A DNA stretch of 64,000 nucleotides from Sedimentisphaerales bacterium (GCA_963663965.2 CAXXFK010000006.1:32001-96000), one strand, 5' to 3'; shown: positions 1 through 64,000, counted from the first letter of the stretch. Notes: generated by a model not told the origin, from the letters alone. Translations and numbers: made by a program.

Positions 1-1391
1 ATCCCGGCCAGGAACGGCTGATCATTGGCGGCAATGTCATTGCCGACAGTAATCCAAGACTGGCTTCACAGCCATCTCCCGTGGATTGGGCCGGCGATAT
101 TCCCATCGAAGGCGTTGACTTGAGCTGGATCGGGCCACTGGAAGGTTTTGTGGATAATCCGGCTTATGATGTTTATCTTTACAGTGATCCGAACAATCCC
201 ATCCAATTGCTGGAGAACAGTACGGAAACCACGGTATCTACCGGAGCGCTGGACTATGAAACTGCCTATATCTGGCGGGTGGATGTTCGGGATCCCAATA
301 ATGGCGTTCCTGTCATCCGAACAGGTAAACTCTGGCATTTCACTTCAGTATCGCCCAAACCGTTTATTACGCAACAGCCTCAGAATACCTGGGTGGAGGC
401 GGGAGGCGATGCGACACTGACCATTGAAGCCGAAGTCCCGGTGGCAGAATACCCTATTACCGGGTATGCCTGGTTTGAAGTGAGCGATCCCAATAACCCG
501 GTAGCGACTACCCAGAATCTGGCATTAACCAATATCACCAGTGACGCGTCGTACTATTGCGAGGTGACCAACGCGAATGGAACCGTCACCAGCCAGATTG
601 CCAATGTCATCATTAAACTCACTATTGCCCATTGGCCCTTTGAGGGGAATTTCACCGATATTGCCGGTGAACATGACGGAACGGCTCTTGGTACCGGGAC
701 TCCGACCTTTACCCAGGGTGTTATCGGTCAGGCAGTGGAATTGAACGGAACAGACCAGTATATTCAGGTTCCCTGGTCGGCCGATCTGAATCCGACCAGC
801 AGTTTTTCCGTGTCAGCCTGGGCCTATATCGAACCGGCGAGTGTCGGGCTTTATCGCACGGTCGTCAGTTGCCGCGATGACGGGCCGCAACGTGGCTACA
901 TCCTGTACGCGACCGATGCCAACATCTGGTCATACTGGACCGGGCCGGGCTGGAACGCGACTAACGGCAGTACGGTGGCCACCGGAGTCTGGAATTTCCT
1001 GGTCATTACCTTTGACGTAACCCAGCGCGTATCAGACACACAGATCATTGGTAACAAATCGTTGTTTATTAATGGCGAACTGGCCGCTCAAACCCTCGGT
1101 GAGACCATGGACCTCAATACCCTTCGGGCGTTCCAGATCGGCGCCGGCGCGAACGAAGGCGCCAGCAAGAATTACTTCCTGGATGGACTGATCGACGATG
1201 TCCGGTTCTTCAATTACGCTCTGGACGCGCGCGAGGTCGCTCAGATGTATGTGGATGTTTATGAAGATGCCGTCATCTGTCTGAGCTATTCTCCGTACGA
1301 TCTGAATGAGGATTGCGTCGTCGATTTTCTCGACTTACAGGCGCTTGTTGCCAATTGGATGGAGTGTAACCTGATTCCCGAATGCCAGTAA
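1..1391 (+). CDS. Secreted LamG-like jellyroll / Ig-domain protein with C-terminal dockerin-like motif (5' truncated by window edge)
   Basis: Frame is open from nt 3, upstream of the ORF-track GTG at 81. FN3-like YIWRVD, Ig-like ITQQPQ..YYCEVTN, LamG AHWPFEG..GLIDDVRFFNYAL, C-terminal DLNEDCVVDFLDL. Confidence 0.8.
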   Translation, partial: PGQERLIIGGNVIADSNPRLASQPSPVDWAGDIPIEGVDLSWIGPLEGFVDNPAYDVYLYSDPNNPIQLLENSTETTVSTGALDYETAYIWRVDVRDPNNGVPVIRTGKLWHFTSVSPKPFITQQPQNTWVEAGGDATLTIEAEVPVAEYPITGYAWFEVSDPNNPVATTQNLALTNITSDASYYCEVTNANGTVTSQIANVIIKLTIAHWPFEGNFTDIAGEHDGTALGTGTPTFTQGVIGQAVELNGTDQYIQVPWSADLNPTSSFSVSAWAYIEPASVGLYRTVVSCRDDGPQRGYILYATDANIWSYWTGPGWNATNGSTVATGVWNFLVITFDVTQRVSDTQIIGNKSLFINGELAAQTLGETMDLNTLRAFQIGAGANEGASKNYFLDGLIDDVRFFNYALDAREVAQMYVDVYEDAVICLSYSPYDLNEDCVVDFLDLQALVANWMECNLIPECQ

Positions 1392-1440
1392 CCCCGTAGC
1401 AAAAATTATTTTTACGGAAATAATTTTGGAGGATATAACC

Positions 1441-3535
1441 ATGAAAAAAATATCTCTGATTTATTTAGCGCTGCTTTTAAGTTTGGTATTAACGGGAGTT
1501 GCCGCAGCGGTGGCGCCCGTAACAGACGGCCTGATTTTGCAGTTGGAAGCCAACGCGATTTCCGGCCTGGCCGATGGAGACTCGATCGCGGTGTGGCCGG
1601 CCAGTGTCGGCAGTGACGCGGTGGCCACCGGACCAACACCAGTCGTTTACAAGAGCAATCTCATTAATGGTTTGCCCGTTGTTCGTTTTGACGGCAACGG
1701 CGGCTATGTCAATTTTGATCCGATCGATGACATCCGTACGGTCTTCTGGGTGGTCAAAGAAGATGCCGATGTCAATAAAATCGATCAGGGCCAGTGGCGC
1801 CATCTGCTCGATGACGACGATACCTCCCATTTCCATCGCGGCACGGTAGCGCAGTCCACCGATGATTACTGTGCTATTATCTCTGATACGTGGGGCGGCT
1901 CGATCGGTTCCGGTGAAGGAGCCGATCGAATTCGAAACGGTATTGTTCAGATTAATGCCGTTACGGTTGATCCGCTCACCACATCGGTCCCGCGCGACCT
2001 GTCGATTCTATTCGTTCAATCCAGCAATGTGGTGAGCGCCAGTAATTTTTCTTATGATGTCGGACAGAGCGTGCTGCGCAGCTGGGATGGCGATCTGGCC
2101 GAGTTGTTGATATACAATCGAGTGTTAACCGCGGAAGAAATTCGTAATATCGGCGGTTATTTAACAGCCAAATATGGCCTGACAACCAGTTATGAAAGCT
2201 GGACACCTGTGACGCAAACGGCTCCGGCTGATGGCGCGATGGATGTCCCGCTCAATGTCTTGCTGGAATGGACCCCGCCGGCGGGAACAACATCACAAAC
2301 GATTTATCTGGCGCAGGAACCCAATCTGATCATGTTACCCGTTGCCACGCTGTCCGGTTCGGCGAATTCGTTTGATCCAGAGATCAAGTCAAACAGTACG
2401 TATTACTGGCAGGTTGCCAACTACGTCGGATCGACAAGCGATCCGAATAATTTATTTTTAAGTCCGGTATGGACATTCACTACGTTGAATGCCATTCCGG
2501 TATTCGATCCACCTTATGGTCAGCAGCCCCCCAGCCATGACGGCGGTCCTGGAAGGTCAGACCGTTCAACTGACGGCTATGGCAGGCGTTTCACCAGGAG
2601 CGGATACCGAGATCGATTATCAATGGTATAAAAATGATACGCTGCTTGACGGTGAAACTAATAGCAGTCTGATTATTACCGATGTATCCGCAGCGGATAA
2701 CGGCAGTTATGTCTGCAAAGCGACCAATAACGCTGGAACGGCCCATTCCGATCCCGCTGTATTGAAAGCAATCGTATTGATTGGTCACTGGCCTTTCGAT
2801 GGCAATTATAACGATGTCGTGAACGGCAATACGGGTACGGGTATCGGCAGTCCGGTATTTGTTGAAGGCATTGCAGGACAGGCTGTCAAATTCAATGGTC
2901 TGGGAGATCAGGCCGCCACATTGCCTACGGCCGCGATGGGTACCGATACCAACTTTACCTTGATGTTCTGGGAACTCCAACCAGAAAATGCCCCGGCCAA
3001 CAACCAGTATATGTGCGCCTCGGGATCTCCCAGTGGTCACGAAAGATTATATATGTGGGCCTGGCGCAATCCGGATTACGATTGCGATTATTATGGTAAT
3101 CTTTACGTCAACTATGGCGGAAACTGGGGGGCGATCCCGAGTCTGAACCAATATGCCCGGGGGCAGTGGCATTTCCATGCCCTGACCTTTAATGCCGAGA
3201 CCATGAACTGGCACTGGTATATTGATGGCATTGACAAGGGATATCGTACCTTAACCTCGTTTCCCGGGCTCGATACCCTGATCCATCTGGGTAATCGGAC
3301 CAACATGCAGCGGCCCTTCACCGGCGCCATTGATGATTTCCGGCTTTATAATCATGAACTGCCCCGTGAAGCGATTGCCGCCATTTACGCGGAGATTTCC
3401 GGTAAGTCTGTTTGTCTGGACCCGATCAGTGGCGATTTGAACGACGATTGCAAGGTCAATCTCGAAGACATTGCCCTGTTGGCTCTGGATTGGTTGGCAT
3501 GTAACAAGGTCCCCGAAACCGCATGCAGTGAATAA
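1441..3535 (+). CDS. Secreted LamG/Ig multidomain protein with dockerin-like C-terminus, split by a frameshift near 2527
   Basis: GGAGG RBS, signal peptide MKKISLIYLALLL. ORFs 1426..2631 and 2489..3535 join as QQPP|AMTAVLEGQTV if one C of the C6 run is removed. Architecture parallels the upstream gene. Confidence 0.75.
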
Positions 3536-3570
3536 ATACTACTAAACAGGCTAGACTGTTTATCTTTTAA

Positions 3571-3606
3571 AAAAGGCTCCGGGAACGATTTCCCGGGGCC
3601 TTGTTT
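3571..3606. terminator. Probable bidirectional intrinsic terminator
   Basis: GGCTCCGGGA/TCCCGGGGCC stem flanked by A and T tracts between convergent genes. Confidence 0.6.
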
Positions 3607-3653
3607 GGTTATAAGAATAATGACCTGATCAGGGGGGCTCCGCGTGCCGGAAT

Positions 3654-3884
3654 TCAATCAGGATCCGGATCTGTATTATTGGAGCGATCTGCTTTGGCGA
3701 TCACTTCAAATTTCTTTTCAGCCTGTTCAAGAATAGACCGGCAATATTTGATCAGTTCCATCCCCTGGGCGTATTTTTCGATGGTCTGTTCAAGCGACAC
3801 TTTTCCACTTTCGACTTCGGCAACGAGCTTATCCAGCTCTTTCATGGCTTGTTCGAAGGTTTTTTTTGTTTCTTTTTCGGTCAT
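3654..3884 (-). CDS. xseB: Exodeoxyribonuclease VII small subunit
   Basis: TFEQAMKELDKLVAEVESGKVSLEQTIEKYAQGMELIKYC..LEQAEKK signature; start taken at ATG 3884. Confidence 0.93.
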   Translation of the reverse strand: MTEKETKKTFEQAMKELDKLVAEVESGKVSLEQTIEKYAQGMELIKYCRSILEQAEKKFEVIAKADRSNNTDPDPD

Positions 3885-3913
3885 GGTATTCGGTATCTGA
3901 GTAAAAGACATTT

Positions 3914-3950
3914 AAAAGAAACAGGAACCGAACGCATCGGTTCCTGTTTC
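3914..3950 (-). terminator. Intrinsic terminator downstream of xylA
   Basis: Perfect 14-bp stem GAAACAGGAACCGA/TCGGTTCCTGTTTC, 5-nt loop, T tract on the minus strand. Confidence 0.7.
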
Positions 3951-3971
3951 CTGGTTTATGGATTGAAATGA

Positions 3972-5282
3972 CTAAATATACTGGTTAAAAAGATTTTCGA
4001 GCATTTCCTGGCGGCCGGACTGAATTTCCGGTTCGCCATTCTTAATGGTATACTCTTCCAGTTCTTTGAAACCGACCTGACCTTTTTCGATTTTGGCGCC
4101 AATGCCCTTATCCCAGCCGGCGTAACGCTGTTTGATGAACTTTTCAAGTTTAGCATCTTTGAGCATATTAGCTGCGGATTTCAGACCACGGGCAAAGGCA
4201 TCCATACCACCGATATGGGCATGGAACAGATCGACCGGATCGATCGATTGTCGGCGGACTTTGGCGTCGAAATTAAGACCACCAGTAGTGAAACCACCAC
4301 TGCGTAAAATATGGTACATCGACAGGGTGGTATCATAAAGATCGGTGGGGAACTGATCGGTATCCCAGCCCAGGAGCAGATCGCCACGGTTGGCGTCAAC
4401 CGAACCCAGGATACCATTGGCGATACAAAATTCCAATTCATGCTGGAAGGTATGGGTCGCCAGGGTGGCGTGATTGGCTTCAATATTCATTTTGAAATGA
4501 TCGACCAGATTATATTTCTGCAGGAAGGCAAAACAACTGGCCGCGTCAAAATCGTACTGGTGTTTGGTGGGTTCCTTGGGTTTGGGTTCGATATAAAACT
4601 GGCCTTTGAAGCGAATCGCTTTTTTGTAATCGACGGCCATTTGCAGCAGGCATGCCAGATGATCCAGTTCACGGCCCATATTGGTATTAAGCAGCGTTTC
4701 GTAACCTTCCCGGCCGCCCCAGAAGACATAACCGAGACCACCGAGTTCTTTGGTGATCTCCATGGCCTTTTTCACCTGGCTGGCAGCATAAGCAAAGACA
4801 GCCGGAGATGGATTGGTGCTGGCGCCTGACATAAAACGGCGATGGCTGAACAGGTTGGAAGTTCCCCATAACAGTTTCACCCCGGTATCGCTCTGTAACT
4901 TTTTAGCTATTTTAACGATTTTGTCAAGCCGCTTATTGGTTTCAATCAGATTGTCCGCTTCGGGAGCGATATCGCGATCATGGAAGCACCAGAATTCTAC
5001 CCCCAATTTAGTAAAAAACTCAAAGGCCGCTTGCAGGGTGTCTTCAGCGATTTGCATGGGATCGCCAGAGGCATTGTATTCGCGGATAATGGTACCCGGT
5101 CCGAAGGGATCGCCGCCCAGACCTTTGAAGGTATGCCAGTAGCATACGGCAAAGCGGAGATGTTCGGCCATGGTTTTGCCCATGACCTTCTGGCGTGGAT
5201 TGTAATGCTTGAAAGATAATGGATTTTTGGAATCCGGGCCTTCATACTTAATCTTTTTTATGCCGGGAAAGAATTCTTGCAT
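3972..5282 (-). CDS. xylA: Xylose isomerase (class II)
   Basis: [48 protein letters not shown] motifs; GGAGG RBS before ATG 5282. Confidence 0.97.
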
Positions 5283-5589
5283 GGGTGAAACCTCCATAAC
5301 AGGTGTCAGGACAAGATCAGGCCGTCAGGCCTGTAACAAATTACTTAATTTCGAAATTCCAGATGCTAATACTATATAAAGCAGATACGATTTGAGGCAA
5401 ATAAATAACGGAGCTATTATGAGGTTTTGTCGAAAAAAAGCGTTCAAATTTGACCATTGGGATATTTTTCGCCATGGTTTGCTGGAGGGCTGATAAGATC
5501 AGGCTGACAAATAACTTATTAATTCAATTGCAGTTATGTAATATATCCTGGCTTGTAATTCTAACGAGTTATTATTTGACCTGTTGTGA

Positions 5590-7794
5590 TTAATCATAAT
5601 CCATGGGTTCCAGTCTGGCATATTTAAGGACGAGTGTCTTTCGCTGGCCGGACTGGAATTGAACTTCCACTTTGCTGTTTTCACGCAATGGGATGACTTT
5701 GGTGATTTTCCCAATCCCCAGCGATGGATGACGTACCAGTTGATTGATCCGGAAGTTGGGGATGGCTTCATCATAGGAGGAGGGTCCGGCATCGATATCA
5801 CTTGAATCGTAGGTTAAATCGGAATCGTAGCTGTCATTGGAGCCTGAATCTTCCACCAGATCACGGGTGGAGGCTACCGGAGTGAATTGCAGACCGCTGA
5901 GGTGGCGGACGAACTGGGAACGAATCGTGGCGGCAGAAAAGCCATTGGTGGTTCGATTACGGGCACAGGTCAGATTTAAGAGACGCTGGGCTCGGGTAAT
6001 GCCGACAAACAACAGCCGGCGTTCTTCTTCCAATTCTGCTTTGTCGTTTTTACTGCGGCTGTGGGGTATCAGGCCTTCTTCGACGCCAACAATCACCACC
6101 ACCGGGAATTCCAGTCCTTTGGCCGAATGCAGGGTCATGAGTGAAACCGCGCCGCTTTCACTGTTATAGGCGTCTGAGTCGCTGGCCAGGGCGATCTGAT
6201 GCAGGTATTCCGGCAGGGCAGGATTTTCGTTTTCGCTTTCGAACTGGACAGCGGAGTTGATCAATTCCATCACATTCAAATGCGGCTCTTCGGTTTTTTC
6301 TGCTTTAAGGTTTTTTTGCAGACCGGTATTTTCGTACACGGTTCGAAGCAGATGAGAGACGCCGCCTTCCATTTCTTTTTTGAATCCGGCGATCATATCC
6401 GTGAAGAGCCGGATTTTGGATTTGGCGGCAGTATTGAGCGTGGCGATCTCATCAAGATGCTGAAGGGTATCCCAGATCGTCAGGCGGTTATGATGACAAT
6501 GTTCCAGGATACGCTGGATAGTGGTGTTGCCGATACCGCGCGTCGGTTTGTTAACGATGCGAGCGAACGAAACCTGGTCGGCCGGATTGACCAGAAAACG
6601 CAGGTAAGCGATCATGTCCTTGATTTCGGCGCGTTTAAAGAATTCCAGCCCTTTGACAATCTGATAGGGAATCCCGGCGCGGCGCATCGCGTCTTCCACC
6701 ACCCGGCTCATGGAATTGACCCGATAAAAGACCGCCATGTCACGGTAATCGATTCCATCGGCACGCCACTGTTTACAACGGCCGGCGATCCCGTCCGCTT
6801 CTTCGTATTCATTATAAAACTCGAGCATTTCAGGTTGAGCGCCGCTGGGGATGGCCGTGAAAAGGTTTTTATGTTTGCGGCGCGAGTTCTGGCGGATCAG
6901 GTCATCCGCCATTTGCAGCACTTCCGGAATACTGCGAAAATTTTCTTCCAGACGAACGACTCTGGCATTGGGGTAATCTTCTTCAAAAGCCAGGATATTG
7001 CCGATATCGGCGCCACGCCAGCCGTAAATAGACTGGTCGGGATCCCCCGTAACGAATAGATTGTGATGGTCGATGGTCAGGCCGCGGGCAATCTGGTACT
7101 GACAATGGTTAGTATCCTGATATTCATCCACCAGTACGAACTGATAGCGCCGGTTCAGTTCATGGCGAATCTCCGGCCGGTCGCGTAAAAGAAAGGCCAG
7201 TTTCATCAACAGATCATCAAAATCCAGCGCATTATTCGTGGTGAGTTGTTCCTGATACGCCTCATAAATCCGTTTAAAATGAGTAGCCCGGAAATCGTAC
7301 TCGAATTGTTTGGCGACATCATCAGGCAGCTTGAGATCGTTTTTCATGCTGCTGACTTTATAAAGCATGGCATTGGGAGGGAAATTCTGGGGATCGAGAT
7401 CGCAGACTTTGATGGCTTCACGCATGGCCGTTTTTTGATCGGCATCATCATAGATACTGAAATCGCCGGGTAGACCGGCTTCGGTGGCAAATTCACGTAA
7501 TAAACGGGCTGCCAGGCTGTGAAAGGTACATAATAGAGCGCCGCGAGGTACGCGCATGCCGGCCAGTCGATGTCGCATTTCTTCGGCAGCCTTGTTGGTA
7601 AAGGTAATCCCAAGAATATTCCAGGGCGCAACGCCCTGGCTGATCAACCAGGCGATTCGATGAGTAATTACACGAGTTTTGCCGCTGCCTGGGCCGGCCA
7701 AAACCAGGGCCGGGCCTTCAAAATGAGTAGCAGCTTCATATTGCGGCGCGGTCAGGCGCGACATCGATTCTTCAAGGGTGATCGCTCTGGTCAT
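5590..7794 (-). CDS. uvrD: UvrD/PcrA family ATP-dependent DNA helicase
   Basis: AGPGSGKT, TFTNKAA, VDEYQDTN, LEENFRS, MTLHSAKGLEF, EEERRLLFVGITRA, C-terminal Tudor-like HPSLGIG. Confidence 0.93.
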   Translation of the reverse strand: MTRAITLEESMSRLTAPQYEAATHFEGPALVLAGPGSGKTRVITHRIAWLISQGVAPWNILGITFTNKAAEEMRHRLAGMRVPRGALLCTFHSLAARLLREFATEAGLPGDFSIYDDADQKTAMREAIKVCDLDPQNFPPNAMLYKVSSMKNDLKLPDDVAKQFEYDFRATHFKRIYEAYQEQLTTNNALDFDDLLMKLAFLLRDRPEIRHELNRRYQFVLVDEYQDTNHCQYQIARGLTIDHHNLFVTGDPDQSIYGWRGADIGNILAFEEDYPNARVVRLEENFRSIPEVLQMADDLIRQNSRRKHKNLFTAIPSGAQPEMLEFYNEYEEADGIAGRCKQWRADGIDYRDMAVFYRVNSMSRVVEDAMRRAGIPYQIVKGLEFFKRAEIKDMIAYLRFLVNPADQVSFARIVNKPTRGIGNTTIQRILEHCHHNRLTIWDTLQHLDEIATLNTAAKSKIRLFTDMIAGFKKEMEGGVSHLLRTVYENTGLQKNLKAEKTEEPHLNVMELINSAVQFESENENPALPEYLHQIALASDSDAYNSESGAVSLMTLHSAKGLEFPVVVIVGVEEGLIPHSRSKNDKAELEEERRLLFVGITRAQRLLNLTCARNRTTNGFSAATIRSQFVRHLSGLQFTPVASTRDLVEDSGSNDSYDSDLTYDSSDIDAGPSSYDEAIPNFRINQLVRHPSLGIGKITKVIPLRENSKVEVQFQSGQRKTLVLKYARLEPMDYD

Positions 7795-8058
7795 AAGTCT
7801 TTATTATATAAATATATGGTTAAGTTTCGAGTTAATCGATAAAACTTCAATCATACCATCGAAATCGATGGCTGGCAAGATGTGGTTTTGAGGTTTTTTC
7901 CTGGACAAGATCAAATTTTACCATCCCGACTAAAATCAGTATTTTATCAATATAACGTAAGAATGAATATTATCCTGTTAAGACATCGCCAGAAGTCTAT
8001 AATAGAGCATAGAAGTGACATCGGTCGTGAAGCGGCCGGCATGATTCAGGTTTTGATT

Positions 8059-8700
8059 ATGACATTACAGAAATTGCAACGATATACCCTGGGCGAAGAA
8101 GTCGCCAACAGCCTGACACATGGCGCCGGGATTGGTTTAAGTATTGCCGGTCTGGTGATGCTAGTCGTTCAAGCCGTCAGGTTGGGTACTGTTTGGCATA
8201 TTGTGAGCTATTCGATTTTTGGTTCGATGCTGATTTTGTTATATCTGGCATCAACGTTATATCACAGTTTTCCCTGGGAGAAAGCCAAACGGATCTGCAA
8301 GATCCTGGATCATGCCGCCATATATCTTTTAATAGCTGGAACTTATACGCCATTTATGCTGGTTTGCCTGCGAGGCGGATGGGGGTGGAGTCTGTTTGGA
8401 GTGATCTGGGGATTGGCGCTTTTGGGGGTGGCGATGAAGATTGTTTTCATTGCCCGTTTCAAAGTGATTTCTTTGGTAGTTTATCTGGCAATGGGTTGGC
8501 TGTGTATTATTGCCGGTCGGGAAATGCTGCATAAATTGCCTTCGGTCAGTCTGGGCTTTTTACTGGCCGGGGGGTTGATCTATTCAATCGGTACGGTTTT
8601 CTATGTCTGGAAAAAACTGCCCTATGGTCATGCGGTCTGGCATATGTTTGTATTAGGCGGAAGTGTATTGCACTTTTTTGCGGTCTGGTATATTTTATAA
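8059..8700 (+). CDS. Hemolysin III / PAQR (TrhA-like) membrane protein
   Basis: EEVANSLTH, ASTLYH, LDHAAIYLLIAGTYTP, HAVWHMFVL; 7 hydrophobic segments. Confidence 0.92.
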   Translation: MTLQKLQRYTLGEEVANSLTHGAGIGLSIAGLVMLVVQAVRLGTVWHIVSYSIFGSMLILLYLASTLYHSFPWEKAKRICKILDHAAIYLLIAGTYTPFMLVCLRGGWGWSLFGVIWGLALLGVAMKIVFIARFKVISLVVYLAMGWLCIIAGREMLHKLPSVSLGFLLAGGLIYSIGTVFYVWKKLPYGHAVWHMFVLGGSVLHFFAVWYIL

Positions 8701-8751
8701 TACGTCAACGTGCAATTTATTCGTAAAACCAGCATGAAAAAAGGATTGCTA

Positions 8752-10209
8752 ATGGATCGTCGAGAATTTTTGCGCCGCGGATTAATGGGCCTGACTCTGG
8801 CTTCTGGATTACCGATGAGCCAATTAAAGGCTGCCGATAAGGCCAGTCGACCGAATATCCTGTTTTTGTTTACGGACGATCAATGTTTCCGAACCATTAA
8901 CGTTCTCAATAATAAAGAGGTGCATACCCCGAATATGGATCGCCTGGTGCGTCGGGGCGTGACCTTCACGCATTGTTTCAATCAGGGCGCCTGGAATGGC
9001 GCGATCTGTATAGCCAGCCGGGCTATGTTGAATACCGGGCGTTATGTCTGGACCTGTGGGGGGAATGATTGCGGGAACTATCCGCTCTGGGGAGAAACCT
9101 TTACCCGGGCCGGTTACGAGACCTATGGCGTGGGCAAATGGCATAACGGCAAGGCAACTTTCCAGCGAAGTTTTAAGCATCAAGGCCCTATGGGGGCAGG
9201 GATGTATGCCTCCAAACCCGTAACAAAAAAAGACGGAGATCGGGAAAAAGTCTATGATCCCTATAACCGGCCAAGGGAAGATGATTTCTGGTCGCCATCG
9301 GATACATCGCTGACCGGACACTGGTTTGATGTAGAAGGCAACAAGATCCATTCCAGTCAGTACTGGGCGGATCATGCCATCGATTTTCTCAATACGACGG
9401 CAAAGACCACCGAAAATCCCTTTTTCATGTATGTGGCGTTTAATGCCCCGCATGACCCCCGGCAATCGCCTCAAAAGTATGTCGATATGTATCCACCGGA
9501 AAAACTGACTATTCCCCCCAATTTTATGCCGGAGCATCCCTTTGATCAGGGCGATCATAAAGTCCGCGATGAATTGCTGGCACCTTTTCCCCGTACCAAA
9601 GAGGCTGTTCAAGTTCACCTGCAGGAATACTATGCGATCATTACCCATGCCGATTATCACATCGGACGGATACTGGATGCTCTCGAGGCCAGTGGCAAGG
9701 TGGATAATACGATCATCGTATTTTCCTCCGATCATGGCCTGGCGTTAGGGCAGCATGGTTTGATGGGCAAACAGAATCAATACGACCATTCCATCCGCAT
9801 GCCTTTGGTTCTGTGTGGCCCCGGACTGGAACCAGAACGCAAGATTGATGCCCTTGTCTATTTGCAAAGTATGTTTGCCACCACCTGTGACCTGGCCGGG
9901 ATTACGATTCCTGAGTCGGTTCAGTTTCCCAGCCTGCTGCCGCTGCTGCGCGGGGAGAAAAAAAACATTTACACCAGTATATATAATGGCTATCGCGATT
10001 TGCAGCGTTCCGTCAGGACCGAACGATATAAACTGATTCGCTATCCCGAGGTGGATGAAATACAGTTGTTCGATTTGCAAAACGATCCGTGGGAATTGAC
10101 CGATCTGGCGGAAAAAGAACCCTATCAGACTTTAAAAAAAGAATTAGACAGACAATTACATGACTGGATGAAAAAAACGGGTGACAAACTCGAATTGGCG
10201 CCATTGTGA
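8752..10209 (+). CDS. Formylglycine-type sulfatase (choline-sulfatase-like) with Tat signal
   Basis: MDRREFLRRG twin-arginine signal, RPNILFLFTDD, CIASR (CxAxR), GKWH, SSDHG. Confidence 0.9.
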   Translation: MDRREFLRRGLMGLTLASGLPMSQLKAADKASRPNILFLFTDDQCFRTINVLNNKEVHTPNMDRLVRRGVTFTHCFNQGAWNGAICIASRAMLNTGRYVWTCGGNDCGNYPLWGETFTRAGYETYGVGKWHNGKATFQRSFKHQGPMGAGMYASKPVTKKDGDREKVYDPYNRPREDDFWSPSDTSLTGHWFDVEGNKIHSSQYWADHAIDFLNTTAKTTENPFFMYVAFNAPHDPRQSPQKYVDMYPPEKLTIPPNFMPEHPFDQGDHKVRDELLAPFPRTKEAVQVHLQEYYAIITHADYHIGRILDALEASGKVDNTIIVFSSDHGLALGQHGLMGKQNQYDHSIRMPLVLCGPGLEPERKIDALVYLQSMFATTCDLAGITIPESVQFPSLLPLLRGEKKNIYTSIYNGYRDLQRSVRTERYKLIRYPEVDEIQLFDLQNDPWELTDLAEKEPYQTLKKELDRQLHDWMKKTGDKLELAPL

Positions 10210-10453
10210 TCCTGAAGGGCAGCATAAAAGTTTTTGGCGAATTTATCAGAGAATTTCAACTTTTTGTTGCAATATAGTTCTTTTTGAGTAAGGTATTGTT
10301 TTAAAGTGAAAATGAAGTGACGAGATTTCCGGTTTGCTCCCGCATTTGGGTGGTGTGTTAATTCGGGAAATTCTTGTGTAAAATTGGTTGTTACTTTTGT
10401 TGAGAGGGTAAATACTACCCAGTGACAATTGAATAGATGGAGGTATTAAGATC

Positions 10454-11488
10454 ATGTTGAAACGAAGCATTAAGGTTATTCTGGTTGTTGGAATGGCGTG
10501 GGGGATGGTTTCCTGCAAAAAAGAAACCACCACAGACGATTCCCCGGTTCCATCGGCGGCCCCGACCGCGTCGGCGCCGGTTAGAAACGCCGCTGCGACT
10601 ACCTCGGGAAGTGGCCCGATTGAACTGGCCCTGAAAATGGCGGCGGATACTACATTCCGGATTCGTACCCGAACAGAAGTGAATCTGGCGGAAAAGGGAT
10701 TGATGGGGAAAACGCGAAATTTCTGGTTTGAAATCGATGAAACGTATACCTGTACCAGTGTGGATGAAGATGGTACGATGACTATTAAACAAAGCTGGGA
10801 TGCCGGGCGAGGCAAGGGGGAAGTCGGGGGTGGACGTTTTGAATGGGACTCAATCGAAGGTCCAAGGGCAGTACCGGAGATTGCCGCAAAGTTCAAACGG
10901 TTGCTGGGCAAGTCGATGGAAACGGCCGTTAAGCCCAATGGCGAATTGGTCGATATGTGGGACGCCGATATTCTGGCGGATGCGATCCTGCTGGAAAATG
11001 GCGTGGATGGCCGCAAAATGGATGAAGAATTCTATCGTCTCCATCACCTGGAACCGATGATGGATTCGATCTGGGAGAGTCACGAAATGCTGTTGACTCC
11101 GGCGCTTTTTTCCTATCCGGATAAATCCCTGAAACCGGGTGATTGCTGGAGCTATCGCAGTAAAGCATCCGCCGTCAGTGAGGGATTCGAGTTGGTGTTT
11201 TTAACGCTGAAGGAAGTTCGTAATGGCAAAGCCATTTTCGATGTTAAAATCGGCGTCGATCTGGGCGATAATCCCATGGACAGCGACGCGGTGGCGGATA
11301 GAAAAAGCGAAACCGGGATAAATTCGACCGGTCGTATGACCTTCGATCTGGCCAGCGGCATGATCGAATCCGCTGAGTTGAAAGGCGAGATCAAGATCGA
11401 AAGTGATGTCAAAAACAAACTGTTTGACCAGTCGTTTGAACAGAATATGCAGGGAACGATCAAATTGTCCATGACACGTATTCGCTGA
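10454..11488 (+). CDS. Lipoprotein of unknown function (DUF6263-like beta-rich)
   Basis: Lipobox MVS-C, Pro/Ala linker, YPDKSLKPGDCW and FDLASG motifs. Confidence 0.6.
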   Translation: MLKRSIKVILVVGMAWGMVSCKKETTTDDSPVPSAAPTASAPVRNAAATTSGSGPIELALKMAADTTFRIRTRTEVNLAEKGLMGKTRNFWFEIDETYTCTSVDEDGTMTIKQSWDAGRGKGEVGGGRFEWDSIEGPRAVPEIAAKFKRLLGKSMETAVKPNGELVDMWDADILADAILLENGVDGRKMDEEFYRLHHLEPMMDSIWESHEMLLTPALFSYPDKSLKPGDCWSYRSKASAVSEGFELVFLTLKEVRNGKAIFDVKIGVDLGDNPMDSDAVADRKSETGINSTGRMTFDLASGMIESAELKGEIKIESDVKNKLFDQSFEQNMQGTIKLSMTRIR

Positions 11489-11525
11489 CCCCATTAACGT
11501 GTACGCCAGGCGTGCAGGAGCCACT

Positions 11526-12161
11526 ATGTCTCAGGAAATGCTGGATTATTTTGATAGTGATATGAAATATCTGGGAACGGCTGATCGTGAGGTCGTGCAT
11601 GAAAATGGCTGGTGGCATCAGACGTTTCATTGCTGGGTGATTCGTTCTTCGGGCCAGATCCTGTTTCAGCGGCGCAGCCGGTACAAGGCTGAGCATGCCG
11701 GCCTGCTGGATATCACCGCCGCCGGACATTTGCTCAGTGGTGAATCCATCATGGATGGTGTCCGGGAACTGGAGGAAGAAATTGGCGTGCGTGCCGATTT
11801 TGAAAAGCTGATCAACCTGGGCCTGCGAATTAATGCCGAAATGCTGGGAATGAAAATCAATCATGAGTTTTCCCATGAGTATTTTGTGCTGGATGATCGC
11901 GATCTGGATGAGTTTGTTTTGCAACCGGAAGAAGTGGAGGGGATTTTTGCGGCGGATATCAACGATGCAATCCGGTTTTTTGCCGGTCAGGATGATGTAC
12001 TGGCCATGCAGGGTGTGAAATTAAGTGACAATAATCAGATGAAGCAAGTCGATATCCATGTCAGGCCGGTGGATGTGGTATCACGAATCGGACCTTATTA
12101 TCTGACGGTTTGCCTGATGGCCCAGCGTTTTCTGGCTGGTGAAACGATTTTATCCATTTAG
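11526..12161 (+). CDS. NUDIX hydrolase (IDI type-1-like)
   Basis: HENGWWHQTFHCWV, AGHLLSGE..GVRELEEEIG Nudix box; AGGAG RBS. Confidence 0.88.
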   Translation: MSQEMLDYFDSDMKYLGTADREVVHENGWWHQTFHCWVIRSSGQILFQRRSRYKAEHAGLLDITAAGHLLSGESIMDGVRELEEEIGVRADFEKLINLGLRINAEMLGMKINHEFSHEYFVLDDRDLDEFVLQPEEVEGIFAADINDAIRFFAGQDDVLAMQGVKLSDNNQMKQVDIHVRPVDVVSRIGPYYLTVCLMAQRFLAGETILSI

Positions 12162-12270
12162 TCTCTTAGTAATGAATCTTGCGCAAAATGGCCAGGAAAT
12201 CAATAGGGGGCGGTGAATATCCTGTGGTCCTGTTGGGTTAAGTATTACCGGATCAGATAACATGAATAGG

Positions 12271-12714
12271 TTAGTCGCTAACGGTGGCATTCCATCCGCA
12301 GTAATGTTGAATGAAACGATTCAGATCGTTTTTTTCGAACGCTTGCGGATCCCAGGTCTGTGGTAGGGCCAGATGACGAAAAGCACTTTTAAGTCGGTAA
12401 GTCCAGGCATTGATGGGTGTGCAGGAGGAATGGTCGATAAAAATATCAACAGAGATACGTTCGTAGTAATCGCCTTCAAAACGATCAAGCCGGTTAATTT
12501 CCTGGCTGGTCAGTTTAAAATAAAGAACTCCCGTTACGTCGTGGGCATTCTGTCCCGGTAATATGACCGGATAACTGTCATCCCGGATTTTCAGGCGCTG
12601 ATAACCTGGCAGTCTGCCCCGGCACTGTTTAACCGGACGCCGGATTAATAAATTCCATACGCTGGGATACATTAACGACCCATAAACGAACAAGTGTGAA
12701 TCAGGATGAGTCAT
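12271..12714 (-). CDS. Gamma-glutamylcyclotransferase (AIG2-like) family protein
   Basis: LFVYGSLM, YP, LDRFEGDYYER. Confidence 0.88.
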   Translation of the reverse strand: MTHPDSHLFVYGSLMYPSVWNLLIRRPVKQCRGRLPGYQRLKIRDDSYPVILPGQNAHDVTGVLYFKLTSQEINRLDRFEGDYYERISVDIFIDHSSCTPINAWTYRLKSAFRHLALPQTWDPQAFEKNDLNRFIQHYCGWNATVSD

Positions 12715-12956
12715 GAAGGATAGTCTCTATATTAGCGGGTCTCTTTCAATTTTCTTTATCCGCGATAATATCATAGAACTGCTCATCATTCAACAGGGAT
12801 CGGTAGAGAATTCTGTCTGTAAGGATTATCCCGTTCATCGATAAGAAAAATAACGGTATATGGTAAGATTGGGTCTGGTTTGGCTAAAGGATTTGGATTA
12901 AGTTGAGCTTGATTCGTTTGAATGTGTGATGCGAGAAATGAGTTTTTCCCCCTCAA

Positions 12957-13000
12957 CCCGGCAGACCTTTTTTTACCCTCCCGGTCTGCCGGGATTTTTT
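12957..13000 (+). terminator. Strong hairpin plus T tract in a divergent intergenic region
   Basis: CCCGGCAGACC / GGTCTGCCGGG 11-bp perfect stem followed by ATTTTTT. Confidence 0.6.
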
Positions 13001-13040
13001 GGGGGCAGGTTGTTCGGGAATCAGTAATTTAATCAGAGGC

Positions 13041-13069
13041 TTGACGGGTTATAAGTCGCCTGCTAAAAT
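13041..13069 (+). promoter_or_regulatory. Sigma70-type promoter of guaB
   Basis: TTGACG-N17-TAAAAT, 58 nt before the ATG. Confidence 0.65.
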
Positions 13070-13126
13070 AGCTGGGGATATTTTCTATGTTTATTTAACT
13101 GTTTTAAGCATAAAGGCTTATATAAT

Positions 13127-14596
13127 ATGGATGAAAAAATTACCGGCCATGCCATTACCTTTGACGATGTACTCTTACTGCCATGTGCAAGCGATTTTCT
13201 GCCACGTGAGGCGGATGTAAGGACACGCGTAACCAGAAATATAGGCATCAACATCCCATTGCTCAGTTCACCAATGGATACGGTAACCGAATCCGCACTG
13301 GCTATAGCACTGGCACAGGAAGGCGGTATTGGTATAATTCATAAGAATCTGACGATAGATCAGCAGATCCGAGAGGTTGACAAAGTTAAACGCAGTGAAA
13401 ATGGGGTGATTCTCGATCCCGTCACGCTGGGACCGGATGATTCGGTCAATACCGCGCGTAAGTTGATGACCGAACAGAATATCTCCGGGATTCCCATTGT
13501 TGATGATCAAAACAAATTGGTTGGTATCATTACCCGACGTGACCTGGCTTTTTTCAAAAACAGCGAAGATCTGGTTAAAAATGTCATGACCAGTCAGAAT
13601 CTGGTGACCAGTTCGCCAGAAACAACGATCCAGCAGGCTGAGGCGATACTCAACCAGAAAAAAGTGGAAAAACTATTGTTGATCCATCCGGATGGCACCC
13701 TGGCCGGATTAATCACCATGCGGGATATCGCCCGGGTGTATCAGTATCCCAATGCCTGTAAGGATACCCGTGGCAGGTTAAGGGTTGGCGCTTCGGTCAG
13801 TGTGCTGGATTTTCCCCGGGTGGAACAATTAATCAGTAAAGATGTCGATTTGATTGTGGTTGATTCCGCCCACGGCCATTCAAAAAATGTGCTGGAAACG
13901 GTAAAAGAGATCAAACGGAACTGGGATATCGATGTGATTGCCGGAAATGTGGCGACCTATCAGGCGGCGCGCGATTTGATTAACGCCGGCGCCGACGCCA
14001 TTCGGGTCGGGATCGGTCCCGGATCGATCTGTACCACACGGGTGGTCTCAGGTGTTGGTGTTCCACAGGTGACTGCGATTATGGAGTGTGCCAAGGCCGG
14101 CGATGAGAATGATGTTCCGATTATTGCTGATGGCGGTATCCGCATGAGCGGCGATATTACCAAGGCCATTGCGGCGGGGGCTTCCTCTGTCATGCTGGGT
14201 TCCCTGTTTGCCGGATTGGATGAATCTCCGGGCAAACTGGTGATTTATCAGGGTCGACGATTCAAGGAATATCGCGGTATGGGTTCAATGGGGGCCATGA
14301 TCACCGGCGGCGGCGCGCGCTATGGCCAGGATACCCGGGAAGCCGACAAGCTGGTGCCTGAAGGAGTGGAAGGCCGGGTGCCCTATCGCGGTACTCTGGG
14401 AGAGTATGTCTATCAACTGGTGGGCGGCTTGCGGGCCGGTATGGGCTATTGCGGCACACCCGACGTTGAATCCCTGCGGAAGCATGGCCGCTTTGTCCGG
14501 ATCACCTCTGCCAGTGTTCGTGAAAATCACCCTCATGACATTAATATTACCCACGAAGCTCCCAACTATTCGCTTCGAACTCCCCTGGAAGGCTAG
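13127..14596 (+). CDS. guaB: IMP dehydrogenase
   Basis: [12 protein letters not shown] pair, [11 protein letters not shown] active site, YRGMGS, VPEGVEG. Confidence 0.97.
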
Positions 14597-14599
14597 ACC

Positions 14600-15100
14600 A
14601 TGAAAGTAAAACTAACCGGCGCTATTCTGGTAAATCTTGTTATGATCCTTTGTCTGATGGGGGGGTGTTCCCGGAGCGGTTTTTTGAAAAAACCCGCTGA
14701 AACGGTTGTACAGGATGATCCCAATTCCATCTCGATTGTTTCCCTGGATGAGAGGAACATCACATCGGCAGAATCCATTCAGCCCACCGGCCGGAATCGT
14801 CCCTGGCGTGAACAGGTGGCGTATTTTCAAATGGGATCCGTCAAGCACGAGCCCATTTATTTCACCGGCGTTTACGATGATTGTACTGAATTCCCTGTGA
14901 ACTTCCGTATCTGGAATCGTAACGATATCGAAGCCACCCTCCTCCCGCCGGCTGAATTCCTGGTGGATCTGGTATTCCTACCCTGGCAGCTTTATCGCAA
15001 TCCACCTATTGAACCGGATACCAGCCGAAGTGTCTATCCCTATGTTTCACCCTGTTATGAAATTCCGTGCATGCCCGCCAGTCTGGAATGTGGCCGGTAA
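14600..15100 (+). CDS. Hypothetical lipoprotein
   Basis: Lipobox MGG-C; HEPIYF motif; starts 3 nt after the guaB stop. Confidence 0.6.
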   Translation: MKVKLTGAILVNLVMILCLMGGCSRSGFLKKPAETVVQDDPNSISIVSLDERNITSAESIQPTGRNRPWREQVAYFQMGSVKHEPIYFTGVYDDCTEFPVNFRIWNRNDIEATLLPPAEFLVDLVFLPWQLYRNPPIEPDTSRSVYPYVSPCYEIPCMPASLECGR

Positions 15101-15104
15101 GCGA

Positions 15105-15896
15105 TTAATGTTCTCTATCAGCCCGTTCAAAGGCCTGTAATATTTTGTCCAGCGCGTCATAGGGCGTTGCGCCGATATCGACCGTAAAATGTTCCTCGGT
15201 GTTGTCAGCGGTGACAACCTGTCCATTGGTGGTCAGTATATTACAGGTTTTTCGTTTGTGACTGGTCCTGGTAATCACCTGAAACGCTGCCAGTGATGGA
15301 TGGGCCAGGAACTGGACATCCATGGCCAGCGCGCTGATCGGGTATCCGTTGCGGTTCATGCCTAATTTACTGAGTCGGATTTTAAACGTATCGGGCTTGC
15401 CCGAGAGCAGGGCTACCGACGCGTGCCGGTAATAATAATCACCCTGGGCCTGTTTATGGCCTACGCGCGCCAGTTGTTCATCCGCATCAGAGAGTTGATC
15501 GACGCCCGGACAGAACAATACTTCAGGCTGGTCGTTCAGATATTTCTGTAAGAGCAGCCCCAGGCCAACCGGATCGCCGTTTTCCAGCGATAATAAACTG
15601 GTTACATTCCCGGTAACCGTATAAAAGTTAGATCCCGTGACAGGTCGTCCACCCGGTCCAAAAGGAATCATGTCATCATAATCGCCGGCATAGACATGAA
15701 TCGCGATACCGATCTCACGCAGGTTCGAACTGCAAACCACGCGCCGGGCCTGTTGGCGGGCCTGGCCCAGCGAGGGCAGCAGAATGGCAACCAACAACGA
15801 AATAATGGTAATAACGACCAGTAATTCGATCAGGGTAAAGGCCCTCAATCGCAGGTTTCGCCGCAGGCTGAATCGGGTTGTAATATCAGGGTTCAT
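15105..15896 (-). CDS. Prepilin-type N-terminal cleavage/methylation protein (planctomycete DUF1559-like)
   Basis: [45 protein letters not shown], degenerate H-X9-NG. Confidence 0.85.
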
Positions 15897-16704
15897 AATG
15901 AAGCCAGGCATCGATCCATAGGATCAGGTCCTGTATGTTAATGCATCGATCGCCGGACATATCGGCAGTATCGGTGTCGCAAGCGAGCCAATGAACTGAC
16001 ATTTCAGCCAGGTCGTTCAGGTTAACTTGATGGTCAAAAGTGAAGTCAGACACGGTTTCTGAGTCAAGACGAACTGCATCGATGTCCCAGAAACCACCGG
16101 GCATTCCCGTGGAACGGATGGCAATGCCAATAGGCCTGCCCGCCCAGGGATCTTCAGGTTTAACTGCCGGCAAGGCGACCGAAAAATCCTGTAAGACGCT
16201 GGAAGACAGCGTTTCAGGGGAAACAGAGTACGAAACGATTTCAATGGTATTAGGATCGTTATCCTGAAGATAATAGAGTGACAGTTTCAATGTATTAGGA
16301 CTTGTTGGGGGGAAGCGCATCGAAACCCCGACGGCTACCGTTAATTCATAGTTTTTGCCGGGTATATAGCTGGCCTGTAAAACCTGTAAAATGGCGTTAC
16401 CCTGTTCGCTGCCGATAAAGACCAGTTGACGCCCGTCGGCATTGGTGATGTGATCATTATTGGGGCTGTTCGGTTCCGGATTTAAAAAGGTTCCAGTATT
16501 CTGACTGTATTCCAGATCGACATCCAGTTCGGTCCACATCGGGATAACCGGAATGGCATAAAATGGATTGGTGATCGGATCGATTTCAGGAATTTCGAAT
16601 GAGGCGTTGGCTATTGGAATCATTTCAGAATAAACAAAATGCCCCGGTAATATCAAGAGCGCAACGAACAATAAAGTTTTTAAGAGACCAGTCTCAGAAT
16701 TCAC
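15886..16704 (-). CDS. Secreted protein with CBM-like domain and dockerin-like C-terminus
   Basis: GGAG RBS + GTG start, signal peptide, [27 protein letters not shown] / [13 protein letters not shown]. Confidence 0.65.
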
Positions 16705-17293
16705 GGTAATCTCTCCTTTGAGTTTAAATTTGAAGGGATCTATCGATATTTGTGATAGTTGTGTCGGACATGAAATATCTGCTTAATAATATTGTTGTGA
16801 TCCGCATAATGCTGAAAACTTAATAAATTATATGCCTCTGAAATGGCATGTCAATTCATCCGCAATTTCAACTCAGGTAATATACTTAAGAAAAAGCTTA
16901 TCGAGGCATGATAAAACTTAGCAATAATTCATGGTAATAATCGATATGCCGCTGCCCGATAACAGGGTTCAATAAATGGATTCTTGAAGTCTGTAAATTT
17001 ATAACATGTTATAATACAATGTGTTAAGCGTCTTTAGTCTATATTGGAATCTTATGATTTAACAGGAAAGTCAACCAGGCAAAGCTGATATTAAAATACG
17101 GGTATATTACGAAACATTTGATTTTTTCGCAAAGCAGACTATAATTTAAGTAATTGTAGCGCTCAAAGTCTGAGCAGTCTGACCGATCTCAGTTCATGAT
17201 CAGGGCTGGTGGCCTTGTTCAGGGATGTGATCGGATGCTTATTTACGGCTTTGAGTTGGTAAATCGATGGCTGATGTAAGAAGGAGCCTAAAT

Positions 17294-19048
17294 ATGTCAG
17301 TAATTTCAAATCAAAACGGAGCCGTTGCGGCCCCGAGTCGGAATCATTATTCAACCGAACAAATGCAAGGCGCCAAAGTTCTGTATGAAGTCTTGCGTAA
17401 AGAGGGTGTCGAAGTTGTTTTTGGCTATCCCGGCGCAGTGTTGCTGCCCTTGTTCGACCTGTTCTACGATGGCCCCATCGAACTGGTGTTAAGCCGTCAC
17501 GAGCAGGGCGCGACCCATATGGCCGATGGATATGCCCGGGCAACGGGAAAGCCCGGAGTGGTATTGGTCACCAGTGGTCCGGGCGCCTGCAACACGGTTT
17601 GTGGTGTCGCGACCGCGCATCTTGATTCGGTTCCCATGGTCGTTATGACCGGACAGGTCCGGACGACTTCTATTGGCAATGATGCGTTTCAGGAAGCCGA
17701 TATCACCGGTATTTCGCGTCCGATCACCAAACATAATATGATTATCAAATCGCCCGATGAAGTGGCCCGCTCCATGCACGAAGCCTTTTATCTGGCGCGT
17801 ACCCGCCGTCCGGGGGTGGTTTTAGTCGATCTGCCGGCTGATGTCCTGGGCGGTCAATCCGGTACTGAGGATATCGGTTATGAACCGGATCTACCCGGAT
17901 ATAAACTGCCTGGATCTGCCAATATCCGTCAGGTCAAACGGCTGGCTGAGGCTCTGAATCAGGCGGAAAAACCTGTCATTTATGTGGGTGGGGGAGTGAT
18001 CATTTCCGGCGCTTCCAATGAGGTTCGCCAACTGGTTGCCAAAGCCAACGCGCCGGTCACCACGACATTAATGGCGCTGGGCGCAGTGGATGAATCGGAT
18101 TATCATTCACTGAATATGCTGGGTATGCATGGAACCGCTTACGCCAATTTCGCCGTACAGGAATGTGATCTGCTGGTATCAATCGGCGCCCGCTTCGATG
18201 ACCGGGTAACAGGCGATGTCAAACGGTTCGCCCCCCATGCCACGATTGCCCATATCGATGTGGATCCTTCCAGTATCTCCAAGAGCGTTAAAGTCGATAT
18301 CCCGATTGTCGGTGATGCCAAATCCGTGCTGACCGAGTTGTTGCCGTTTGTCGAAACCAAACCGCGCAAAGCCTGGTTCCAGTGGATTGATGATCTTAAA
18401 CGGACTCATCCGCTGAGTTATGAAACCAGGGGTGAAAGTATCAAACCGCAGGCGGTTATTGAGGAAATCAGTCGCCAGACACAGGGCAATGCCATATTAA
18501 CCACCGGTGTCGGTCAGCATCAGATGTGGGCCGCACAGTTCTATCAATTCAAATATCCTCGCCATTTTCTTTCTTCCGGCGGTCTGGGCACCATGGGCTA
18601 TGGTCTGCCTGCCGCGATTGGCGCTCAAATCGCTTTTCCGGACAAACAGGTGATCTGTATCGAAGGCGATTGCAGTTACAGCATGACCTTAAACGAACTG
18701 CCTACTGCCGTTGAAAACAAGCTGCCGGTTAAGACCTTTGTTTTAAACAATGGCTATATGGGTATGGTTCGCCAGTGGCAGGAACTATTCTATGGCCGGC
18801 GTTATTCGAAAAGCCATATGCAGCATCCGAGTTTTGCCAAAGTGGCCCAGGCCTTTGGCGCGGTCGGAATCGAAGTTCGCAAAGCCAGTGAATTGCCGGC
18901 CGTCATTAAGCAGGTTCTGGCCGAGAAGCGGCCTTGCGTAGTCGATGTCTTCGTCGAAACCGAAGAAAATGTCTGGCCGATGGTGGCCTCCGGCAAGGCG
19001 CTTGACGAGATGGCCGGGTTGGCTGTTTCAACCATTGAACCGATCTGA
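17294..19048 (+). CDS. ilvB: Acetolactate synthase large subunit, copy 1
   Basis: [68 protein letters not shown]. Confidence 0.93.
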
Positions 19049-19267
19049 TCAGTTTGTTTTAACTTGTCTTATCGCAGATTTATACTATACTTATTGGTTT
19101 AAATTCTTTTGAGTTTGCATCCTGTGAGCCAATTATCCGTATCCATCTCATTGCCGCGGCCTGGCTGGCCCGGTGCGGGGAGATACGGCCGCTCGTGACT
19201 TAAATGCTTATTGCGTAATAAGATACAGGTGCATGTCTTGGAAGCTGTTTTTTGTAAGGAGTCAGTT

Positions 19268-20983
19268 ATGACCGACAAAACAAATGTATCGCCGACGATG
19301 ACCGGAGCAAAGGTTCTGGTTGAGTCTCTGCGTCGCGAAAATGTCGAAATGATTTTCGGCTATCCTGGCGGAGTTGTGCTGCCGCTTTTCGACGAGTTGT
19401 TCGACGGCCCGTTCAATTTTATTCTGACGCGTCATGAACAGGGCGCTACCCATATGGCCGATGCCTATGCCCGCACGACCGGCAAGGTAGGTGTCGTGCT
19501 GGTGACCAGCGGCCCCGGCGCCTGTAATACCATCACCGGTATTGCCACGGCTTTTATGGATTCAGTACCTATGGTGATTATCACCGGGCAGGTAAAAACC
19601 TTCATGATCGGTAATGATGCGTTCCAGGAAGCCGATGTGACCGGCATAACCCGTCCGATAACCAAACATAATTTTATAATTAAGGATCCCCGTGATCTGG
19701 CTCGCACTGTGCACGAGGCGTTTCATATTGCCCGTACCGGCCGACCCGGTCCGGTCCTGATCGATCTGCCGGTGGATGTGACCACTGCACAGGCTCCTCT
19801 GGGACGTGGATCGGAAGATATTGACCTGCCCGGTTATCATCCGCGTACTGAAGGGCATATGAGACAGATCAAGCGGGCTGCCGAGGCGATTAATGCCGCA
19901 GAGCGGCCAGTCGTTTACTCCGGTGGCGGGGTCCTCAGTAGTGGGGCTTCACAGGAACTCCGTGATCTGGTAAACAAGGCCAATATGCCTATCACCACCA
20001 CGCTGCTGGGCCTGGGCGCTTTTGATGAAAATGATCCCAAATCGCTGCATATGCTGGGAATGCATGGCACGGCCTATGCTAATTTCGCGGTACAGGAGTG
20101 CGATCTTCTCATCGCCATAGGCGCCCGTTTCGATGACCGCATTACCGGTGATGTCAAACGGTTTGCCCCCAATGCCCGGATTATTCATATCGATATTGAT
20201 CCCACCAGTATCTCTAAAAGCGTTAAAGTGGATATCCCGGTCGTGGGCGATGCCCGCAATATTCTGCAACTGTTGATTCCCCTGATTGTGTATCGGGAGC
20301 GAACACCCTGGTTTGCCCGCGTCAACGAATTAAAACAGAAATATCCGCTGACCTACGATAATAGTGGCGAAGGAATCAAGCCCCAATATGTCATCGAAGA
20401 ACTCAGCCGTCAAACCGCGGGCAAGTCGATTATTACCACCGGCGTTGGTCAGCACCAGATGTGGACTGCGCAGTATTACCGGTTCAATCAACCGCGTCAT
20501 TTTGTCAGTTCCGGCGGTTTGGGGACGATGGGATTTGGTTTCCCCGCGGCGATTGGCGCCCAACTGGCCAATCCGGACGCTCAGGTGATCTGCATCGATG
20601 GCGACAGCAGTTTCAGTATGACGCTTTTTGAACTGCCAACCGCCGTGGAGCATAAATTGCCGGTGAAAGTCTGTATCCTGAACAATGGCTATATGGGCAT
20701 GGTCCGGCAATGGCAGGAGTTGTTCTATAACAAGCGTTATTCCAAGAGCTATCTGAAACATCCCTGCTTTGCCAAAGTGGCTGAATCGTTTGGCGCGGCA
20801 GGTTATGTCGTTGAAAAGAAATCCGAAGTCCCGGTCACTATTGAGAAAATGCTCAAAGAAGACCGGTGCTGTGTGGTCGATTTCCATATTGAGCCGGAAG
20901 AGAACGTCTGGCCGATGGTGGCGGTGGGCAAAGGATTGCATGAAATGTCAGGCTTGCCAACCTCCGATAGCGAAAAGGTTTGA
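19268..20983 (+). CDS. ilvB: Acetolactate synthase large subunit, copy 2
   Basis: [51 protein letters not shown]. Confidence 0.95.
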   Translation: MTDKTNVSPTMTGAKVLVESLRRENVEMIFGYPGGVVLPLFDELFDGPFNFILTRHEQGATHMADAYARTTGKVGVVLVTSGPGACNTITGIATAFMDSVPMVIITGQVKTFMIGNDAFQEADVTGITRPITKHNFIIKDPRDLARTVHEAFHIARTGRPGPVLIDLPVDVTTAQAPLGRGSEDIDLPGYHPRTEGHMRQIKRAAEAINAAERPVVYSGGGVLSSGASQELRDLVNKANMPITTTLLGLGAFDENDPKSLHMLGMHGTAYANFAVQECDLLIAIGARFDDRITGDVKRFAPNARIIHIDIDPTSISKSVKVDIPVVGDARNILQLLIPLIVYRERTPWFARVNELKQKYPLTYDNSGEGIKPQYVIEELSRQTAGKSIITTGVGQHQMWTAQYYRFNQPRHFVSSGGLGTMGFGFPAAIGAQLANPDAQVICIDGDSSFSMTLFELPTAVEHKLPVKVCILNNGYMGMVRQWQELFYNKRYSKSYLKHPCFAKVAESFGAAGYVVEKKSEVPVTIEKMLKEDRCCVVDFHIEPEENVWPMVAVGKGLHEMSGLPTSDSEKV

Positions 20984-21047
20984 TGATCATAAAACTGAAA
21001 TCGGGCCGAAAGACCCGCTGACAAGATAAAGATAAAAAGGAATAACC

Positions 21048-21533
21048 ATGAAAAGGACAATAAGCGCATTAGTTCAAAATAAACCCGGGGTACTGGCGCA
21101 TGTAGCCGGTATGTTCGCGGCTCGTGGATTTAATATCGATTCGCTGGCCGTTGGCCGCACCGACGACCCCAATTTAAGTCGCATGACGATTGTTGTGATT
21201 GGCGATGACAGTGTGATCGAACAGGTTCGTAAACAGTTGGGCAAGATCATACCCATTGTCAAAGTGTATGATTATACCGCAGAACGCCTGGTTCAGCGTG
21301 ATCTGATGTTGATTAAAGTTGCGGCTACTCCGGACAAACGGCCGGAAATTCAGTCTCTGGTTGAAATGTTCCAGGGGCGCGTGGTTGATATTGATCCCCG
21401 TTCGGTCGTTGTCGAAATTGCCGGACCGGAAGAAAAAATTGAAGCCTTTATTGACATGTGCCGCCCCTATGGAGTAAAAGATTTGGTCAGAACCGGCATG
21501 ATTGCCATGCCGCGCTATAGCCGCGAGGGATAA
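21048..21533 (+). CDS. ilvN: Acetolactate synthase small (regulatory) subunit
   Basis: LVQNKPGVLAHVAGMFAARGFNIDSL ACT domain, VRTG. Confidence 0.95.
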   Translation: MKRTISALVQNKPGVLAHVAGMFAARGFNIDSLAVGRTDDPNLSRMTIVVIGDDSVIEQVRKQLGKIIPIVKVYDYTAERLVQRDLMLIKVAATPDKRPEIQSLVEMFQGRVVDIDPRSVVVEIAGPEEKIEAFIDMCRPYGVKDLVRTGMIAMPRYSREG

Positions 21534-21602
21534 CCTGCTTGTGGCCAGGACGCGGTTTTAAATATAACTCTTTTAATTTGCTATACTTAAGGAGTATAAA
21601 GC

Positions 21603-22607
21603 ATGAGCGCTAAAATTTATTACGAAGCAGACGCACCCAAAACGGCTCTCGAAGGAAAGACCGTTGCGGTGATCGGATACGGCAGCCAGGGCCATGCCCA
21701 CAGTCAGAATCTGCGTGATAGTGGTATCAATGTGGTCGTAGCCGAACTGGAAGGCACCGCCAATTACAAACTCGCAAAGGAACATGGTTTCAGCCCGTTG
21801 ACTGCGGATGAGGCCGTCAAACAGGGTGACTTGATTATTATTACACTGCCTGATGAAGTGCAGGCCAAAGTCTACGAAGCCGCCATCAAGCCCAACCTCA
21901 CCGCAGGTAAAACCCTTGGATTCTGTCATGGCTTCAATATTAACTTCAAATACATTGTGCCTCCGGCCGATGTGAATGTGGTGATGATCGCGCCCAAAGG
22001 TCCCGGCCATCTGGTTCGCAGCGAATATGAAAAGGGCGGTGGCGTCCCTTGTCTGATCGCTGTTTATCAGAATCCCGGCGGCAATGCCAAAGAGATTGCC
22101 TTGTCCTGGGCCAACGGTATCGGCGGCGCCCGTGCCGGTATTATCGAAACCACCTACCAGGAAGAAACGGAAACGGACCTCTTCGGTGAGCAGGCAGTGC
22201 TGTGTGGTGGTCTTTCCGCGCTGATCAAGGCCGGTTTCGAAACCCTGGTCGAAGCCGGTTACCAACCCGAAATCGCCTATTTCGAATGCATGCATGAAGT
22301 TAAATTGATCGTCGACCTGATGTATAAGGGCGGCATCGACTACATGCGTTACAGTGTCAGCAACACAGCCGAATATGGTGACCTGACCCGTGGTCCGCGA
22401 GTGGTTACTGAACAAACCAAAGCGGAGATGAAGAAAATACTCGGCGAGATTCAACGCGGTGAATTTGCCCGGGAATGGGTGGATGAATATAAGAATGGCT
22501 GCAAGAACTTCAACGCGCTTTATCAGAAAGACAAAAATCACCCCGTTGAAGTTGTCGGGCGTAAATTACGCAAGATGATGGCCTGGATCGATGCTAAGGA
22601 AGTGTGA
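21603..22607 (+). CDS. ilvC: Ketol-acid reductoisomerase
   Basis: [34 protein letters not shown]. Confidence 0.97.
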
Positions 22608-22657
22608 TGGGAACAGAGCGGCTTTTAGCCGTTTCGTTTCGATTACATTCGAGTTTT

Positions 22658-22692
22658 GGGCCCCTGTTCTTTATTGTGACGGGGGCTCTTTA
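22658..22692 (+). terminator. Probable terminator after ilvC
   Basis: GGGCCCCTGT / ACGGGGGCTC stem with G-U pairs, followed by Ts. Confidence 0.45.
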
Positions 22693-22726
22693 TTGTTACC
22701 GGTTGATGATGTGAGTTGAGTGGATC

Positions 22727-23035
22727 ATGACTAATCAGGAAGAAAAATTTGAAATAGTCGAACCCATTGGCAAGCGTGTCTTGATCCGTAAGGATGAAGA
22801 CAAAAAAGAGACCAAAGGGGGGATTCGGCTGCCGGACAATATCGAAATTCCCACGATTACCGGGCGGATCATGGCAGTATCGGCCGAAATCGAGAACGAT
22901 CCACTTCTGCCGCTCAAACAGTATGACAAAATCCTGTTCAATCCCAAAAATGCCATCCCGGTCGATTTTGAAGGTGATAACCGTCTGTTCGTGATCGAAC
23001 TGGAAAATATTGTGGCTGTCTTTCGCCGGAAATAA
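22727..23035 (+). CDS. groES: GroES (Cpn10) family co-chaperonin paralog
   Basis: PIGKRVLIRK, TKGGIRLPD mobile loop, ENIVAV; no groEL adjacent. Confidence 0.8.
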   Translation: MTNQEEKFEIVEPIGKRVLIRKDEDKKETKGGIRLPDNIEIPTITGRIMAVSAEIENDPLLPLKQYDKILFNPKNAIPVDFEGDNRLFVIELENIVAVFRRK

Positions 23036-23058
23036 CCGGCTTTTTGGAAAGGGATGAT

Positions 23059-23934
23059 ATGAAACGTCTTTGCGTCCTGATCGTGCTGGTTTGTCTGGCG
23101 CCAGTGGCCCGGGCCTGGCATGGCGAAGGGCATCAGGTGATTACACAAATCGCGGTGCGGCATCTCCCTGGGGAAATGCCCGCTTTTTTTCGTGAAGGCG
23201 CTCTGACGATCGCCGATGCTTCCCTGGATCCGGATATCTTTAAAAAACCGCTTTGTGCCGATGAACTCCACGCGACGGAATACCCCGAGCATTTCCTCGA
23301 TCTGGAATTACTCAAAGGCAATCCCTTGCCGGCCAATCGTCAACAATTTACCGAGTTGTGTTTTCGCATCGAGGCCCGGCCGGACAAGGTCGGCACACTG
23401 CCCTGGGCCATTCTCGAAGGCCAGCAACGGCTGGCAGTCTGTTTTGCCGAATATCGCCAGTGGCCCGAAAATCCGCTGGTACAGGCCCGCACCTTGATTT
23501 ATGCCGGTCTGCTGGCCCATTATGCCCAGGATCTCTGTCAGCCGCTGCATACCACGGTCAATTATGATGGCATTGTTCACCCCGATGGCGCCAAATTGCA
23601 TAAGGGAATCCACCGGAATGTCGATGCCCTGCCCGGCAAATTCAGCGATCCAAACTCAATAGGATTGCCTCCCATGGAATCGATTCAGTCGGATGTATTG
23701 GGCGCCATCAAGCGGCAGTTGATGGATAGCCATCAGCTGGTTTCCGAGTTATACCGGCTGGCGGATTCGATTCCAGCACAAAAGGATCCTATTGTACCGG
23801 ATAGCGCCGCCGATGCGCTCACTCGTCAATATATTACCTGTTCCGCCAGTTTTACTGCCCAACTGTATTGGGCCGCCTGGCAGCAATCCGAAACGATCGA
23901 AATACCCGCCTGGCATTGTCGCCAGGCGCCATGA
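23059..23934 (+). CDS. Secreted S1/P1 nuclease / Zn-dependent phospholipase C-like protein
   Basis: Signal peptide ending ARA-W, mature N-terminus WHGEGH, PD, HFLD, HYAQDLCQPLH, IH. Confidence 0.8.
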   Translation: MKRLCVLIVLVCLAPVARAWHGEGHQVITQIAVRHLPGEMPAFFREGALTIADASLDPDIFKKPLCADELHATEYPEHFLDLELLKGNPLPANRQQFTELCFRIEARPDKVGTLPWAILEGQQRLAVCFAEYRQWPENPLVQARTLIYAGLLAHYAQDLCQPLHTTVNYDGIVHPDGAKLHKGIHRNVDALPGKFSDPNSIGLPPMESIQSDVLGAIKRQLMDSHQLVSELYRLADSIPAQKDPIVPDSAADALTRQYITCSASFTAQLYWAAWQQSETIEIPAWHCRQAP

Positions 23935-23951
23935 AATTATGGAGAAGCCTT

Positions 23952-25145
23952 ATGAAACAGTTAATGATTATACTGATGATGCTGATGTTGGCTATTTATG
24001 GTTGCAAACGGACCACTGAACCGGAAACCGGGCCGCAGGATCAAACCCCGACGCCATCAACCCATACACCGGAAACAATAGAAACGCCAGCGCCGGTGGA
24101 TGCCGACGATTCTAAAACAGAGGAAACAACGGTCTCCGAACCGGAAAGCGGTCAGATCGGCTGCAAAGCGACTCCCCTGGATGGTCTGGAATGGGTCAAA
24201 GGCCAGCCGGTAACCATCACTCCCGGAAATATCTATGTTGTGGAATTCTGGGCGACCTGGTGCGGTCCCTGTCGGACCAGCATCCCACATCTGACCGAAT
24301 TACAGAAAAAATACGCTGATCGCAAAGTGACCTTCGTCGGGGTTTCCAATGAAACACTGGACGAGGTGAAGCCGTTTGTTGAAGAACAAGGCGATAAGAT
24401 GAATTATGCCGTGGCGATCGATCCGGATGGTAAAGTGAACGCCGGGTATATGGAAGCTTTTAAAATAGGCGGGATTCCGAATGCGTTTCTGGTGGATGCC
24501 AGTGGGCATATCGTCTGGCAGGGTCATCCGATGGGGGATCTGGAGTCGGTTCTGGAACAGGTGTTGGCCGGCAATTTCGATTACAGGGCTTATGAAAAAA
24601 AGAAGCAGGATGAAATTGCCGAGCGTCAGGCTGCGATTAGAAAGGCCCAGGAAGAATTTGACAATGCAATCGCCGCGATGGACGCGTTAATCGAAAAAGA
24701 GCCCGCCAATCCCGCTCATCGGGTCAAACGGGCCGAAACCTGGCTGGGGGAAAGTTTCGTTACCGATTTGCGCTACCGTCCGGAATATCTGATGAAGGCC
24801 CTGGAGGATTATAAGACAGCCTTGGCCCTGGATCCGCAGGATCCTCTGAAAGTGGCTGACGATATTGCCTTCTTTAAGGCCTGGCAGGGGGCCGAAGACG
24901 CCAGAATCCCGGCGTTGAAAGCCTTTGTTGAGCAATATCCGGACAGTATCCGCAGTCCTTTTGCTCACTATGCCCTGTATTATGATGCGCGTACCAAAGG
25001 AAACCTTCAGGAAGCGGTCGATCATCTTAGTGTTATGGAAAACGCTAAATTAAGCGAGGGGTTTGCCACGTTTGTCGTTAAAACGAAAGAACAGTTGGTT
25101 AACCAGATTCAAAATGTTCAGGAGAATGCCGGACAGGTTGAATAA
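23952..25145 (+). CDS. TlpA-like thiol-disulfide oxidoreductase lipoprotein with helical/TPR-like C-terminus
   Basis: Lipobox IYG-C, EFWATWCGPC, GIP; GGAG RBS. Confidence 0.85.
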   Translation: MKQLMIILMMLMLAIYGCKRTTEPETGPQDQTPTPSTHTPETIETPAPVDADDSKTEETTVSEPESGQIGCKATPLDGLEWVKGQPVTITPGNIYVVEFWATWCGPCRTSIPHLTELQKKYADRKVTFVGVSNETLDEVKPFVEEQGDKMNYAVAIDPDGKVNAGYMEAFKIGGIPNAFLVDASGHIVWQGHPMGDLESVLEQVLAGNFDYRAYEKKKQDEIAERQAAIRKAQEEFDNAIAAMDALIEKEPANPAHRVKRAETWLGESFVTDLRYRPEYLMKALEDYKTALALDPQDPLKVADDIAFFKAWQGAEDARIPALKAFVEQYPDSIRSPFAHYALYYDARTKGNLQEAVDHLSVMENAKLSEGFATFVVKTKEQLVNQIQNVQENAGQVE

Positions 25146-25187
25146 ATCAATCTCAGTTTAAGAAGCGGATGAGAATAAGCCGTGGGA

Positions 25188-26222
25188 TTAATCATCCTGC
25201 GGCTTTATTTTCGAGCGGGGCAACTGACCGGCCAGCAACTGACCGATGGGTTTGAGCGTGTCAAATTGCATCAGAATAATCCGGATAATAGCCGTGATAG
25301 GCATGGCCAGCAGCATGCCGATAATCCCCCAGAGCAATCCCCAGAACGATAGCGCCAGTACAATGGTGACCGGATGAAGATTCATTCCCTTGCCCATGAG
25401 TTTGGGCTCAAGAATATTGCCGATGGAGATCTGAATGATCCCGGGGATCACGAGGACCCCGGTTATCATCCAGGGATTGTCGTATTGGGCGAACGCAATG
25501 GGCAATGGTAACAAGGTGGCAATAATCGAGCCGATTGACGGAATGAAATTCAATAAAAATACGAACAGGGCGAAGACACCCGCCAGTTGTAGCCGAAACA
25601 GCAACAGGATGATCCATACTCCAATAGCCGTGGCCAGAGAGACCGCGAATTTGGTGGCGATATAGCGCCGAACCCGGGTATCCACTTCGGCATAAATGCC
25701 TTCCTGGATCGCGTAAGGATTGCGGCCGGCCAGCAGGAATAATACAAAAATCGTAACCAGGGTTAACACCGACAAAACGCTCATTAAGGATCCAAACGAG
25801 TTGCCGATCAGACCTGGAATGAGACTTTTTAATTCCTCGGTGAGCATTTCTTTGTTCAAATCGATTCCCATGGTTCCCAGTTTGTCCAGCCCGGTGCGAA
25901 TCAGCCGGGTAAAATCTTCACTGTAGGATCCGGCTGTGGTAATAATCGATTGAAACGATATCATAATGACCAGGCAGATCGTCGTAATGACGATGAATAC
26001 GGCCAATAAAGTTACTGTCAGTGCGATCGAACGGGGAACTTTGTACTTGATGACCTGTAGATCCAGCAAAGGACTGGCCAGTGAGGAAATAAACATCGCC
26101 AGCACAAACGGCACCATGAACGGACGGGTAAAATAGAGTATGAATCCCAGCGCCAGTGCCGCCAGAATCACAGTAGATCCGGTAATCAGCCAGACGGCCT
26201 CTTTACGAAATTGTGATATCAT
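25188..26222 (-). CDS. AI-2E family transporter
   Basis: LNFIPSIG, GNILEPKLMGKGMNLHP, FWGLLWGIIGMLLAMP. Confidence 0.9.
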   Translation of the reverse strand: MISQFRKEAVWLITGSTVILAALALGFILYFTRPFMVPFVLAMFISSLASPLLDLQVIKYKVPRSIALTVTLLAVFIVITTICLVIMISFQSIITTAGSYSEDFTRLIRTGLDKLGTMGIDLNKEMLTEELKSLIPGLIGNSFGSLMSVLSVLTLVTIFVLFLLAGRNPYAIQEGIYAEVDTRVRRYIATKFAVSLATAIGVWIILLLFRLQLAGVFALFVFLLNFIPSIGSIIATLLPLPIAFAQYDNPWMITGVLVIPGIIQISIGNILEPKLMGKGMNLHPVTIVLALSFWGLLWGIIGMLLAMPITAIIRIILMQFDTLKPIGQLLAGQLPRSKIKPQDD

Positions 26223-26246
26223 ATCTTGTCCTCAAAGGTGGTTGAC

Positions 26247-26603
26247 TTAGCCGAACCACTTGTGCATCCAGTTTTCCAGAGGGGAACCAAATATCTGTTC
26301 ATGGGCCTGTTGAAAGGCTTCCTGAGAGCAGATACTGCTTTGGATCATTTCTTCCTGATACAGCCACCAGCCGCTGGGCTTCTGTTGCCAGATGAGCTTC
26401 AGGGCGCAAAGAAATTCCTGTCGGCTTGCCAACCCCGGCAGGTTGTCGCGCCAGCCGATGCGAAATCCGTTTTGCTGTAACAGGTCTTTCTGGGCTTCCC
26501 GTTGACGCCGGACACCACGCAGCATGAAGCTGACCTGATCGGGAGCGGCCCCGTGGCTTTGCAGGCGTAATAGTTTTTCCAGATTATCCAGTGAATCTGC
26601 CAT
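26247..26603 (-). CDS. Hypothetical protein
   Basis: 118-aa ORF tightly packed in a minus-strand run; no family recognised. Confidence 0.5.
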   Translation of the reverse strand: MADSLDNLEKLLRLQSHGAAPDQVSFMLRGVRRQREAQKDLLQQNGFRIGWRDNLPGLASRQEFLCALKLIWQQKPSGWWLYQEEMIQSSICSQEAFQQAHEQIFGSPLENWMHKWFG

Positions 26604-26626
26604 AATAGGTTAGGTATCATACGGAA

Positions 26627-27355
26627 TTAACGGGCCGGATAACCCGCCGTGGACATATAAAGTACGCTCTCATCAATGCCGTCTACCTGAAGCAGATCGT
26701 TAATCCGGTCATCAAACAGCGCTGCGATCTGACAACTGCCCAGTTCGAGGTTTTCGCAAGCCAGCGCCAGATTCTGGGCGATATGGCCGGCATCCAGATA
26801 AACATAACGATAGGCGCGCTGCCGGTATTTCCATTTGCTGCGCGGGAACACGCCCGTCCAGATGAATACGGCCGCGGCATCCGCGCACATCCGCTGTCCC
26901 AGCGCCGCGTTGGCCACAATACAACGCAGGTCATCCTGCCTTAATAAATGCAGGCCATGTTCAAAAACACCGTAATGATAAAGTCCTCGTTCCAGTTCGG
27001 CGATGTTATTGGCAACCAGGTAAGTTTCTACTGGATAAAGGGCGCCGGCCGATGGCGCGGTTCGCAAGGCGTATCCCCGGGTTTTTAATGTCACTCCATT
27101 GGCAGCCCATAACAAATAGGATAACGATTCCAGACTCAGCGCCCGGTTACGGTAATCCCTGATGCTGCGGCGCCGGCGCAAGAGCTCGGAAAGGGAATGA
27201 TCCTGAACCTGAGGGACCGGCGGCAAAGGAATGAATGCAGCCTCAGGATAATGCTTGCAGGGCTCGGGCTGACGCGACCAGTCCAGGGGTTCACGTGGGA
27301 GCGTATCAGGGCTGTATTTCGATAAACGCTGAAATTCGTCGCCGTAATGGGACAT
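26627..27355 (-). CDS. SagB/ThcOx-like nitroreductase family FMN protein
   Basis: RRRSIRDY, RTAPSAGALYP, KYRQRAYRYVYLDAGHIAQN. Confidence 0.9.
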   Translation of the reverse strand: MSHYGDEFQRLSKYSPDTLPREPLDWSRQPEPCKHYPEAAFIPLPPVPQVQDHSLSELLRRRRSIRDYRNRALSLESLSYLLWAANGVTLKTRGYALRTAPSAGALYPVETYLVANNIAELERGLYHYGVFEHGLHLLRQDDLRCIVANAALGQRMCADAAAVFIWTGVFPRSKWKYRQRAYRYVYLDAGHIAQNLALACENLELGSCQIAALFDDRINDLLQVDGIDESVLYMSTAGYPAR

Positions 27356-27379
27356 CGCTGCTGGTTTCCATTATGCCGT

Positions 27380-30121
27380 TCAGTGTGCCGTATCCATCGC
27401 CTGGGTATCATCCGACGATTCATCTTTGGCCTTGGCTTCTTCGGTGAGTTGTTTGATCCGGTCGCGTAATTGTTCGATTTGCTGCCTCAGGGTGTCGATG
27501 ATCTTGTCTTTTTCCTGCTGCTGTTGCCGGGTGCTCTGGCTTTCTTTAACGGCGGTTTCGACTTTCTTCCGTAAGGCGTCGGCTTCCTGTTCGGCTTTGG
27601 CGATGGTGGCTTTAAGTTGGGCCTGGATCTGCTCAACCTGAACACGAGTCTTTTCACTGAGTGTCTTTAAATCGCCAGTTTCTTTTTCTTTCGTCTGAAG
27701 TTGTTCTTTTAATTGCGCGGCTTCCGCGGCAGCTTTATTCAGGGCGGCCTGCAATTGTTCTTTTAACACCGCCACTTGTTGTGTCGTTCGGTCGGCCAGG
27801 CTCTTTAGTTCCTGCTTTTCCTGGGTGGTGACATTGGTTTTATCCTGCCAGGTTTTCACCTCTTTCAACCGTTCTTCCAGTTGATTTCGAAGTTTGGTTA
27901 TTTCCTGATTCAGTTGCTGACCGGATTGTTCTTTGTCTTTAGTCGCCGTTTGTAATTGTTTGGCCGAAGTCTCAAGCTCGGCCTGCAATTGCTTGATTTT
28001 TGCCTCGGCCATTTCATGAAGACGATTCTTTTCGTCCGTGGCGCTTTTCAGTGCGGATTCCATTTTCTTCAGGTTCTGCTGCAACTCATTGAGCCGGTTT
28101 TGATTCTGTTCGCCGGCGCTGTTTTTTTCCTGGGTTAAGGTCTCATTCTGTTGCCGCAAAACCTGAAGTTCCGACTCAAGTTTTTGATTGGCCTGGGCCA
28201 GCGCTTCCTGTTCATTCTTGAATCTTTCCGCCGTTTCAGTCAAATCCATTTCCAGTTCATGGATCCGATTGGCGCTTCGTTCACCGGATTGATTTTTTTC
28301 CTGTAAAATGTCTTCATGCTTTGCTTGCAGGTTTTTAAGTTCGACTTCCAGTGCTTGCCGGATTTTTGTGGTTTCAACCAGTTTGGCCTGGGTGTCAGCC
28401 AGTGTCTTATTGGTTTGGTCCAGTTTGGTCTGCAGGGCCTGACTGTTGCCGGATTCTTTTATTTCCTTTTTTAACTGCCCGATTGCCGCTTGCAGTGCTT
28501 TAATCTCTGCTTCCAGCCGGGATTTCTCTTCCATGACGCGGTTCAGTTTTTCGACCATATCCCGGCATTCCATTTCCAGCCGTTCCGCTTTTTCTTTGGT
28601 CTCCAGACTCCGCTGGGATGATGCTGAAACTTTCTCCATCATGCCGTGAATCTGCTGATTGATTTCATTTTGAATCCGTTCGATCTGAGCGCCCAGCCGT
28701 TCGCGAATCTGTTCGATCTGCTGACGGGTTTTTTCAATATCGCCGTGCGCCTGCCCCGATACCTCTTCCAGCCGGTTCAGTTGTTCGGCCAGATGCGATG
28801 TCTGGTTCTGGATGTCATTGGCGCGATCGGTCAGTTCCTTAACCACATCCCGGGCATGCTGCAATTGACCGGTGGCCCATTCCCGAATGTCTCGTTCAGA
28901 AATCTCCAGCCGCTGATGTAATCCATCAAACCGTTCGTTTTGCTTGTCAAACTGCCGTTCAAATTCCTGGATCTGGCGGCCAAACTGTTCTTCCATCGCG
29001 CGGGATTTTTCCTGAAGTTTTTCCAGTTCCGCGCGGGCGCCTTCCTGCAGTTTCTGGATGGCGTTCTGAATCGAAGCCAGCCGTTCTTCCAGTTCTTGCT
29101 GTTGGGCTTGCGTTTGCTGCCGCAGATCCGCCACGGCAGTATCCACCTTTTCAAACCGGTGATCGTTAGTCAACCGACTGGTTTCCGCCGTTAACCGCAG
29201 ATCTTCCAGGCGTTGACGCATATCGCCGAAGGTCATGTCCACTTTCTCGACCGTTTTTTCGATCTGGTCGAGGCGGTTGCCCAGGTCCGCGTTCCAGTCA
29301 TCCAGTTCATCGATCCGCCGACCGGCATGGCTTGCGTCTTCACGCAAAGCCTGCATATGTTCCCGCAATTCATTCATCTGGCCATTTAACGCCTCGCGCG
29401 CGTCCGCCAGTTGCTCGACCATCTGTTGACGCATTTGATCGTTTTGTTCATTGAGGACTTTCTGAATTTCACCGATCATGGCGTGTTGTCGTTCCGCCGC
29501 TTCCCGGATCGAATCGGCGATTTTTTCAATGCGTTGCGCGTTGCGTTCCTGCGTTTCCGCCAGTTGGGCTTCGAATGCCGCACGGGTTTCATCCAGTCTG
29601 CCAGACAGGGCTTTCTGTTCTTTCGTCAGAGTTTTGACCGAGCTGGACAATTCTTTGTCTTTGGCGTTCAAACGGGCCACCGCGTCTTTCATTTTGGCAG
29701 CCAGTTGTTCGCTGCGTTCCATCAATTCATCATCGCGCTGCGCCTGTTCCGTCAGACGGGTGGTGTTGGCGGTGATCGCCTTTTCAGCGCCCGCCTGCCA
29801 GCCGGCCATCTGCTCTTTATCACGTTCGTGGCGCGTGATCATTTCTTTCAAAGCAGCATCCTGATTCCGGTCATATTTCTCAGAATCCAGAACGGAGCGA
29901 TCCAGTTTTTTGTCTGTGGTTGTTATTTGCACGGCCAGTTCATCCCGTTCCCGCTGGGCTTCATGCAGCGTTTCCTGGGTATAGTCCTGATGAACCTGCT
30001 GTACCTGCATCTGACCTTGCAAATCGGATATCTGGTTTTGCAAATTCATGATCTGGTCGTTGTAGCAACCTGTCAATACGGTTGCAAGGATGATGGATAT
30101 TAGCGCGCTGAAATATTTCAT
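27380..30121 (-). CDS. Very long coiled-coil lipoprotein (913 aa)
   Basis: GGAGG RBS, lipobox LTG-C; remainder Q/E/K/L/A-rich, proline-free heptad-like sequence. Confidence 0.75.
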   Translation of the reverse strand: MKYFSALISIILATVLTGCYNDQIMNLQNQISDLQGQMQVQQVHQDYTQETLHEAQRERDELAVQITTTDKKLDRSVLDSEKYDRNQDAALKEMITRHERDKEQMAGWQAGAEKAITANTTRLTEQAQRDDELMERSEQLAAKMKDAVARLNAKDKELSSSVKTLTKEQKALSGRLDETRAAFEAQLAETQERNAQRIEKIADSIREAAERQHAMIGEIQKVLNEQNDQMRQQMVEQLADAREALNGQMNELREHMQALREDASHAGRRIDELDDWNADLGNRLDQIEKTVEKVDMTFGDMRQRLEDLRLTAETSRLTNDHRFEKVDTAVADLRQQTQAQQQELEERLASIQNAIQKLQEGARAELEKLQEKSRAMEEQFGRQIQEFERQFDKQNERFDGLHQRLEISERDIREWATGQLQHARDVVKELTDRANDIQNQTSHLAEQLNRLEEVSGQAHGDIEKTRQQIEQIRERLGAQIERIQNEINQQIHGMMEKVSASSQRSLETKEKAERLEMECRDMVEKLNRVMEEKSRLEAEIKALQAAIGQLKKEIKESGNSQALQTKLDQTNKTLADTQAKLVETTKIRQALEVELKNLQAKHEDILQEKNQSGERSANRIHELEMDLTETAERFKNEQEALAQANQKLESELQVLRQQNETLTQEKNSAGEQNQNRLNELQQNLKKMESALKSATDEKNRLHEMAEAKIKQLQAELETSAKQLQTATKDKEQSGQQLNQEITKLRNQLEERLKEVKTWQDKTNVTTQEKQELKSLADRTTQQVAVLKEQLQAALNKAAAEAAQLKEQLQTKEKETGDLKTLSEKTRVQVEQIQAQLKATIAKAEQEADALRKKVETAVKESQSTRQQQQEKDKIIDTLRQQIEQLRDRIKQLTEEAKAKDESSDDTQAMDTAH

Positions 30122-30134
30122 GGCTGCCTCCTGG

Positions 30135-30815
30135 TTATGGGGTCACAATCTTGTCTGAAGGTTGATGTTGTTTAGGCGTAACAGGGATCGACTCAATCGT
30201 TGAAGAGCGAAGACGGTCCGCATGACAAAATGAACAAAGATACTCCTCCTCGCCATTGCTGTTCCTGGTTAGCTGCAAATCAGCCGGCTGGGTTTCCCGG
30301 CCGCAGCTATCGCAGAAAAAACGGCTGGAGTTGGGCGATGGGGTGCTCAGGTCGGTTGGAAAGTAGTTAATCAGCCTGGCGACCAGTTCGCTACGCATAT
30401 GACGCGTGACCGGTGAATCCCAGCGTCTCATCCGAATGAAAAACCGGATCAGATAGCCAATGACCACCAGATTAATGATAAGAAAGAGAAATAAAAATGC
30501 CTGCATGCCCGGCGTTAATTGTCCGAGCAAAAGTGAAATGCTTAAACCGGTAAAGGTCAAAAATAAATACTCGCACATCACCCAGACAATCAACATTAAT
30601 GAGGAGTCACCGCTCTGGCGGATTCGAAAGATTCCGAAACCGGTTACTCCCATCAGCACCAGTGTAATTATGACCAGCATCAGATAGGCATATTCGACCG
30701 GTAACGCCTGAACAATCCATATGCTGCCAACAACATAGGGTAGCAGACACACGATGACAAGAATCTCCCAGAACAGTTCTTTGACCATCGTCACCGCTCT
30801 CTCAATTCGAATCAT
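30135..30815 (-). CDS. Hypothetical membrane protein with C-terminal Zn-ribbon
   Basis: 4 hydrophobic segments followed by CDSC...CSFC. Confidence 0.6.
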   Translation of the reverse strand: MIRIERAVTMVKELFWEILVIVCLLPYVVGSIWIVQALPVEYAYLMLVIITLVLMGVTGFGIFRIRQSGDSSLMLIVWVMCEYLFLTFTGLSISLLLGQLTPGMQAFLFLFLIINLVVIGYLIRFFIRMRRWDSPVTRHMRSELVARLINYFPTDLSTPSPNSSRFFCDSCGRETQPADLQLTRNSNGEEEYLCSFCHADRLRSSTIESIPVTPKQHQPSDKIVTP

Positions 30816-31074
30816 CCGCGCGATTCTGATAAGGCTTGATTTTATAAAGTGCGTTCATCAATATCCCGGTTTTATTTATCAGGACCGGTTTCCAGTTTTG
30901 CCGGTTTGAATCACTGGTTATGCCGATAAATCATCAAAACGTTATTAGTCATTATATGATAATGGTTTCAGATAACTTTGGCCATAACATTCTTAAATAG
31001 CTTATTTGACAAAATGCACGCTGTAACTTGCTATAAAACAGAGTGTTACAATACGAGGAGATGCCCGGCTGAGT

Positions 31075-32532
31075 TTAATTGTCAAAGACAAGATTCTTGA
31101 TAAACGCATTGGTCTGAATAGCCGTTTGGGATAAGGCGGTTATAATTCGCCCGTTTGCACGGACATTCCGGCAGGTAATATTGGTAATATTGTCCTGGTC
31201 ACTGGCGCCGCTCAATTGGTTTCCAATGTCACTGGCATCGCAATTCAAGGTGATATTCTCCATACTCAAATCGGCTACCCGGCAGATTTCGGCATCACTG
31301 TCCAGTCGATCCGGTAAAACAATGTTGATCAATCCGGAATGATCCAACATGCAATTTTGAATAACAATGTCATCGAGAATACCTCCGGTGGGCCGGGCCG
31401 AAATAAATCCCATTTCACTGTTACTCAGACTATGCAGATTTTCCACGACGATATGATGCACTGACTGATGACTCAGGCGACTCAATACCAGATCGCCACC
31501 CATGCGTCCGGTTCCCCACAGCAATGATTTGCGGATCGTGACATTTTCAATTCTGTCGTCAATCCGATTTATCGTAGCATTTAAACCGGCTTTGTTTTTT
31601 TTATCCAGGTCGGCAAAAACAATTCGATCCCGGTTGCTGGCAATGACACAATCCTCTACGGTAATATTCTGTCCGTTGATATGAATCCCATCGCATCCTT
31701 CTACTCCTGCTCCATATAATTTCAGGTTCCGAATCTCGCCGCCGGCACAACCATCCAGATCCAACTGACAACCCGGACTTGAAATAATACCAATGCCTTC
31801 AATTCGGAAATTCTGGCAATCTCGCAAAACAATGCCGGCCTGATCCGTTTTCTGATCCGGCACGCTGGCGCCCGCGGCAAAATCCTGCGCCAGTACCCCT
31901 CTGCCCAGTATGGCGACATCGCGATAACCTCGCGCTTCGATAGTCGCTTCCACGACGGCGCCGGCTTCAAGGTACACTGTTTTAATCCCGTTCTGAAATG
32001 GATCCCATCTCTCGCCCATGCGATGAATGCCCGGTTCCAGGTATAGCACACTCGCATCATGATGGCTGGAATGTTTTTGGGTGGGCATTTCAGCCGAAAC
32101 GATTAAATCGTGTGTTCCGCCAATCAGCAGATCCGCTTCGAAGATAAACTTGCATGGCTTATTCAGGGTTACTTGTAATTTTTCATCGGCTATTTGTCGG
32201 ACCGCTCCGGGCTCCGGTTGAAGTGTCCAGCTTTTTATCGGACTGGCCGTTCTCAATTCCACCGTGACCGGATCGGTCATGGCAAAACTGCAAAACGAAA
32301 CACCCCGGCCGGAAAACCCATTCCCGTTAATTTCCCGGCCATGATAGACGAAGGCATTTTCGCCGTTGACCAGCAGATCGAACCAGGCTGATTCGTTCAA
32401 GCCTTCCACCTTGGATAAGTCACCTGGCAGTGGGTAAAGCACAACTCCCGGTTTTGACTGTTCAGTATGGACGCACCCGCTGACCAGAATCACGCATCCA
32501 ACTATGAGCACTGGAATATAGATGTACCGCAT
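31075..32532 (-). CDS. Lipoprotein with right-handed beta-helix (GH28/GH49-like pectin-lyase fold)
   Basis: Lipobox VSG-C, LYLEPGIH, VYLEAGAVV, ILGRGVL, DGIH, repeated I-x-N-I-x-x-x-N patterns. Confidence 0.65.
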   Translation of the reverse strand: MRYIYIPVLIVGCVILVSGCVHTEQSKPGVVLYPLPGDLSKVEGLNESAWFDLLVNGENAFVYHGREINGNGFSGRGVSFCSFAMTDPVTVELRTASPIKSWTLQPEPGAVRQIADEKLQVTLNKPCKFIFEADLLIGGTHDLIVSAEMPTQKHSSHHDASVLYLEPGIHRMGERWDPFQNGIKTVYLEAGAVVEATIEARGYRDVAILGRGVLAQDFAAGASVPDQKTDQAGIVLRDCQNFRIEGIGIISSPGCQLDLDGCAGGEIRNLKLYGAGVEGCDGIHINGQNITVEDCVIASNRDRIVFADLDKKNKAGLNATINRIDDRIENVTIRKSLLWGTGRMGGDLVLSRLSHQSVHHIVVENLHSLSNSEMGFISARPTGGILDDIVIQNCMLDHSGLINIVLPDRLDSDAEICRVADLSMENITLNCDASDIGNQLSGASDQDNITNITCRNVRANGRIITALSQTAIQTNAFIKNLVFDN

Positions 32533-32810
32533 TGAAGTATCTCCAATTTTTAATAGGTCGCAGTTGCGAATCATTCAAATCCATTTGTTGAGCCTGCGAA
32601 TTTCAGACGGTTATCCTGTTCGCTTATTTCATGAAATTAACTGTAAGAAATCAGGGGTAATAAAGCAACACCTTTACCTCCTGATCGATAAAATCCATCT
32701 TTATATGTTAAAGTTGCAATTTTATTAACTGATACCGATTATCAGATCAGCCGGTCGGTGACAGAGGCAGATTTTAATGAGGAATATCCCTTGCATATAA
32801 TGGGTTTCGG

Positions 32811-32826
32811 CTACTATATGTTGTAT
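32811..32826 (+). promoter_or_regulatory. Candidate NrdR box
   Basis: ctaCTATATGTTGTat resembles the NrdR consensus acaCwAtATaTwGtgt; no clear tandem second box. Confidence 0.3.
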
Positions 32827-32895
32827 GTTTCAGACAACAAGACTCTGTTAACAATCTCAGAATGTCTTGTATAACTGATGATTCAGGAGTATGTT

Positions 32896-34279
32896 ATGAT
32901 CAATAAGCGTTTAGTTGTCTTTTTTTTGGGCTTGACCTTGTCAAGCAGTATTTTTCTGATATCCGGTTGTACCAAAAACAACCCTGAAGAATCCGCCTCC
33001 GGAAGGGAGAGGCAACAGACTCCAAAATCGAAAAACTGGTGTTGATCAGTCCCCATAATGAAGATATTCGAAACGAGTTCGAAAAACGGTTTATTCAGTA
33101 TTACCAAGAAAAATATGGTAAAGACATTGAATTGGAATGGCGCGATGTCGGCGGCGGCAGTAGCACCATTCTGGCATTCCTGCGCAATATGTACAGCCAA
33201 TCCGATTCCAGCGGCATCGATGTCCTCTTTGGCGGGGGCGAATTCCCCTGTCAGTTCCTGGCCGCCGAAGGTTTGCTGACTCCCCTCGAACTGGATGCCG
33301 ATGTTTTGGAAAACATCCCGGACGAATTCTGCGGGATGCCGCTGTACGACAAAAATCTCCTCTGGTGCGGTAACGTACTGAGTGCTTTTGGCATTTTATA
33401 TAACCGCGATTTGTGTCAGCGCTATGATCTCAAGGAACCGAGGTTGTGGCAGGATCTGGGCCAGGACAAACTGTTCGGCCTGATAGTGCTGGCGGATCCC
33501 GGTGAATCGGGAAGCGCCGCGGCAACTTACGAAATGATCGTGCAATCCGCGCCCGATTGGCCGCAAGGCTGGCTCGACTGCTCGATATTCTTTCCAACGC
33601 CAAAAAATTTACCATCAGTTCCAGTGAAGCTGCTAATGCGCCCAAGGCCGAGGCGATTGCCGCGACAACAATCGATTTTTACGGGGCTCAACGTGTGGAA
33701 GAAATGAAGGGTGTACTGGCCTACGTCAATCCGAAAGGGCAGACTGGTTTCACTCCTGATCCTGTGGCTGTTTTGAAAAATCCGCCCCATCCACAGGCGG
33801 CGCAAGCTTATGCCCGATTTTTGTTGTCGGTAGAGGGCCAGGCTATCTGGGGCCTGCAAGTCGGCAAACCCGGTGGGCCGACTCGAAAAGCCCTGAACCG
33901 GATTCCGATCCGTAAGGATTTCTATACGAAATATGAAGCCGATCTGCCACCCTGGTTGCAAAACCCCTTTGCTGAAGGCGTAGGGATGCAGGTCGATAGC
34001 AGGATACGCGAAGTTCGCTACGGAGTTCTGGCCCAGCTGGTCCGCGCTGCGGCCATCGAAAATCTCGATATGATGAAAAAGGCCCGCCAGGTGCTGAAAC
34101 AGAATCCGGACAATCAGACTTTGCGTCAGTTATTTTATGCCCTGCCGGAAAATATGGATGCTGAAGATGACGTATTTACTGTCGCCGAAGGTCTGAAAGA
34201 TAAAGTACAGGCAGACAAAATTCTTTCAGGATGGATTGAGTTTTTCCGCACCAATTATAAACAGATAGTCAATCGCTAA
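32896..34279 (+). CDS. ABC transporter substrate-binding lipoprotein (Fe3+/AfuA-like clade), two frameshifts (about 33000-33035 and 33570)
   Basis: AGGAG RBS; MINKRLVVFF..ISG-C lipobox in one frame, LVLISPH..DVLFGGG..ADP..SGS in the next, and the C-terminal lobe in a third. Confidence 0.75.
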
Positions 34280-36023
34280 TGACGACCCTACCCATTGAGA
34301 CTCCTATTAAATCTCGCAAGCCGATTCTCGCAGTCGTCTTGAAATACCTCCCTGCTTTATTACTGCTGGGATTTCTGTCTCTCTTTTTTCTCTATCCCTT
34401 ATTCCTTTCGATCAAGACCGGATTTGTTTTGGAAAATAAATGGAGCCTGTACTGGTTTGGCCGGGTGCTGACCGATCCAAATCTGATGGGCCAATTTGGC
34501 AACGGACTGCTGGTGGCCGGTGTGACGACGCTGGTGTGTTTTATCATCAGCATGCCTCTGGCCCTGCTGGCAACCCGATGCGAGTTTGCCGGCCGGTCAC
34601 TGATCAATGTATTGGTATTGCTGCCTTTGATCCTGCCACCGTTTGTCGGGGCTTTGTCCATCAGACGATTCCTCGGGCAATTCGGGCTTTTTAACCTGCT
34701 GTTGGATAAACTGGGCATTATTGATCTGTCCGCCGGTTTGCCGCCCGACTGGCTCAGCGGGGGATTTACCGGATTGGTGATCATACAGTCATTGCATCTC
34801 TTTCCGATCATGTACCTGAATATTGCCACGGCCCTGGCCAATCTCAATCCCTCCTATACCCAGGCCGCACGTAATCTCGGCGCCGGTCCCTGGACGACGT
34901 TTTTCAAGATTACCCTGCCTCTGCTGCGGCCCGGTTTGTTTGCCGGAGGGACGATTGTGTTTGTCTGGGCCTTTACCGATATTGGCACCCCGTTAATGGT
35001 TGGTTATGACAATATGCCGGCCGTGTCGATCTTTCGCGATCTGGTTCGGGCCAATTTTTCCCCCAAGACCTATGGCGTCACTTCCCTGTTATTGCTGGTA
35101 TCCGTGCTGCTCTATTATCTCAGTAAAACCGTTTTCCGGCCGAGTGTACCGGACGATGCTGTCAAAGCCAGTGTTTCCAGCGAGACTGTCAGGCTTAAAA
35201 CACCGGCGACGGTTGCGGTCTGGCTGTTATTTGGCTCAGTCATGTTTCTAGCCGTTTTGCCTCATATCGGGGTGATTCTGACTGCCTTTTCCGATAGCTG
35301 GATCGACACCATGCTGCCGCAAAGTTATACCCTGCGGCACATGAAATATGTCATTACCCGCCCCGAAACTTTCCAGAGTATTATCAACAGTTTAAAATAC
35401 GCCGGGATATCTACCCTGGTCGATATTGTTCTGGGGTCAGTCGCGGCATGGCTGATTGTGCGTGGGCGCATTAAAATCGCTTCGTTACTCGATGGATTGA
35501 TGATGATGCCGCTGGCGGTTCCGGGTATCATTCTTGCTGCTGGATTTATCGCGCTGACGGCGCCCGGCACTGCGCTGGAGGCCATCGGCCGATGCGCAAT
35601 CCTTTCTGGATCATTGTGATTGCCTATTCAATCCGTCGCATGCCATTTGTGATACGAGGTATGGTCAGCGGTTTGGAGCAGATTCCGGTTACGCTGGAAG
35701 AATCGGCCCGTAACCTGGGCGCCACCACCCTGGGCGCGATCCGTCATATCACTGCGCCCCTGATCCTTTCGAATATGATTGCGGCCGGAGTTCTGACTTT
35801 CTCTTTTGCCATGCTCGAGGTGAGCGATTCGCTCGTTCTGGCCCAGACCGAAGGCCATTACCCGATTACCAAAGAGATCTATCGACAAGCCATGTCGGCG
35901 AATACCGACGCCTATAATATTGCCGCGGCCATGGGCGTCTATGGCATGATAGTGTTAACGCTGGCTTTGATCGTTGCTGTTGTTCTGCTGGGCCGCCGTC
36001 TCGGCGCGATCTTCCGTTTTTAA
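34279..36023 (+). CDS. ABC transporter permease (FbpB/AfuB-like), frameshift near 33 nt from 35590
   Basis: Two EAA loops (QAARNLGA, LEESARNLGA); ORFs 34279..35619 and 35592..36023 join as AIG-P-MRNP near 35590. Confidence 0.85.
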
Positions 36024-36077
36024 AAAATGAATTTTTGTTATCAACAATGCACTGATTAGATCAAGGTTTCACTCGCA

Positions 36078-37163
36078 ATGACCACCAGAATCGATATCCA
36101 GGATATTACAAAAATTTATAATGAGCGAAAGAACCCATTCAAGGCTTTGGATGCGGTCTCTCTGACTATTGAACCGGGTGAATTATTCTTCCTGCTGGGC
36201 CCCAGTGGTTGTGGCAAGACTACCCTGCTGCGTACGATTGCCGGTCTGCTGGAACCCACCAGTGGGCGTATCTTCTTTAATGACAGGGACGTTACGCAGC
36301 AACTGGTCGAACAACGCAATACTGCCATGGTGTTTCAAAATTACGCGCTCTGGCCGCATATGACCATACGCCAGAACGTGGAATTTGGCCCGCGCATGCG
36401 CAAAGTGGAATCCGTGGCCCGAAAAGAACGCGCGGAATCCTGCCTGGAAATGGTAAGCATGAAAGAATATAGCCGGCGCAAACCCAACCAGTTGTCCGGC
36501 GGCCAGCAGCAGCGCGTTGCCCTGGCGAGGGCCTTGGCAGCCCAACCGGATTGTCTTTTACTGGATGAACCCTTAAGTAATCTGGATGCCGCCTTACGGC
36601 AGCGGATGCGCCTTGAATTGCATAACATGATTAAATCACAAGGAATTACTGCCGTTTATGTCACTCACGACCAGACCGAAGCCCTGTCCATGGCGGATCG
36701 GATTGCCGTAATGAGAGATGGCGTGATTGAACAAATTGACTCTCCCGCCCAGGTTTATTTTTCTCCAGTATCGAAATTTGTGGCCGATTTTGTCGGTGAA
36801 GGCAATTTTATAAAAGCCACTTTCGATCCCAGTACGCAACAGCAATGTGTGCAAACGGAAATTGGTACCCTTAAAGTAAAGCATCATAATGCGTTACGCT
36901 CTCAGAATGTCCTGTGCTGTATTCGTCCCGAACATGTACAAATTGTATTACCCGGTTCATCGAACCATGAATGGAATGAAATTAATGCCATGGTAGAAAA
37001 TGTTGTGTTTCAGGGAGATACCACCCGTATTATTGTGAAATTAGATAACATGGATAAATGGAAAATTACGCAGGTTTCGCATTTTAACAGCCTGACTGTA
37101 AAAAACGGCCAGACTGTAAAATTAAAATTTTTGCCTGAGTCTGTAATTATTCTGGACCATTAA
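36078..37163 (+). CDS. ABC transporter ATP-binding protein (PotA/FbpC-like)
   Basis: GPSGCGKT, LSGGQQQR, LLDEP, VTHDQ, TOBE-like C-terminus. Confidence 0.95.
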   Translation: MTTRIDIQDITKIYNERKNPFKALDAVSLTIEPGELFFLLGPSGCGKTTLLRTIAGLLEPTSGRIFFNDRDVTQQLVEQRNTAMVFQNYALWPHMTIRQNVEFGPRMRKVESVARKERAESCLEMVSMKEYSRRKPNQLSGGQQQRVALARALAAQPDCLLLDEPLSNLDAALRQRMRLELHNMIKSQGITAVYVTHDQTEALSMADRIAVMRDGVIEQIDSPAQVYFSPVSKFVADFVGEGNFIKATFDPSTQQQCVQTEIGTLKVKHHNALRSQNVLCCIRPEHVQIVLPGSSNHEWNEINAMVENVVFQGDTTRIIVKLDNMDKWKITQVSHFNSLTVKNGQTVKLKFLPESVIILDH

Positions 37164-37311
37164 CGCAACATGTGATAAAAGCTAATAAAACTAAAATGCA
37201 ACCATTATAGAAATCTAACAAATTAAGGATATTATCATGTGTCTAATGTGTATGGATACCAGTGATATCCATTTTAATTTTTCTCTAATCTTTATTCTTC
37301 GGAGGAACAAA

Positions 37312-37947
37312 ATGATGAAGAAATTACTGTCTTTTGCTGTTGTGTTAATGCTGATTTCGTTGGTGAATGCTTCAACCGTATACGAATACGGATGGGAAAA
37401 TGGCGGAACGATCTTTGGTTTATATGGCAATGTTGTGAACCCGGAAAATGTAACCGATTTTTATCGTAGTGGTTCTCACGCCTTAAAAGTTACAGAAGCC
37501 CCTCACAGTGGGACTCCCCAGGCTTACATCGCCTTTGTAACGGGATTGACCGATGGGGATCAGGTGACTGCCAGCTTTTATGGTTTTGATGAAACCACCG
37601 ACGCCTCTCCATCGGTACGAATCTGGGGGCATTATGCCTCTTCCGCTGATGTGCTCAGTTATTTTGGCAGTGCTGGCGGCAACGATGCCTACACGGCCGG
37701 TACCGGTTGGGATCCGGTTGACTGGACCTGGACGTTTGATTCGAACGCCGGTGAACGGGATGCGTTGGTAATTGAAGTTCGTTTGTACAGTTCTCCCGCA
37801 ACCGGTGATTACAGCACGGATTACTATATTGATGATTTGTCTGTAACTGTCCCGGATACCGCGATGGTTACATTTCCGGTTCCCGAACCGGCTACTCTGA
37901 CAATTCTGGGGTTGGGAAGTTTGTTTATGATTCGTCGCAAAAAATAA
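37312..37947 (+). CDS. PEP-CTERM sorted surface protein with CBM-like domain
   Basis: GGAGG RBS, signal peptide, C-terminal VPEPATLTILGLGSLFMIRRKK. Confidence 0.9.
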   Translation: MMKKLLSFAVVLMLISLVNASTVYEYGWENGGTIFGLYGNVVNPENVTDFYRSGSHALKVTEAPHSGTPQAYIAFVTGLTDGDQVTASFYGFDETTDASPSVRIWGHYASSADVLSYFGSAGGNDAYTAGTGWDPVDWTWTFDSNAGERDALVIEVRLYSSPATGDYSTDYYIDDLSVTVPDTAMVTFPVPEPATLTILGLGSLFMIRRKK

Positions 37948-38012
37948 GCAATAATGCTGATAATCACGTGCTTCTGGTGTCAACCAAAGATTAGTTTTAT
38001 AGAGTTTATTCT

Positions 38013-38046
38013 CAGGATGGGGTAGCATTTGCCTCATCCTGTTTTT
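38013..38046 (+). terminator. Intrinsic terminator after the PEP-CTERM gene
   Basis: CAGGATGGGG / CCTCATCCTG stem + TTTTT. Confidence 0.65.
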
Positions 38047-38098
38047 CTGTGATAAAATTGATTAGTGTGCAGATTAATACCTAGCTGAGAGAAGGCGC

Positions 38099-39124
38099 AT
38101 GGGATACGACATGATGAACAACACTAAAAAGGGTTTTACTCTAATTGAACTGCTGGTAGTTATATCGATTATAGCGCTTTTAGTGGCAATTTTGATGCCG
38201 GCGCTGGGCAAGGCCCGTGAACAGGCCCGTAAAGCAGTCTGTATGGTCAATACCCGCAGTTGCGGAACCGCCATGGCGACTTATACCAGTTCCAATGATG
38301 ACTGGCTGCCCGGCCCCAATACCTCGGGCATGTGGTATCACCAGCAGAAATTATTGGGCAATTCCGGACCAGGCGTTTATCCCGCCACGCTTTCCAGTAC
38401 GACACCTATTCAAAATGTGGACTGGATGTCTCCCATTTTCGGTAAGGAACTGGGACTCCACAATGATCCTGGCAAACGGTATATGCAACTGTCCAATACC
38501 GACCTGTCCTGTCCTTCCAATCGCACCTATTACGACGGTACCTATCCATCCGGATCCACGTTTCTCACTCAGGATGATTTGTCACGCACAAAAATAACCA
38601 GTTACAGCGCATGCCTGGGATTTCAGGTTTATTTTGAATCCACGGCCGATCAGTCCAACCGGGTGCGCGGTGTCACCACCGACACGATTTCCAGCCAGAT
38701 GCTGGTACCCAAAAATTATTCTCCCCGCCTGACTAGTGTTGGACGCCAGAGTGAAAAAATCTTTGTTGTGGAAGGGGCTCGCTATGTCGCGCCGTCCAGC
38801 GGGGGATATCAGATTACCCTGAATAACCTTTCCTGGCAGGATGATGGCGGCAATTACATGTTGTATGGTCCGGCGACACCACATATGACTGGTGATCCCT
38901 ATAAATACGAAAATCCTGCGGATCCACAAATTGTTTCGGGTACCGAAAAATTTGCCTATCGTCACAATAATCAGTTATGCGTGATCTATTTCGATGGCCA
39001 TAGCGAAGCGCTGGGCTTGAAAGAAGCCCTGAATGTCCGGCTCTACTGGCCCAAAGGGTCCATGGTCCGTAACGCTACTTATACCTGGGATACCTCCGAT
39101 TACGATGGGATGACAATACGATAA
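38099..39124 (+). CDS. Prepilin-type N-terminal cleavage / H-X9-DG protein
   Basis: [50 protein letters not shown]. Confidence 0.88.
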
Positions 39125-39125
39125 T

Positions 39126-41321
39126 ATGAAAATCTGGCAAAGGAGAATCTGGATACTGCTGGTCCTGTTGGGGGGGGCCGGCATGACAAATGCCGCGTTG
39201 CGGATTGCAACGTATAATATCGCTTTGGGCGAAATCCGGCCGGGTCTGGATACGGTTCTGCAAGCGATCTGTCAGGAAACCTATCAAGGCTATTCCCAAC
39301 CGCTTGATATCCTGCTCCTGCAGGAACAGGATTCCGTTCAATCGACGACTCAAGCCATTGTGGATATCATAAACAGGATTATGCCATCGGTGAATTATCG
39401 GCGCTCGCAAACCAACGGCACCGGTCCCGGAGGTACCATGGCGGTGGTCTACAATCCTCAAACAGTCACTTTGCTGGATGAAACGGCCTTGCCGCCGCCC
39501 ACCAGTGGGGATCGCGCTGTCATGCGATACCATTTTCAACTGGCCGGTTATTCGACATCCGATTCCCACCTTTATGTTTATGTCGCGCATCTCAAAGCGA
39601 CAACGAATTCGGACTCTCGTGACCGACGTGCCGTTCAGGCCGCTCAGATTCGAGCCGATGCCGACGCGCTGGGTAATGATGTCAATATCATTTATGCCGG
39701 TGACTTTAATATCTATACCAGTTCCGAACCCGCTTATCAGAATCTGGTCGCTGAGGGTTCGGCCCGCGCCTATGATCCGACCGGTCTGGTTGACTGGCAG
39801 GGCAGTGAGTATCGCCGCTGGCATACCCAGGCGCCCGCCATGGACCCGGCCGATGCTTCTCTGGTCGGCGGCGGCATGGATGACCGCTTCGATTTCCAGA
39901 TGATTTCGGATTCACTTCATGATGGTTCTGGTCTGGATTGGATTGAGGGTTCCTATCGAACCTTCGGCAATAATGCCACCCATGCTTATAATGGGAATAT
40001 CAGTTCCGGAAATGGGGCATCGGCGGTTGTCCTCAACGCCCTGATGACCGCTTCCGATCACTGTCCGGTTGTGCTGGAATATCGACATCCCGCCCGAATG
40101 TCGGTTTCTGCTTCTGATTTACCATCGCGGGTGATTGCCCGTGGTTTCCAATACCAGGTCCAAGTTACCAATACCGCCCCTTGTCAGGTGGGTACTCAGG
40201 GCGCCGCCGGTATTGACTATTCGATTCAGACCAATCTGACCGGTACCCGTCAGTACGCGTCTATGCCGTCTGAATGGACACTGGCCACGATAGGAACGCT
40301 TGCTGGTGAACCTTTTGCTCAGTATCTGATTAATCCGATTGGTTTCGAAATGAGTGGGGGGGGGAATATCTCTTCCACCTCCGACAACTTCCCATTCTTG
40401 TATCGTATCCTCCATGCTGATGGCAGTCTGGAATTGAAAGTATCGAATCTGCAAAGTGATTCACCCGGCGCCAATGCCGGTTTGATGGTTCGCCAGTCGC
40501 TGGAACCCGGTTCGCCCTTTGGGTATCTCTATCTGACCCGGGATTTCGGCCTGAAATGGCGTAGCCGGATGAGTCCCGGTTCGACCGCCTTTGTCAGCAA
40601 TGGTCCGGCGGATCTCAACTCGGCCTGGTTACGTATTTCGCGACAGGGAGAGCAGGTCCTTGCCGCCTGGTCCTCTGACCGGCAAAGCTGGACCGAATGG
40701 CAATCGATGACACTCTCAGGAATGACAGGCCCCGCGTACCTGGGATTGGCAATATCCTCGCTACACCCCACAGCGACAGCTTTCGCTTCTTTCGATACCG
40801 AAGACGCAGGGGGTGCTAATAGTGGTACGGCTTATTATGCCCCGCCTGCCGCCGGCCCCAATATCCATACCTTTTTGCTGGGTCAGGGCCAGACCGAAAA
40901 CCGGACCTTTAATATCGAAATAAAATCGAACGATCCAACCGTTCAAAATAATCACTGGCAGACCACCTGCGTCTATCGTTACGCTGATTTTGACGATTTT
41001 GACCAGGATTGCGATTTTGATCTCGACGATGTCAATCTGCTATTAACTCACCTCGGTTCGATAAACACGTTATACGATCTGGATCGCTCCGGTCTGGTTG
41101 ATATGACTGATCTCCAGATTCTGTTCGAAACGGTTCTTGACCGGCCTCTGGGCGATATCGATCTCGATGGCACGGTGGACCTGTCCGACTTTCTAATCCT
41201 GGCAAATTTTTTTATGACACCTTCTACTGGCTGGAATCATGCCGATCTGAATGGTGATCATTTTGTGAATATTTCAGACTTGAATATTATTGCTCAAAAC
41301 TGGATGCGTTTCTTTCCTTAA
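39126..41321 (+). CDS. Secreted endonuclease/exonuclease/phosphatase (DNase I-like) protein with lectin-like (DUF1349-like) and dockerin-like domains
   Basis: Signal peptide, IATYNI, LLQE, HLKA, AGDFN, DDRFD, SDHCPV; AGLMVR..WLRISRQG; DFDQDCDFDLDD/DLNGD repeats. Confidence 0.82.
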   Translation: MKIWQRRIWILLVLLGGAGMTNAALRIATYNIALGEIRPGLDTVLQAICQETYQGYSQPLDILLLQEQDSVQSTTQAIVDIINRIMPSVNYRRSQTNGTGPGGTMAVVYNPQTVTLLDETALPPPTSGDRAVMRYHFQLAGYSTSDSHLYVYVAHLKATTNSDSRDRRAVQAAQIRADADALGNDVNIIYAGDFNIYTSSEPAYQNLVAEGSARAYDPTGLVDWQGSEYRRWHTQAPAMDPADASLVGGGMDDRFDFQMISDSLHDGSGLDWIEGSYRTFGNNATHAYNGNISSGNGASAVVLNALMTASDHCPVVLEYRHPARMSVSASDLPSRVIARGFQYQVQVTNTAPCQVGTQGAAGIDYSIQTNLTGTRQYASMPSEWTLATIGTLAGEPFAQYLINPIGFEMSGGGNISSTSDNFPFLYRILHADGSLELKVSNLQSDSPGANAGLMVRQSLEPGSPFGYLYLTRDFGLKWRSRMSPGSTAFVSNGPADLNSAWLRISRQGEQVLAAWSSDRQSWTEWQSMTLSGMTGPAYLGLAISSLHPTATAFASFDTEDAGGANSGTAYYAPPAAGPNIHTFLLGQGQTENRTFNIEIKSNDPTVQNNHWQTTCVYRYADFDDFDQDCDFDLDDVNLLLTHLGSINTLYDLDRSGLVDMTDLQILFETVLDRPLGDIDLDGTVDLSDFLILANFFMTPSTGWNHADLNGDHFVNISDLNIIAQNWMRFFP

Positions 41322-41342
41322 TCCGTTGAAAGGAGAAATCAA

Positions 41343-43805
41343 ATGAAGAAGTTGAGTGTATTGGCCCTGATCCTGCTGGGGGCATCCCTGGCCTCAGCGA
41401 AAACCTTTTACTATAGCTGGGAAACCGGTGACGGGACGATCCTTGGGACAAATGGCGATATTACCGGTTCAATCACCACCGCAGAAAAAGTTCACGGTGC
41501 CAGGTCTCTCGAACTCTTTGATGGAGGCAAGCCCGGCACGCCTCAGGCTTACGTCGCCTGGGTCAAAGGCCTGCAAAATGGCGATACGGTTACTGCGTAT
41601 TTCTATGCCAAAAAACGACAGGGGTATGGGGTTCGTATCTGGGGGCACTATACCAATGATTTAACGAATATAGATTCCAGTACCGGATCTGCCGGTGGCA
41701 ATGATACTTACAGCGGTGATGACTGGACCAAACTGTCCTATACCTGGACGATGGATACCTCTGATGGTAAGAATGGTCTGGTGGTCGAAGCCCGCACTTA
41801 TACTACCACCAATGACGGCGGCTGGGTCGATGCCATTGTGGTGACCGCACCGGATTATGCCGAAATCGTATTCCCCGGCCCCGGGATTGAAGGCGAACCG
41901 GATGTCAATATTGGCGAAATCGATGAAGAATGGGGTACACCCACCCATTCTTACAGCTGGGAAAACGGTCAAACTGTCGTTGGAAATTATTATACCTATA
42001 CTGAAAACGTGGAGGATCCCGTTTACGATGGCAGTCAGTCGCTCAAAGTCGTCTCCGGAAACTATACCGGCGGTCAGGCCTATCTCGCCCTAATCAGTGG
42101 TCTTCAGAACGGCCAGGAAGTCAAAGCCCGGCTTTATGCCCGCAACGGTCAGACCAGTGGTCTCAGGCTCTGGGGTATTTATGAACAATTTGGGGCTTTT
42201 GCCGGTAGCGCCGGTGGGAATGGGAATTATAGTACCACTGACTGGACTAAATTGATTTATGCTTGGAATTTCGACGACGGACCCGATGACGCGATCGATA
42301 CGCTCATCGTTCAGGCCCGTGTTTATGGCGGCCAGAATAACTACGGCTGGGTTGACAAACTCGATCTATGGGGTGCCTGCCAACGCCACTGTTCAGCTAC
42401 CCGAACCCAACGAACCCGCCGATAATCGAATCGGGGTGTACAGCTGGGAAGATGGTGGCACGGCTTGGGGCAGCTACAATTACCCCGACGTCATGCAGAA
42501 TTCCGCGCAGGACTCCTTCGATGGCGCCAAGGCCTTGCGTGTTGTTCGCGGGTCCGCTTCTGGTGATCCCCAGATCTATCTCGCCTGGATCAAAGGTCTC
42601 AAACAGGGCGATAAATATACGGTTCGCCTCCATGCCAAAGCCACTCACGGCGCCGTCCTGTCCGGCCACTATACCTCAACGGATGATCCGGATGACTACT
42701 CCGGCCGCGATATGATACCTTATCAGATTACTGGTACAGACTGGACCGAACTGGAATACACCTGCTGTTTAATGTGGGGGATATTGACAATTATGACCCG
42801 CGCACCGGATTTATGGTTGAAGGTCTTGTTACCGGCGAACAGGGCGATGAAGCCTGGTTCGACCTGATTGAAATTTTCGCGCCCGATCATTGCACGGTTG
42901 AATTCCCGCCGGCCTCCACAGAACCCATCTGTTATGCCGATTTTGATCTGACCGGAGACTGCATGGTGAATGATCAGGACCTTATCGCCTTTAGCCAGCA
43001 ATGGCTCACCAGCGGCATCGAATCCACGCTCGGTGAAACAGGCGATCCCAATAACGTGCCCGAATTCTACCGTTACTACAAATATGACTGGTCTGATGGC
43101 AACAAAGCGCTGGGTACTTTTCCCTCTGCCGATGATCCCAATGGCATGCCGCGCGTGGCCAATATTCTCAATCCCGAAGATCCCAACACCTCTCAGGCCG
43201 GCGCGCGCCAGTTGGAAATCACCTGTGGCGATTATGATGGCGCTTCGGTTTATCTGGCCCAGGTTAACGAACTGCAACACAATGACCGGATCTTCGTTCA
43301 GATCAAGATGAAAAGCGGGGGAGCCGATGGCGCCGACTTACGTCTGGCCATGGATCACCACCGCAATGGCGCTTACGCCGGGGGATTATTTACCCGGCCC
43401 ATTTACAGTACCGATGAATGGGGGACCTATGCCACCATCTTCACTTATGATGTCGGTGATCTGACCCAGTTTGACCCGCGCACCGGTATTAAAATCCTTG
43501 TACTGGCCAATGGCAATCTGGATGATCTGGCCGGTTATATCGATGAAATTATCGTCAGCGTACCCTATCATGAAGATCAATGGGGGAATGAGAAATCCGG
43601 CTGGGTGCAGTTTCCCGATAATGGCATCCTTATGAATCGCGGCAAAGAAATATTCCCCAAAGAAGGCGACCTGCTGAAAGTCTGTGTCTCTCAGCCTACT
43701 GCCGATTTCGGTGGCGTGTATTGCTTTGTGGATATTTCCGACTTTGCCGGCCTCACCAGCCAGTGGCTCGAATGTGGCTGGAGTGATAGTGAACTCTGTC
43801 CGTAA
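41343..43805 (+). CDS. Secreted protein with four CBM-like repeats and dockerin-like motifs; two frameshifts (about 42370 and 42765)
   Basis: AAGGAG RBS, signal peptide; ORFs 41343..42425, 42259..42867 and 42774..43805 each carry Y-S/D-W-E/S-x-G repeat units and join by single-G indels. Confidence 0.72.
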
Positions 43806-43835
43806 AGCCAGCTGGTAATGTAATCATGTTTTATT

Positions 43836-43867
43836 AAAACGCCGGGCTTCTAAACCCGGCGTTTTTT
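43836..43867 (+). terminator. Intrinsic terminator
   Basis: AAAACGCCGGG / CCCGGCGTTTTTT. Confidence 0.75.
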
Positions 43868-43965
43868 CTTGCGCATGTGGAATCCGGACGACGCAACATT
43901 TTCAGTTGCGATTCCTTTCGGTCCGGTTATAATCAAATAAACTCAATCGAAAGGAAACAACCATC

Positions 43966-45006
43966 ATGAACATTACCAATCGAATTCTCATCGTTCTGAT
44001 AATAGCGACATCAAGTCTGTTGCCTTCCTGCGCGAAGCGCCCATCCATCGAACTTACCTGGCAGAATCCCGTCTGGGATGGCTATCTGGCCGATCCCCAT
44101 GTCTGGCAGACTGGCGGAGTCTATTATGCCTGTGGTACCGGCAAGGCGCCCGATGGCAACCAGTTTCCTATTCTCCGTTCAAAAGATCTGGCCCACTGGG
44201 AGTTCGTTGCCGGTGCCTTGCCGCCGCTGACCGATCCCAAACTTACCGAATACTGGGCGCCCGAGGTCGCTGAACGCGATGGCAAATTCTACCTCTACTA
44301 CGCCGGCGATCTTAAAATGCGCGTGGCAGTCGCTGACCATCCTGCCGGACCCTATCAGGATGCCGGTGTTCTGCTCTTTCCCGAGCTCGAGTTCTCTATC
44401 GATGCCCATCCCTTCCACGACCCCGTCACCGGTCAGTGGTATCTGTTTTTTGCCCGCGATTTCTTCGATCAGAAGCCCGGCACCGCGCTGTCCGTTGTCA
44501 GGCTCAATGATGACATGATCTCCACCTCCGGCCCCATGCACACCGTCATTCGCGCCTTCGCCGACTGGCAGATCTACGAACGTAACCGTACCCTCTACAA
44601 TAAACTCTGGCCCGCCTGGTACACCGTCGAAGGCCCGACACTCATCTATCGCAATGGCAAATACTACTGCTTCTATTCCGGTGGCAACTGGCAGACCCCC
44701 GGCTACGGTGTGGGCTGTGGGGTTTCCGATACCATCACCGGCCCCTATACCGATCCCTGGAGCAAAGAGGCTGCCTGTGTCCTGAGCAGCATTCCCGGCA
44801 AACTCATCGGTCCCGGCCACAATGGCACGATTCTCGGCCCGGACGGGCAGACTTATTTCATCGTCTATCACTCCTGGAACCCGCAGCGCACTGCCCGCCA
44901 GATGTGCCTTGATCCTATCATCTGGACCGAAGATGGCCCGCGCGCCTGGCAGCCCTCCCGTGGTGAAAAGACCGTAACGATTCCACTTACTGGCAATATG
45001 AAATAG
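43966..45006 (+). CDS. GH43 glycoside hydrolase (lipoprotein)
   Basis: ADPHV, WAPEV, IDAHPF, VEGP, GPGHN five-bladed propeller motifs. Confidence 0.88.
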   Translation: MNITNRILIVLIIATSSLLPSCAKRPSIELTWQNPVWDGYLADPHVWQTGGVYYACGTGKAPDGNQFPILRSKDLAHWEFVAGALPPLTDPKLTEYWAPEVAERDGKFYLYYAGDLKMRVAVADHPAGPYQDAGVLLFPELEFSIDAHPFHDPVTGQWYLFFARDFFDQKPGTALSVVRLNDDMISTSGPMHTVIRAFADWQIYERNRTLYNKLWPAWYTVEGPTLIYRNGKYYCFYSGGNWQTPGYGVGCGVSDTITGPYTDPWSKEAACVLSSIPGKLIGPGHNGTILGPDGQTYFIVYHSWNPQRTARQMCLDPIIWTEDGPRAWQPSRGEKTVTIPLTGNMK

Positions 45007-45008
45007 CT

Positions 45009-46145
45009 ATGTTAAGTATCTCCTTTCAGGTATTTCCCCGCACCATACTGCTTCTGTGCGTTGTATTGGCAAATACACCCAATCTCTTTGCCGCCGACGT
45101 ATCGCGGAACATTCAGCCGACTTCCGCCGCTCAGTCAACATCCAAAATCTTTACTTATCACAATCCACTTCCTTTCGAGTATGAAGCGGGCGGCCAGACC
45201 CGCCGAGAAATCCGTGATCCCTGTATCATTCGCGAAGGGGATACCTGGTACCTGATCTTTACAGTCTGGCCATTTGCCAATCGGGAAGAAAACCGCCTGC
45301 ATCTTCCCGATCAGGGTGGTTCTCCCGGTATCAAACTCTACGCGTCCAGGGATCTCACCCATTGGACCTTTGTTAACTGGCTGGTCAAAGCGGATGAACT
45401 GCCCGACGATTGCCCCTATAAAAACCGTTTCTGGGCGCCCGAAATTCACAAAATCGGCGGTCGCTTTTATCTGATTTTCACTGCCGACAACTGGCTGAAA
45501 AAACCATATAATCCCGCCGGTTCATGGGGTACGGCCGGCTATGCCTTTGTGAGTGTTGCCAACCAGATCACCGGCCCATACCAACACATCACCTACATAG
45601 AAGGGGGGGGCTGCGATACTTCTTTGTTCGCCGATACCGATGGCCGGACCTATGCCGTCATTCCCGCTTATGACATTTTCCTCCAACCCATAGATCTTAG
45701 TAAAATTGATCAGGGCCAGGTCCGGTTAACTGGCACCCGTCAGAAAATCGTATCCTGTAAAAACGATGATATTCATTTTAATGCCGAAGCGGATTATCTC
45801 GAAGGCCCCTGGCTGTTTCGGCGTGACGGTCGTTATTATCTGATCTATGCCGGTCCCTATCGAGATTCGAAAAATACCACCGAACACCTGGGCTACTGGG
45901 CCAGCGTTGCTTATGCCGATTCACTAGATGGCCCCTGGCACAAAGATCCGCGTGGCCAGGTCTTCTTCGGTGGTCACATGGCTGTCTTCACCGGCCCGGA
46001 TCACCGGCCCTGGTTCTCATACCGCTGGGAAAAAGATAACGCGCACCGCGGCCTGCTCTGTATCGATCCAGTTACCATTGATCCCGCCGGCTTCCTCCAA
46101 CCCCACGGGCCATCCGATACGATAACGAAAATTCTGATCCCCTGA
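45009..46145 (+). CDS. GH43 glycoside hydrolase
   Basis: RDPCI, FWAPEIH, CDTSLF, LEGPW. Confidence 0.85.
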   Translation: MLSISFQVFPRTILLLCVVLANTPNLFAADVSRNIQPTSAAQSTSKIFTYHNPLPFEYEAGGQTRREIRDPCIIREGDTWYLIFTVWPFANREENRLHLPDQGGSPGIKLYASRDLTHWTFVNWLVKADELPDDCPYKNRFWAPEIHKIGGRFYLIFTADNWLKKPYNPAGSWGTAGYAFVSVANQITGPYQHITYIEGGGCDTSLFADTDGRTYAVIPAYDIFLQPIDLSKIDQGQVRLTGTRQKIVSCKNDDIHFNAEADYLEGPWLFRRDGRYYLIYAGPYRDSKNTTEHLGYWASVAYADSLDGPWHKDPRGQVFFGGHMAVFTGPDHRPWFSYRWEKDNAHRGLLCIDPVTIDPAGFLQPHGPSDTITKILIP

Positions 46146-46196
46146 AAAATTTATTTGAAGCCATTCATGCTTCTGATAGCGGTTATATTCATATAA

Positions 46197-46967
46197 ATGT
46201 CAAAGTCTACACCAGATATCATCCTGCTCCACGGCGGCCCCGGCGTCTGGGGTTATCTCGGCCCCATCGCCGAATCCCTGTCCGGTTACGGTTGCATCCA
46301 CCAGCCCGTTCAGCGCACGGATGATAGTAACCAACCCATCACCGTGGCCGCTCATATTGCCGATCTGGCCGATTTTATCCAGCAGCATTGTTCTCAGTCT
46401 CCCATCCTCGTCGGCCATTCCTGGGGCGCCATGCTGGCCCTGGCCTTTGCTGCCGCCCATCCCCGGTCTGCCCGTGCCCTGGCCCTGGTTGCCTGCGGCA
46501 GTTTCGATAAACGCGCCCGGTCCCGCATGCACCTGATGATTGCCAACCGCACAACCCCGGCCATCCAGGCCGAAATCGAGCGGATCCAGGCCGAACAGCC
46601 CGACCCCGATCTCCGCTTGTCCCATTTCGGCCGTGCCATCCTGCCCATCTATGCATATGAACATGATCGTGACCCCGGTTCCATCCAGTGCAGCGCCCGC
46701 GCCTTCGACCAGGCCTGGAATGATATGCTCAACCAGCAGGACCGAGGCGTCTATCCCGCCGCCTTCAGTGTTATTCCATGCCCGGTCCTCATGATCCACG
46801 GCGACCACGACCCGCATCCCGGCTCTATGATCCGAGACAGCCTCCTGTCCCATATCCCTCAGCTCCAGTACCACCAGCTGACCCGCTGCGGCCACTACCC
46901 CTGGCTCGAACGCCACGCCCGCGAACCCTTCTTCCAATGCCTCAAATCCTGGCTTGACCAGTTCTAG
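46197..46967 (+). CDS. Alpha/beta hydrolase (proline iminopeptidase-like)
   Basis: LHGGPG, GHSWG, GDHD, CGHYPW. Confidence 0.88.
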   Translation: MSKSTPDIILLHGGPGVWGYLGPIAESLSGYGCIHQPVQRTDDSNQPITVAAHIADLADFIQQHCSQSPILVGHSWGAMLALAFAAAHPRSARALALVACGSFDKRARSRMHLMIANRTTPAIQAEIERIQAEQPDPDLRLSHFGRAILPIYAYEHDRDPGSIQCSARAFDQAWNDMLNQQDRGVYPAAFSVIPCPVLMIHGDHDPHPGSMIRDSLLSHIPQLQYHQLTRCGHYPWLERHAREPFFQCLKSWLDQF

Positions 46968-46991
46968 CAGATCATCTTTCGTTTGTTATTG

Positions 46992-48737
46992 TTATGTAGC
47001 AGCCTCTTCTTCGGGCGTATTATTCTGATCAGTTTTCGGCCGTTTAATCAAACTCAGCACTGCGCCCGCGATCAGCAGTAAAAAGCCCAGTATCACATAT
47101 CGCCACTGTGCCATATGTCGCGACAGCATATACAACCGTACTCCCGGCGCGATCATCAGAGTTCCCGCTACGAGCCAGTCTCGATGCCTTATCCAAATCG
47201 CCCATGCAAGCGCCGCCGTTAGTAACACCACAATCAGATAGCTGAAATGCACCTGGTTTGGCAGTAGATCGTACAGGCAAAGCGTTAAACACCACGCCGC
47301 CACGATCCGGAATCCCCGGTGTATTTTCGCGCCAAAGATCAATCCCAGAATCAAAGTCGCCAGCCCGAAAAATCCCGCCAGGCCGCTGACCGGTGCCAGA
47401 TTCAAAGCTGATAAGAGCTTGCCGGAACCTCCCAGGAAACCAAAATCGACACACAACACCCCGATACTAGCCAGACAGAAATAAGGCTGCCATTTAATCA
47501 GCCCCCAACTCATCAATGCCGCCGCCAGGGTCCAGGCCGCCGGATGATAATGTAATGCGTAGGGCGCTTCCGGCCGGAATCCCATTGTCAAAATCACTCC
47601 CAGCCCATAGGCACATGCCACATAGCTCAGATACTTTAACCGGTGACGCCAAGCGATCCAGAGGACTGCCAATCCAGACAGGGCGATAAATACCGGCGGA
47701 TACGCAATCAGATCAACCATGACCTTCCCGGATACTACCACCGATTTCTGATCGATTGCGACTAAAATTGCGGCCAACGGCAGTCCAGCCAGTATGAATT
47801 CGATCATGCCGGCCCGTTTTCCACTTAACCGAAAAACCTCAATCAGTAACAGGCACCCTAGCGTGATAGCGGGGCAATAATCGCCCATCGTCCGTTCCAG
47901 CGTAAAAGTAAAAGACATTGAATACTGGTGAACACACGCCGCCGCCAGCAGTATCAATCCAAAGAGAACCGCCATCGCCGGCGATTGCAGGTACGCCGGC
48001 CGACTTTCGTCCGATTGGGCTCTCGGCGTTGACTGTAACGCGCTCAGCAGCATCAATCCGCCGCCGGCCAGCAATCCATACCACAGCGCCATCCAGATCC
48101 CGCGTCGTTGCATCTCTTTGGCGGCGTTACTTGCCAGCGAATCCGTTAACCAGACCGGCCCCAGGTAATTAATTACCACAATTAAACCCAATCCAGTGAG
48201 CATCGCCGCGTTAAACGGTACCCGTACCCATCGTTTCAGAACCCCCAGCTTAATCAAGCCAAGTGCCACGCCGGCAATTCCGGCCGTCAGCGCGTTCGCC
48301 ATATTCTTCTCCGCGATCGATCCCACCGCGATACTCGTCCCGATCAGATACAACGCGATCAGGACCATCAGCGAAATCGCGTCATCCACTACCTTTTTTC
48401 CCACAATCAAAATCAATACCGCCAGCAGCGCGATCTCATAACCATGCAGTGTTAACAGGCACGGCAGCGCCTCCCGCAGTGTCTGACCGGACGACAGAAT
48501 TGGCCCCAGCATGTTAACGATCCCGTACGTAATAAACACCGCGCTCAGGCAGTAAAACAGGCTACCCCCGGTCAGGTTAAAAAAAGCCTTCCAGGTCAGG
48601 TCCTGATACGGTTTATTTCCTGTGGCTGCCGGGAATATTTCTTCCACTGGTATATTACCTTGGAGGCCATCAATCAATGCTTTCTCAAAGCTGGTATCTT
48701 CCGGCAATTTCTGTTCAGGGGTATCAGGGGTATCCAT
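46992..48737 (-). CDS. Polytopic membrane protein of unknown function
   Basis: 581-aa ORF with many hydrophobic segments, 5 nt downstream of the prepilin-like gene. Confidence 0.7.
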   Translation of the reverse strand: MDTPDTPEQKLPEDTSFEKALIDGLQGNIPVEEIFPAATGNKPYQDLTWKAFFNLTGGSLFYCLSAVFITYGIVNMLGPILSSGQTLREALPCLLTLHGYEIALLAVLILIVGKKVVDDAISLMVLIALYLIGTSIAVGSIAEKNMANALTAGIAGVALGLIKLGVLKRWVRVPFNAAMLTGLGLIVVINYLGPVWLTDSLASNAAKEMQRRGIWMALWYGLLAGGGLMLLSALQSTPRAQSDESRPAYLQSPAMAVLFGLILLAAACVHQYSMSFTFTLERTMGDYCPAITLGCLLLIEVFRLSGKRAGMIEFILAGLPLAAILVAIDQKSVVVSGKVMVDLIAYPPVFIALSGLAVLWIAWRHRLKYLSYVACAYGLGVILTMGFRPEAPYALHYHPAAWTLAAALMSWGLIKWQPYFCLASIGVLCVDFGFLGGSGKLLSALNLAPVSGLAGFFGLATLILGLIFGAKIHRGFRIVAAWCLTLCLYDLLPNQVHFSYLIVVLLTAALAWAIWIRHRDWLVAGTLMIAPGVRLYMLSRHMAQWRYVILGFLLLIAGAVLSLIKRPKTDQNNTPEEEAAT

Positions 48738-48742
48738 GTGTT

Positions 48743-49651
48743 TTACCTCGTTCGATATTGATTTTCATCTATTCCCGGCGGTTCCGTTTCCTTATCCGCC
48801 CACGCCCATTTCAGGTTACCCAGCGGATTATCGCTCCTGCTGTTACCGCGTATCTGATCTTCATATTCGATCCTCTCCACATGCCCATCCAGCATGACCA
48901 CGTTCCCCCAGCCATAATCCAGCTTTTTCGCGTTATTGACTCCATGATAGGTCGCGATACAATCCTGCGGTGTCTCATCGGCGCTGATCTGCAATACCGT
49001 ATCATCCAATCCTGCGCTGCTCAGGGACACCGATCCCTTACTGATAAACGAAGATGACCTCGCCCGGCCCCATATTGGCCATGAGTTTTCCTCACCAAAG
49101 AAAAATACTTCATCCGTCTTTTGTACCTGCGACAGCCGCCTCACACCGCCGGCCTGATCGCTGCCCAGGTACCCGTTCATCGTATAACTGTTTTGCGGCT
49201 TGAGATCGATCGATTTCACATGCTCGGGATTGGAACACCCCCGGCTGGGCGCGTAACGACGGAAGGTCGGGCACGGCCCGTAATAACCCCCGTCAAAATA
49301 GCTCCACAGCGTACCCCGAAAACCCTCGGTCTGCGCCATGACCTCACCATTGGGCGCCATCACTATATCATGCCAGCGGCAACCCATCGGATGCTCCTTG
49401 CTGACCGAAGACTCATGGTACAGCCAGCCCCGTGCCTCCGGAAACATCTGATTTTGATCATCCAGATAGACTGAACCCGCCTGCCCGTACCTGTGCAGAT
49501 AACTCATACACACGACTGCAGTTGACTGGCTTCTCGCTTTATTCAATGACGGCATGAGAAATGCCACCAGCAGCATAATCACCACGATGATGCAGAGCAG
49601 TTCAATGATCGTAAATCCGTTGCCGGCCTGTTTAAAACACCGTTTGTTCAT
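48743..49651 (-). CDS. Prepilin-type N-terminal cleavage / H-X9-DG-like protein
   Basis: GFTIIELLCIIVVIMLLVAFLMPSLNKAR, CP, SYTMN, GNVVMLDGH. Confidence 0.85.
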   Translation of the reverse strand: MNKRCFKQAGNGFTIIELLCIIVVIMLLVAFLMPSLNKARSQSTAVVCMSYLHRYGQAGSVYLDDQNQMFPEARGWLYHESSVSKEHPMGCRWHDIVMAPNGEVMAQTEGFRGTLWSYFDGGYYGPCPTFRRYAPSRGCSNPEHVKSIDLKPQNSYTMNGYLGSDQAGGVRRLSQVQKTDEVFFFGEENSWPIWGRARSSSFISKGSVSLSSAGLDDTVLQISADETPQDCIATYHGVNNAKKLDYGWGNVVMLDGHVERIEYEDQIRGNSRSDNPLGNLKWAWADKETEPPGIDENQYRTR

Positions 49652-49913
49652 GACCGGGCAGGTCCCTTATAATGTGCGTTAATGAATACTCTATTCTAAA
49701 ATATGCAAATGAAACTACTTGTCATAAGTATACTCTGTTTTTTTATGAAATGCAAATGCATTCAACAATCTACGGTAATGATACAGCTTGTAACGGGAAT
49801 CATGTTTGCCCTGAAGTGACAAATTATGGTGAAGAGTATAAGTGAAAACATTTTGCCTGTTCAATTGAGGCTGGTAGCGTGAAGTAGATATCCCGCAGAC
49901 AGATGAAGTGCTT

Positions 49914-50756
49914 CTACCAATGAATTGTTCGGGATACGATTCGATTGATAGGCAGCTCAGAGAAGTTGGAGGGTAATATTTCCCATTCATAATAAATGGC
50001 GTTGTCCCTTCTGAATACCTTAACAGGAATGTTGGGATTATGCCATGTTATCTTCTCATGACTGCAATTCGAAAGAGAACAATCGGACGATTGATTGAAG
50101 TCCTCTGGATATCCCGGGCATCGGCGGGTGACGGCAATTGGAACTTCGGGAACATGCAAGGTAAAGGACCAGTCAACCATATGATTGATGGATATTCCCT
50201 GTCCCGTATTGCTTAACTCGCAACGGGATATCTTTCGTTCAGCGAGATGTTGCACAAGCTCGGATTTGTCGATACTGAGGGATTGATAATGTTGCCGAAG
50301 TTCATCGGTGGGGGGGCGATACTTTAACAGACAGGTCTCGCCATCAAAATTTGTTAAAATTCGTTGAGTCGCATGCTGATACATGCTGTTGTCGAACCGC
50401 ATGATGCGCGGATCAGTTTGCTGGCCGGCCAGCCATCGACCGAGGACAACCTCGCAAACATCCAGGCGGCTCAATACATCCAGAAGTCCCCAATCGTTAC
50501 AGACGACTTCAAATTTTTGTTGTATCTCCCCAAGCGTTTTCACTAATCCACTGACCCTATCCAATCCTGAATTGGTTAACGGTGGCGTGACCAGAGTAAT
50601 CTCAATGCCATTTTTTACCAGGTATTTCCCGAGTTCAAGCGCCACCTCACAGGATGGCAGGAGGCGTTCACAGGTTTCGTGGCCGAAATAGACCCGGTGA
50701 GAATTAAAATCGCAATTCTCGGCCTGCCACCAATCTATCCAGATTGCTTTTTCCAT
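49914..50756 (-). CDS. U32-family (UbiV-like) partner protein
   Basis: RVYFGHETCERLLP, LVTPP, VVCNDWGLL, LGR, TRRC and C-terminal Cys; adjacent to a U32 gene. Start could extend to TTG 50798. Confidence 0.6.
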   Translation of the reverse strand: MEKAIWIDWWQAENCDFNSHRVYFGHETCERLLPSCEVALELGKYLVKNGIEITLVTPPLTNSGLDRVSGLVKTLGEIQQKFEVVCNDWGLLDVLSRLDVCEVVLGRWLAGQQTDPRIMRFDNSMYQHATQRILTNFDGETCLLKYRPPTDELRQHYQSLSIDKSELVQHLAERKISRCELSNTGQGISINHMVDWSFTLHVPEVPIAVTRRCPGYPEDFNQSSDCSLSNCSHEKITWHNPNIPVKVFRRDNAIYYEWEILPSNFSELPINRIVSRTIHW

Positions 50757-50782
50757 GTCCAACTCAAAATAATCTTTTCGCC

Positions 50783-51781
50783 TTATTGGTAATAACAATT
50801 CGACTGCTCACAAGCCGCTCCGAAAGTGTCCAAATATAACCTCTTTAATTTTTCCGACACAGTATCATCAGTCTTTATCGTGTTCCATAAACGAATGGAT
50901 TCTTTCAGGAAATTTGCCGACCTGCATATTATTTCCGAGTCATAACCCCGGCCGGCGATTTTGAAAAGACTGACACCGGCGTTCCATAATTCCCTTAATC
51001 GACAAGCGCCACAATGCGGTTTATAAAAATCGTCTCGGGTTAGATTAGAGACCCTGCCGTTCGCTGTCTCCCATTCCAGCTGGCAGCCATGACCTTCATA
51101 ACCGGGATCCGGCGAGTATACGGTTTTAATCGGGCCTTCTGTAATGACTTTATCGATGAATACGGGGGCGTCAACCGGTAACCGTACGCCATGGTAGAAA
51201 TTGCATAATCCATCGATGAACTGGCACTTCTGATTCATGACCAGCATTTCATATTCGATATCAGGCCCTCGATTAATGATACTTTCAATTTCCTTTAAAC
51301 TCAGGTGCCTTGGCAACACGACTCTGCTGACACCAAAATTGGCAAAATAGTTTATGGCGGCGCTGTTAAAGGGGGCGGCCACAATAGACAAATGATAATG
51401 AATCTTCCGGCAGTAATTTTGTAATGTGATTAACAACCCGGCATCAGCAATAATCATTGCCCCGCCTCCCGCGTCTTCCCACTGCTGAGCCAATTCAATA
51501 ATAGCGTTGACCTGCTGAGAGGAGTAATGACTGTTCAGAGTCAGGATGGTGTTAATTCCTCTGGTTTTGCCGATCTGGGCAATGCGGCTAAGGTCTTCTG
51601 AATTTCGAATGTGCGAAGATCTTCCCTGACGCCGACTGATAGTATCCGAATCTCCGTATTTGTCGCACCAGGCATCAGGCATGACGCCAAAATAGACTTC
51701 ATTCGCGCCGGCGTCAATGACCCGCAGGGCTTCCGTTTCCGAACAGATAGGGGCGACTATTCTGGGATTTATCGAAGCGAT
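50783..51781 (-). CDS. U32-family ('peptidase' U32, UbiU/RlhA/TrhP-like) Fe-S protein
   Basis: IVAP..AGANEVYFG (in frame upstream of the ORF-track start), IIADAGL, HLS, RVVLPRHLSL, CQFIDGLC..GC..CGAC, FKIAGR. Confidence 0.8.
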   Translation of the reverse strand: MASINPRIVAPICSETEALRVIDAGANEVYFGVMPDAWCDKYGDSDTISRRQGRSSHIRNSEDLSRIAQIGKTRGINTILTLNSHYSSQQVNAIIELAQQWEDAGGGAMIIADAGLLITLQNYCRKIHYHLSIVAAPFNSAAINYFANFGVSRVVLPRHLSLKEIESIINRGPDIEYEMLVMNQKCQFIDGLCNFYHGVRLPVDAPVFIDKVITEGPIKTVYSPDPGYEGHGCQLEWETANGRVSNLTRDDFYKPHCGACRLRELWNAGVSLFKIAGRGYDSEIICRSANFLKESIRLWNTIKTDDTVSEKLKRLYLDTFGAACEQSNCYYQ

Positions 51782-53376
51782 GTCAGTTCTCCAGATTCCA
51801 TCTTGATCGCCGCAACCAGCTCTTCCAGCGAGTGAAAAAAACCTCCCGAGACCAGCATTCGGGCCCCCTGGATGGCTTTGTGGTAGTTGTCGTTGCGAAT
51901 GGGGTTGATTGCGGCATGACTGGCGTTGCCCGATTCGTGCATCGAAAGAACTTCAAAAAAACTTCTGGCTACTTCATGGTCAAGATAACTTAATATGTCT
52001 TTAAGTTTCAGAAGGGAAGGGGCAAATCGATCGTCAAAACGGCGCTTGGCGAGCAAAGGCGGTAAAGCACAAACCGCCTGCATGGAGGGGGCGGCCAGGG
52101 GATTAATGGCATCCAGCAAATCACGGTGGAAGGAATCAATTTCTGAGTGAATATAAGGGATAGGCTGAGGTCCCGGATTCGAGGAATGATACTGACCTGA
52201 ATTGACTCCATCGATATAATACTGCGATCCAGGCATGGCGTCCATGCGGTTTCTGGCGGAACGATATTCCAGAAGATGAAATTCTTTGAGTTTCAGGGCA
52301 AAGCGCTTGATTCCTTCCAAAGTGGCGTGAGAATGAAACATCATGACCCCGACATGAATTTCAGCCCCTTTTTTCCTGATCTCATTAACCAATGGCCATG
52401 GATTCTGGGTATAGGGCCGGTGCCATCTGCGGAGATCCGCCGGATCGTCAGATTCCAATCCCATAAAGACATAGGTGAGACCCGCCCGGGCTAACAGGTG
52501 AATAATCTCCTCATTCAAAGAATCCGGACGGACCTGAATCCCAAAGGAGATCTGTAACTGTCTTTGACATATCTCATCGGAGAATTCCCTGGCCCGAATG
52601 GTTGAATGATGATTGTTACCCAGAAAATCTTCATCAATAAAATTAAAAGACCGTGCTCCCATGTTCCGATTCAGGTTTTCGATTTCGTCCACAATATTTT
52701 TAATGGATCGTCCACGCCAGCGATTGGATGAATTCAGGGACATACCCGGGGAAGAGCAAAACATACAGGCCCCGCAACAACCCCGTGAACCCTGAAGATT
52801 GAAAGCCCAGCCGCTCCCCAGTATCTGTTCTGCGTAGGGCCGCTTGGGAAAAGGCAGCGTATCAAGATCATGGACTGCATGACCGCGGTATATTCTGGAT
52901 GGGTCAGGCTTGACTCCCGGATTTTTTGGTCCGGTCCAGTCATTCAAAAGTGATTGAACCAACGTTTCACCCTCAAATTGTGCCAGTAAGAAATCGGACG
53001 GCAGCATCTTGTCGGCGGCATCCAGTTCCGTCGAAATAAAATTTCCACCGGCCAGCCAGAGCACGCTTTTATCGCCCGAAAGCTTTTTTATTTCAGCGTA
53101 AATCGTCAGGACCGACTGGATTTCCTGGGCGGTTGTAATGGAAAAACCGATGACATCGGGTTCAAACGAGGCGGCTCGACGGGCTAAACGCGCATCAGTT
53201 AATCGATCCAGCGAACTGTCGAGTATGAGTACAAGACCGCCGGACGATTCTATCAGGGAGGCCAGGTACTCTATTCCAAGCGGTTCTTGAATTTCCGGAT
53301 CATAATAGGGAGAACAATTTTGCGGGCGTATCAGAACCCATCTCATTTTAGGAATTGGATCGCACATACATCTCAT
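51769..53376 (-). CDS. Cobalamin-binding radical SAM enzyme
   Basis: EPLGIEYLAS, PDVIGFS, GG, EGE, DLDTLPFP, SRGCCGACMFC (CxxxCxxC), FIDEDF, GLES; start may be ATG 53346. Confidence 0.88.
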   Translation of the reverse strand: MRCMCDPIPKMRWVLIRPQNCSPYYDPEIQEPLGIEYLASLIESSGGLVLILDSSLDRLTDARLARRAASFEPDVIGFSITTAQEIQSVLTIYAEIKKLSGDKSVLWLAGGNFISTELDAADKMLPSDFLLAQFEGETLVQSLLNDWTGPKNPGVKPDPSRIYRGHAVHDLDTLPFPKRPYAEQILGSGWAFNLQGSRGCCGACMFCSSPGMSLNSSNRWRGRSIKNIVDEIENLNRNMGARSFNFIDEDFLGNNHHSTIRAREFSDEICQRQLQISFGIQVRPDSLNEEIIHLLARAGLTYVFMGLESDDPADLRRWHRPYTQNPWPLVNEIRKKGAEIHVGVMMFHSHATLEGIKRFALKLKEFHLLEYRSARNRMDAMPGSQYYIDGVNSGQYHSSNPGPQPIPYIHSEIDSFHRDLLDAINPLAAPSMQAVCALPPLLAKRRFDDRFAPSLLKLKDILSYLDHEVARSFFEVLSMHESGNASHAAINPIRNDNYHKAIQGARMLVSGGFFHSLEELVAAIKMESGELTSLR

Positions 53377-53406
53377 CTAAACAATCATTGGAACATCTAA
53401 TGTTAT

Positions 53407-54525
53407 TCAGCGTTTAGCGTTCGCGCTGTAGAAGATGCTTATGAATAACGTTGTTGAGGCGAATATAATCCATCCTGAACCGGCAGGAATGCCCCAGCTG
53501 ATCAAATATAATATCGAATAGCACAGGCCACAGGCGATAAAAGTCCAGACCTTGGATCTTCTAATAAATAATATACAGAGAAACAGGCTGATAATCCCAA
53601 ATATAATGATAAATACCACACGATTCCCTGTGGTGTCTCTACCTCCCCAGTGCCCGATGAGGCCGGTTTGTAAAATATCCGGAAGAACAGTGGACGCTTG
53701 CATCAGTTGTTTGTATTTAATGGGAACATCCTTGTCAACCCATGGGATCAACAGGTTCCGGGCCTCGCGGAAATCACCCGCTCCATGTTTGTACCAGGCC
53801 AGGTTAAAAGCGGCCGATGGCATGGTGAGGCATTTTTCATAAGCTTCCCGGGCGATAAGTTCTGCCTGGCCGCTCTGGTGAAGTCTTTCGTAAACCACCG
53901 TTAAATTGATTAAGGATGGGATATAACCTGGGTTTTGTTTTCTCAGGCATTCAAGGTTTAGCTGGGCCGTAAGATCTTCGTTTCGATGCAATTCGGACAA
54001 GGCCAGATTGTTCCTTGCGTCAAAGTGATAGGGCTTCGCCTGTAACGCGAGAGTATACTTTTCAATGGCCCCGTCAAAATCGCCATTGCGGTATAATGTA
54101 TTGCCCTCTTCATAAAACGTGGCGCCCTCATTACTTTCCACGCCGGGGTCTTGATACTCCTCAACCATTGAAATCCATTCCTTTACGGCATCCTGGACTT
54201 GTTCGCATTTTCGATATGGATTTAACTTGTACAGTTCCTTTCGGACGCCAATGGACTCGAAGGTAAATCCTTTGACGACCATTTGATTGATCGTCGTGAT
54301 CGAATCGCCCGCAATGTCATCGTATTCTTTGAGCGGGCCTGTCAGATACATTTTGTCGGCGCTGACAAAATCGTGGGGATCCGCTCCAAACTGATAGTTT
54401 CCAAATTGAGATTCCTCTGTGTTGTCGGCGTAACAGGATGATCCGCCGCCAATGAGAATAACGCCCCCGGACAGAATCAAGAGCAGAGATAACGCAATTT
54501 GCTTCGCAGCTTTAAAATAATTCAT
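53407..54525 (-). CDS. Exported TPR-repeat protein with three C-terminal TM helices
   Basis: N-terminal hydrophobic signal, YEEGNTLYRNGDFDGAIEKY, NNLAL, NLTVVY, FNLAW TPR motifs. Confidence 0.75.
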   Translation of the reverse strand: MNYFKAAKQIALSLLLILSGGVILIGGGSSCYADNTEESQFGNYQFGADPHDFVSADKMYLTGPLKEYDDIAGDSITTINQMVVKGFTFESIGVRKELYKLNPYRKCEQVQDAVKEWISMVEEYQDPGVESNEGATFYEEGNTLYRNGDFDGAIEKYTLALQAKPYHFDARNNLALSELHRNEDLTAQLNLECLRKQNPGYIPSLINLTVVYERLHQSGQAELIAREAYEKCLTMPSAAFNLAWYKHGAGDFREARNLLIPWVDKDVPIKYKQLMQASTVLPDILQTGLIGHWGGRDTTGNRVVFIIIFGIISLFLCILFIRRSKVWTFIACGLCYSILYLISWGIPAGSGWIIFASTTLFISIFYSANAKR

Positions 54526-54556
54526 GACAATCCCTTTTTGCAAATACTTGATACTG

Positions 54557-54889
54557 TTACTTTAATGCACCGGCGCGCAGCGACACCCATAACCCCCCTC
54601 CTCCGCTCCGGTGACTGTTGCAGGAACAACTCACATGACCCACACAACTGCAGGCCGGAACGCAGGTACATACCTTATTGCATGAGCAGTAGACAGCGCC
54701 TACGGGATGACAGGAACACCCGGTTTCAGTGCGTTCTTCGTTGATGAGACCGGAGGTGTCCGAAAAGAACGTGTCTAGACTTGGACGTGGAAATTCCTTG
54801 CCATTGATAATCATGGTTATTTGGGGGATGGAATTGTCATCCTCGTTGCTGTCAGTTAAGTTGGGACGATCATTGGGCCTGTCGCTCAT
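54557..54889 (-). CDS. Cys-rich putative RiPP precursor peptide (CxC repeats)
   Basis: Acidic leader then GCSCHPV, YCSCNKV, CTCVPA, CSCVGH, SCSCNSH; overlaps the rSAM/SPASM gene end; AGGA RBS. Confidence 0.8.
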   Translation of the reverse strand: MSDRPNDRPNLTDSNEDDNSIPQITMIINGKEFPRPSLDTFFSDTSGLINEERTETGCSCHPVGAVYCSCNKVCTCVPACSCVGHVSCSCNSHRSGGGGLWVSLRAGALK

Positions 54890-56267
54890 GGGTTTCATTC
54901 CTGTCTTTTGGGCATTCAGCCGATTCGGATAAACGGATTTTAACTAAATGTTCAAGTTGCAACCGGGTTAACGCTCTGTTCAGGTCGCAGCGGATAGTGC
55001 CACAGTGCGGACTGTCATTATCTCGATTTTTAAACACTTTCGCAAGGCAATCCCCGGCGCAATGCCATTTACAGAAGCAATCGGCACAGTAGGGGTGGTT
55101 CTCGACCGACAATCTTCGCAGCGCTTCAATTCGGTTATGGTCAAAGCAAAACATCGATTTCGCTTGATCGTATCGCCCGTAATGAAAAATCCCGGCTCGA
55201 GGATCGGCACAGTCCATTACTTCATAACAGGAAGTGACAATGCCTTCGGGAAGGATCGTGAAGCCATCTCCTGAGGCGGCGCAAAATTTACTTGTGATGA
55301 CATCGAGTCTTGCGCCGCTGTAATTCACATCGACCCCCAGTTCCCGTCCGCGTTCATAAGCTTTCATGAAATGCTCAATAAAAATATCGTCCGGGGGGGG
55401 CGACTCGCCGCTGATGGCGCATCGGCCGCAAAGGAAAACGGGCTCCATCTGCAAATAGGCAAACTGAAATTGATCGCGCAGCTTTTCGACGATTTCCACC
55501 ATTCGCGTAACGGTTGACCGGGTAATCGTCGTTCGAATGCCATAGAAAAAGCCGGCCTCGTCAAAATATTTCAGGGTCTCGGCTATTTCAGCGTAAGAAC
55601 CGTTGCCGTCCGTTTTGGGGCGATTATAGTCATGGATGTCCTGGGGGCCGTCCAGGGAGATGTTGACCGTGGAAAAATGCCGGGCGATAAATTCCCGTTG
55701 CTCTTTGGAAAGTAAACCATTGGTAGCCGCGAACAGGTTCACATCAAGCCCTTTTTGGGCGGCAACCTCACAGGCATATGTTACGGATTGTTGAATAAAA
55801 TCCCAGGCCTGGGTGGGTTCGCCCCCTCCATGATAGCCTACGGAAAAATTTTTGCTTCCCAGCCGGGCCGCATTTCTTGCGACAAAGTCGATGGCGGCTT
55901 TTCCGATCTCAAAAGGCATTTCTAAAAATCGGGTTCCGGCGTTCGCGTAACAATATCGGCAGCGAAGGTTGCACCGCGAGGTGGGAAATAGAGTGACCTC
56001 ATGTGGACTGAATTCACCTTGTTCCGGAAATCGGGGACTGTGCAGGGTGGGGGGATCGATGATTCCCTCTTGTCTGAGCTGGTCGATGATGGCGGAAGCC
56101 TCCGGGGACAATTCTGATCCATTGTTATTTAAATACGCCGACACAATTCTCGCCGCGGCGCGATTAATTACGGCAACACTCCGCAGAAGGGGGGCGTATA
56201 AATAATAGTCATCTCCAGAACGGGGAATTAAAAACAAATCATTGTTTTCTCTTGGGGACATAATCAT
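54870..56267 (-). CDS. Radical SAM/SPASM peptide maturase
   Basis: CNLRCRYC, HGGGEP, TNG, ISLDG; SPASM FCAA..SCYE..CADCFCKWHCAGDC..C. Confidence 0.92.
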   Translation of the reverse strand: MIMSPRENNDLFLIPRSGDDYYLYAPLLRSVAVINRAAARIVSAYLNNNGSELSPEASAIIDQLRQEGIIDPPTLHSPRFPEQGEFSPHEVTLFPTSRCNLRCRYCYANAGTRFLEMPFEIGKAAIDFVARNAARLGSKNFSVGYHGGGEPTQAWDFIQQSVTYACEVAAQKGLDVNLFAATNGLLSKEQREFIARHFSTVNISLDGPQDIHDYNRPKTDGNGSYAEIAETLKYFDEAGFFYGIRTTITRSTVTRMVEIVEKLRDQFQFAYLQMEPVFLCGRCAISGESPPPDDIFIEHFMKAYERGRELGVDVNYSGARLDVITSKFCAASGDGFTILPEGIVTSCYEVMDCADPRAGIFHYGRYDQAKSMFCFDHNRIEALRRLSVENHPYCADCFCKWHCAGDCLAKVFKNRDNDSPHCGTIRCDLNRALTRLQLEHLVKIRLSESAECPKDRNETHERQAQ

Positions 56268-56785
56268 TAACTGTAGCTTTCTGTATAATTATCGACAATA
56301 CAGGCATAAAAGGGCTCTGCCAGAAATCCCATCGCACCGAGTTGAGATATGAAATAGGCGATTTGTGCACAAAACCGAGAGTGCAATGTCAATCCATGCG
56401 AACGGGCTGTTAATCTGGCGATATCCTCCACCGTGTGTCGGCCATCTAACAGTTGAATGACTTCCGCCCCCAGTTTATTGACGACACACAACGAGGAGTC
56501 GGCATCATTTTCTTGCTTGACAACCAGATCAGATTTATCGTTAGAAACATGCACATCTGTCTTGAGTTGCGGATAGCAGGGTTTTTCTAAAGCAGGGTTT
56601 CCGGAATGCATCTCATCTGAAGGGGGCCTGGTAAATGCAAAATATCCGACTATTGATCCCACCGATCCAACACCCAGGGTAATGATAAAATTTCGCCGGG
56701 TATAATCTTTAGAAACGGGATGACTATCTACTTTTTTAAAAGCATGCAATTGGTTGAGTTCTGAATGGTCATCATGTTCAGACAT
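56267..56785 (-). CDS. PqqD/RRE-domain protein with twin-arginine/TM N-terminus
   Basis: TRRNFIITLG..FAF; VNKLGAEVIQLLDGRHTVEDIA..FISQLGAMGFL winged-helix RRE pattern; AAGGAG RBS. Confidence 0.78.
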   Translation of the reverse strand: MSEHDDHSELNQLHAFKKVDSHPVSKDYTRRNFIITLGVGSVGSIVGYFAFTRPPSDEMHSGNPALEKPCYPQLKTDVHVSNDKSDLVVKQENDADSSLCVVNKLGAEVIQLLDGRHTVEDIARLTARSHGLTLHSRFCAQIAYFISQLGAMGFLAEPFYACIVDNYTESYS

Positions 56786-57056
56786 TGACAGCTCCTTCGA
56801 AACTATTTTTTTATCGATAGTTATATAATAAATCCAATCAAAGACCATTTTTTATAATATATCAAACAGACAGCTGTTTGTCCAAAAGAAAATATTGGGT
56901 TATTTTAATCTCTGTTTGGTCTGGCTCTCACTTTCTATCTGCTACGCGTAACCGATGAAAATTATCCATGTGTTTTCCCTTGCATATCCCCTTTCAGCAA
57001 GTATAGTTAATGCCTTGCAAACCATTTAAACCATATGCCTCAAAGGAGTTAATGCC

Positions 57057-59390
57057 ATGAAATCCAGTTACTTACAGTTACGCCCCATGCTTGAATCCGT
57101 TCTCATAATCGCGCTGGCCCTCACCACCATCTCCTGTCAGCAGTTCCAGTCTGCTTCCTCAACCGGCCCAAATACCCCCGGCCTGTCCCAGTATATTCGC
57201 CCGATCATCGGCACCAAAGGCGAAGGCAACGTCTATCCCGGCCCCTCGGCCCCATTCGGCATGATTCAGCTCAGTCCCGATACTGACAAAGTCCTCTGGG
57301 CCACCGCCTCCGGCTACGAATACTCTGATCCCACTATACTGGGCTTCAGCCTGACCCACCTTTCCGGTACCGGTATCCCTGACCTGGGTGATTTTCTCTT
57401 CATGCCCCAGGTCGGCACGCCCGAACTCGTCAGCGGTACTAAAGACCAGCCCGACCAGGGCTATCAATCCCCTTATTCCCACGATGACGAAGTTGCCTCA
57501 GCCGGCTACTACAAAGTCAAACTCCAGAAATCCGGCGTCACCACCGAACTGGCCGCTACCGTCCACGCCGGTATTCTGCGTTTCACCTTCCCGGCCAGCG
57601 ATGAAGCCTCCATCATGACCGATCTGGCCCACGTCCTCAGCGGCGGCCGCTGGAAAGCCGCCCAGTCCCATGTCCGCATTGAAGACGACGCCACTGTGAC
57701 CGGTTACCACCTGATCAACGGCTGGGCCAAAGAACGCCATCTTTATTATGCCGCGCGCTACTCCCGTCCCTTCGACGAAGGTGTCATCTACAGCAACGGC
57801 AAGCGCGTCTTCTATGACAGCCACGCCAATTACCGCTTCCGCAGTTGCAAGGAAGCCGCCGGCACCAACCTGCAGTTCCTGGCCAAATACAAAACCAGAG
57901 CCGGCGAGGTCATTCAGGTCAAAGTGGCCGTCTCCACCGTCAGCGCCGCCAACGCCCTGGAAAACCTCGACGCCGAAATCCCCGGCTGGAACTTTGAAAA
58001 AGTCGTCGCCGACACCTGTAAGCTCTGGGACAAAGAACTCGCCTGCATGACTATCGAAGGCACCCAGACCGAAAAAGAGACCTTCTATACCGCGCTCTAT
58101 CACGCCTTCCTCATGCCTAACACCCATCAGGATGTCAACGGCCAGTATCGCGGATTCGACCAGAACATCCATACTGCCGATGGCTTTACCAAGTATACCA
58201 TCTTCTCCCTCTGGGACACCTACCGCGCCACCCATCCACTCTTTGCCCTGGTCCAGGCCAGACGTGATTCCGATATGATCAACTCCATGCTCGCCCACTA
58301 TGACCAGAGCGTGGACCACCTCCTGCCCGTCTGGGAGCTGCAAGGCAACGAAACCTGGTGCATGATCGGTTACCACTCCGTTCCCGTGATTGCCGACGGC
58401 TATCTCAAGGGCGTCAAAGGCTTCGATCCCGAACGCGCCTACCAGGCCATCAAGACTACCGCCATGAACCCCCATTACGATTCCGTGGCTGAATACGCCC
58501 GACTCGGCTGGGTTCCCTTCGATCACGAAAACGAATCGGTCTCCAAGACCCTCGAATATGCCTATGATGATTACACTATCGCGCAGATGGCCAAAGCCCT
58601 CGGCAAAACCGAAGATTACACCTACTTTATGAAACGCGCCGGCCATTATAAAAACATCTGGGACAACGAAACCGGTTTTATGCGCGGCCGCGATTCCCAG
58701 GGCAACTGGCGCACACCCTTCGATCCCCAGGGCTTCGTCCAGGGCGGCGATATCACCGAAGGCACCAGCTGGCAGTACAGCTGGTACGTCCCGCACGATG
58801 TCCCCGGCCTGATCCGGCTGATGGGCGGCAAAGAGGCCTTCCTCAAAAAGCTTGACACCTTGTTCCAGCTCGCCGCATCCGAAAACAGCGATTCTGGTGT
58901 CGATGATATCTACGGCCGCATTGGCGAATATTGGCACGGCAACGAACCCAGCCACCACATTATCTACCTCTATTGCTACGCCGGCCAACCCTGGAAAGCC
59001 CAGCAGTTGCTCCATACCGTCGTCAAGACCCAATACGGCAACCAGCCCCAATCGCTCACCGGCAACGATGACTGCGGCCAGATGTCCGCCTGGTACATGT
59101 TTACCTGCATGGGCTTCTATCCCGTCGCCCCGGCCAGCGACTATTACGTTATCGGCGCGCCCCAGATGAAGAAAATCGCCATGCGGCTCTCCAACGGAAA
59201 AACCTTCACCATGACCGCCGAAAACCTCTCCGAATCCAACCTCTACGTCCAGTCCGTCAAACTCAACGGCAAAGACTGGGCCAGCCCGTTCCTGCCCTAC
59301 GCCGAACTCAAAAACGGCGGCACCCTCGAATTCACCATGGGCCCAACCCCCAACAAATCCTGGGGCGCCAATCCTGTCATCCCACAATAA
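57057..59390 (+). CDS. GH92 alpha-mannosidase (lipoprotein)
   Basis: PFGMIQLSPDT, HLSGTG, FSLWDTYR, SKTLEYAYDD, TEG, HGNEPSHH, GNDDCGQMSAWY. Confidence 0.94.
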   Translation: MKSSYLQLRPMLESVLIIALALTTISCQQFQSASSTGPNTPGLSQYIRPIIGTKGEGNVYPGPSAPFGMIQLSPDTDKVLWATASGYEYSDPTILGFSLTHLSGTGIPDLGDFLFMPQVGTPELVSGTKDQPDQGYQSPYSHDDEVASAGYYKVKLQKSGVTTELAATVHAGILRFTFPASDEASIMTDLAHVLSGGRWKAAQSHVRIEDDATVTGYHLINGWAKERHLYYAARYSRPFDEGVIYSNGKRVFYDSHANYRFRSCKEAAGTNLQFLAKYKTRAGEVIQVKVAVSTVSAANALENLDAEIPGWNFEKVVADTCKLWDKELACMTIEGTQTEKETFYTALYHAFLMPNTHQDVNGQYRGFDQNIHTADGFTKYTIFSLWDTYRATHPLFALVQARRDSDMINSMLAHYDQSVDHLLPVWELQGNETWCMIGYHSVPVIADGYLKGVKGFDPERAYQAIKTTAMNPHYDSVAEYARLGWVPFDHENESVSKTLEYAYDDYTIAQMAKALGKTEDYTYFMKRAGHYKNIWDNETGFMRGRDSQGNWRTPFDPQGFVQGGDITEGTSWQYSWYVPHDVPGLIRLMGGKEAFLKKLDTLFQLAASENSDSGVDDIYGRIGEYWHGNEPSHHIIYLYCYAGQPWKAQQLLHTVVKTQYGNQPQSLTGNDDCGQMSAWYMFTCMGFYPVAPASDYYVIGAPQMKKIAMRLSNGKTFTMTAENLSESNLYVQSVKLNGKDWASPFLPYAELKNGGTLEFTMGPTPNKSWGANPVIPQ

Positions 59391-59421
59391 CCAACCACAT
59401 TATAACCCCCAATCAAACACT

Positions 59422-59449
59422 GGCCGGCTCCTTAAAAGACCGGCTTTTT
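59422..59449 (+). terminator. Probable terminator after GH92
   Basis: GCCGG..CCGGC stem + TTTTT between convergent genes. Confidence 0.5.
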
Positions 59450-59502
59450 CATTCTCCCGCCCCAATAGTTTCGCTGATGATCAATTAAATTGGAATGAAT
59501 GC

Positions 59503-59841
59503 TTACATCGTCTTTATTCTGACGGTCAAATCCATGGGATTATATCGTTGTAATTCTGTAGATAAACCAATATGTCCCTTCAGCCTGAGATGAAGTTTTT
59601 TAAGGTTCTTGCGGTTGATCACGATCCGAATATGGGTTTCATAGTCGTAGTAATCCGGCAATTGGTTATGAAGATATTCTTTGACCCGCTGATGAGAAAG
59701 GAACCGGTAAATACTGGAACGATCTTCAAGGGTAAAAACGGCATCTGGAAAATCATCGATCATAGCTAAGGCATCCTGAATACCATGGACATCCTTTTCA
59801 TAAACGGTTTTCCGGCCCAACAGCCAATCGATCATTTTCAT
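59503..59841 (-). CDS. Hypothetical protein
   Basis: 112-aa ORF at the end of a minus-strand operon. Confidence 0.5.
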   Translation of the reverse strand: MKMIDWLLGRKTVYEKDVHGIQDALAMIDDFPDAVFTLEDRSSIYRFLSHQRVKEYLHNQLPDYYDYETHIRIVINRKNLKKLHLRLKGHIGLSTELQRYNPMDLTVRIKTM

Positions 59842-59876
59842 CGGAGCGCCTTCTCTTGAATGATTTGTTTCAAGAC

Positions 59877-60809
59877 TCAGTTGTCAGCGTATGTCAGGTA
59901 AAATGCTTTGTCATTTATAGTTTCTGAATAGACCTCGCCGCTTGTGATCAGTTCTTCCAGATATTTTAACGCTTCATTGAGATGCAGGCCTAAACCATTG
60001 GCAATGTCGGCAACGGAACAAGGCCGCCGCCTCAATAATTCAGTGATATCATCCCGGTGTGCGATAAGATCAGGCTGATGATGGACACCGTGAAAGTCGG
60101 CGATAACCTCTGTTGCCGGATACAGTTGAGCCGCAATCTCATCCAGCCGCCCGGCCGAAACCGCTTTGGCCGATTTTTCAGCGGGGGGCCGCACCACGGT
60201 ATTCAATTGAAGCTTGTCCGGGGCAATGATTCCAATGTAACGTGACAGATTATCCAGCGCTCGCGGTGTTGTATTGATGTGATCCAGTATCATAACTTCC
60301 AGCCAGATCTTACCCTGGTAATCCTGTCGAAATGCCCTCAGACCGTCAAGCATCCGCCAGAATGGAATCGTTTCAATGGGACGGTTGATGAGGTGGAACA
60401 TCTCTGGATCACCGGCATCCAGAGAGGGAATGACCAGGTCGGCATGCGTCAGATGCTGTCTTACCTGGGGCAGCCACAGCAAAGAACCATTCGTTAAGAC
60501 TGCTATGGGAATATCGGTCAGATCTTTGAGTCGGTCAATCAGATCATGTATGGGCGTATAGAGTGTCGGTTCTCCTGATCCTGATAAGGTGATATAATCT
60601 GGACAGGTGGCTAATTGACGACGGACCTCCCGAATAATCTCTTCCAGCGGAAACCAGGTATGTTGCCGGGTTGTCTTAAGGGTGGTGCGGCCCAGTTGGC
60701 AATACACACAATCGTAGGAACAGGTTTTATAGGGAACCAGGTCAACCCCCAGGGAGCGCCCGAGGCGACGGGATGGGACCGGTCCAAACACATTGTTTCT
60801 CATAACCAT
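59877..60809 (-). CDS. Radical SAM protein (COG0731-like) with C-terminal HTH
   Basis: FGPVPSRRLGRSLGVD, CSYDCVYC, SGSGEPTL, SLDA, RPPAE, LRRRPC. Confidence 0.9.
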   Translation of the reverse strand: MVMRNNVFGPVPSRRLGRSLGVDLVPYKTCSYDCVYCQLGRTTLKTTRQHTWFPLEEIIREVRRQLATCPDYITLSGSGEPTLYTPIHDLIDRLKDLTDIPIAVLTNGSLLWLPQVRQHLTHADLVIPSLDAGDPEMFHLINRPIETIPFWRMLDGLRAFRQDYQGKIWLEVMILDHINTTPRALDNLSRYIGIIAPDKLQLNTVVRPPAEKSAKAVSAGRLDEIAAQLYPATEVIADFHGVHHQPDLIAHRDDITELLRRRPCSVADIANGLGLHLNEALKYLEELITSGEVYSETINDKAFYLTYADN

Positions 60810-60839
60810 CTCCCGTTTGTCAGGTGTGGGGTGGTTCGT

Positions 60840-61370
60840 TCACTCATCGGTTGTAGTTCCTTCAATGGGATGGTTCAATTTCATAAATTTGCCGGTCGCC
60901 ACCACTCGAAGCTGATCGTCTTGAATAATTTCTGCTTCGACCACATAAATCGGAGGGGTTTCGCGCACGATCCAGGCGCGCACCTGTCCATAGTGGCCCG
61001 TCAATATTGGATGACGAAAGCGAATATGCAGATCGGCGGTAACGGCGACACAATTCTGTGCGAATAGGCAGTTCGCCATGGCGCCGTCCAGGATGGCGGA
61101 GATCACCCCGCCGTGCAGTCGATTGCCGTATCCCTGGTAATTCCGGTCAAATTGAAACTGGGCCGAAACTTCCTTCTCGCCGGTGACGCGATAATCCATC
61201 TTTAGACCGCTCAGATTATCCGGGGAACAGACAATGCAACCCGGATGAACCTGTTGGCGTAGATCGACCAGTTGAAGGTCCTGCTGGTTTAGTGTGTTGA
61301 TAATCAATCGATTCTCTTTCAATTTAATGGTAATATAACATCCCTGTGAGTCAGGCCATACCTTGCTCAT
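60840..61370 (-). CDS. PaaI family (hotdog) thioesterase
   Basis: CIVC..N..GL, YQG..LHGGVISAILD; start uncertain. Confidence 0.85.
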   Translation of the reverse strand: MSKVWPDSQGCYITIKLKENRLIINTLNQQDLQLVDLRQQVHPGCIVCSPDNLSGLKMDYRVTGEKEVSAQFQFDRNYQGYGNRLHGGVISAILDGAMANCLFAQNCVAVTADLHIRFRHPILTGHYGQVRAWIVRETPPIYVVEAEIIQDDQLRVVATGKFMKLNHPIEGTTTDE

Positions 61371-61397
61371 TGGGTAGATCTGGGCCGCTAAGCGGAG

Positions 61398-61751
61398 TTA
61401 TTGGGCGCTGCTCTTTTCCAGTTCACTGATTCGCTGTTTGATCTCATGAATGGCTTCTTCATGAAATTGGAGTTGCTCATTCAGCGCTTCGGTTTCCTGC
61501 TCGACAGTCGGCCTCTCTCTATAAGGCAATCCATAGCCCCAACCGGCGCCATAGCGGTAGGCGGCGCCCAGCCGTCCCCGGCCGCCCGGGCCCATCATGC
61601 GACCCCTGCCGCGCCCGCGTCGCGCAAAACCAGATCCAACAAGAAACATTCCATGAGCATATCCGGGAGAGTCAAAACCCGCACAGAATCCGGCTGCTCG
61701 TCCAGTCATAGGCCCCATACCCATAGGGCCGGTTCCATCGCCGCCTGGCAT
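61398..61751 (-). CDS. DUF5320 family protein
   Basis: MPGGDGTGPMGMGPMTGRAAGFCAG, Gly/Arg-rich middle, C-terminal coiled coil. Confidence 0.88.
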   Translation of the reverse strand: MPGGDGTGPMGMGPMTGRAAGFCAGFDSPGYAHGMFLVGSGFARRGRGRGRMMGPGGRGRLGAAYRYGAGWGYGLPYRERPTVEQETEALNEQLQFHEEAIHEIKQRISELEKSSAQ

Positions 61752-61811
61752 AATCAAGTCCTTTCAATAATCGAATTTTCATTTGTTGATATCGTATATC
61801 TATCCGCAATC

Positions 61812-62210
61812 TCACCCATTGCGGTTGGTTGGCTTGTTATTCTCTTTCCCGCAGTTTGGATCGTTACTATCCGGTTGTTGGCAACCCGGCATAAAAAAGC
61901 CCGGGGCGTTGATTTCTCCAGTCAGATAGGCTGTTACAATCGATTCGATAAGACCGCAGCGATTCGCCAGAATCTCAATTTGATTGGAGCGTAACGCCGC
62001 TTCATGCAGTTGCGAGATCGCGCCGCATATCACCAGATCAACCCCCTGTCCGGATAAGACAACGGCCCGGCCCCAATAATCCTTTGTATCCAGTGCCAGC
62101 GATTGCCGTTGCGTTTCCTGGTTTTCTTCAACATCCACCAGTAACATGGTGGCGGCTTCATCAAATACCGGCGAAAGCCGGTTCTGCCATTGTGGTAAAG
62201 CAACTTTCAT
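61812..62210 (-). CDS. NifB/NifX-family (FeMo-co binding-like) protein
   Basis: MKVALP..RLSPVFD, VDLVICGAIS, FFMPGC. Confidence 0.85.
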   Translation of the reverse strand: MKVALPQWQNRLSPVFDEAATMLLVDVEENQETQRQSLALDTKDYWGRAVVLSGQGVDLVICGAISQLHEAALRSNQIEILANRCGLIESIVTAYLTGEINAPGFFMPGCQQPDSNDPNCGKENNKPTNRNG

Positions 62211-62221
62211 ATTTATCTTAA

Positions 62222-62237
62222 TGCATTTTTTGTGCCA
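62222..62237 (-). promoter_or_regulatory. Sigma54 (-24/-12) promoter
   Basis: Minus strand TGGCACAAAAAATGCA (GG-N10-GC), divergent from a sigma54 activator gene. Confidence 0.75.
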
Positions 62238-62346
62238 GATGATTTGTGTTGATGTAAAATATTTAAATACAATAAGATAAGGTGTGAATGCTTGCGATTT
62301 GCCAGTTTTATAAATTGCAAATTGCAATTATTAGGCTATATTATAG

Positions 62347-63744
62347 TTGCAGAATGCCATACTTTTTATAATCGAAAGGCTTATCTTGAATTCCTTGCCT
62401 GTTAATCAATACGCCGCTGTCATGCTCGACTCCATCAACGAAGGGGTATTTACGGTGGACAGCGACTGGCGCATTACGACGTTTAATAAAGCCGCCGAGC
62501 GGATTACCGGCATAGCCCGGTCGGATGCCTATGGCAAATTATGCTGGGATGTCTTTCATGCGAGTCTCTGTGAGAAATCCTGCGCGCTGAAACAAACCAT
62601 GGCATCCGGCAAACCGGTTATCAATGCCCTCGCCCATGTCATCGATATTCATGGCAAACGAATCCCCATACGGTTGTCCACTGCTCTGTTAAAAGATCCG
62701 CAGGGCCGTGTGATTGGTGGGGTAGAGACCTTTCAGGACCTGAGTCAGGTTGAGCAATTGCAGAAGGAATTACATGCCCAATATTCCTGTGAAGATATTC
62801 TGGGTCGCAGTCCGGAAATGCGAAAGCTGTTTGAAATCCTGCCGCAAGTGGCCGAAAGTTCCAGCACGGTACTGATTGAAGGGGCCAGTGGAACCGGTAA
62901 AGAGCTTTTTGCCCGCGCCCTGCACAACCTGTCCCCGCGCAAGTCGGGCCGGTTTGTGGCGGTCAATTGTGCCGCCTTACCCGATTCTTTACTCGAAAGC
63001 GAATTATTCGGTTATAAAGCGGGCGCCTTTACCGATGCCCGCAAGGATAAACCGGGGCGGTTTCTGCTGGCCCAACACGGCACGATCTTTCTGGATGAGA
63101 TCGGTGATATTTCGCCGGCCATGCAAGTCAGATTACTGCGCGTATTGCAGGAACGCGAAATCGAACCGCTGGGGGCGACCCAAACCATTCCCGTGGATGT
63201 ACGCGTTATTGCCGCTACCAATAAAAATCTGTACCATCTGGTCCGCAAAGGCAAGTTCCGGGATGACCTCTATTATCGCATTCGCGTGGTTGCGCTAAAA
63301 CTACCACCCCTCTGCCGGCGTCGGGAGGATATCCCCATGCTGGTGGATCATTTGGTGGATAAATTCCGCCACCTCCACAATAAAGATATAGTCGGCGTTT
63401 CCAATGAAGTCCTGGCCATTTTAATGAATCATGATTTCCCCGGCAATATCCGGGAACTGGAAAATATTATCGAACAGGGATTCGTCTTGTGCCAGAGTGG
63501 TTTCATCCAGACCCGGCATCTGCCTCCCGAACTGCGCGGATCCGATCAAAATCCGACCGGCGACCTGCACCCCATGTCATTACGCGCGATGGAAAAACAC
63601 CTGATCACCGAATCCCTCCGCCGCCACAACGGCAAACGCTCACTGGCCGCCCGCGAACTCGATATCGATCCCAGCACTCTTTATCGTAAAATGAAAAGTT
63701 ATGCCATCGAGTTCCCGGCTGGGAATAACAACTCAAACCCGTGA
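62347..63744 (+). CDS. PAS-domain sigma54-dependent transcriptional activator (Fis HTH)
   Basis: PAS, GASGTGKE, GAFTDA, FLDEIG, PGNIRELEN, C-terminal HTH; exact start uncertain. Confidence 0.93.
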   Translation: MQNAILFIIERLILNSLPVNQYAAVMLDSINEGVFTVDSDWRITTFNKAAERITGIARSDAYGKLCWDVFHASLCEKSCALKQTMASGKPVINALAHVIDIHGKRIPIRLSTALLKDPQGRVIGGVETFQDLSQVEQLQKELHAQYSCEDILGRSPEMRKLFEILPQVAESSSTVLIEGASGTGKELFARALHNLSPRKSGRFVAVNCAALPDSLLESELFGYKAGAFTDARKDKPGRFLLAQHGTIFLDEIGDISPAMQVRLLRVLQEREIEPLGATQTIPVDVRVIAATNKNLYHLVRKGKFRDDLYYRIRVVALKLPPLCRRREDIPMLVDHLVDKFRHLHNKDIVGVSNEVLAILMNHDFPGNIRELENIIEQGFVLCQSGFIQTRHLPPELRGSDQNPTGDLHPMSLRAMEKHLITESLRRHNGKRSLAARELDIDPSTLYRKMKSYAIEFPAGNNNSNP

Positions 63745-64000
63745 TTATGTCTGCGGTAATTATGCTGATACAACGTGACCAGACACACCTGACCGAAAAA
63801 CATGTCATTAGCGTTTTAACCGGATATCGTTTGTGATGAAATGGCATTTTGCGCCCGGCAAAACGCTTCCTTAAAAAGTTGGAGATTACGGGCTGGATCT
63901 TGTTTATAGGAAATAATACGGAGCGACCTGTTGCCTTCGATCCCTTTGAGAAAATAACAGTTTTTAACATGAACCTTAAAAAATGGTCGGGCGAAGTCCG

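Follow-up and report, generated by a model that had tools for sequence, protein, structure and literature searches.

A conserved seven-gene cassette as a candidate system for oxygen-independent modification and Tat export of CxC-repeat peptides

Comparison of homologous loci supports the view that seven adjoining genes of a Sedimentisphaerales bacterium form a conserved, unnamed peptide-modification unit. In the window (the whole stretch of 64,000 nucleotides that was analysed, GCA_963663965.2 CAXXFK010000006.1:32001-96000), seven ORFs, all on the minus strand, extend from 49914 to 56785/56848 and abut or overlap their neighbours; in order, they encode an RRE protein, a radical SAM (rSAM)/SPASM enzyme, a CxC-repeat peptide, a TPR protein, a cobalamin-dependent rSAM enzyme (B12-rSAM) and two U32 proteins, U32a and U32b. 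The coordinates, shared orientation and order agree with the original prediction, made from this DNA alone, and the identities it assigned (PqqD/RRE, rSAM/SPASM, Cys-rich peptide, TPR, B12-rSAM and two U32-like proteins) were upheld by profile and structure matches. In the reading which we favour, and to which we give an even chance, the peptide would be cross-linked by thioethers, hydroxylated on its terminal His without O2, altered by B12 chemistry and exported through Tat to a periplasmic TPR partner, the product staying with this partner in the envelope.

The complete seven-gene set is present in 30 of the 91 loci screened, 28 of them with the same order, and these 30 loci fall in 11 phyla (as given by the record labels); chance is therefore not the source of the grouping. 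The neighbourhood comparison which the original prediction had suggested thus found homologous CxC peptides alongside the enzymes in different phyla, and neither of the outcomes it had named as contrary (enzymes occurring without a similar peptide, or a match to a named system) came up. No NCBIfam profile matched a cassette protein at its cut-off, and no description of the cassette was found in the literature searched or in the supplements of PMC10288494, PMC9062424 and PMC7470986; subscription journals and bioRxiv supplements lay outside this search, so an earlier description could have gone undetected. Across the homologous loci no further conserved gene family accompanies the cassette. The prepilin-like and membrane genes downstream were rejected as members, having homologs in 0 of 160 loci, and a double-rSAM locus (G002) was rejected as a homolog, its precursor being unrelated.

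The precursor gene (54557..54898, minus strand, likely start at 54889) encodes a peptide of 110-113 aa with a conserved leader and hexad CxCxxx repeats. Alignment of its homologs showed the same leader, three to nine CxC units and a terminal C-x-C-x-P-V-H. CxC pairs, 3 to 9 per peptide, account for 590 of 614 core Cys residues, and most cores contain internal Tyr (46/49) and internal His (40/49), so that other aromatic targets exist besides the tail. The precursors have no conserved Asp/Glu acceptor, including an Asp four residues after a Cys; none of 36 precursors matched an NCBIfam family, and an ESM Atlas query with the precursor returned no usable match.

In the window copy, as assembled, the tail is shifted by one base at a C6 homopolymer (54593-54598, plus strand). 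Past this run the alternative frame encodes the family tail, CRCAPVH-stop (stop at 54562-54564), and the window precursor departs from five of 12 family-conserved columns, all five in the tail. The X1 contigs break inside the C6 run and leave it unspanned; at 54593 a single base is missing from one X3 contig (48 nt aligned, with a differing downstream flank); and X2, from a sample shared with X1, agrees with the window across the ATA junction of U32a described below. With its tail frameshift and ATA start, this copy of the cassette may be inactive; general decay was rejected, as the enzymes keep their conserved columns as in the homologs. The ~110-aa Cys-rich peptide that had been predicted is thus present, with CxC-bearing homologs, but its C-terminus here is frameshifted, and the prediction had overlooked both this frameshift and the conserved PVH tail that foretells the presence of B12-rSAM and U32 genes.

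The rSAM/SPASM maturase (465 aa; 54870..56267, minus strand) probably bears its own RRE at the N-terminus, and 13 Cys, the SPASM Cys set included, do not vary in any of 46 sequences. Its nearest solved structure is that of CteB (5WGG, E 1.6e-36), and its best NCBIfam match was PapB (129 bits against a cut-off of 340), with SCIFF at 118 against 425. As in the ranthipeptides (CteB/SCIFF, PapB/freyrasin), a Cys-rich precursor adjoins an rSAM/SPASM enzyme, related to CteB, PapB and QhpD, with matching SPASM Cys positions. However, PapB-type ranthipeptides carry a CX3D precursor motif, whereas the cassette lacks CX3D or another acidic acceptor, scores far under the PapB and SCIFF cut-offs, has three extra invariant Cys (C280, C283 and C399) in its SPASM enzyme compared with CteB and PapB, and adds the Tat-RRE, B12-rSAM, U32 pair and TPR partner. 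According to PMC8326336, CteB links Cys32 to Thr34, an i to i+2 link with the spacing of CxC in the cassette precursor. The CteB-like enzyme would bind the leader and make thioether links at the CxC units; since a conserved Asp/Glu acceptor is lacking, the candidate links run from i to i+2 (Cys-to-Cys carbon) or from Cys to Ser/Thr.

The abundance of CxC pairs, as in metal-storage proteins, the missing acceptor and the Tat signal discussed below would also suit a periplasmic metal-binding protein (Cu, Zn, Fe-S or Hg) whose CxC thiols are mostly free ligands, with the enzymes only stiffening or capping the peptide and Tat being used because the protein folds around metal in the cytoplasm. This view is partly compatible with our favoured reading, but taken on its own we consider it unlikely, given that the SPASM enzyme is closest to thioether-forming enzymes and has a CteB-type Cys set, that cassette loci share no conserved gene for metal transport or metal regulation, and that the link of U32 and B12-rSAM genes to a His tail would be left unexplained.

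This link was seen with ortholog profiles built from cassette members. Among loci with at least 6.5 kb downstream, orthologs of B12-rSAM, U32a and U32b were found in 26 of 26 PVH loci and in 0 of 20 others, an association that is not a statistical test because it stems from one clade (43 rows, SH-aLRT 97) with only three internal changes. At the genome level, the B12-rSAM ortholog was present in 32/32 clade genomes versus 0/29 others, and U32b in 30/32 versus 1/29. Within the PVH clade, a PVY tail is followed by a retained B12-rSAM, with U32 found neither after it nor in that genome, and the two Arg-tailed loci (PVRI and PVRVR) have neither B12-rSAM nor U32 genes at the locus. One locus (L112) has a PVH tail, yet neither B12-rSAM nor U32 in its 4 kb downstream.

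The B12-rSAM (51769..53346, minus strand, ORF open to 53376; PF02310 and PF04055) has a B12-binding domain and retains C200/C204/C207 of the CxxxCxxC core in 30/30 sequences. A PDB sequence search gave no meaningful match. Its predicted fold is nearest to OxsB, then to TsrM, and its domain layout and fold are common to OxsB, TsrM, CysS and TokK (TMq 0.52-0.69), with only 12-17% identity, such that the reaction is not assignable from likeness. The enzyme may work on the terminal P-V-(H/Y), C-methylation being the simplest chemistry. OxsB is not known to be a methylase, and one can imagine instead that non-methyl radical chemistry of the B12-rSAM on Val-His (decarboxylation or ring formation), oxidation of the ring by U32 and release by a host peptidase would excise the tail as a small cofactor. 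Mycofactocin (MftA/B/C/E) is derived from a C-terminal Val-Tyr, with an MftC-type maturase and the MftE peptidase, and also combines an RRE, a SPASM enzyme and a precursor ending in Val-aromatic. The terminal Val-His (Val-Tyr in one lineage), the occurrence of the B12-rSAM with an aromatic terminal residue and the top fold match to OxsB fit such a route, but the cassette has no conserved peptidase of the MftE or other type, MftC is absent from the top 25 NCBIfam matches of the SPASM enzyme, and a Tat-signal RRE with up to nine CxC repeats better suits an intact exported protein, which makes excision improbable.

Our favoured reading assigns the hydroxylation to the U32 pair. U32a (~329 aa; 50783..51772, minus strand; first ATG at 51682) probably starts at an ATA at 51772, overlapping the B12-rSAM stop, because no ATG, GTG or TTG precedes the conserved first strand. 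It matches PF01136 (E 1e-27) and, by hhalign, E. coli UbiU (99.3%), and has seven Cys invariant in 22/22 sequences. U32b (280 aa; 49914..50756, minus strand, ORF open to 50798) had no Pfam or NCBIfam match, and a search for related loci with U32b alone returned nothing. Its predicted structure is a TIM barrel (pLDDT 94.9) for which the U32 structure 5D88 gave the longest alignment (197; Z 12.7, rmsd 3.9), with CutC and other barrels within 1 Z, while a Foldseek search gave E 0.018 and prob 0.99. The Cys pattern of U32b, C29...C213-x12-C226-x4-C231, resembles the CXnCX12CX3C motif of UbiV (PMC6747719), and hhalign matched U32b to U32a at 94.6% and to UbiV at E 0.005. PDB sequence searches with both proteins gave no meaningful match. 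Taken together, the UbiU match of U32a and the Cys pattern and UbiV match of U32b bear out the predicted UbiU/UbiV-like pair. A bioRxiv preprint (10.1101/2025.11.18.688581) was rejected as a U32 source, its 'U32' matches being selenocysteine U325.

Like UbiU/UbiV, the two proteins are adjacent, and each has a set of Cys that could hold a 4Fe-4S cluster, although the spacing differs in U32a; they are fused in some loci (L023 and several Coriobacteriia). The cassette pair is nevertheless a separate subfamily, distinguished by the seven invariant Cys of U32a, which scored 71.5 bits against an ortholog cut-off of 440, and it has no UbiT neighbour. In contrast to the O2-independent hydroxylases UbiU/UbiV, TrhP and RlhA, the substrate proposed here is a peptide: a U32a/U32b Fe-S heterodimer would hydroxylate the ring of the terminal His without O2, probably with prephenate as oxygen donor, as for UbiU/V. 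Chorismate mutase is encoded in the host.

A precedent comes from quinohemoprotein amine dehydrogenase (QHNDH), in whose maturation (QhpD/QhpC/QhpG/QhpE/QhpF) a small protein cross-linked by an rSAM enzyme undergoes aromatic hydroxylation and export, a course that we propose for the cassette as well. QhpG carries out an O2-using dihydroxylation of Trp in cross-linked QhpC, as stated in PMC7876137. Some qhp operons harbour the same 7-Cys U32 subfamily as the cassette, and among 25 qhpC-bearing genomes 15 had U32b without a QhpG match, nine had QhpG without U32b, one had neither and none had both. Related U32 pairs therefore appear to replace the O2-dependent Trp hydroxylase in the qhp operons of anaerobes, and this swap gives hydroxylation better support than the mere possibility originally predicted. 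The cassette differs from QHNDH in lacking an alpha/beta subunit, a QhpC match, QhpE, QhpF, a protease and an ABC exporter, in a His target where Trp is modified there, and in being the only one with a B12-rSAM; qhpC was not found in the host's own genome.

The family name, a cassette otherwise without protease and the collagenase activity that PMC5727448 describes in certain members of the family might suggest that U32a and U32b are the missing leader protease. This is very improbable: their Cys motifs are of the Fe-S type, qhp operons with U32 pairs retain the protease QhpE, and U32 is absent from sister clades whose leaders follow the same logic. A somewhat less remote alternative concerns the substrate. 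In the tree, cassette U32a and U32b form one separate clade each, apart from the qhp proteins, and other members of the subfamily occur singly next to lipoate, MoeA or DAHP genes; the subfamily is therefore not limited to peptides. According to PMC10990095, the U32 enzymes with known substrates act on quinone rings and RNA bases, most subfamilies have yet to be characterised, and hydroxylase activity has not been demonstrated directly in vitro for those studied. Non-peptide precedents, stand-alone relatives and the top family matches of the B12-rSAM, which are lipid and tetrapyrrole enzymes (all far under cut-off), would allow U32 and B12-rSAM to act on a lipid, quinone, RNA or the TPR partner and merely to travel with the peptide genes. 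We find this quite unlikely in view of the overlapping genes in fixed order over 11 phyla, the nested loss along with the tail, and the cassette-specific clades of U32a and U32b.

The first gene (56267..56785, minus strand, ORF open to 56848) has an ATG start with an upstream GGAG and encodes 172 aa with a Tat signal or anchor and a PqqD-like RRE. The window protein matches PqqD weakly (E 0.004), while the family profile matches PqqD 5SXY through its C-terminus (E 1e-4) and, through its N-terminus, Rieske subunits and other proteins (E 0.08-0.9), presumably Tat substrates. A twin-arginine RRxF with a hydrophobic helix opens the protein in 41/43 homologs, and 58 of 64 RRE matches have the sequence pattern of a Tat substrate, S/T-R-R-x-F-L followed by a hydrophobic helix. 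In one locus (L168) the RRE gene is immediately preceded by two tatC genes. The host assembly (94.6% complete) encodes TatA, and TatC was not found in it; enrichment of TatC in carriers was rejected (42/46 genomes, against 37/41 in relatives). Tat is the likely export route for the cassette product, judging from these signals: the stand-alone RRE would hold the leader, and its twin-arginine signal or anchor would carry the folded product through Tat.

The TPR protein (53407..54525, minus strand, ORF open to 54543) has one N-terminal hydrophobic segment and two detected C-terminal ones, predicted membrane helices, with Y151, N213 and N247 conserved in 42/42. It is a probable extracytoplasmic partner, which would bind the exported product on the far side of the membrane. 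The original prediction was right that no dedicated protease or ABC exporter is visible; its suggestion of a possibly retained product without exporter had missed the Tat signal of the RRE and the hydrophobic segment of the TPR protein, which together make an extracytoplasmic product likelier than a retained one. Leader cleavage would not be needed in such a scheme, which fits the lack of a protease or ABC exporter, and one would expect, rather than a diffusible antibiotic, a small subunit that bears a cofactor or metal and is comparable to QhpC.

It is conceivable, with the balance tipping somewhat against it, that the cassette makes a protein-derived cofactor or modified small subunit of a new class, in which a radical-cross-linked CxC scaffold has its tail His hydroxylated O2-free by the U32 pair, is further modified by B12-radical chemistry and is taken to the envelope by a Tat-RRE carrier. 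If true, this would mean that His can give rise to such a modification, that U32 enzymes can act on a peptide and that an RRE can serve export instead of enzyme recruitment. For the U32 field, the cassette offers a small, soluble, gene-encoded candidate substrate in which the last His is the predicted target and the PVY and Arg tails are natural negative controls, so that O2-independent hydroxylation becomes testable by simple mass shifts. For modified peptides, it points to export by a Tat-signal RRE and to an unnamed family in 11 phyla.

Upstream of the first gene lies a sigma-70-like promoter with an extended -10 (56856..56884, minus strand, 10/12 matches), a candidate only, because 18 such sites were found against 12.8 +/- 3.8 in shuffles; no RNA datasets were listed among the sequencing runs. 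GC content was rejected as a sign of transfer (47.8% versus 48.6% in the genome). Desulfobacter curvatus DSM 3379 (locus L014), a cultured carrier, has an intact homolog (WP_020587919-923), in which WP_020587922 is the precursor, WP_020587923 the SPASM enzyme, WP_020587920 the B12-rSAM and WP_020587919 U32a, with U32b and the RRE as neighbours. The carriers are mostly anaerobic or oxygen-avoiding bacteria.

The cassette at positions 49914–56785 comprises seven minus-strand open reading frames with short or overlapping junctions, the layout described in the original prediction. HMM scans gave a weak PqqD match for the first protein (RRE), an rSAM/SPASM match for the second (SPASM), none for the precursor peptide with CxC repeats, a TPR match for the fourth, B12-binding and rSAM matches for the fifth (B12-rSAM), a PF01136 match for U32a and none for U32b, the last in the cassette. 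No cassette protein attained a curated NCBIfam cut-off (top scores against cut-offs were PapB 129/340, SCIFF maturase 118/425 and UbiU 71/440) and 0/36 precursors matched any NCBIfam family, in keeping with the earlier suspicion that the system is not a named one. The RefSeq labels of the Desulfobacter curvatus orthologs are 'radical SAM protein', 'hypothetical protein', 'B12-binding domain-containing radical SAM protein' and 'U32 family peptidase'. A GH92 alpha-mannosidase gene (57057–59390) is divergent from the cassette, and two glycoside-hydrolase-like genes (GH43-like by eye) lie further downstream at 43966–46145.

At least 120 SPASM homologs with 48–61% identity were present among the matches listed. 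Using a profile built from 46 of these homologs we assembled 160 loci (the best 80 of 197 and the best 80 of 219 confirmed), and a CxC peptide was called next to SPASM in 101; removal of seven near-duplicates and three truncated or mis-called peptides left 91 loci, among which a few close pairs stay (e.g. L017 and L020). All seven genes occur together in 30 of these 91 loci, from 11 phyla according to record labels and in the window order in 28, and many of the remaining 61 run into a contig end. The seven genes form a conserved unit, in which the peptide accompanies the enzymes as had been proposed. No additional gene family was found to travel with it in the loci; two same-strand downstream genes, encoding a prepilin-type N-terminal/H-X9-DG-like protein (48743–49651) and a multi-pass membrane protein (46992–48737), had no homologs there and were excluded.

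Within the host lineage the distribution is patchy, the SPASM ortholog being absent from 40 host relatives (best match E 1e-22, at an unrelated locus) and U32b being present in 3/301 genomes of the host's class, host included. The SPASM nearest to the window copy is verrucomicrobial, and we infer horizontal spread. One relative, G002, carries an unrelated cluster (L011:6526–8421) with two rSAM/SPASM genes and a precursor of repeated RFAxETDESC units behind a twin-arginine-like N-terminus. Distant SPASM relatives in L054, L133, L143, L149 and L162, some of them archaeal records, have several tandem Cys-rich precursors with a common 'FRLED...ERTF' leader.

The precursor homologs share a leader (consensus KPNDRP...P-x-I...RPGLET-x-F), hexad repeats of the form C-[S/T]-C-[V/N/D]-[P/G/K/S]-[V/H] and the terminus C-x-C-[A/V]-P-V-H-stop. 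In 49 peptides with this PVH tail, 590 of 614 core cysteines lie in CxC pairs, three to nine pairs each, and no conserved acidic acceptor residue was found. The structure closest to SPASM is 5WGG (CteB); the auxiliary-cluster cysteines match, and SPASM has three extra invariant ones. As described in PMC8326336, CteB joins Cys32 to Thr34, a spacing equal to that of CxC in the cassette precursor. SPASM quite probably forms thioether cross-links in the precursor. For the B12-rSAM, the predicted model (pLDDT 92.8) is closest to OxsB, followed by TsrM, CysS, MgmA and TokK, at 12–17% identity, and methylation is therefore an assumed default, not a finding.

The presence of B12-rSAM and U32 genes tracks the His tail of the peptide. 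Where a locus extends 6.5 kb or more downstream, orthologs of B12-rSAM, U32a and U32b were present in 26/26 PVH loci versus 0/20 loci with other tails, three of which hold distant B12-rSAMs below the ortholog threshold. A quick IQ-TREE analysis of 78 SPASMs (SH-aLRT support only; duplicates and short rows excluded) placed the PVH rows in one 43-row clade with support of 97 and three non-PVH members. Whole-genome searches found the B12 ortholog in 32/32 clade genomes versus 0/29 others, and U32b in 30/32 versus 1/29; in the sole outsider it belongs to a distant pair that stands on its own next to moeA-like genes. Locus L129, with a PVRI tail, has neither B12 nor U32 in 9.6 kb, and the genome of L077 (PVRVR) lacks the B12 ortholog; in the PVY lineage (L109, L177) TPR and B12 genes are followed by unrelated genes, in a genome without U32b. 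The PVH locus L112, with no B12/U32 within 4 kb, is either an exception or a split cluster. From the nested PVH/PVY/Arg pattern, U32 would require His and B12 an aromatic terminus, on the basis of three events in incomplete assemblies. Modification of the tail by the B12-rSAM is rather likely, and the chances that the U32 pair hydroxylates the His are about even.

The identification of this pair as UbiU/UbiV-like was upheld. U32a aligns with E. coli UbiU (hhalign, 99.3%) and its seven cysteines are invariant in 22/22 sequences, while the U32b cysteines (C29 and C213-x12-C226-x4-C231, kept in 72–80 of 83) come close to the CXnCX12CX3C pattern of UbiV given in PMC6747719. U32b aligns with U32a (hhalign, 94.6%), weakly with UbiV (E 0.005) and not with UbiU, and its model is a predicted TIM barrel for which the U32 structure 5D88 tied as top match. 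UbiU/V take oxygen from prephenate, according to PMC10990095; the host has a chorismate mutase. In a FastTree analysis, cassette and qhp-linked U32a proteins form a group that excludes UbiU and the two housekeeping U32s of the host, the qhp-linked proteins (12–14/14 keep the seven-Cys set) forming a clade separate from cassette U32a.

U32b profile matches occur in 41/401 Desulfobacterota genomes, many within quinohemoprotein amine dehydrogenase (qhp) operons: U32b is present in 14 of the 16 with qhpC versus 27 of the 385 others. QhpG uses O2 to dihydroxylate Trp in already cross-linked QhpC, as stated in PMC7876137. Across 25 qhpC genomes, whose kin are not independent, a single-protein QhpG query matched nine (8/8 Pseudomonadota and G205), none with U32b, and 0/15 with U32b; one, on short contigs, had neither. 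From the qhp operons and the stand-alone members, O2-independent hydroxylation of aromatic side chains in cross-linked peptides is a plausible activity of this U32 subfamily, though not its only one, as other members stand on their own next to lipoate, MoeA or DAHP genes. The operons with the pair and without a QhpG match (L179, L195, L197–L200, L211–L215, L219, L222) come from Desulfobacterota and one other MAG, and several also hold NrfH-like cytochrome and aldehyde ferredoxin oxidoreductase genes. Stand-alone Desulfobacterota pairs (L184, L186, L188–L190, L192, L223) adjoin lipoate ligase and rSAM genes in L188 and L192; a second, lone U32b occurs in L185, L187 and L191, the L185 and L191 copies lying close to DAHP synthase. 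In L210, L216 and L217, subfamily genes have secreted proteins of the beta-helix (NosD-like) type or carboxypeptidase-regulatory-domain proteins as neighbours, and in L217 the a and b proteins are fused.

Judging from its sequence, the RRE has a Tat signal: RRxF precedes a hydrophobic helix in 41/43 aligned homologs, and a Tat-type RRxF start is found in 58/64 RRE hits overall, sister clades included. Profile positions 1–47 align with Tat substrates (Rieske subunits, a 5-kDa photosystem II protein, an amine oxidase; E 0.08–0.9), and the remaining positions align with PqqD (E 1e-4). SPASM, whose alignment with CteB starts where the CteB N-terminal region ends and which shows weak similarity to the RRE profile (E 0.02), probably has an RRE of its own, which would free the stand-alone RRE for another job. 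L168 has a pair of tatC genes immediately upstream of its RRE gene. TatC was found in the host assembly neither by HMM nor by tblastn with relatives' TatC, although TatA was, and it is present in 22/22 high-quality relatives; an assembly gap or a recent loss would account for this. TatC is no commoner in carrier genomes (42/46) than in relatives (37/41), which counts against Tat export; nevertheless, we lean towards co-export of the peptide with the RRE. The gene after the peptide encodes an apparently secreted or membrane TPR-containing protein in the PVH clade and large beta-propeller/TPR proteins with secretion tails in sister clades, and the peptide may, with roughly equal odds either way, bind this partner. 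A tethered cofactor- or metal-bearing subunit would fit best as the product and its physiological role, the weakest step of this reading.

Seven sister-clade loci (L037, L039, L044, L053, L057, L063, L121) have RRE, SPASM and a CxC peptide whose C-terminus is YW[Y/H]P[N/C] or close to it. They lack U32, and the peptide is followed by secreted beta-propeller/TPR proteins of large size together with additional rSAMs; a twin-arginine RRE start was seen in L039, L063 and L121. CxC repeats also form the C-terminal tails of longer proteins with signal-like N-termini (L156:9401–10138, L160:4091–4612, L040:3206–3622), twin-arginine in L156 and L160 and with WD40-like repeats in L156, fusions suggesting that the repeat can serve as a modification tag on exported proteins.

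We regard the cassette as a variant of the thioether type of peptide maturation, in which several parts are undescribed. In the literature searched, at the level of abstracts and some supplements with few subscription journals (including parts of PMC10352776, PMC12710340, PMC5727448 and PMC11574389), we found neither a U32-containing RiPP cluster nor an RRE with a Tat signal, and the cassette accessions and tail motifs were not mentioned.

The window precursor deviates from the family in its tail only (5/12 conserved columns), owing to a frameshift at a C6 run (54593–54598); the family tail is readable in another frame. No main-sample contig spans this run, and one contig of another sample, of which just 48 bases align, has one base fewer; the shift may reflect an assembly error, variation between strains or a true null allele. 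The window copy of U32a also lacks a standard start codon upstream of its conserved first strand, the candidate being an ATA at 51772 that overlaps the B12-rSAM stop, where homologs mostly have ATG/GTG. The enzymes encoded in the window keep their conserved residues as well as their homologs do, and any inactivation would therefore be recent.
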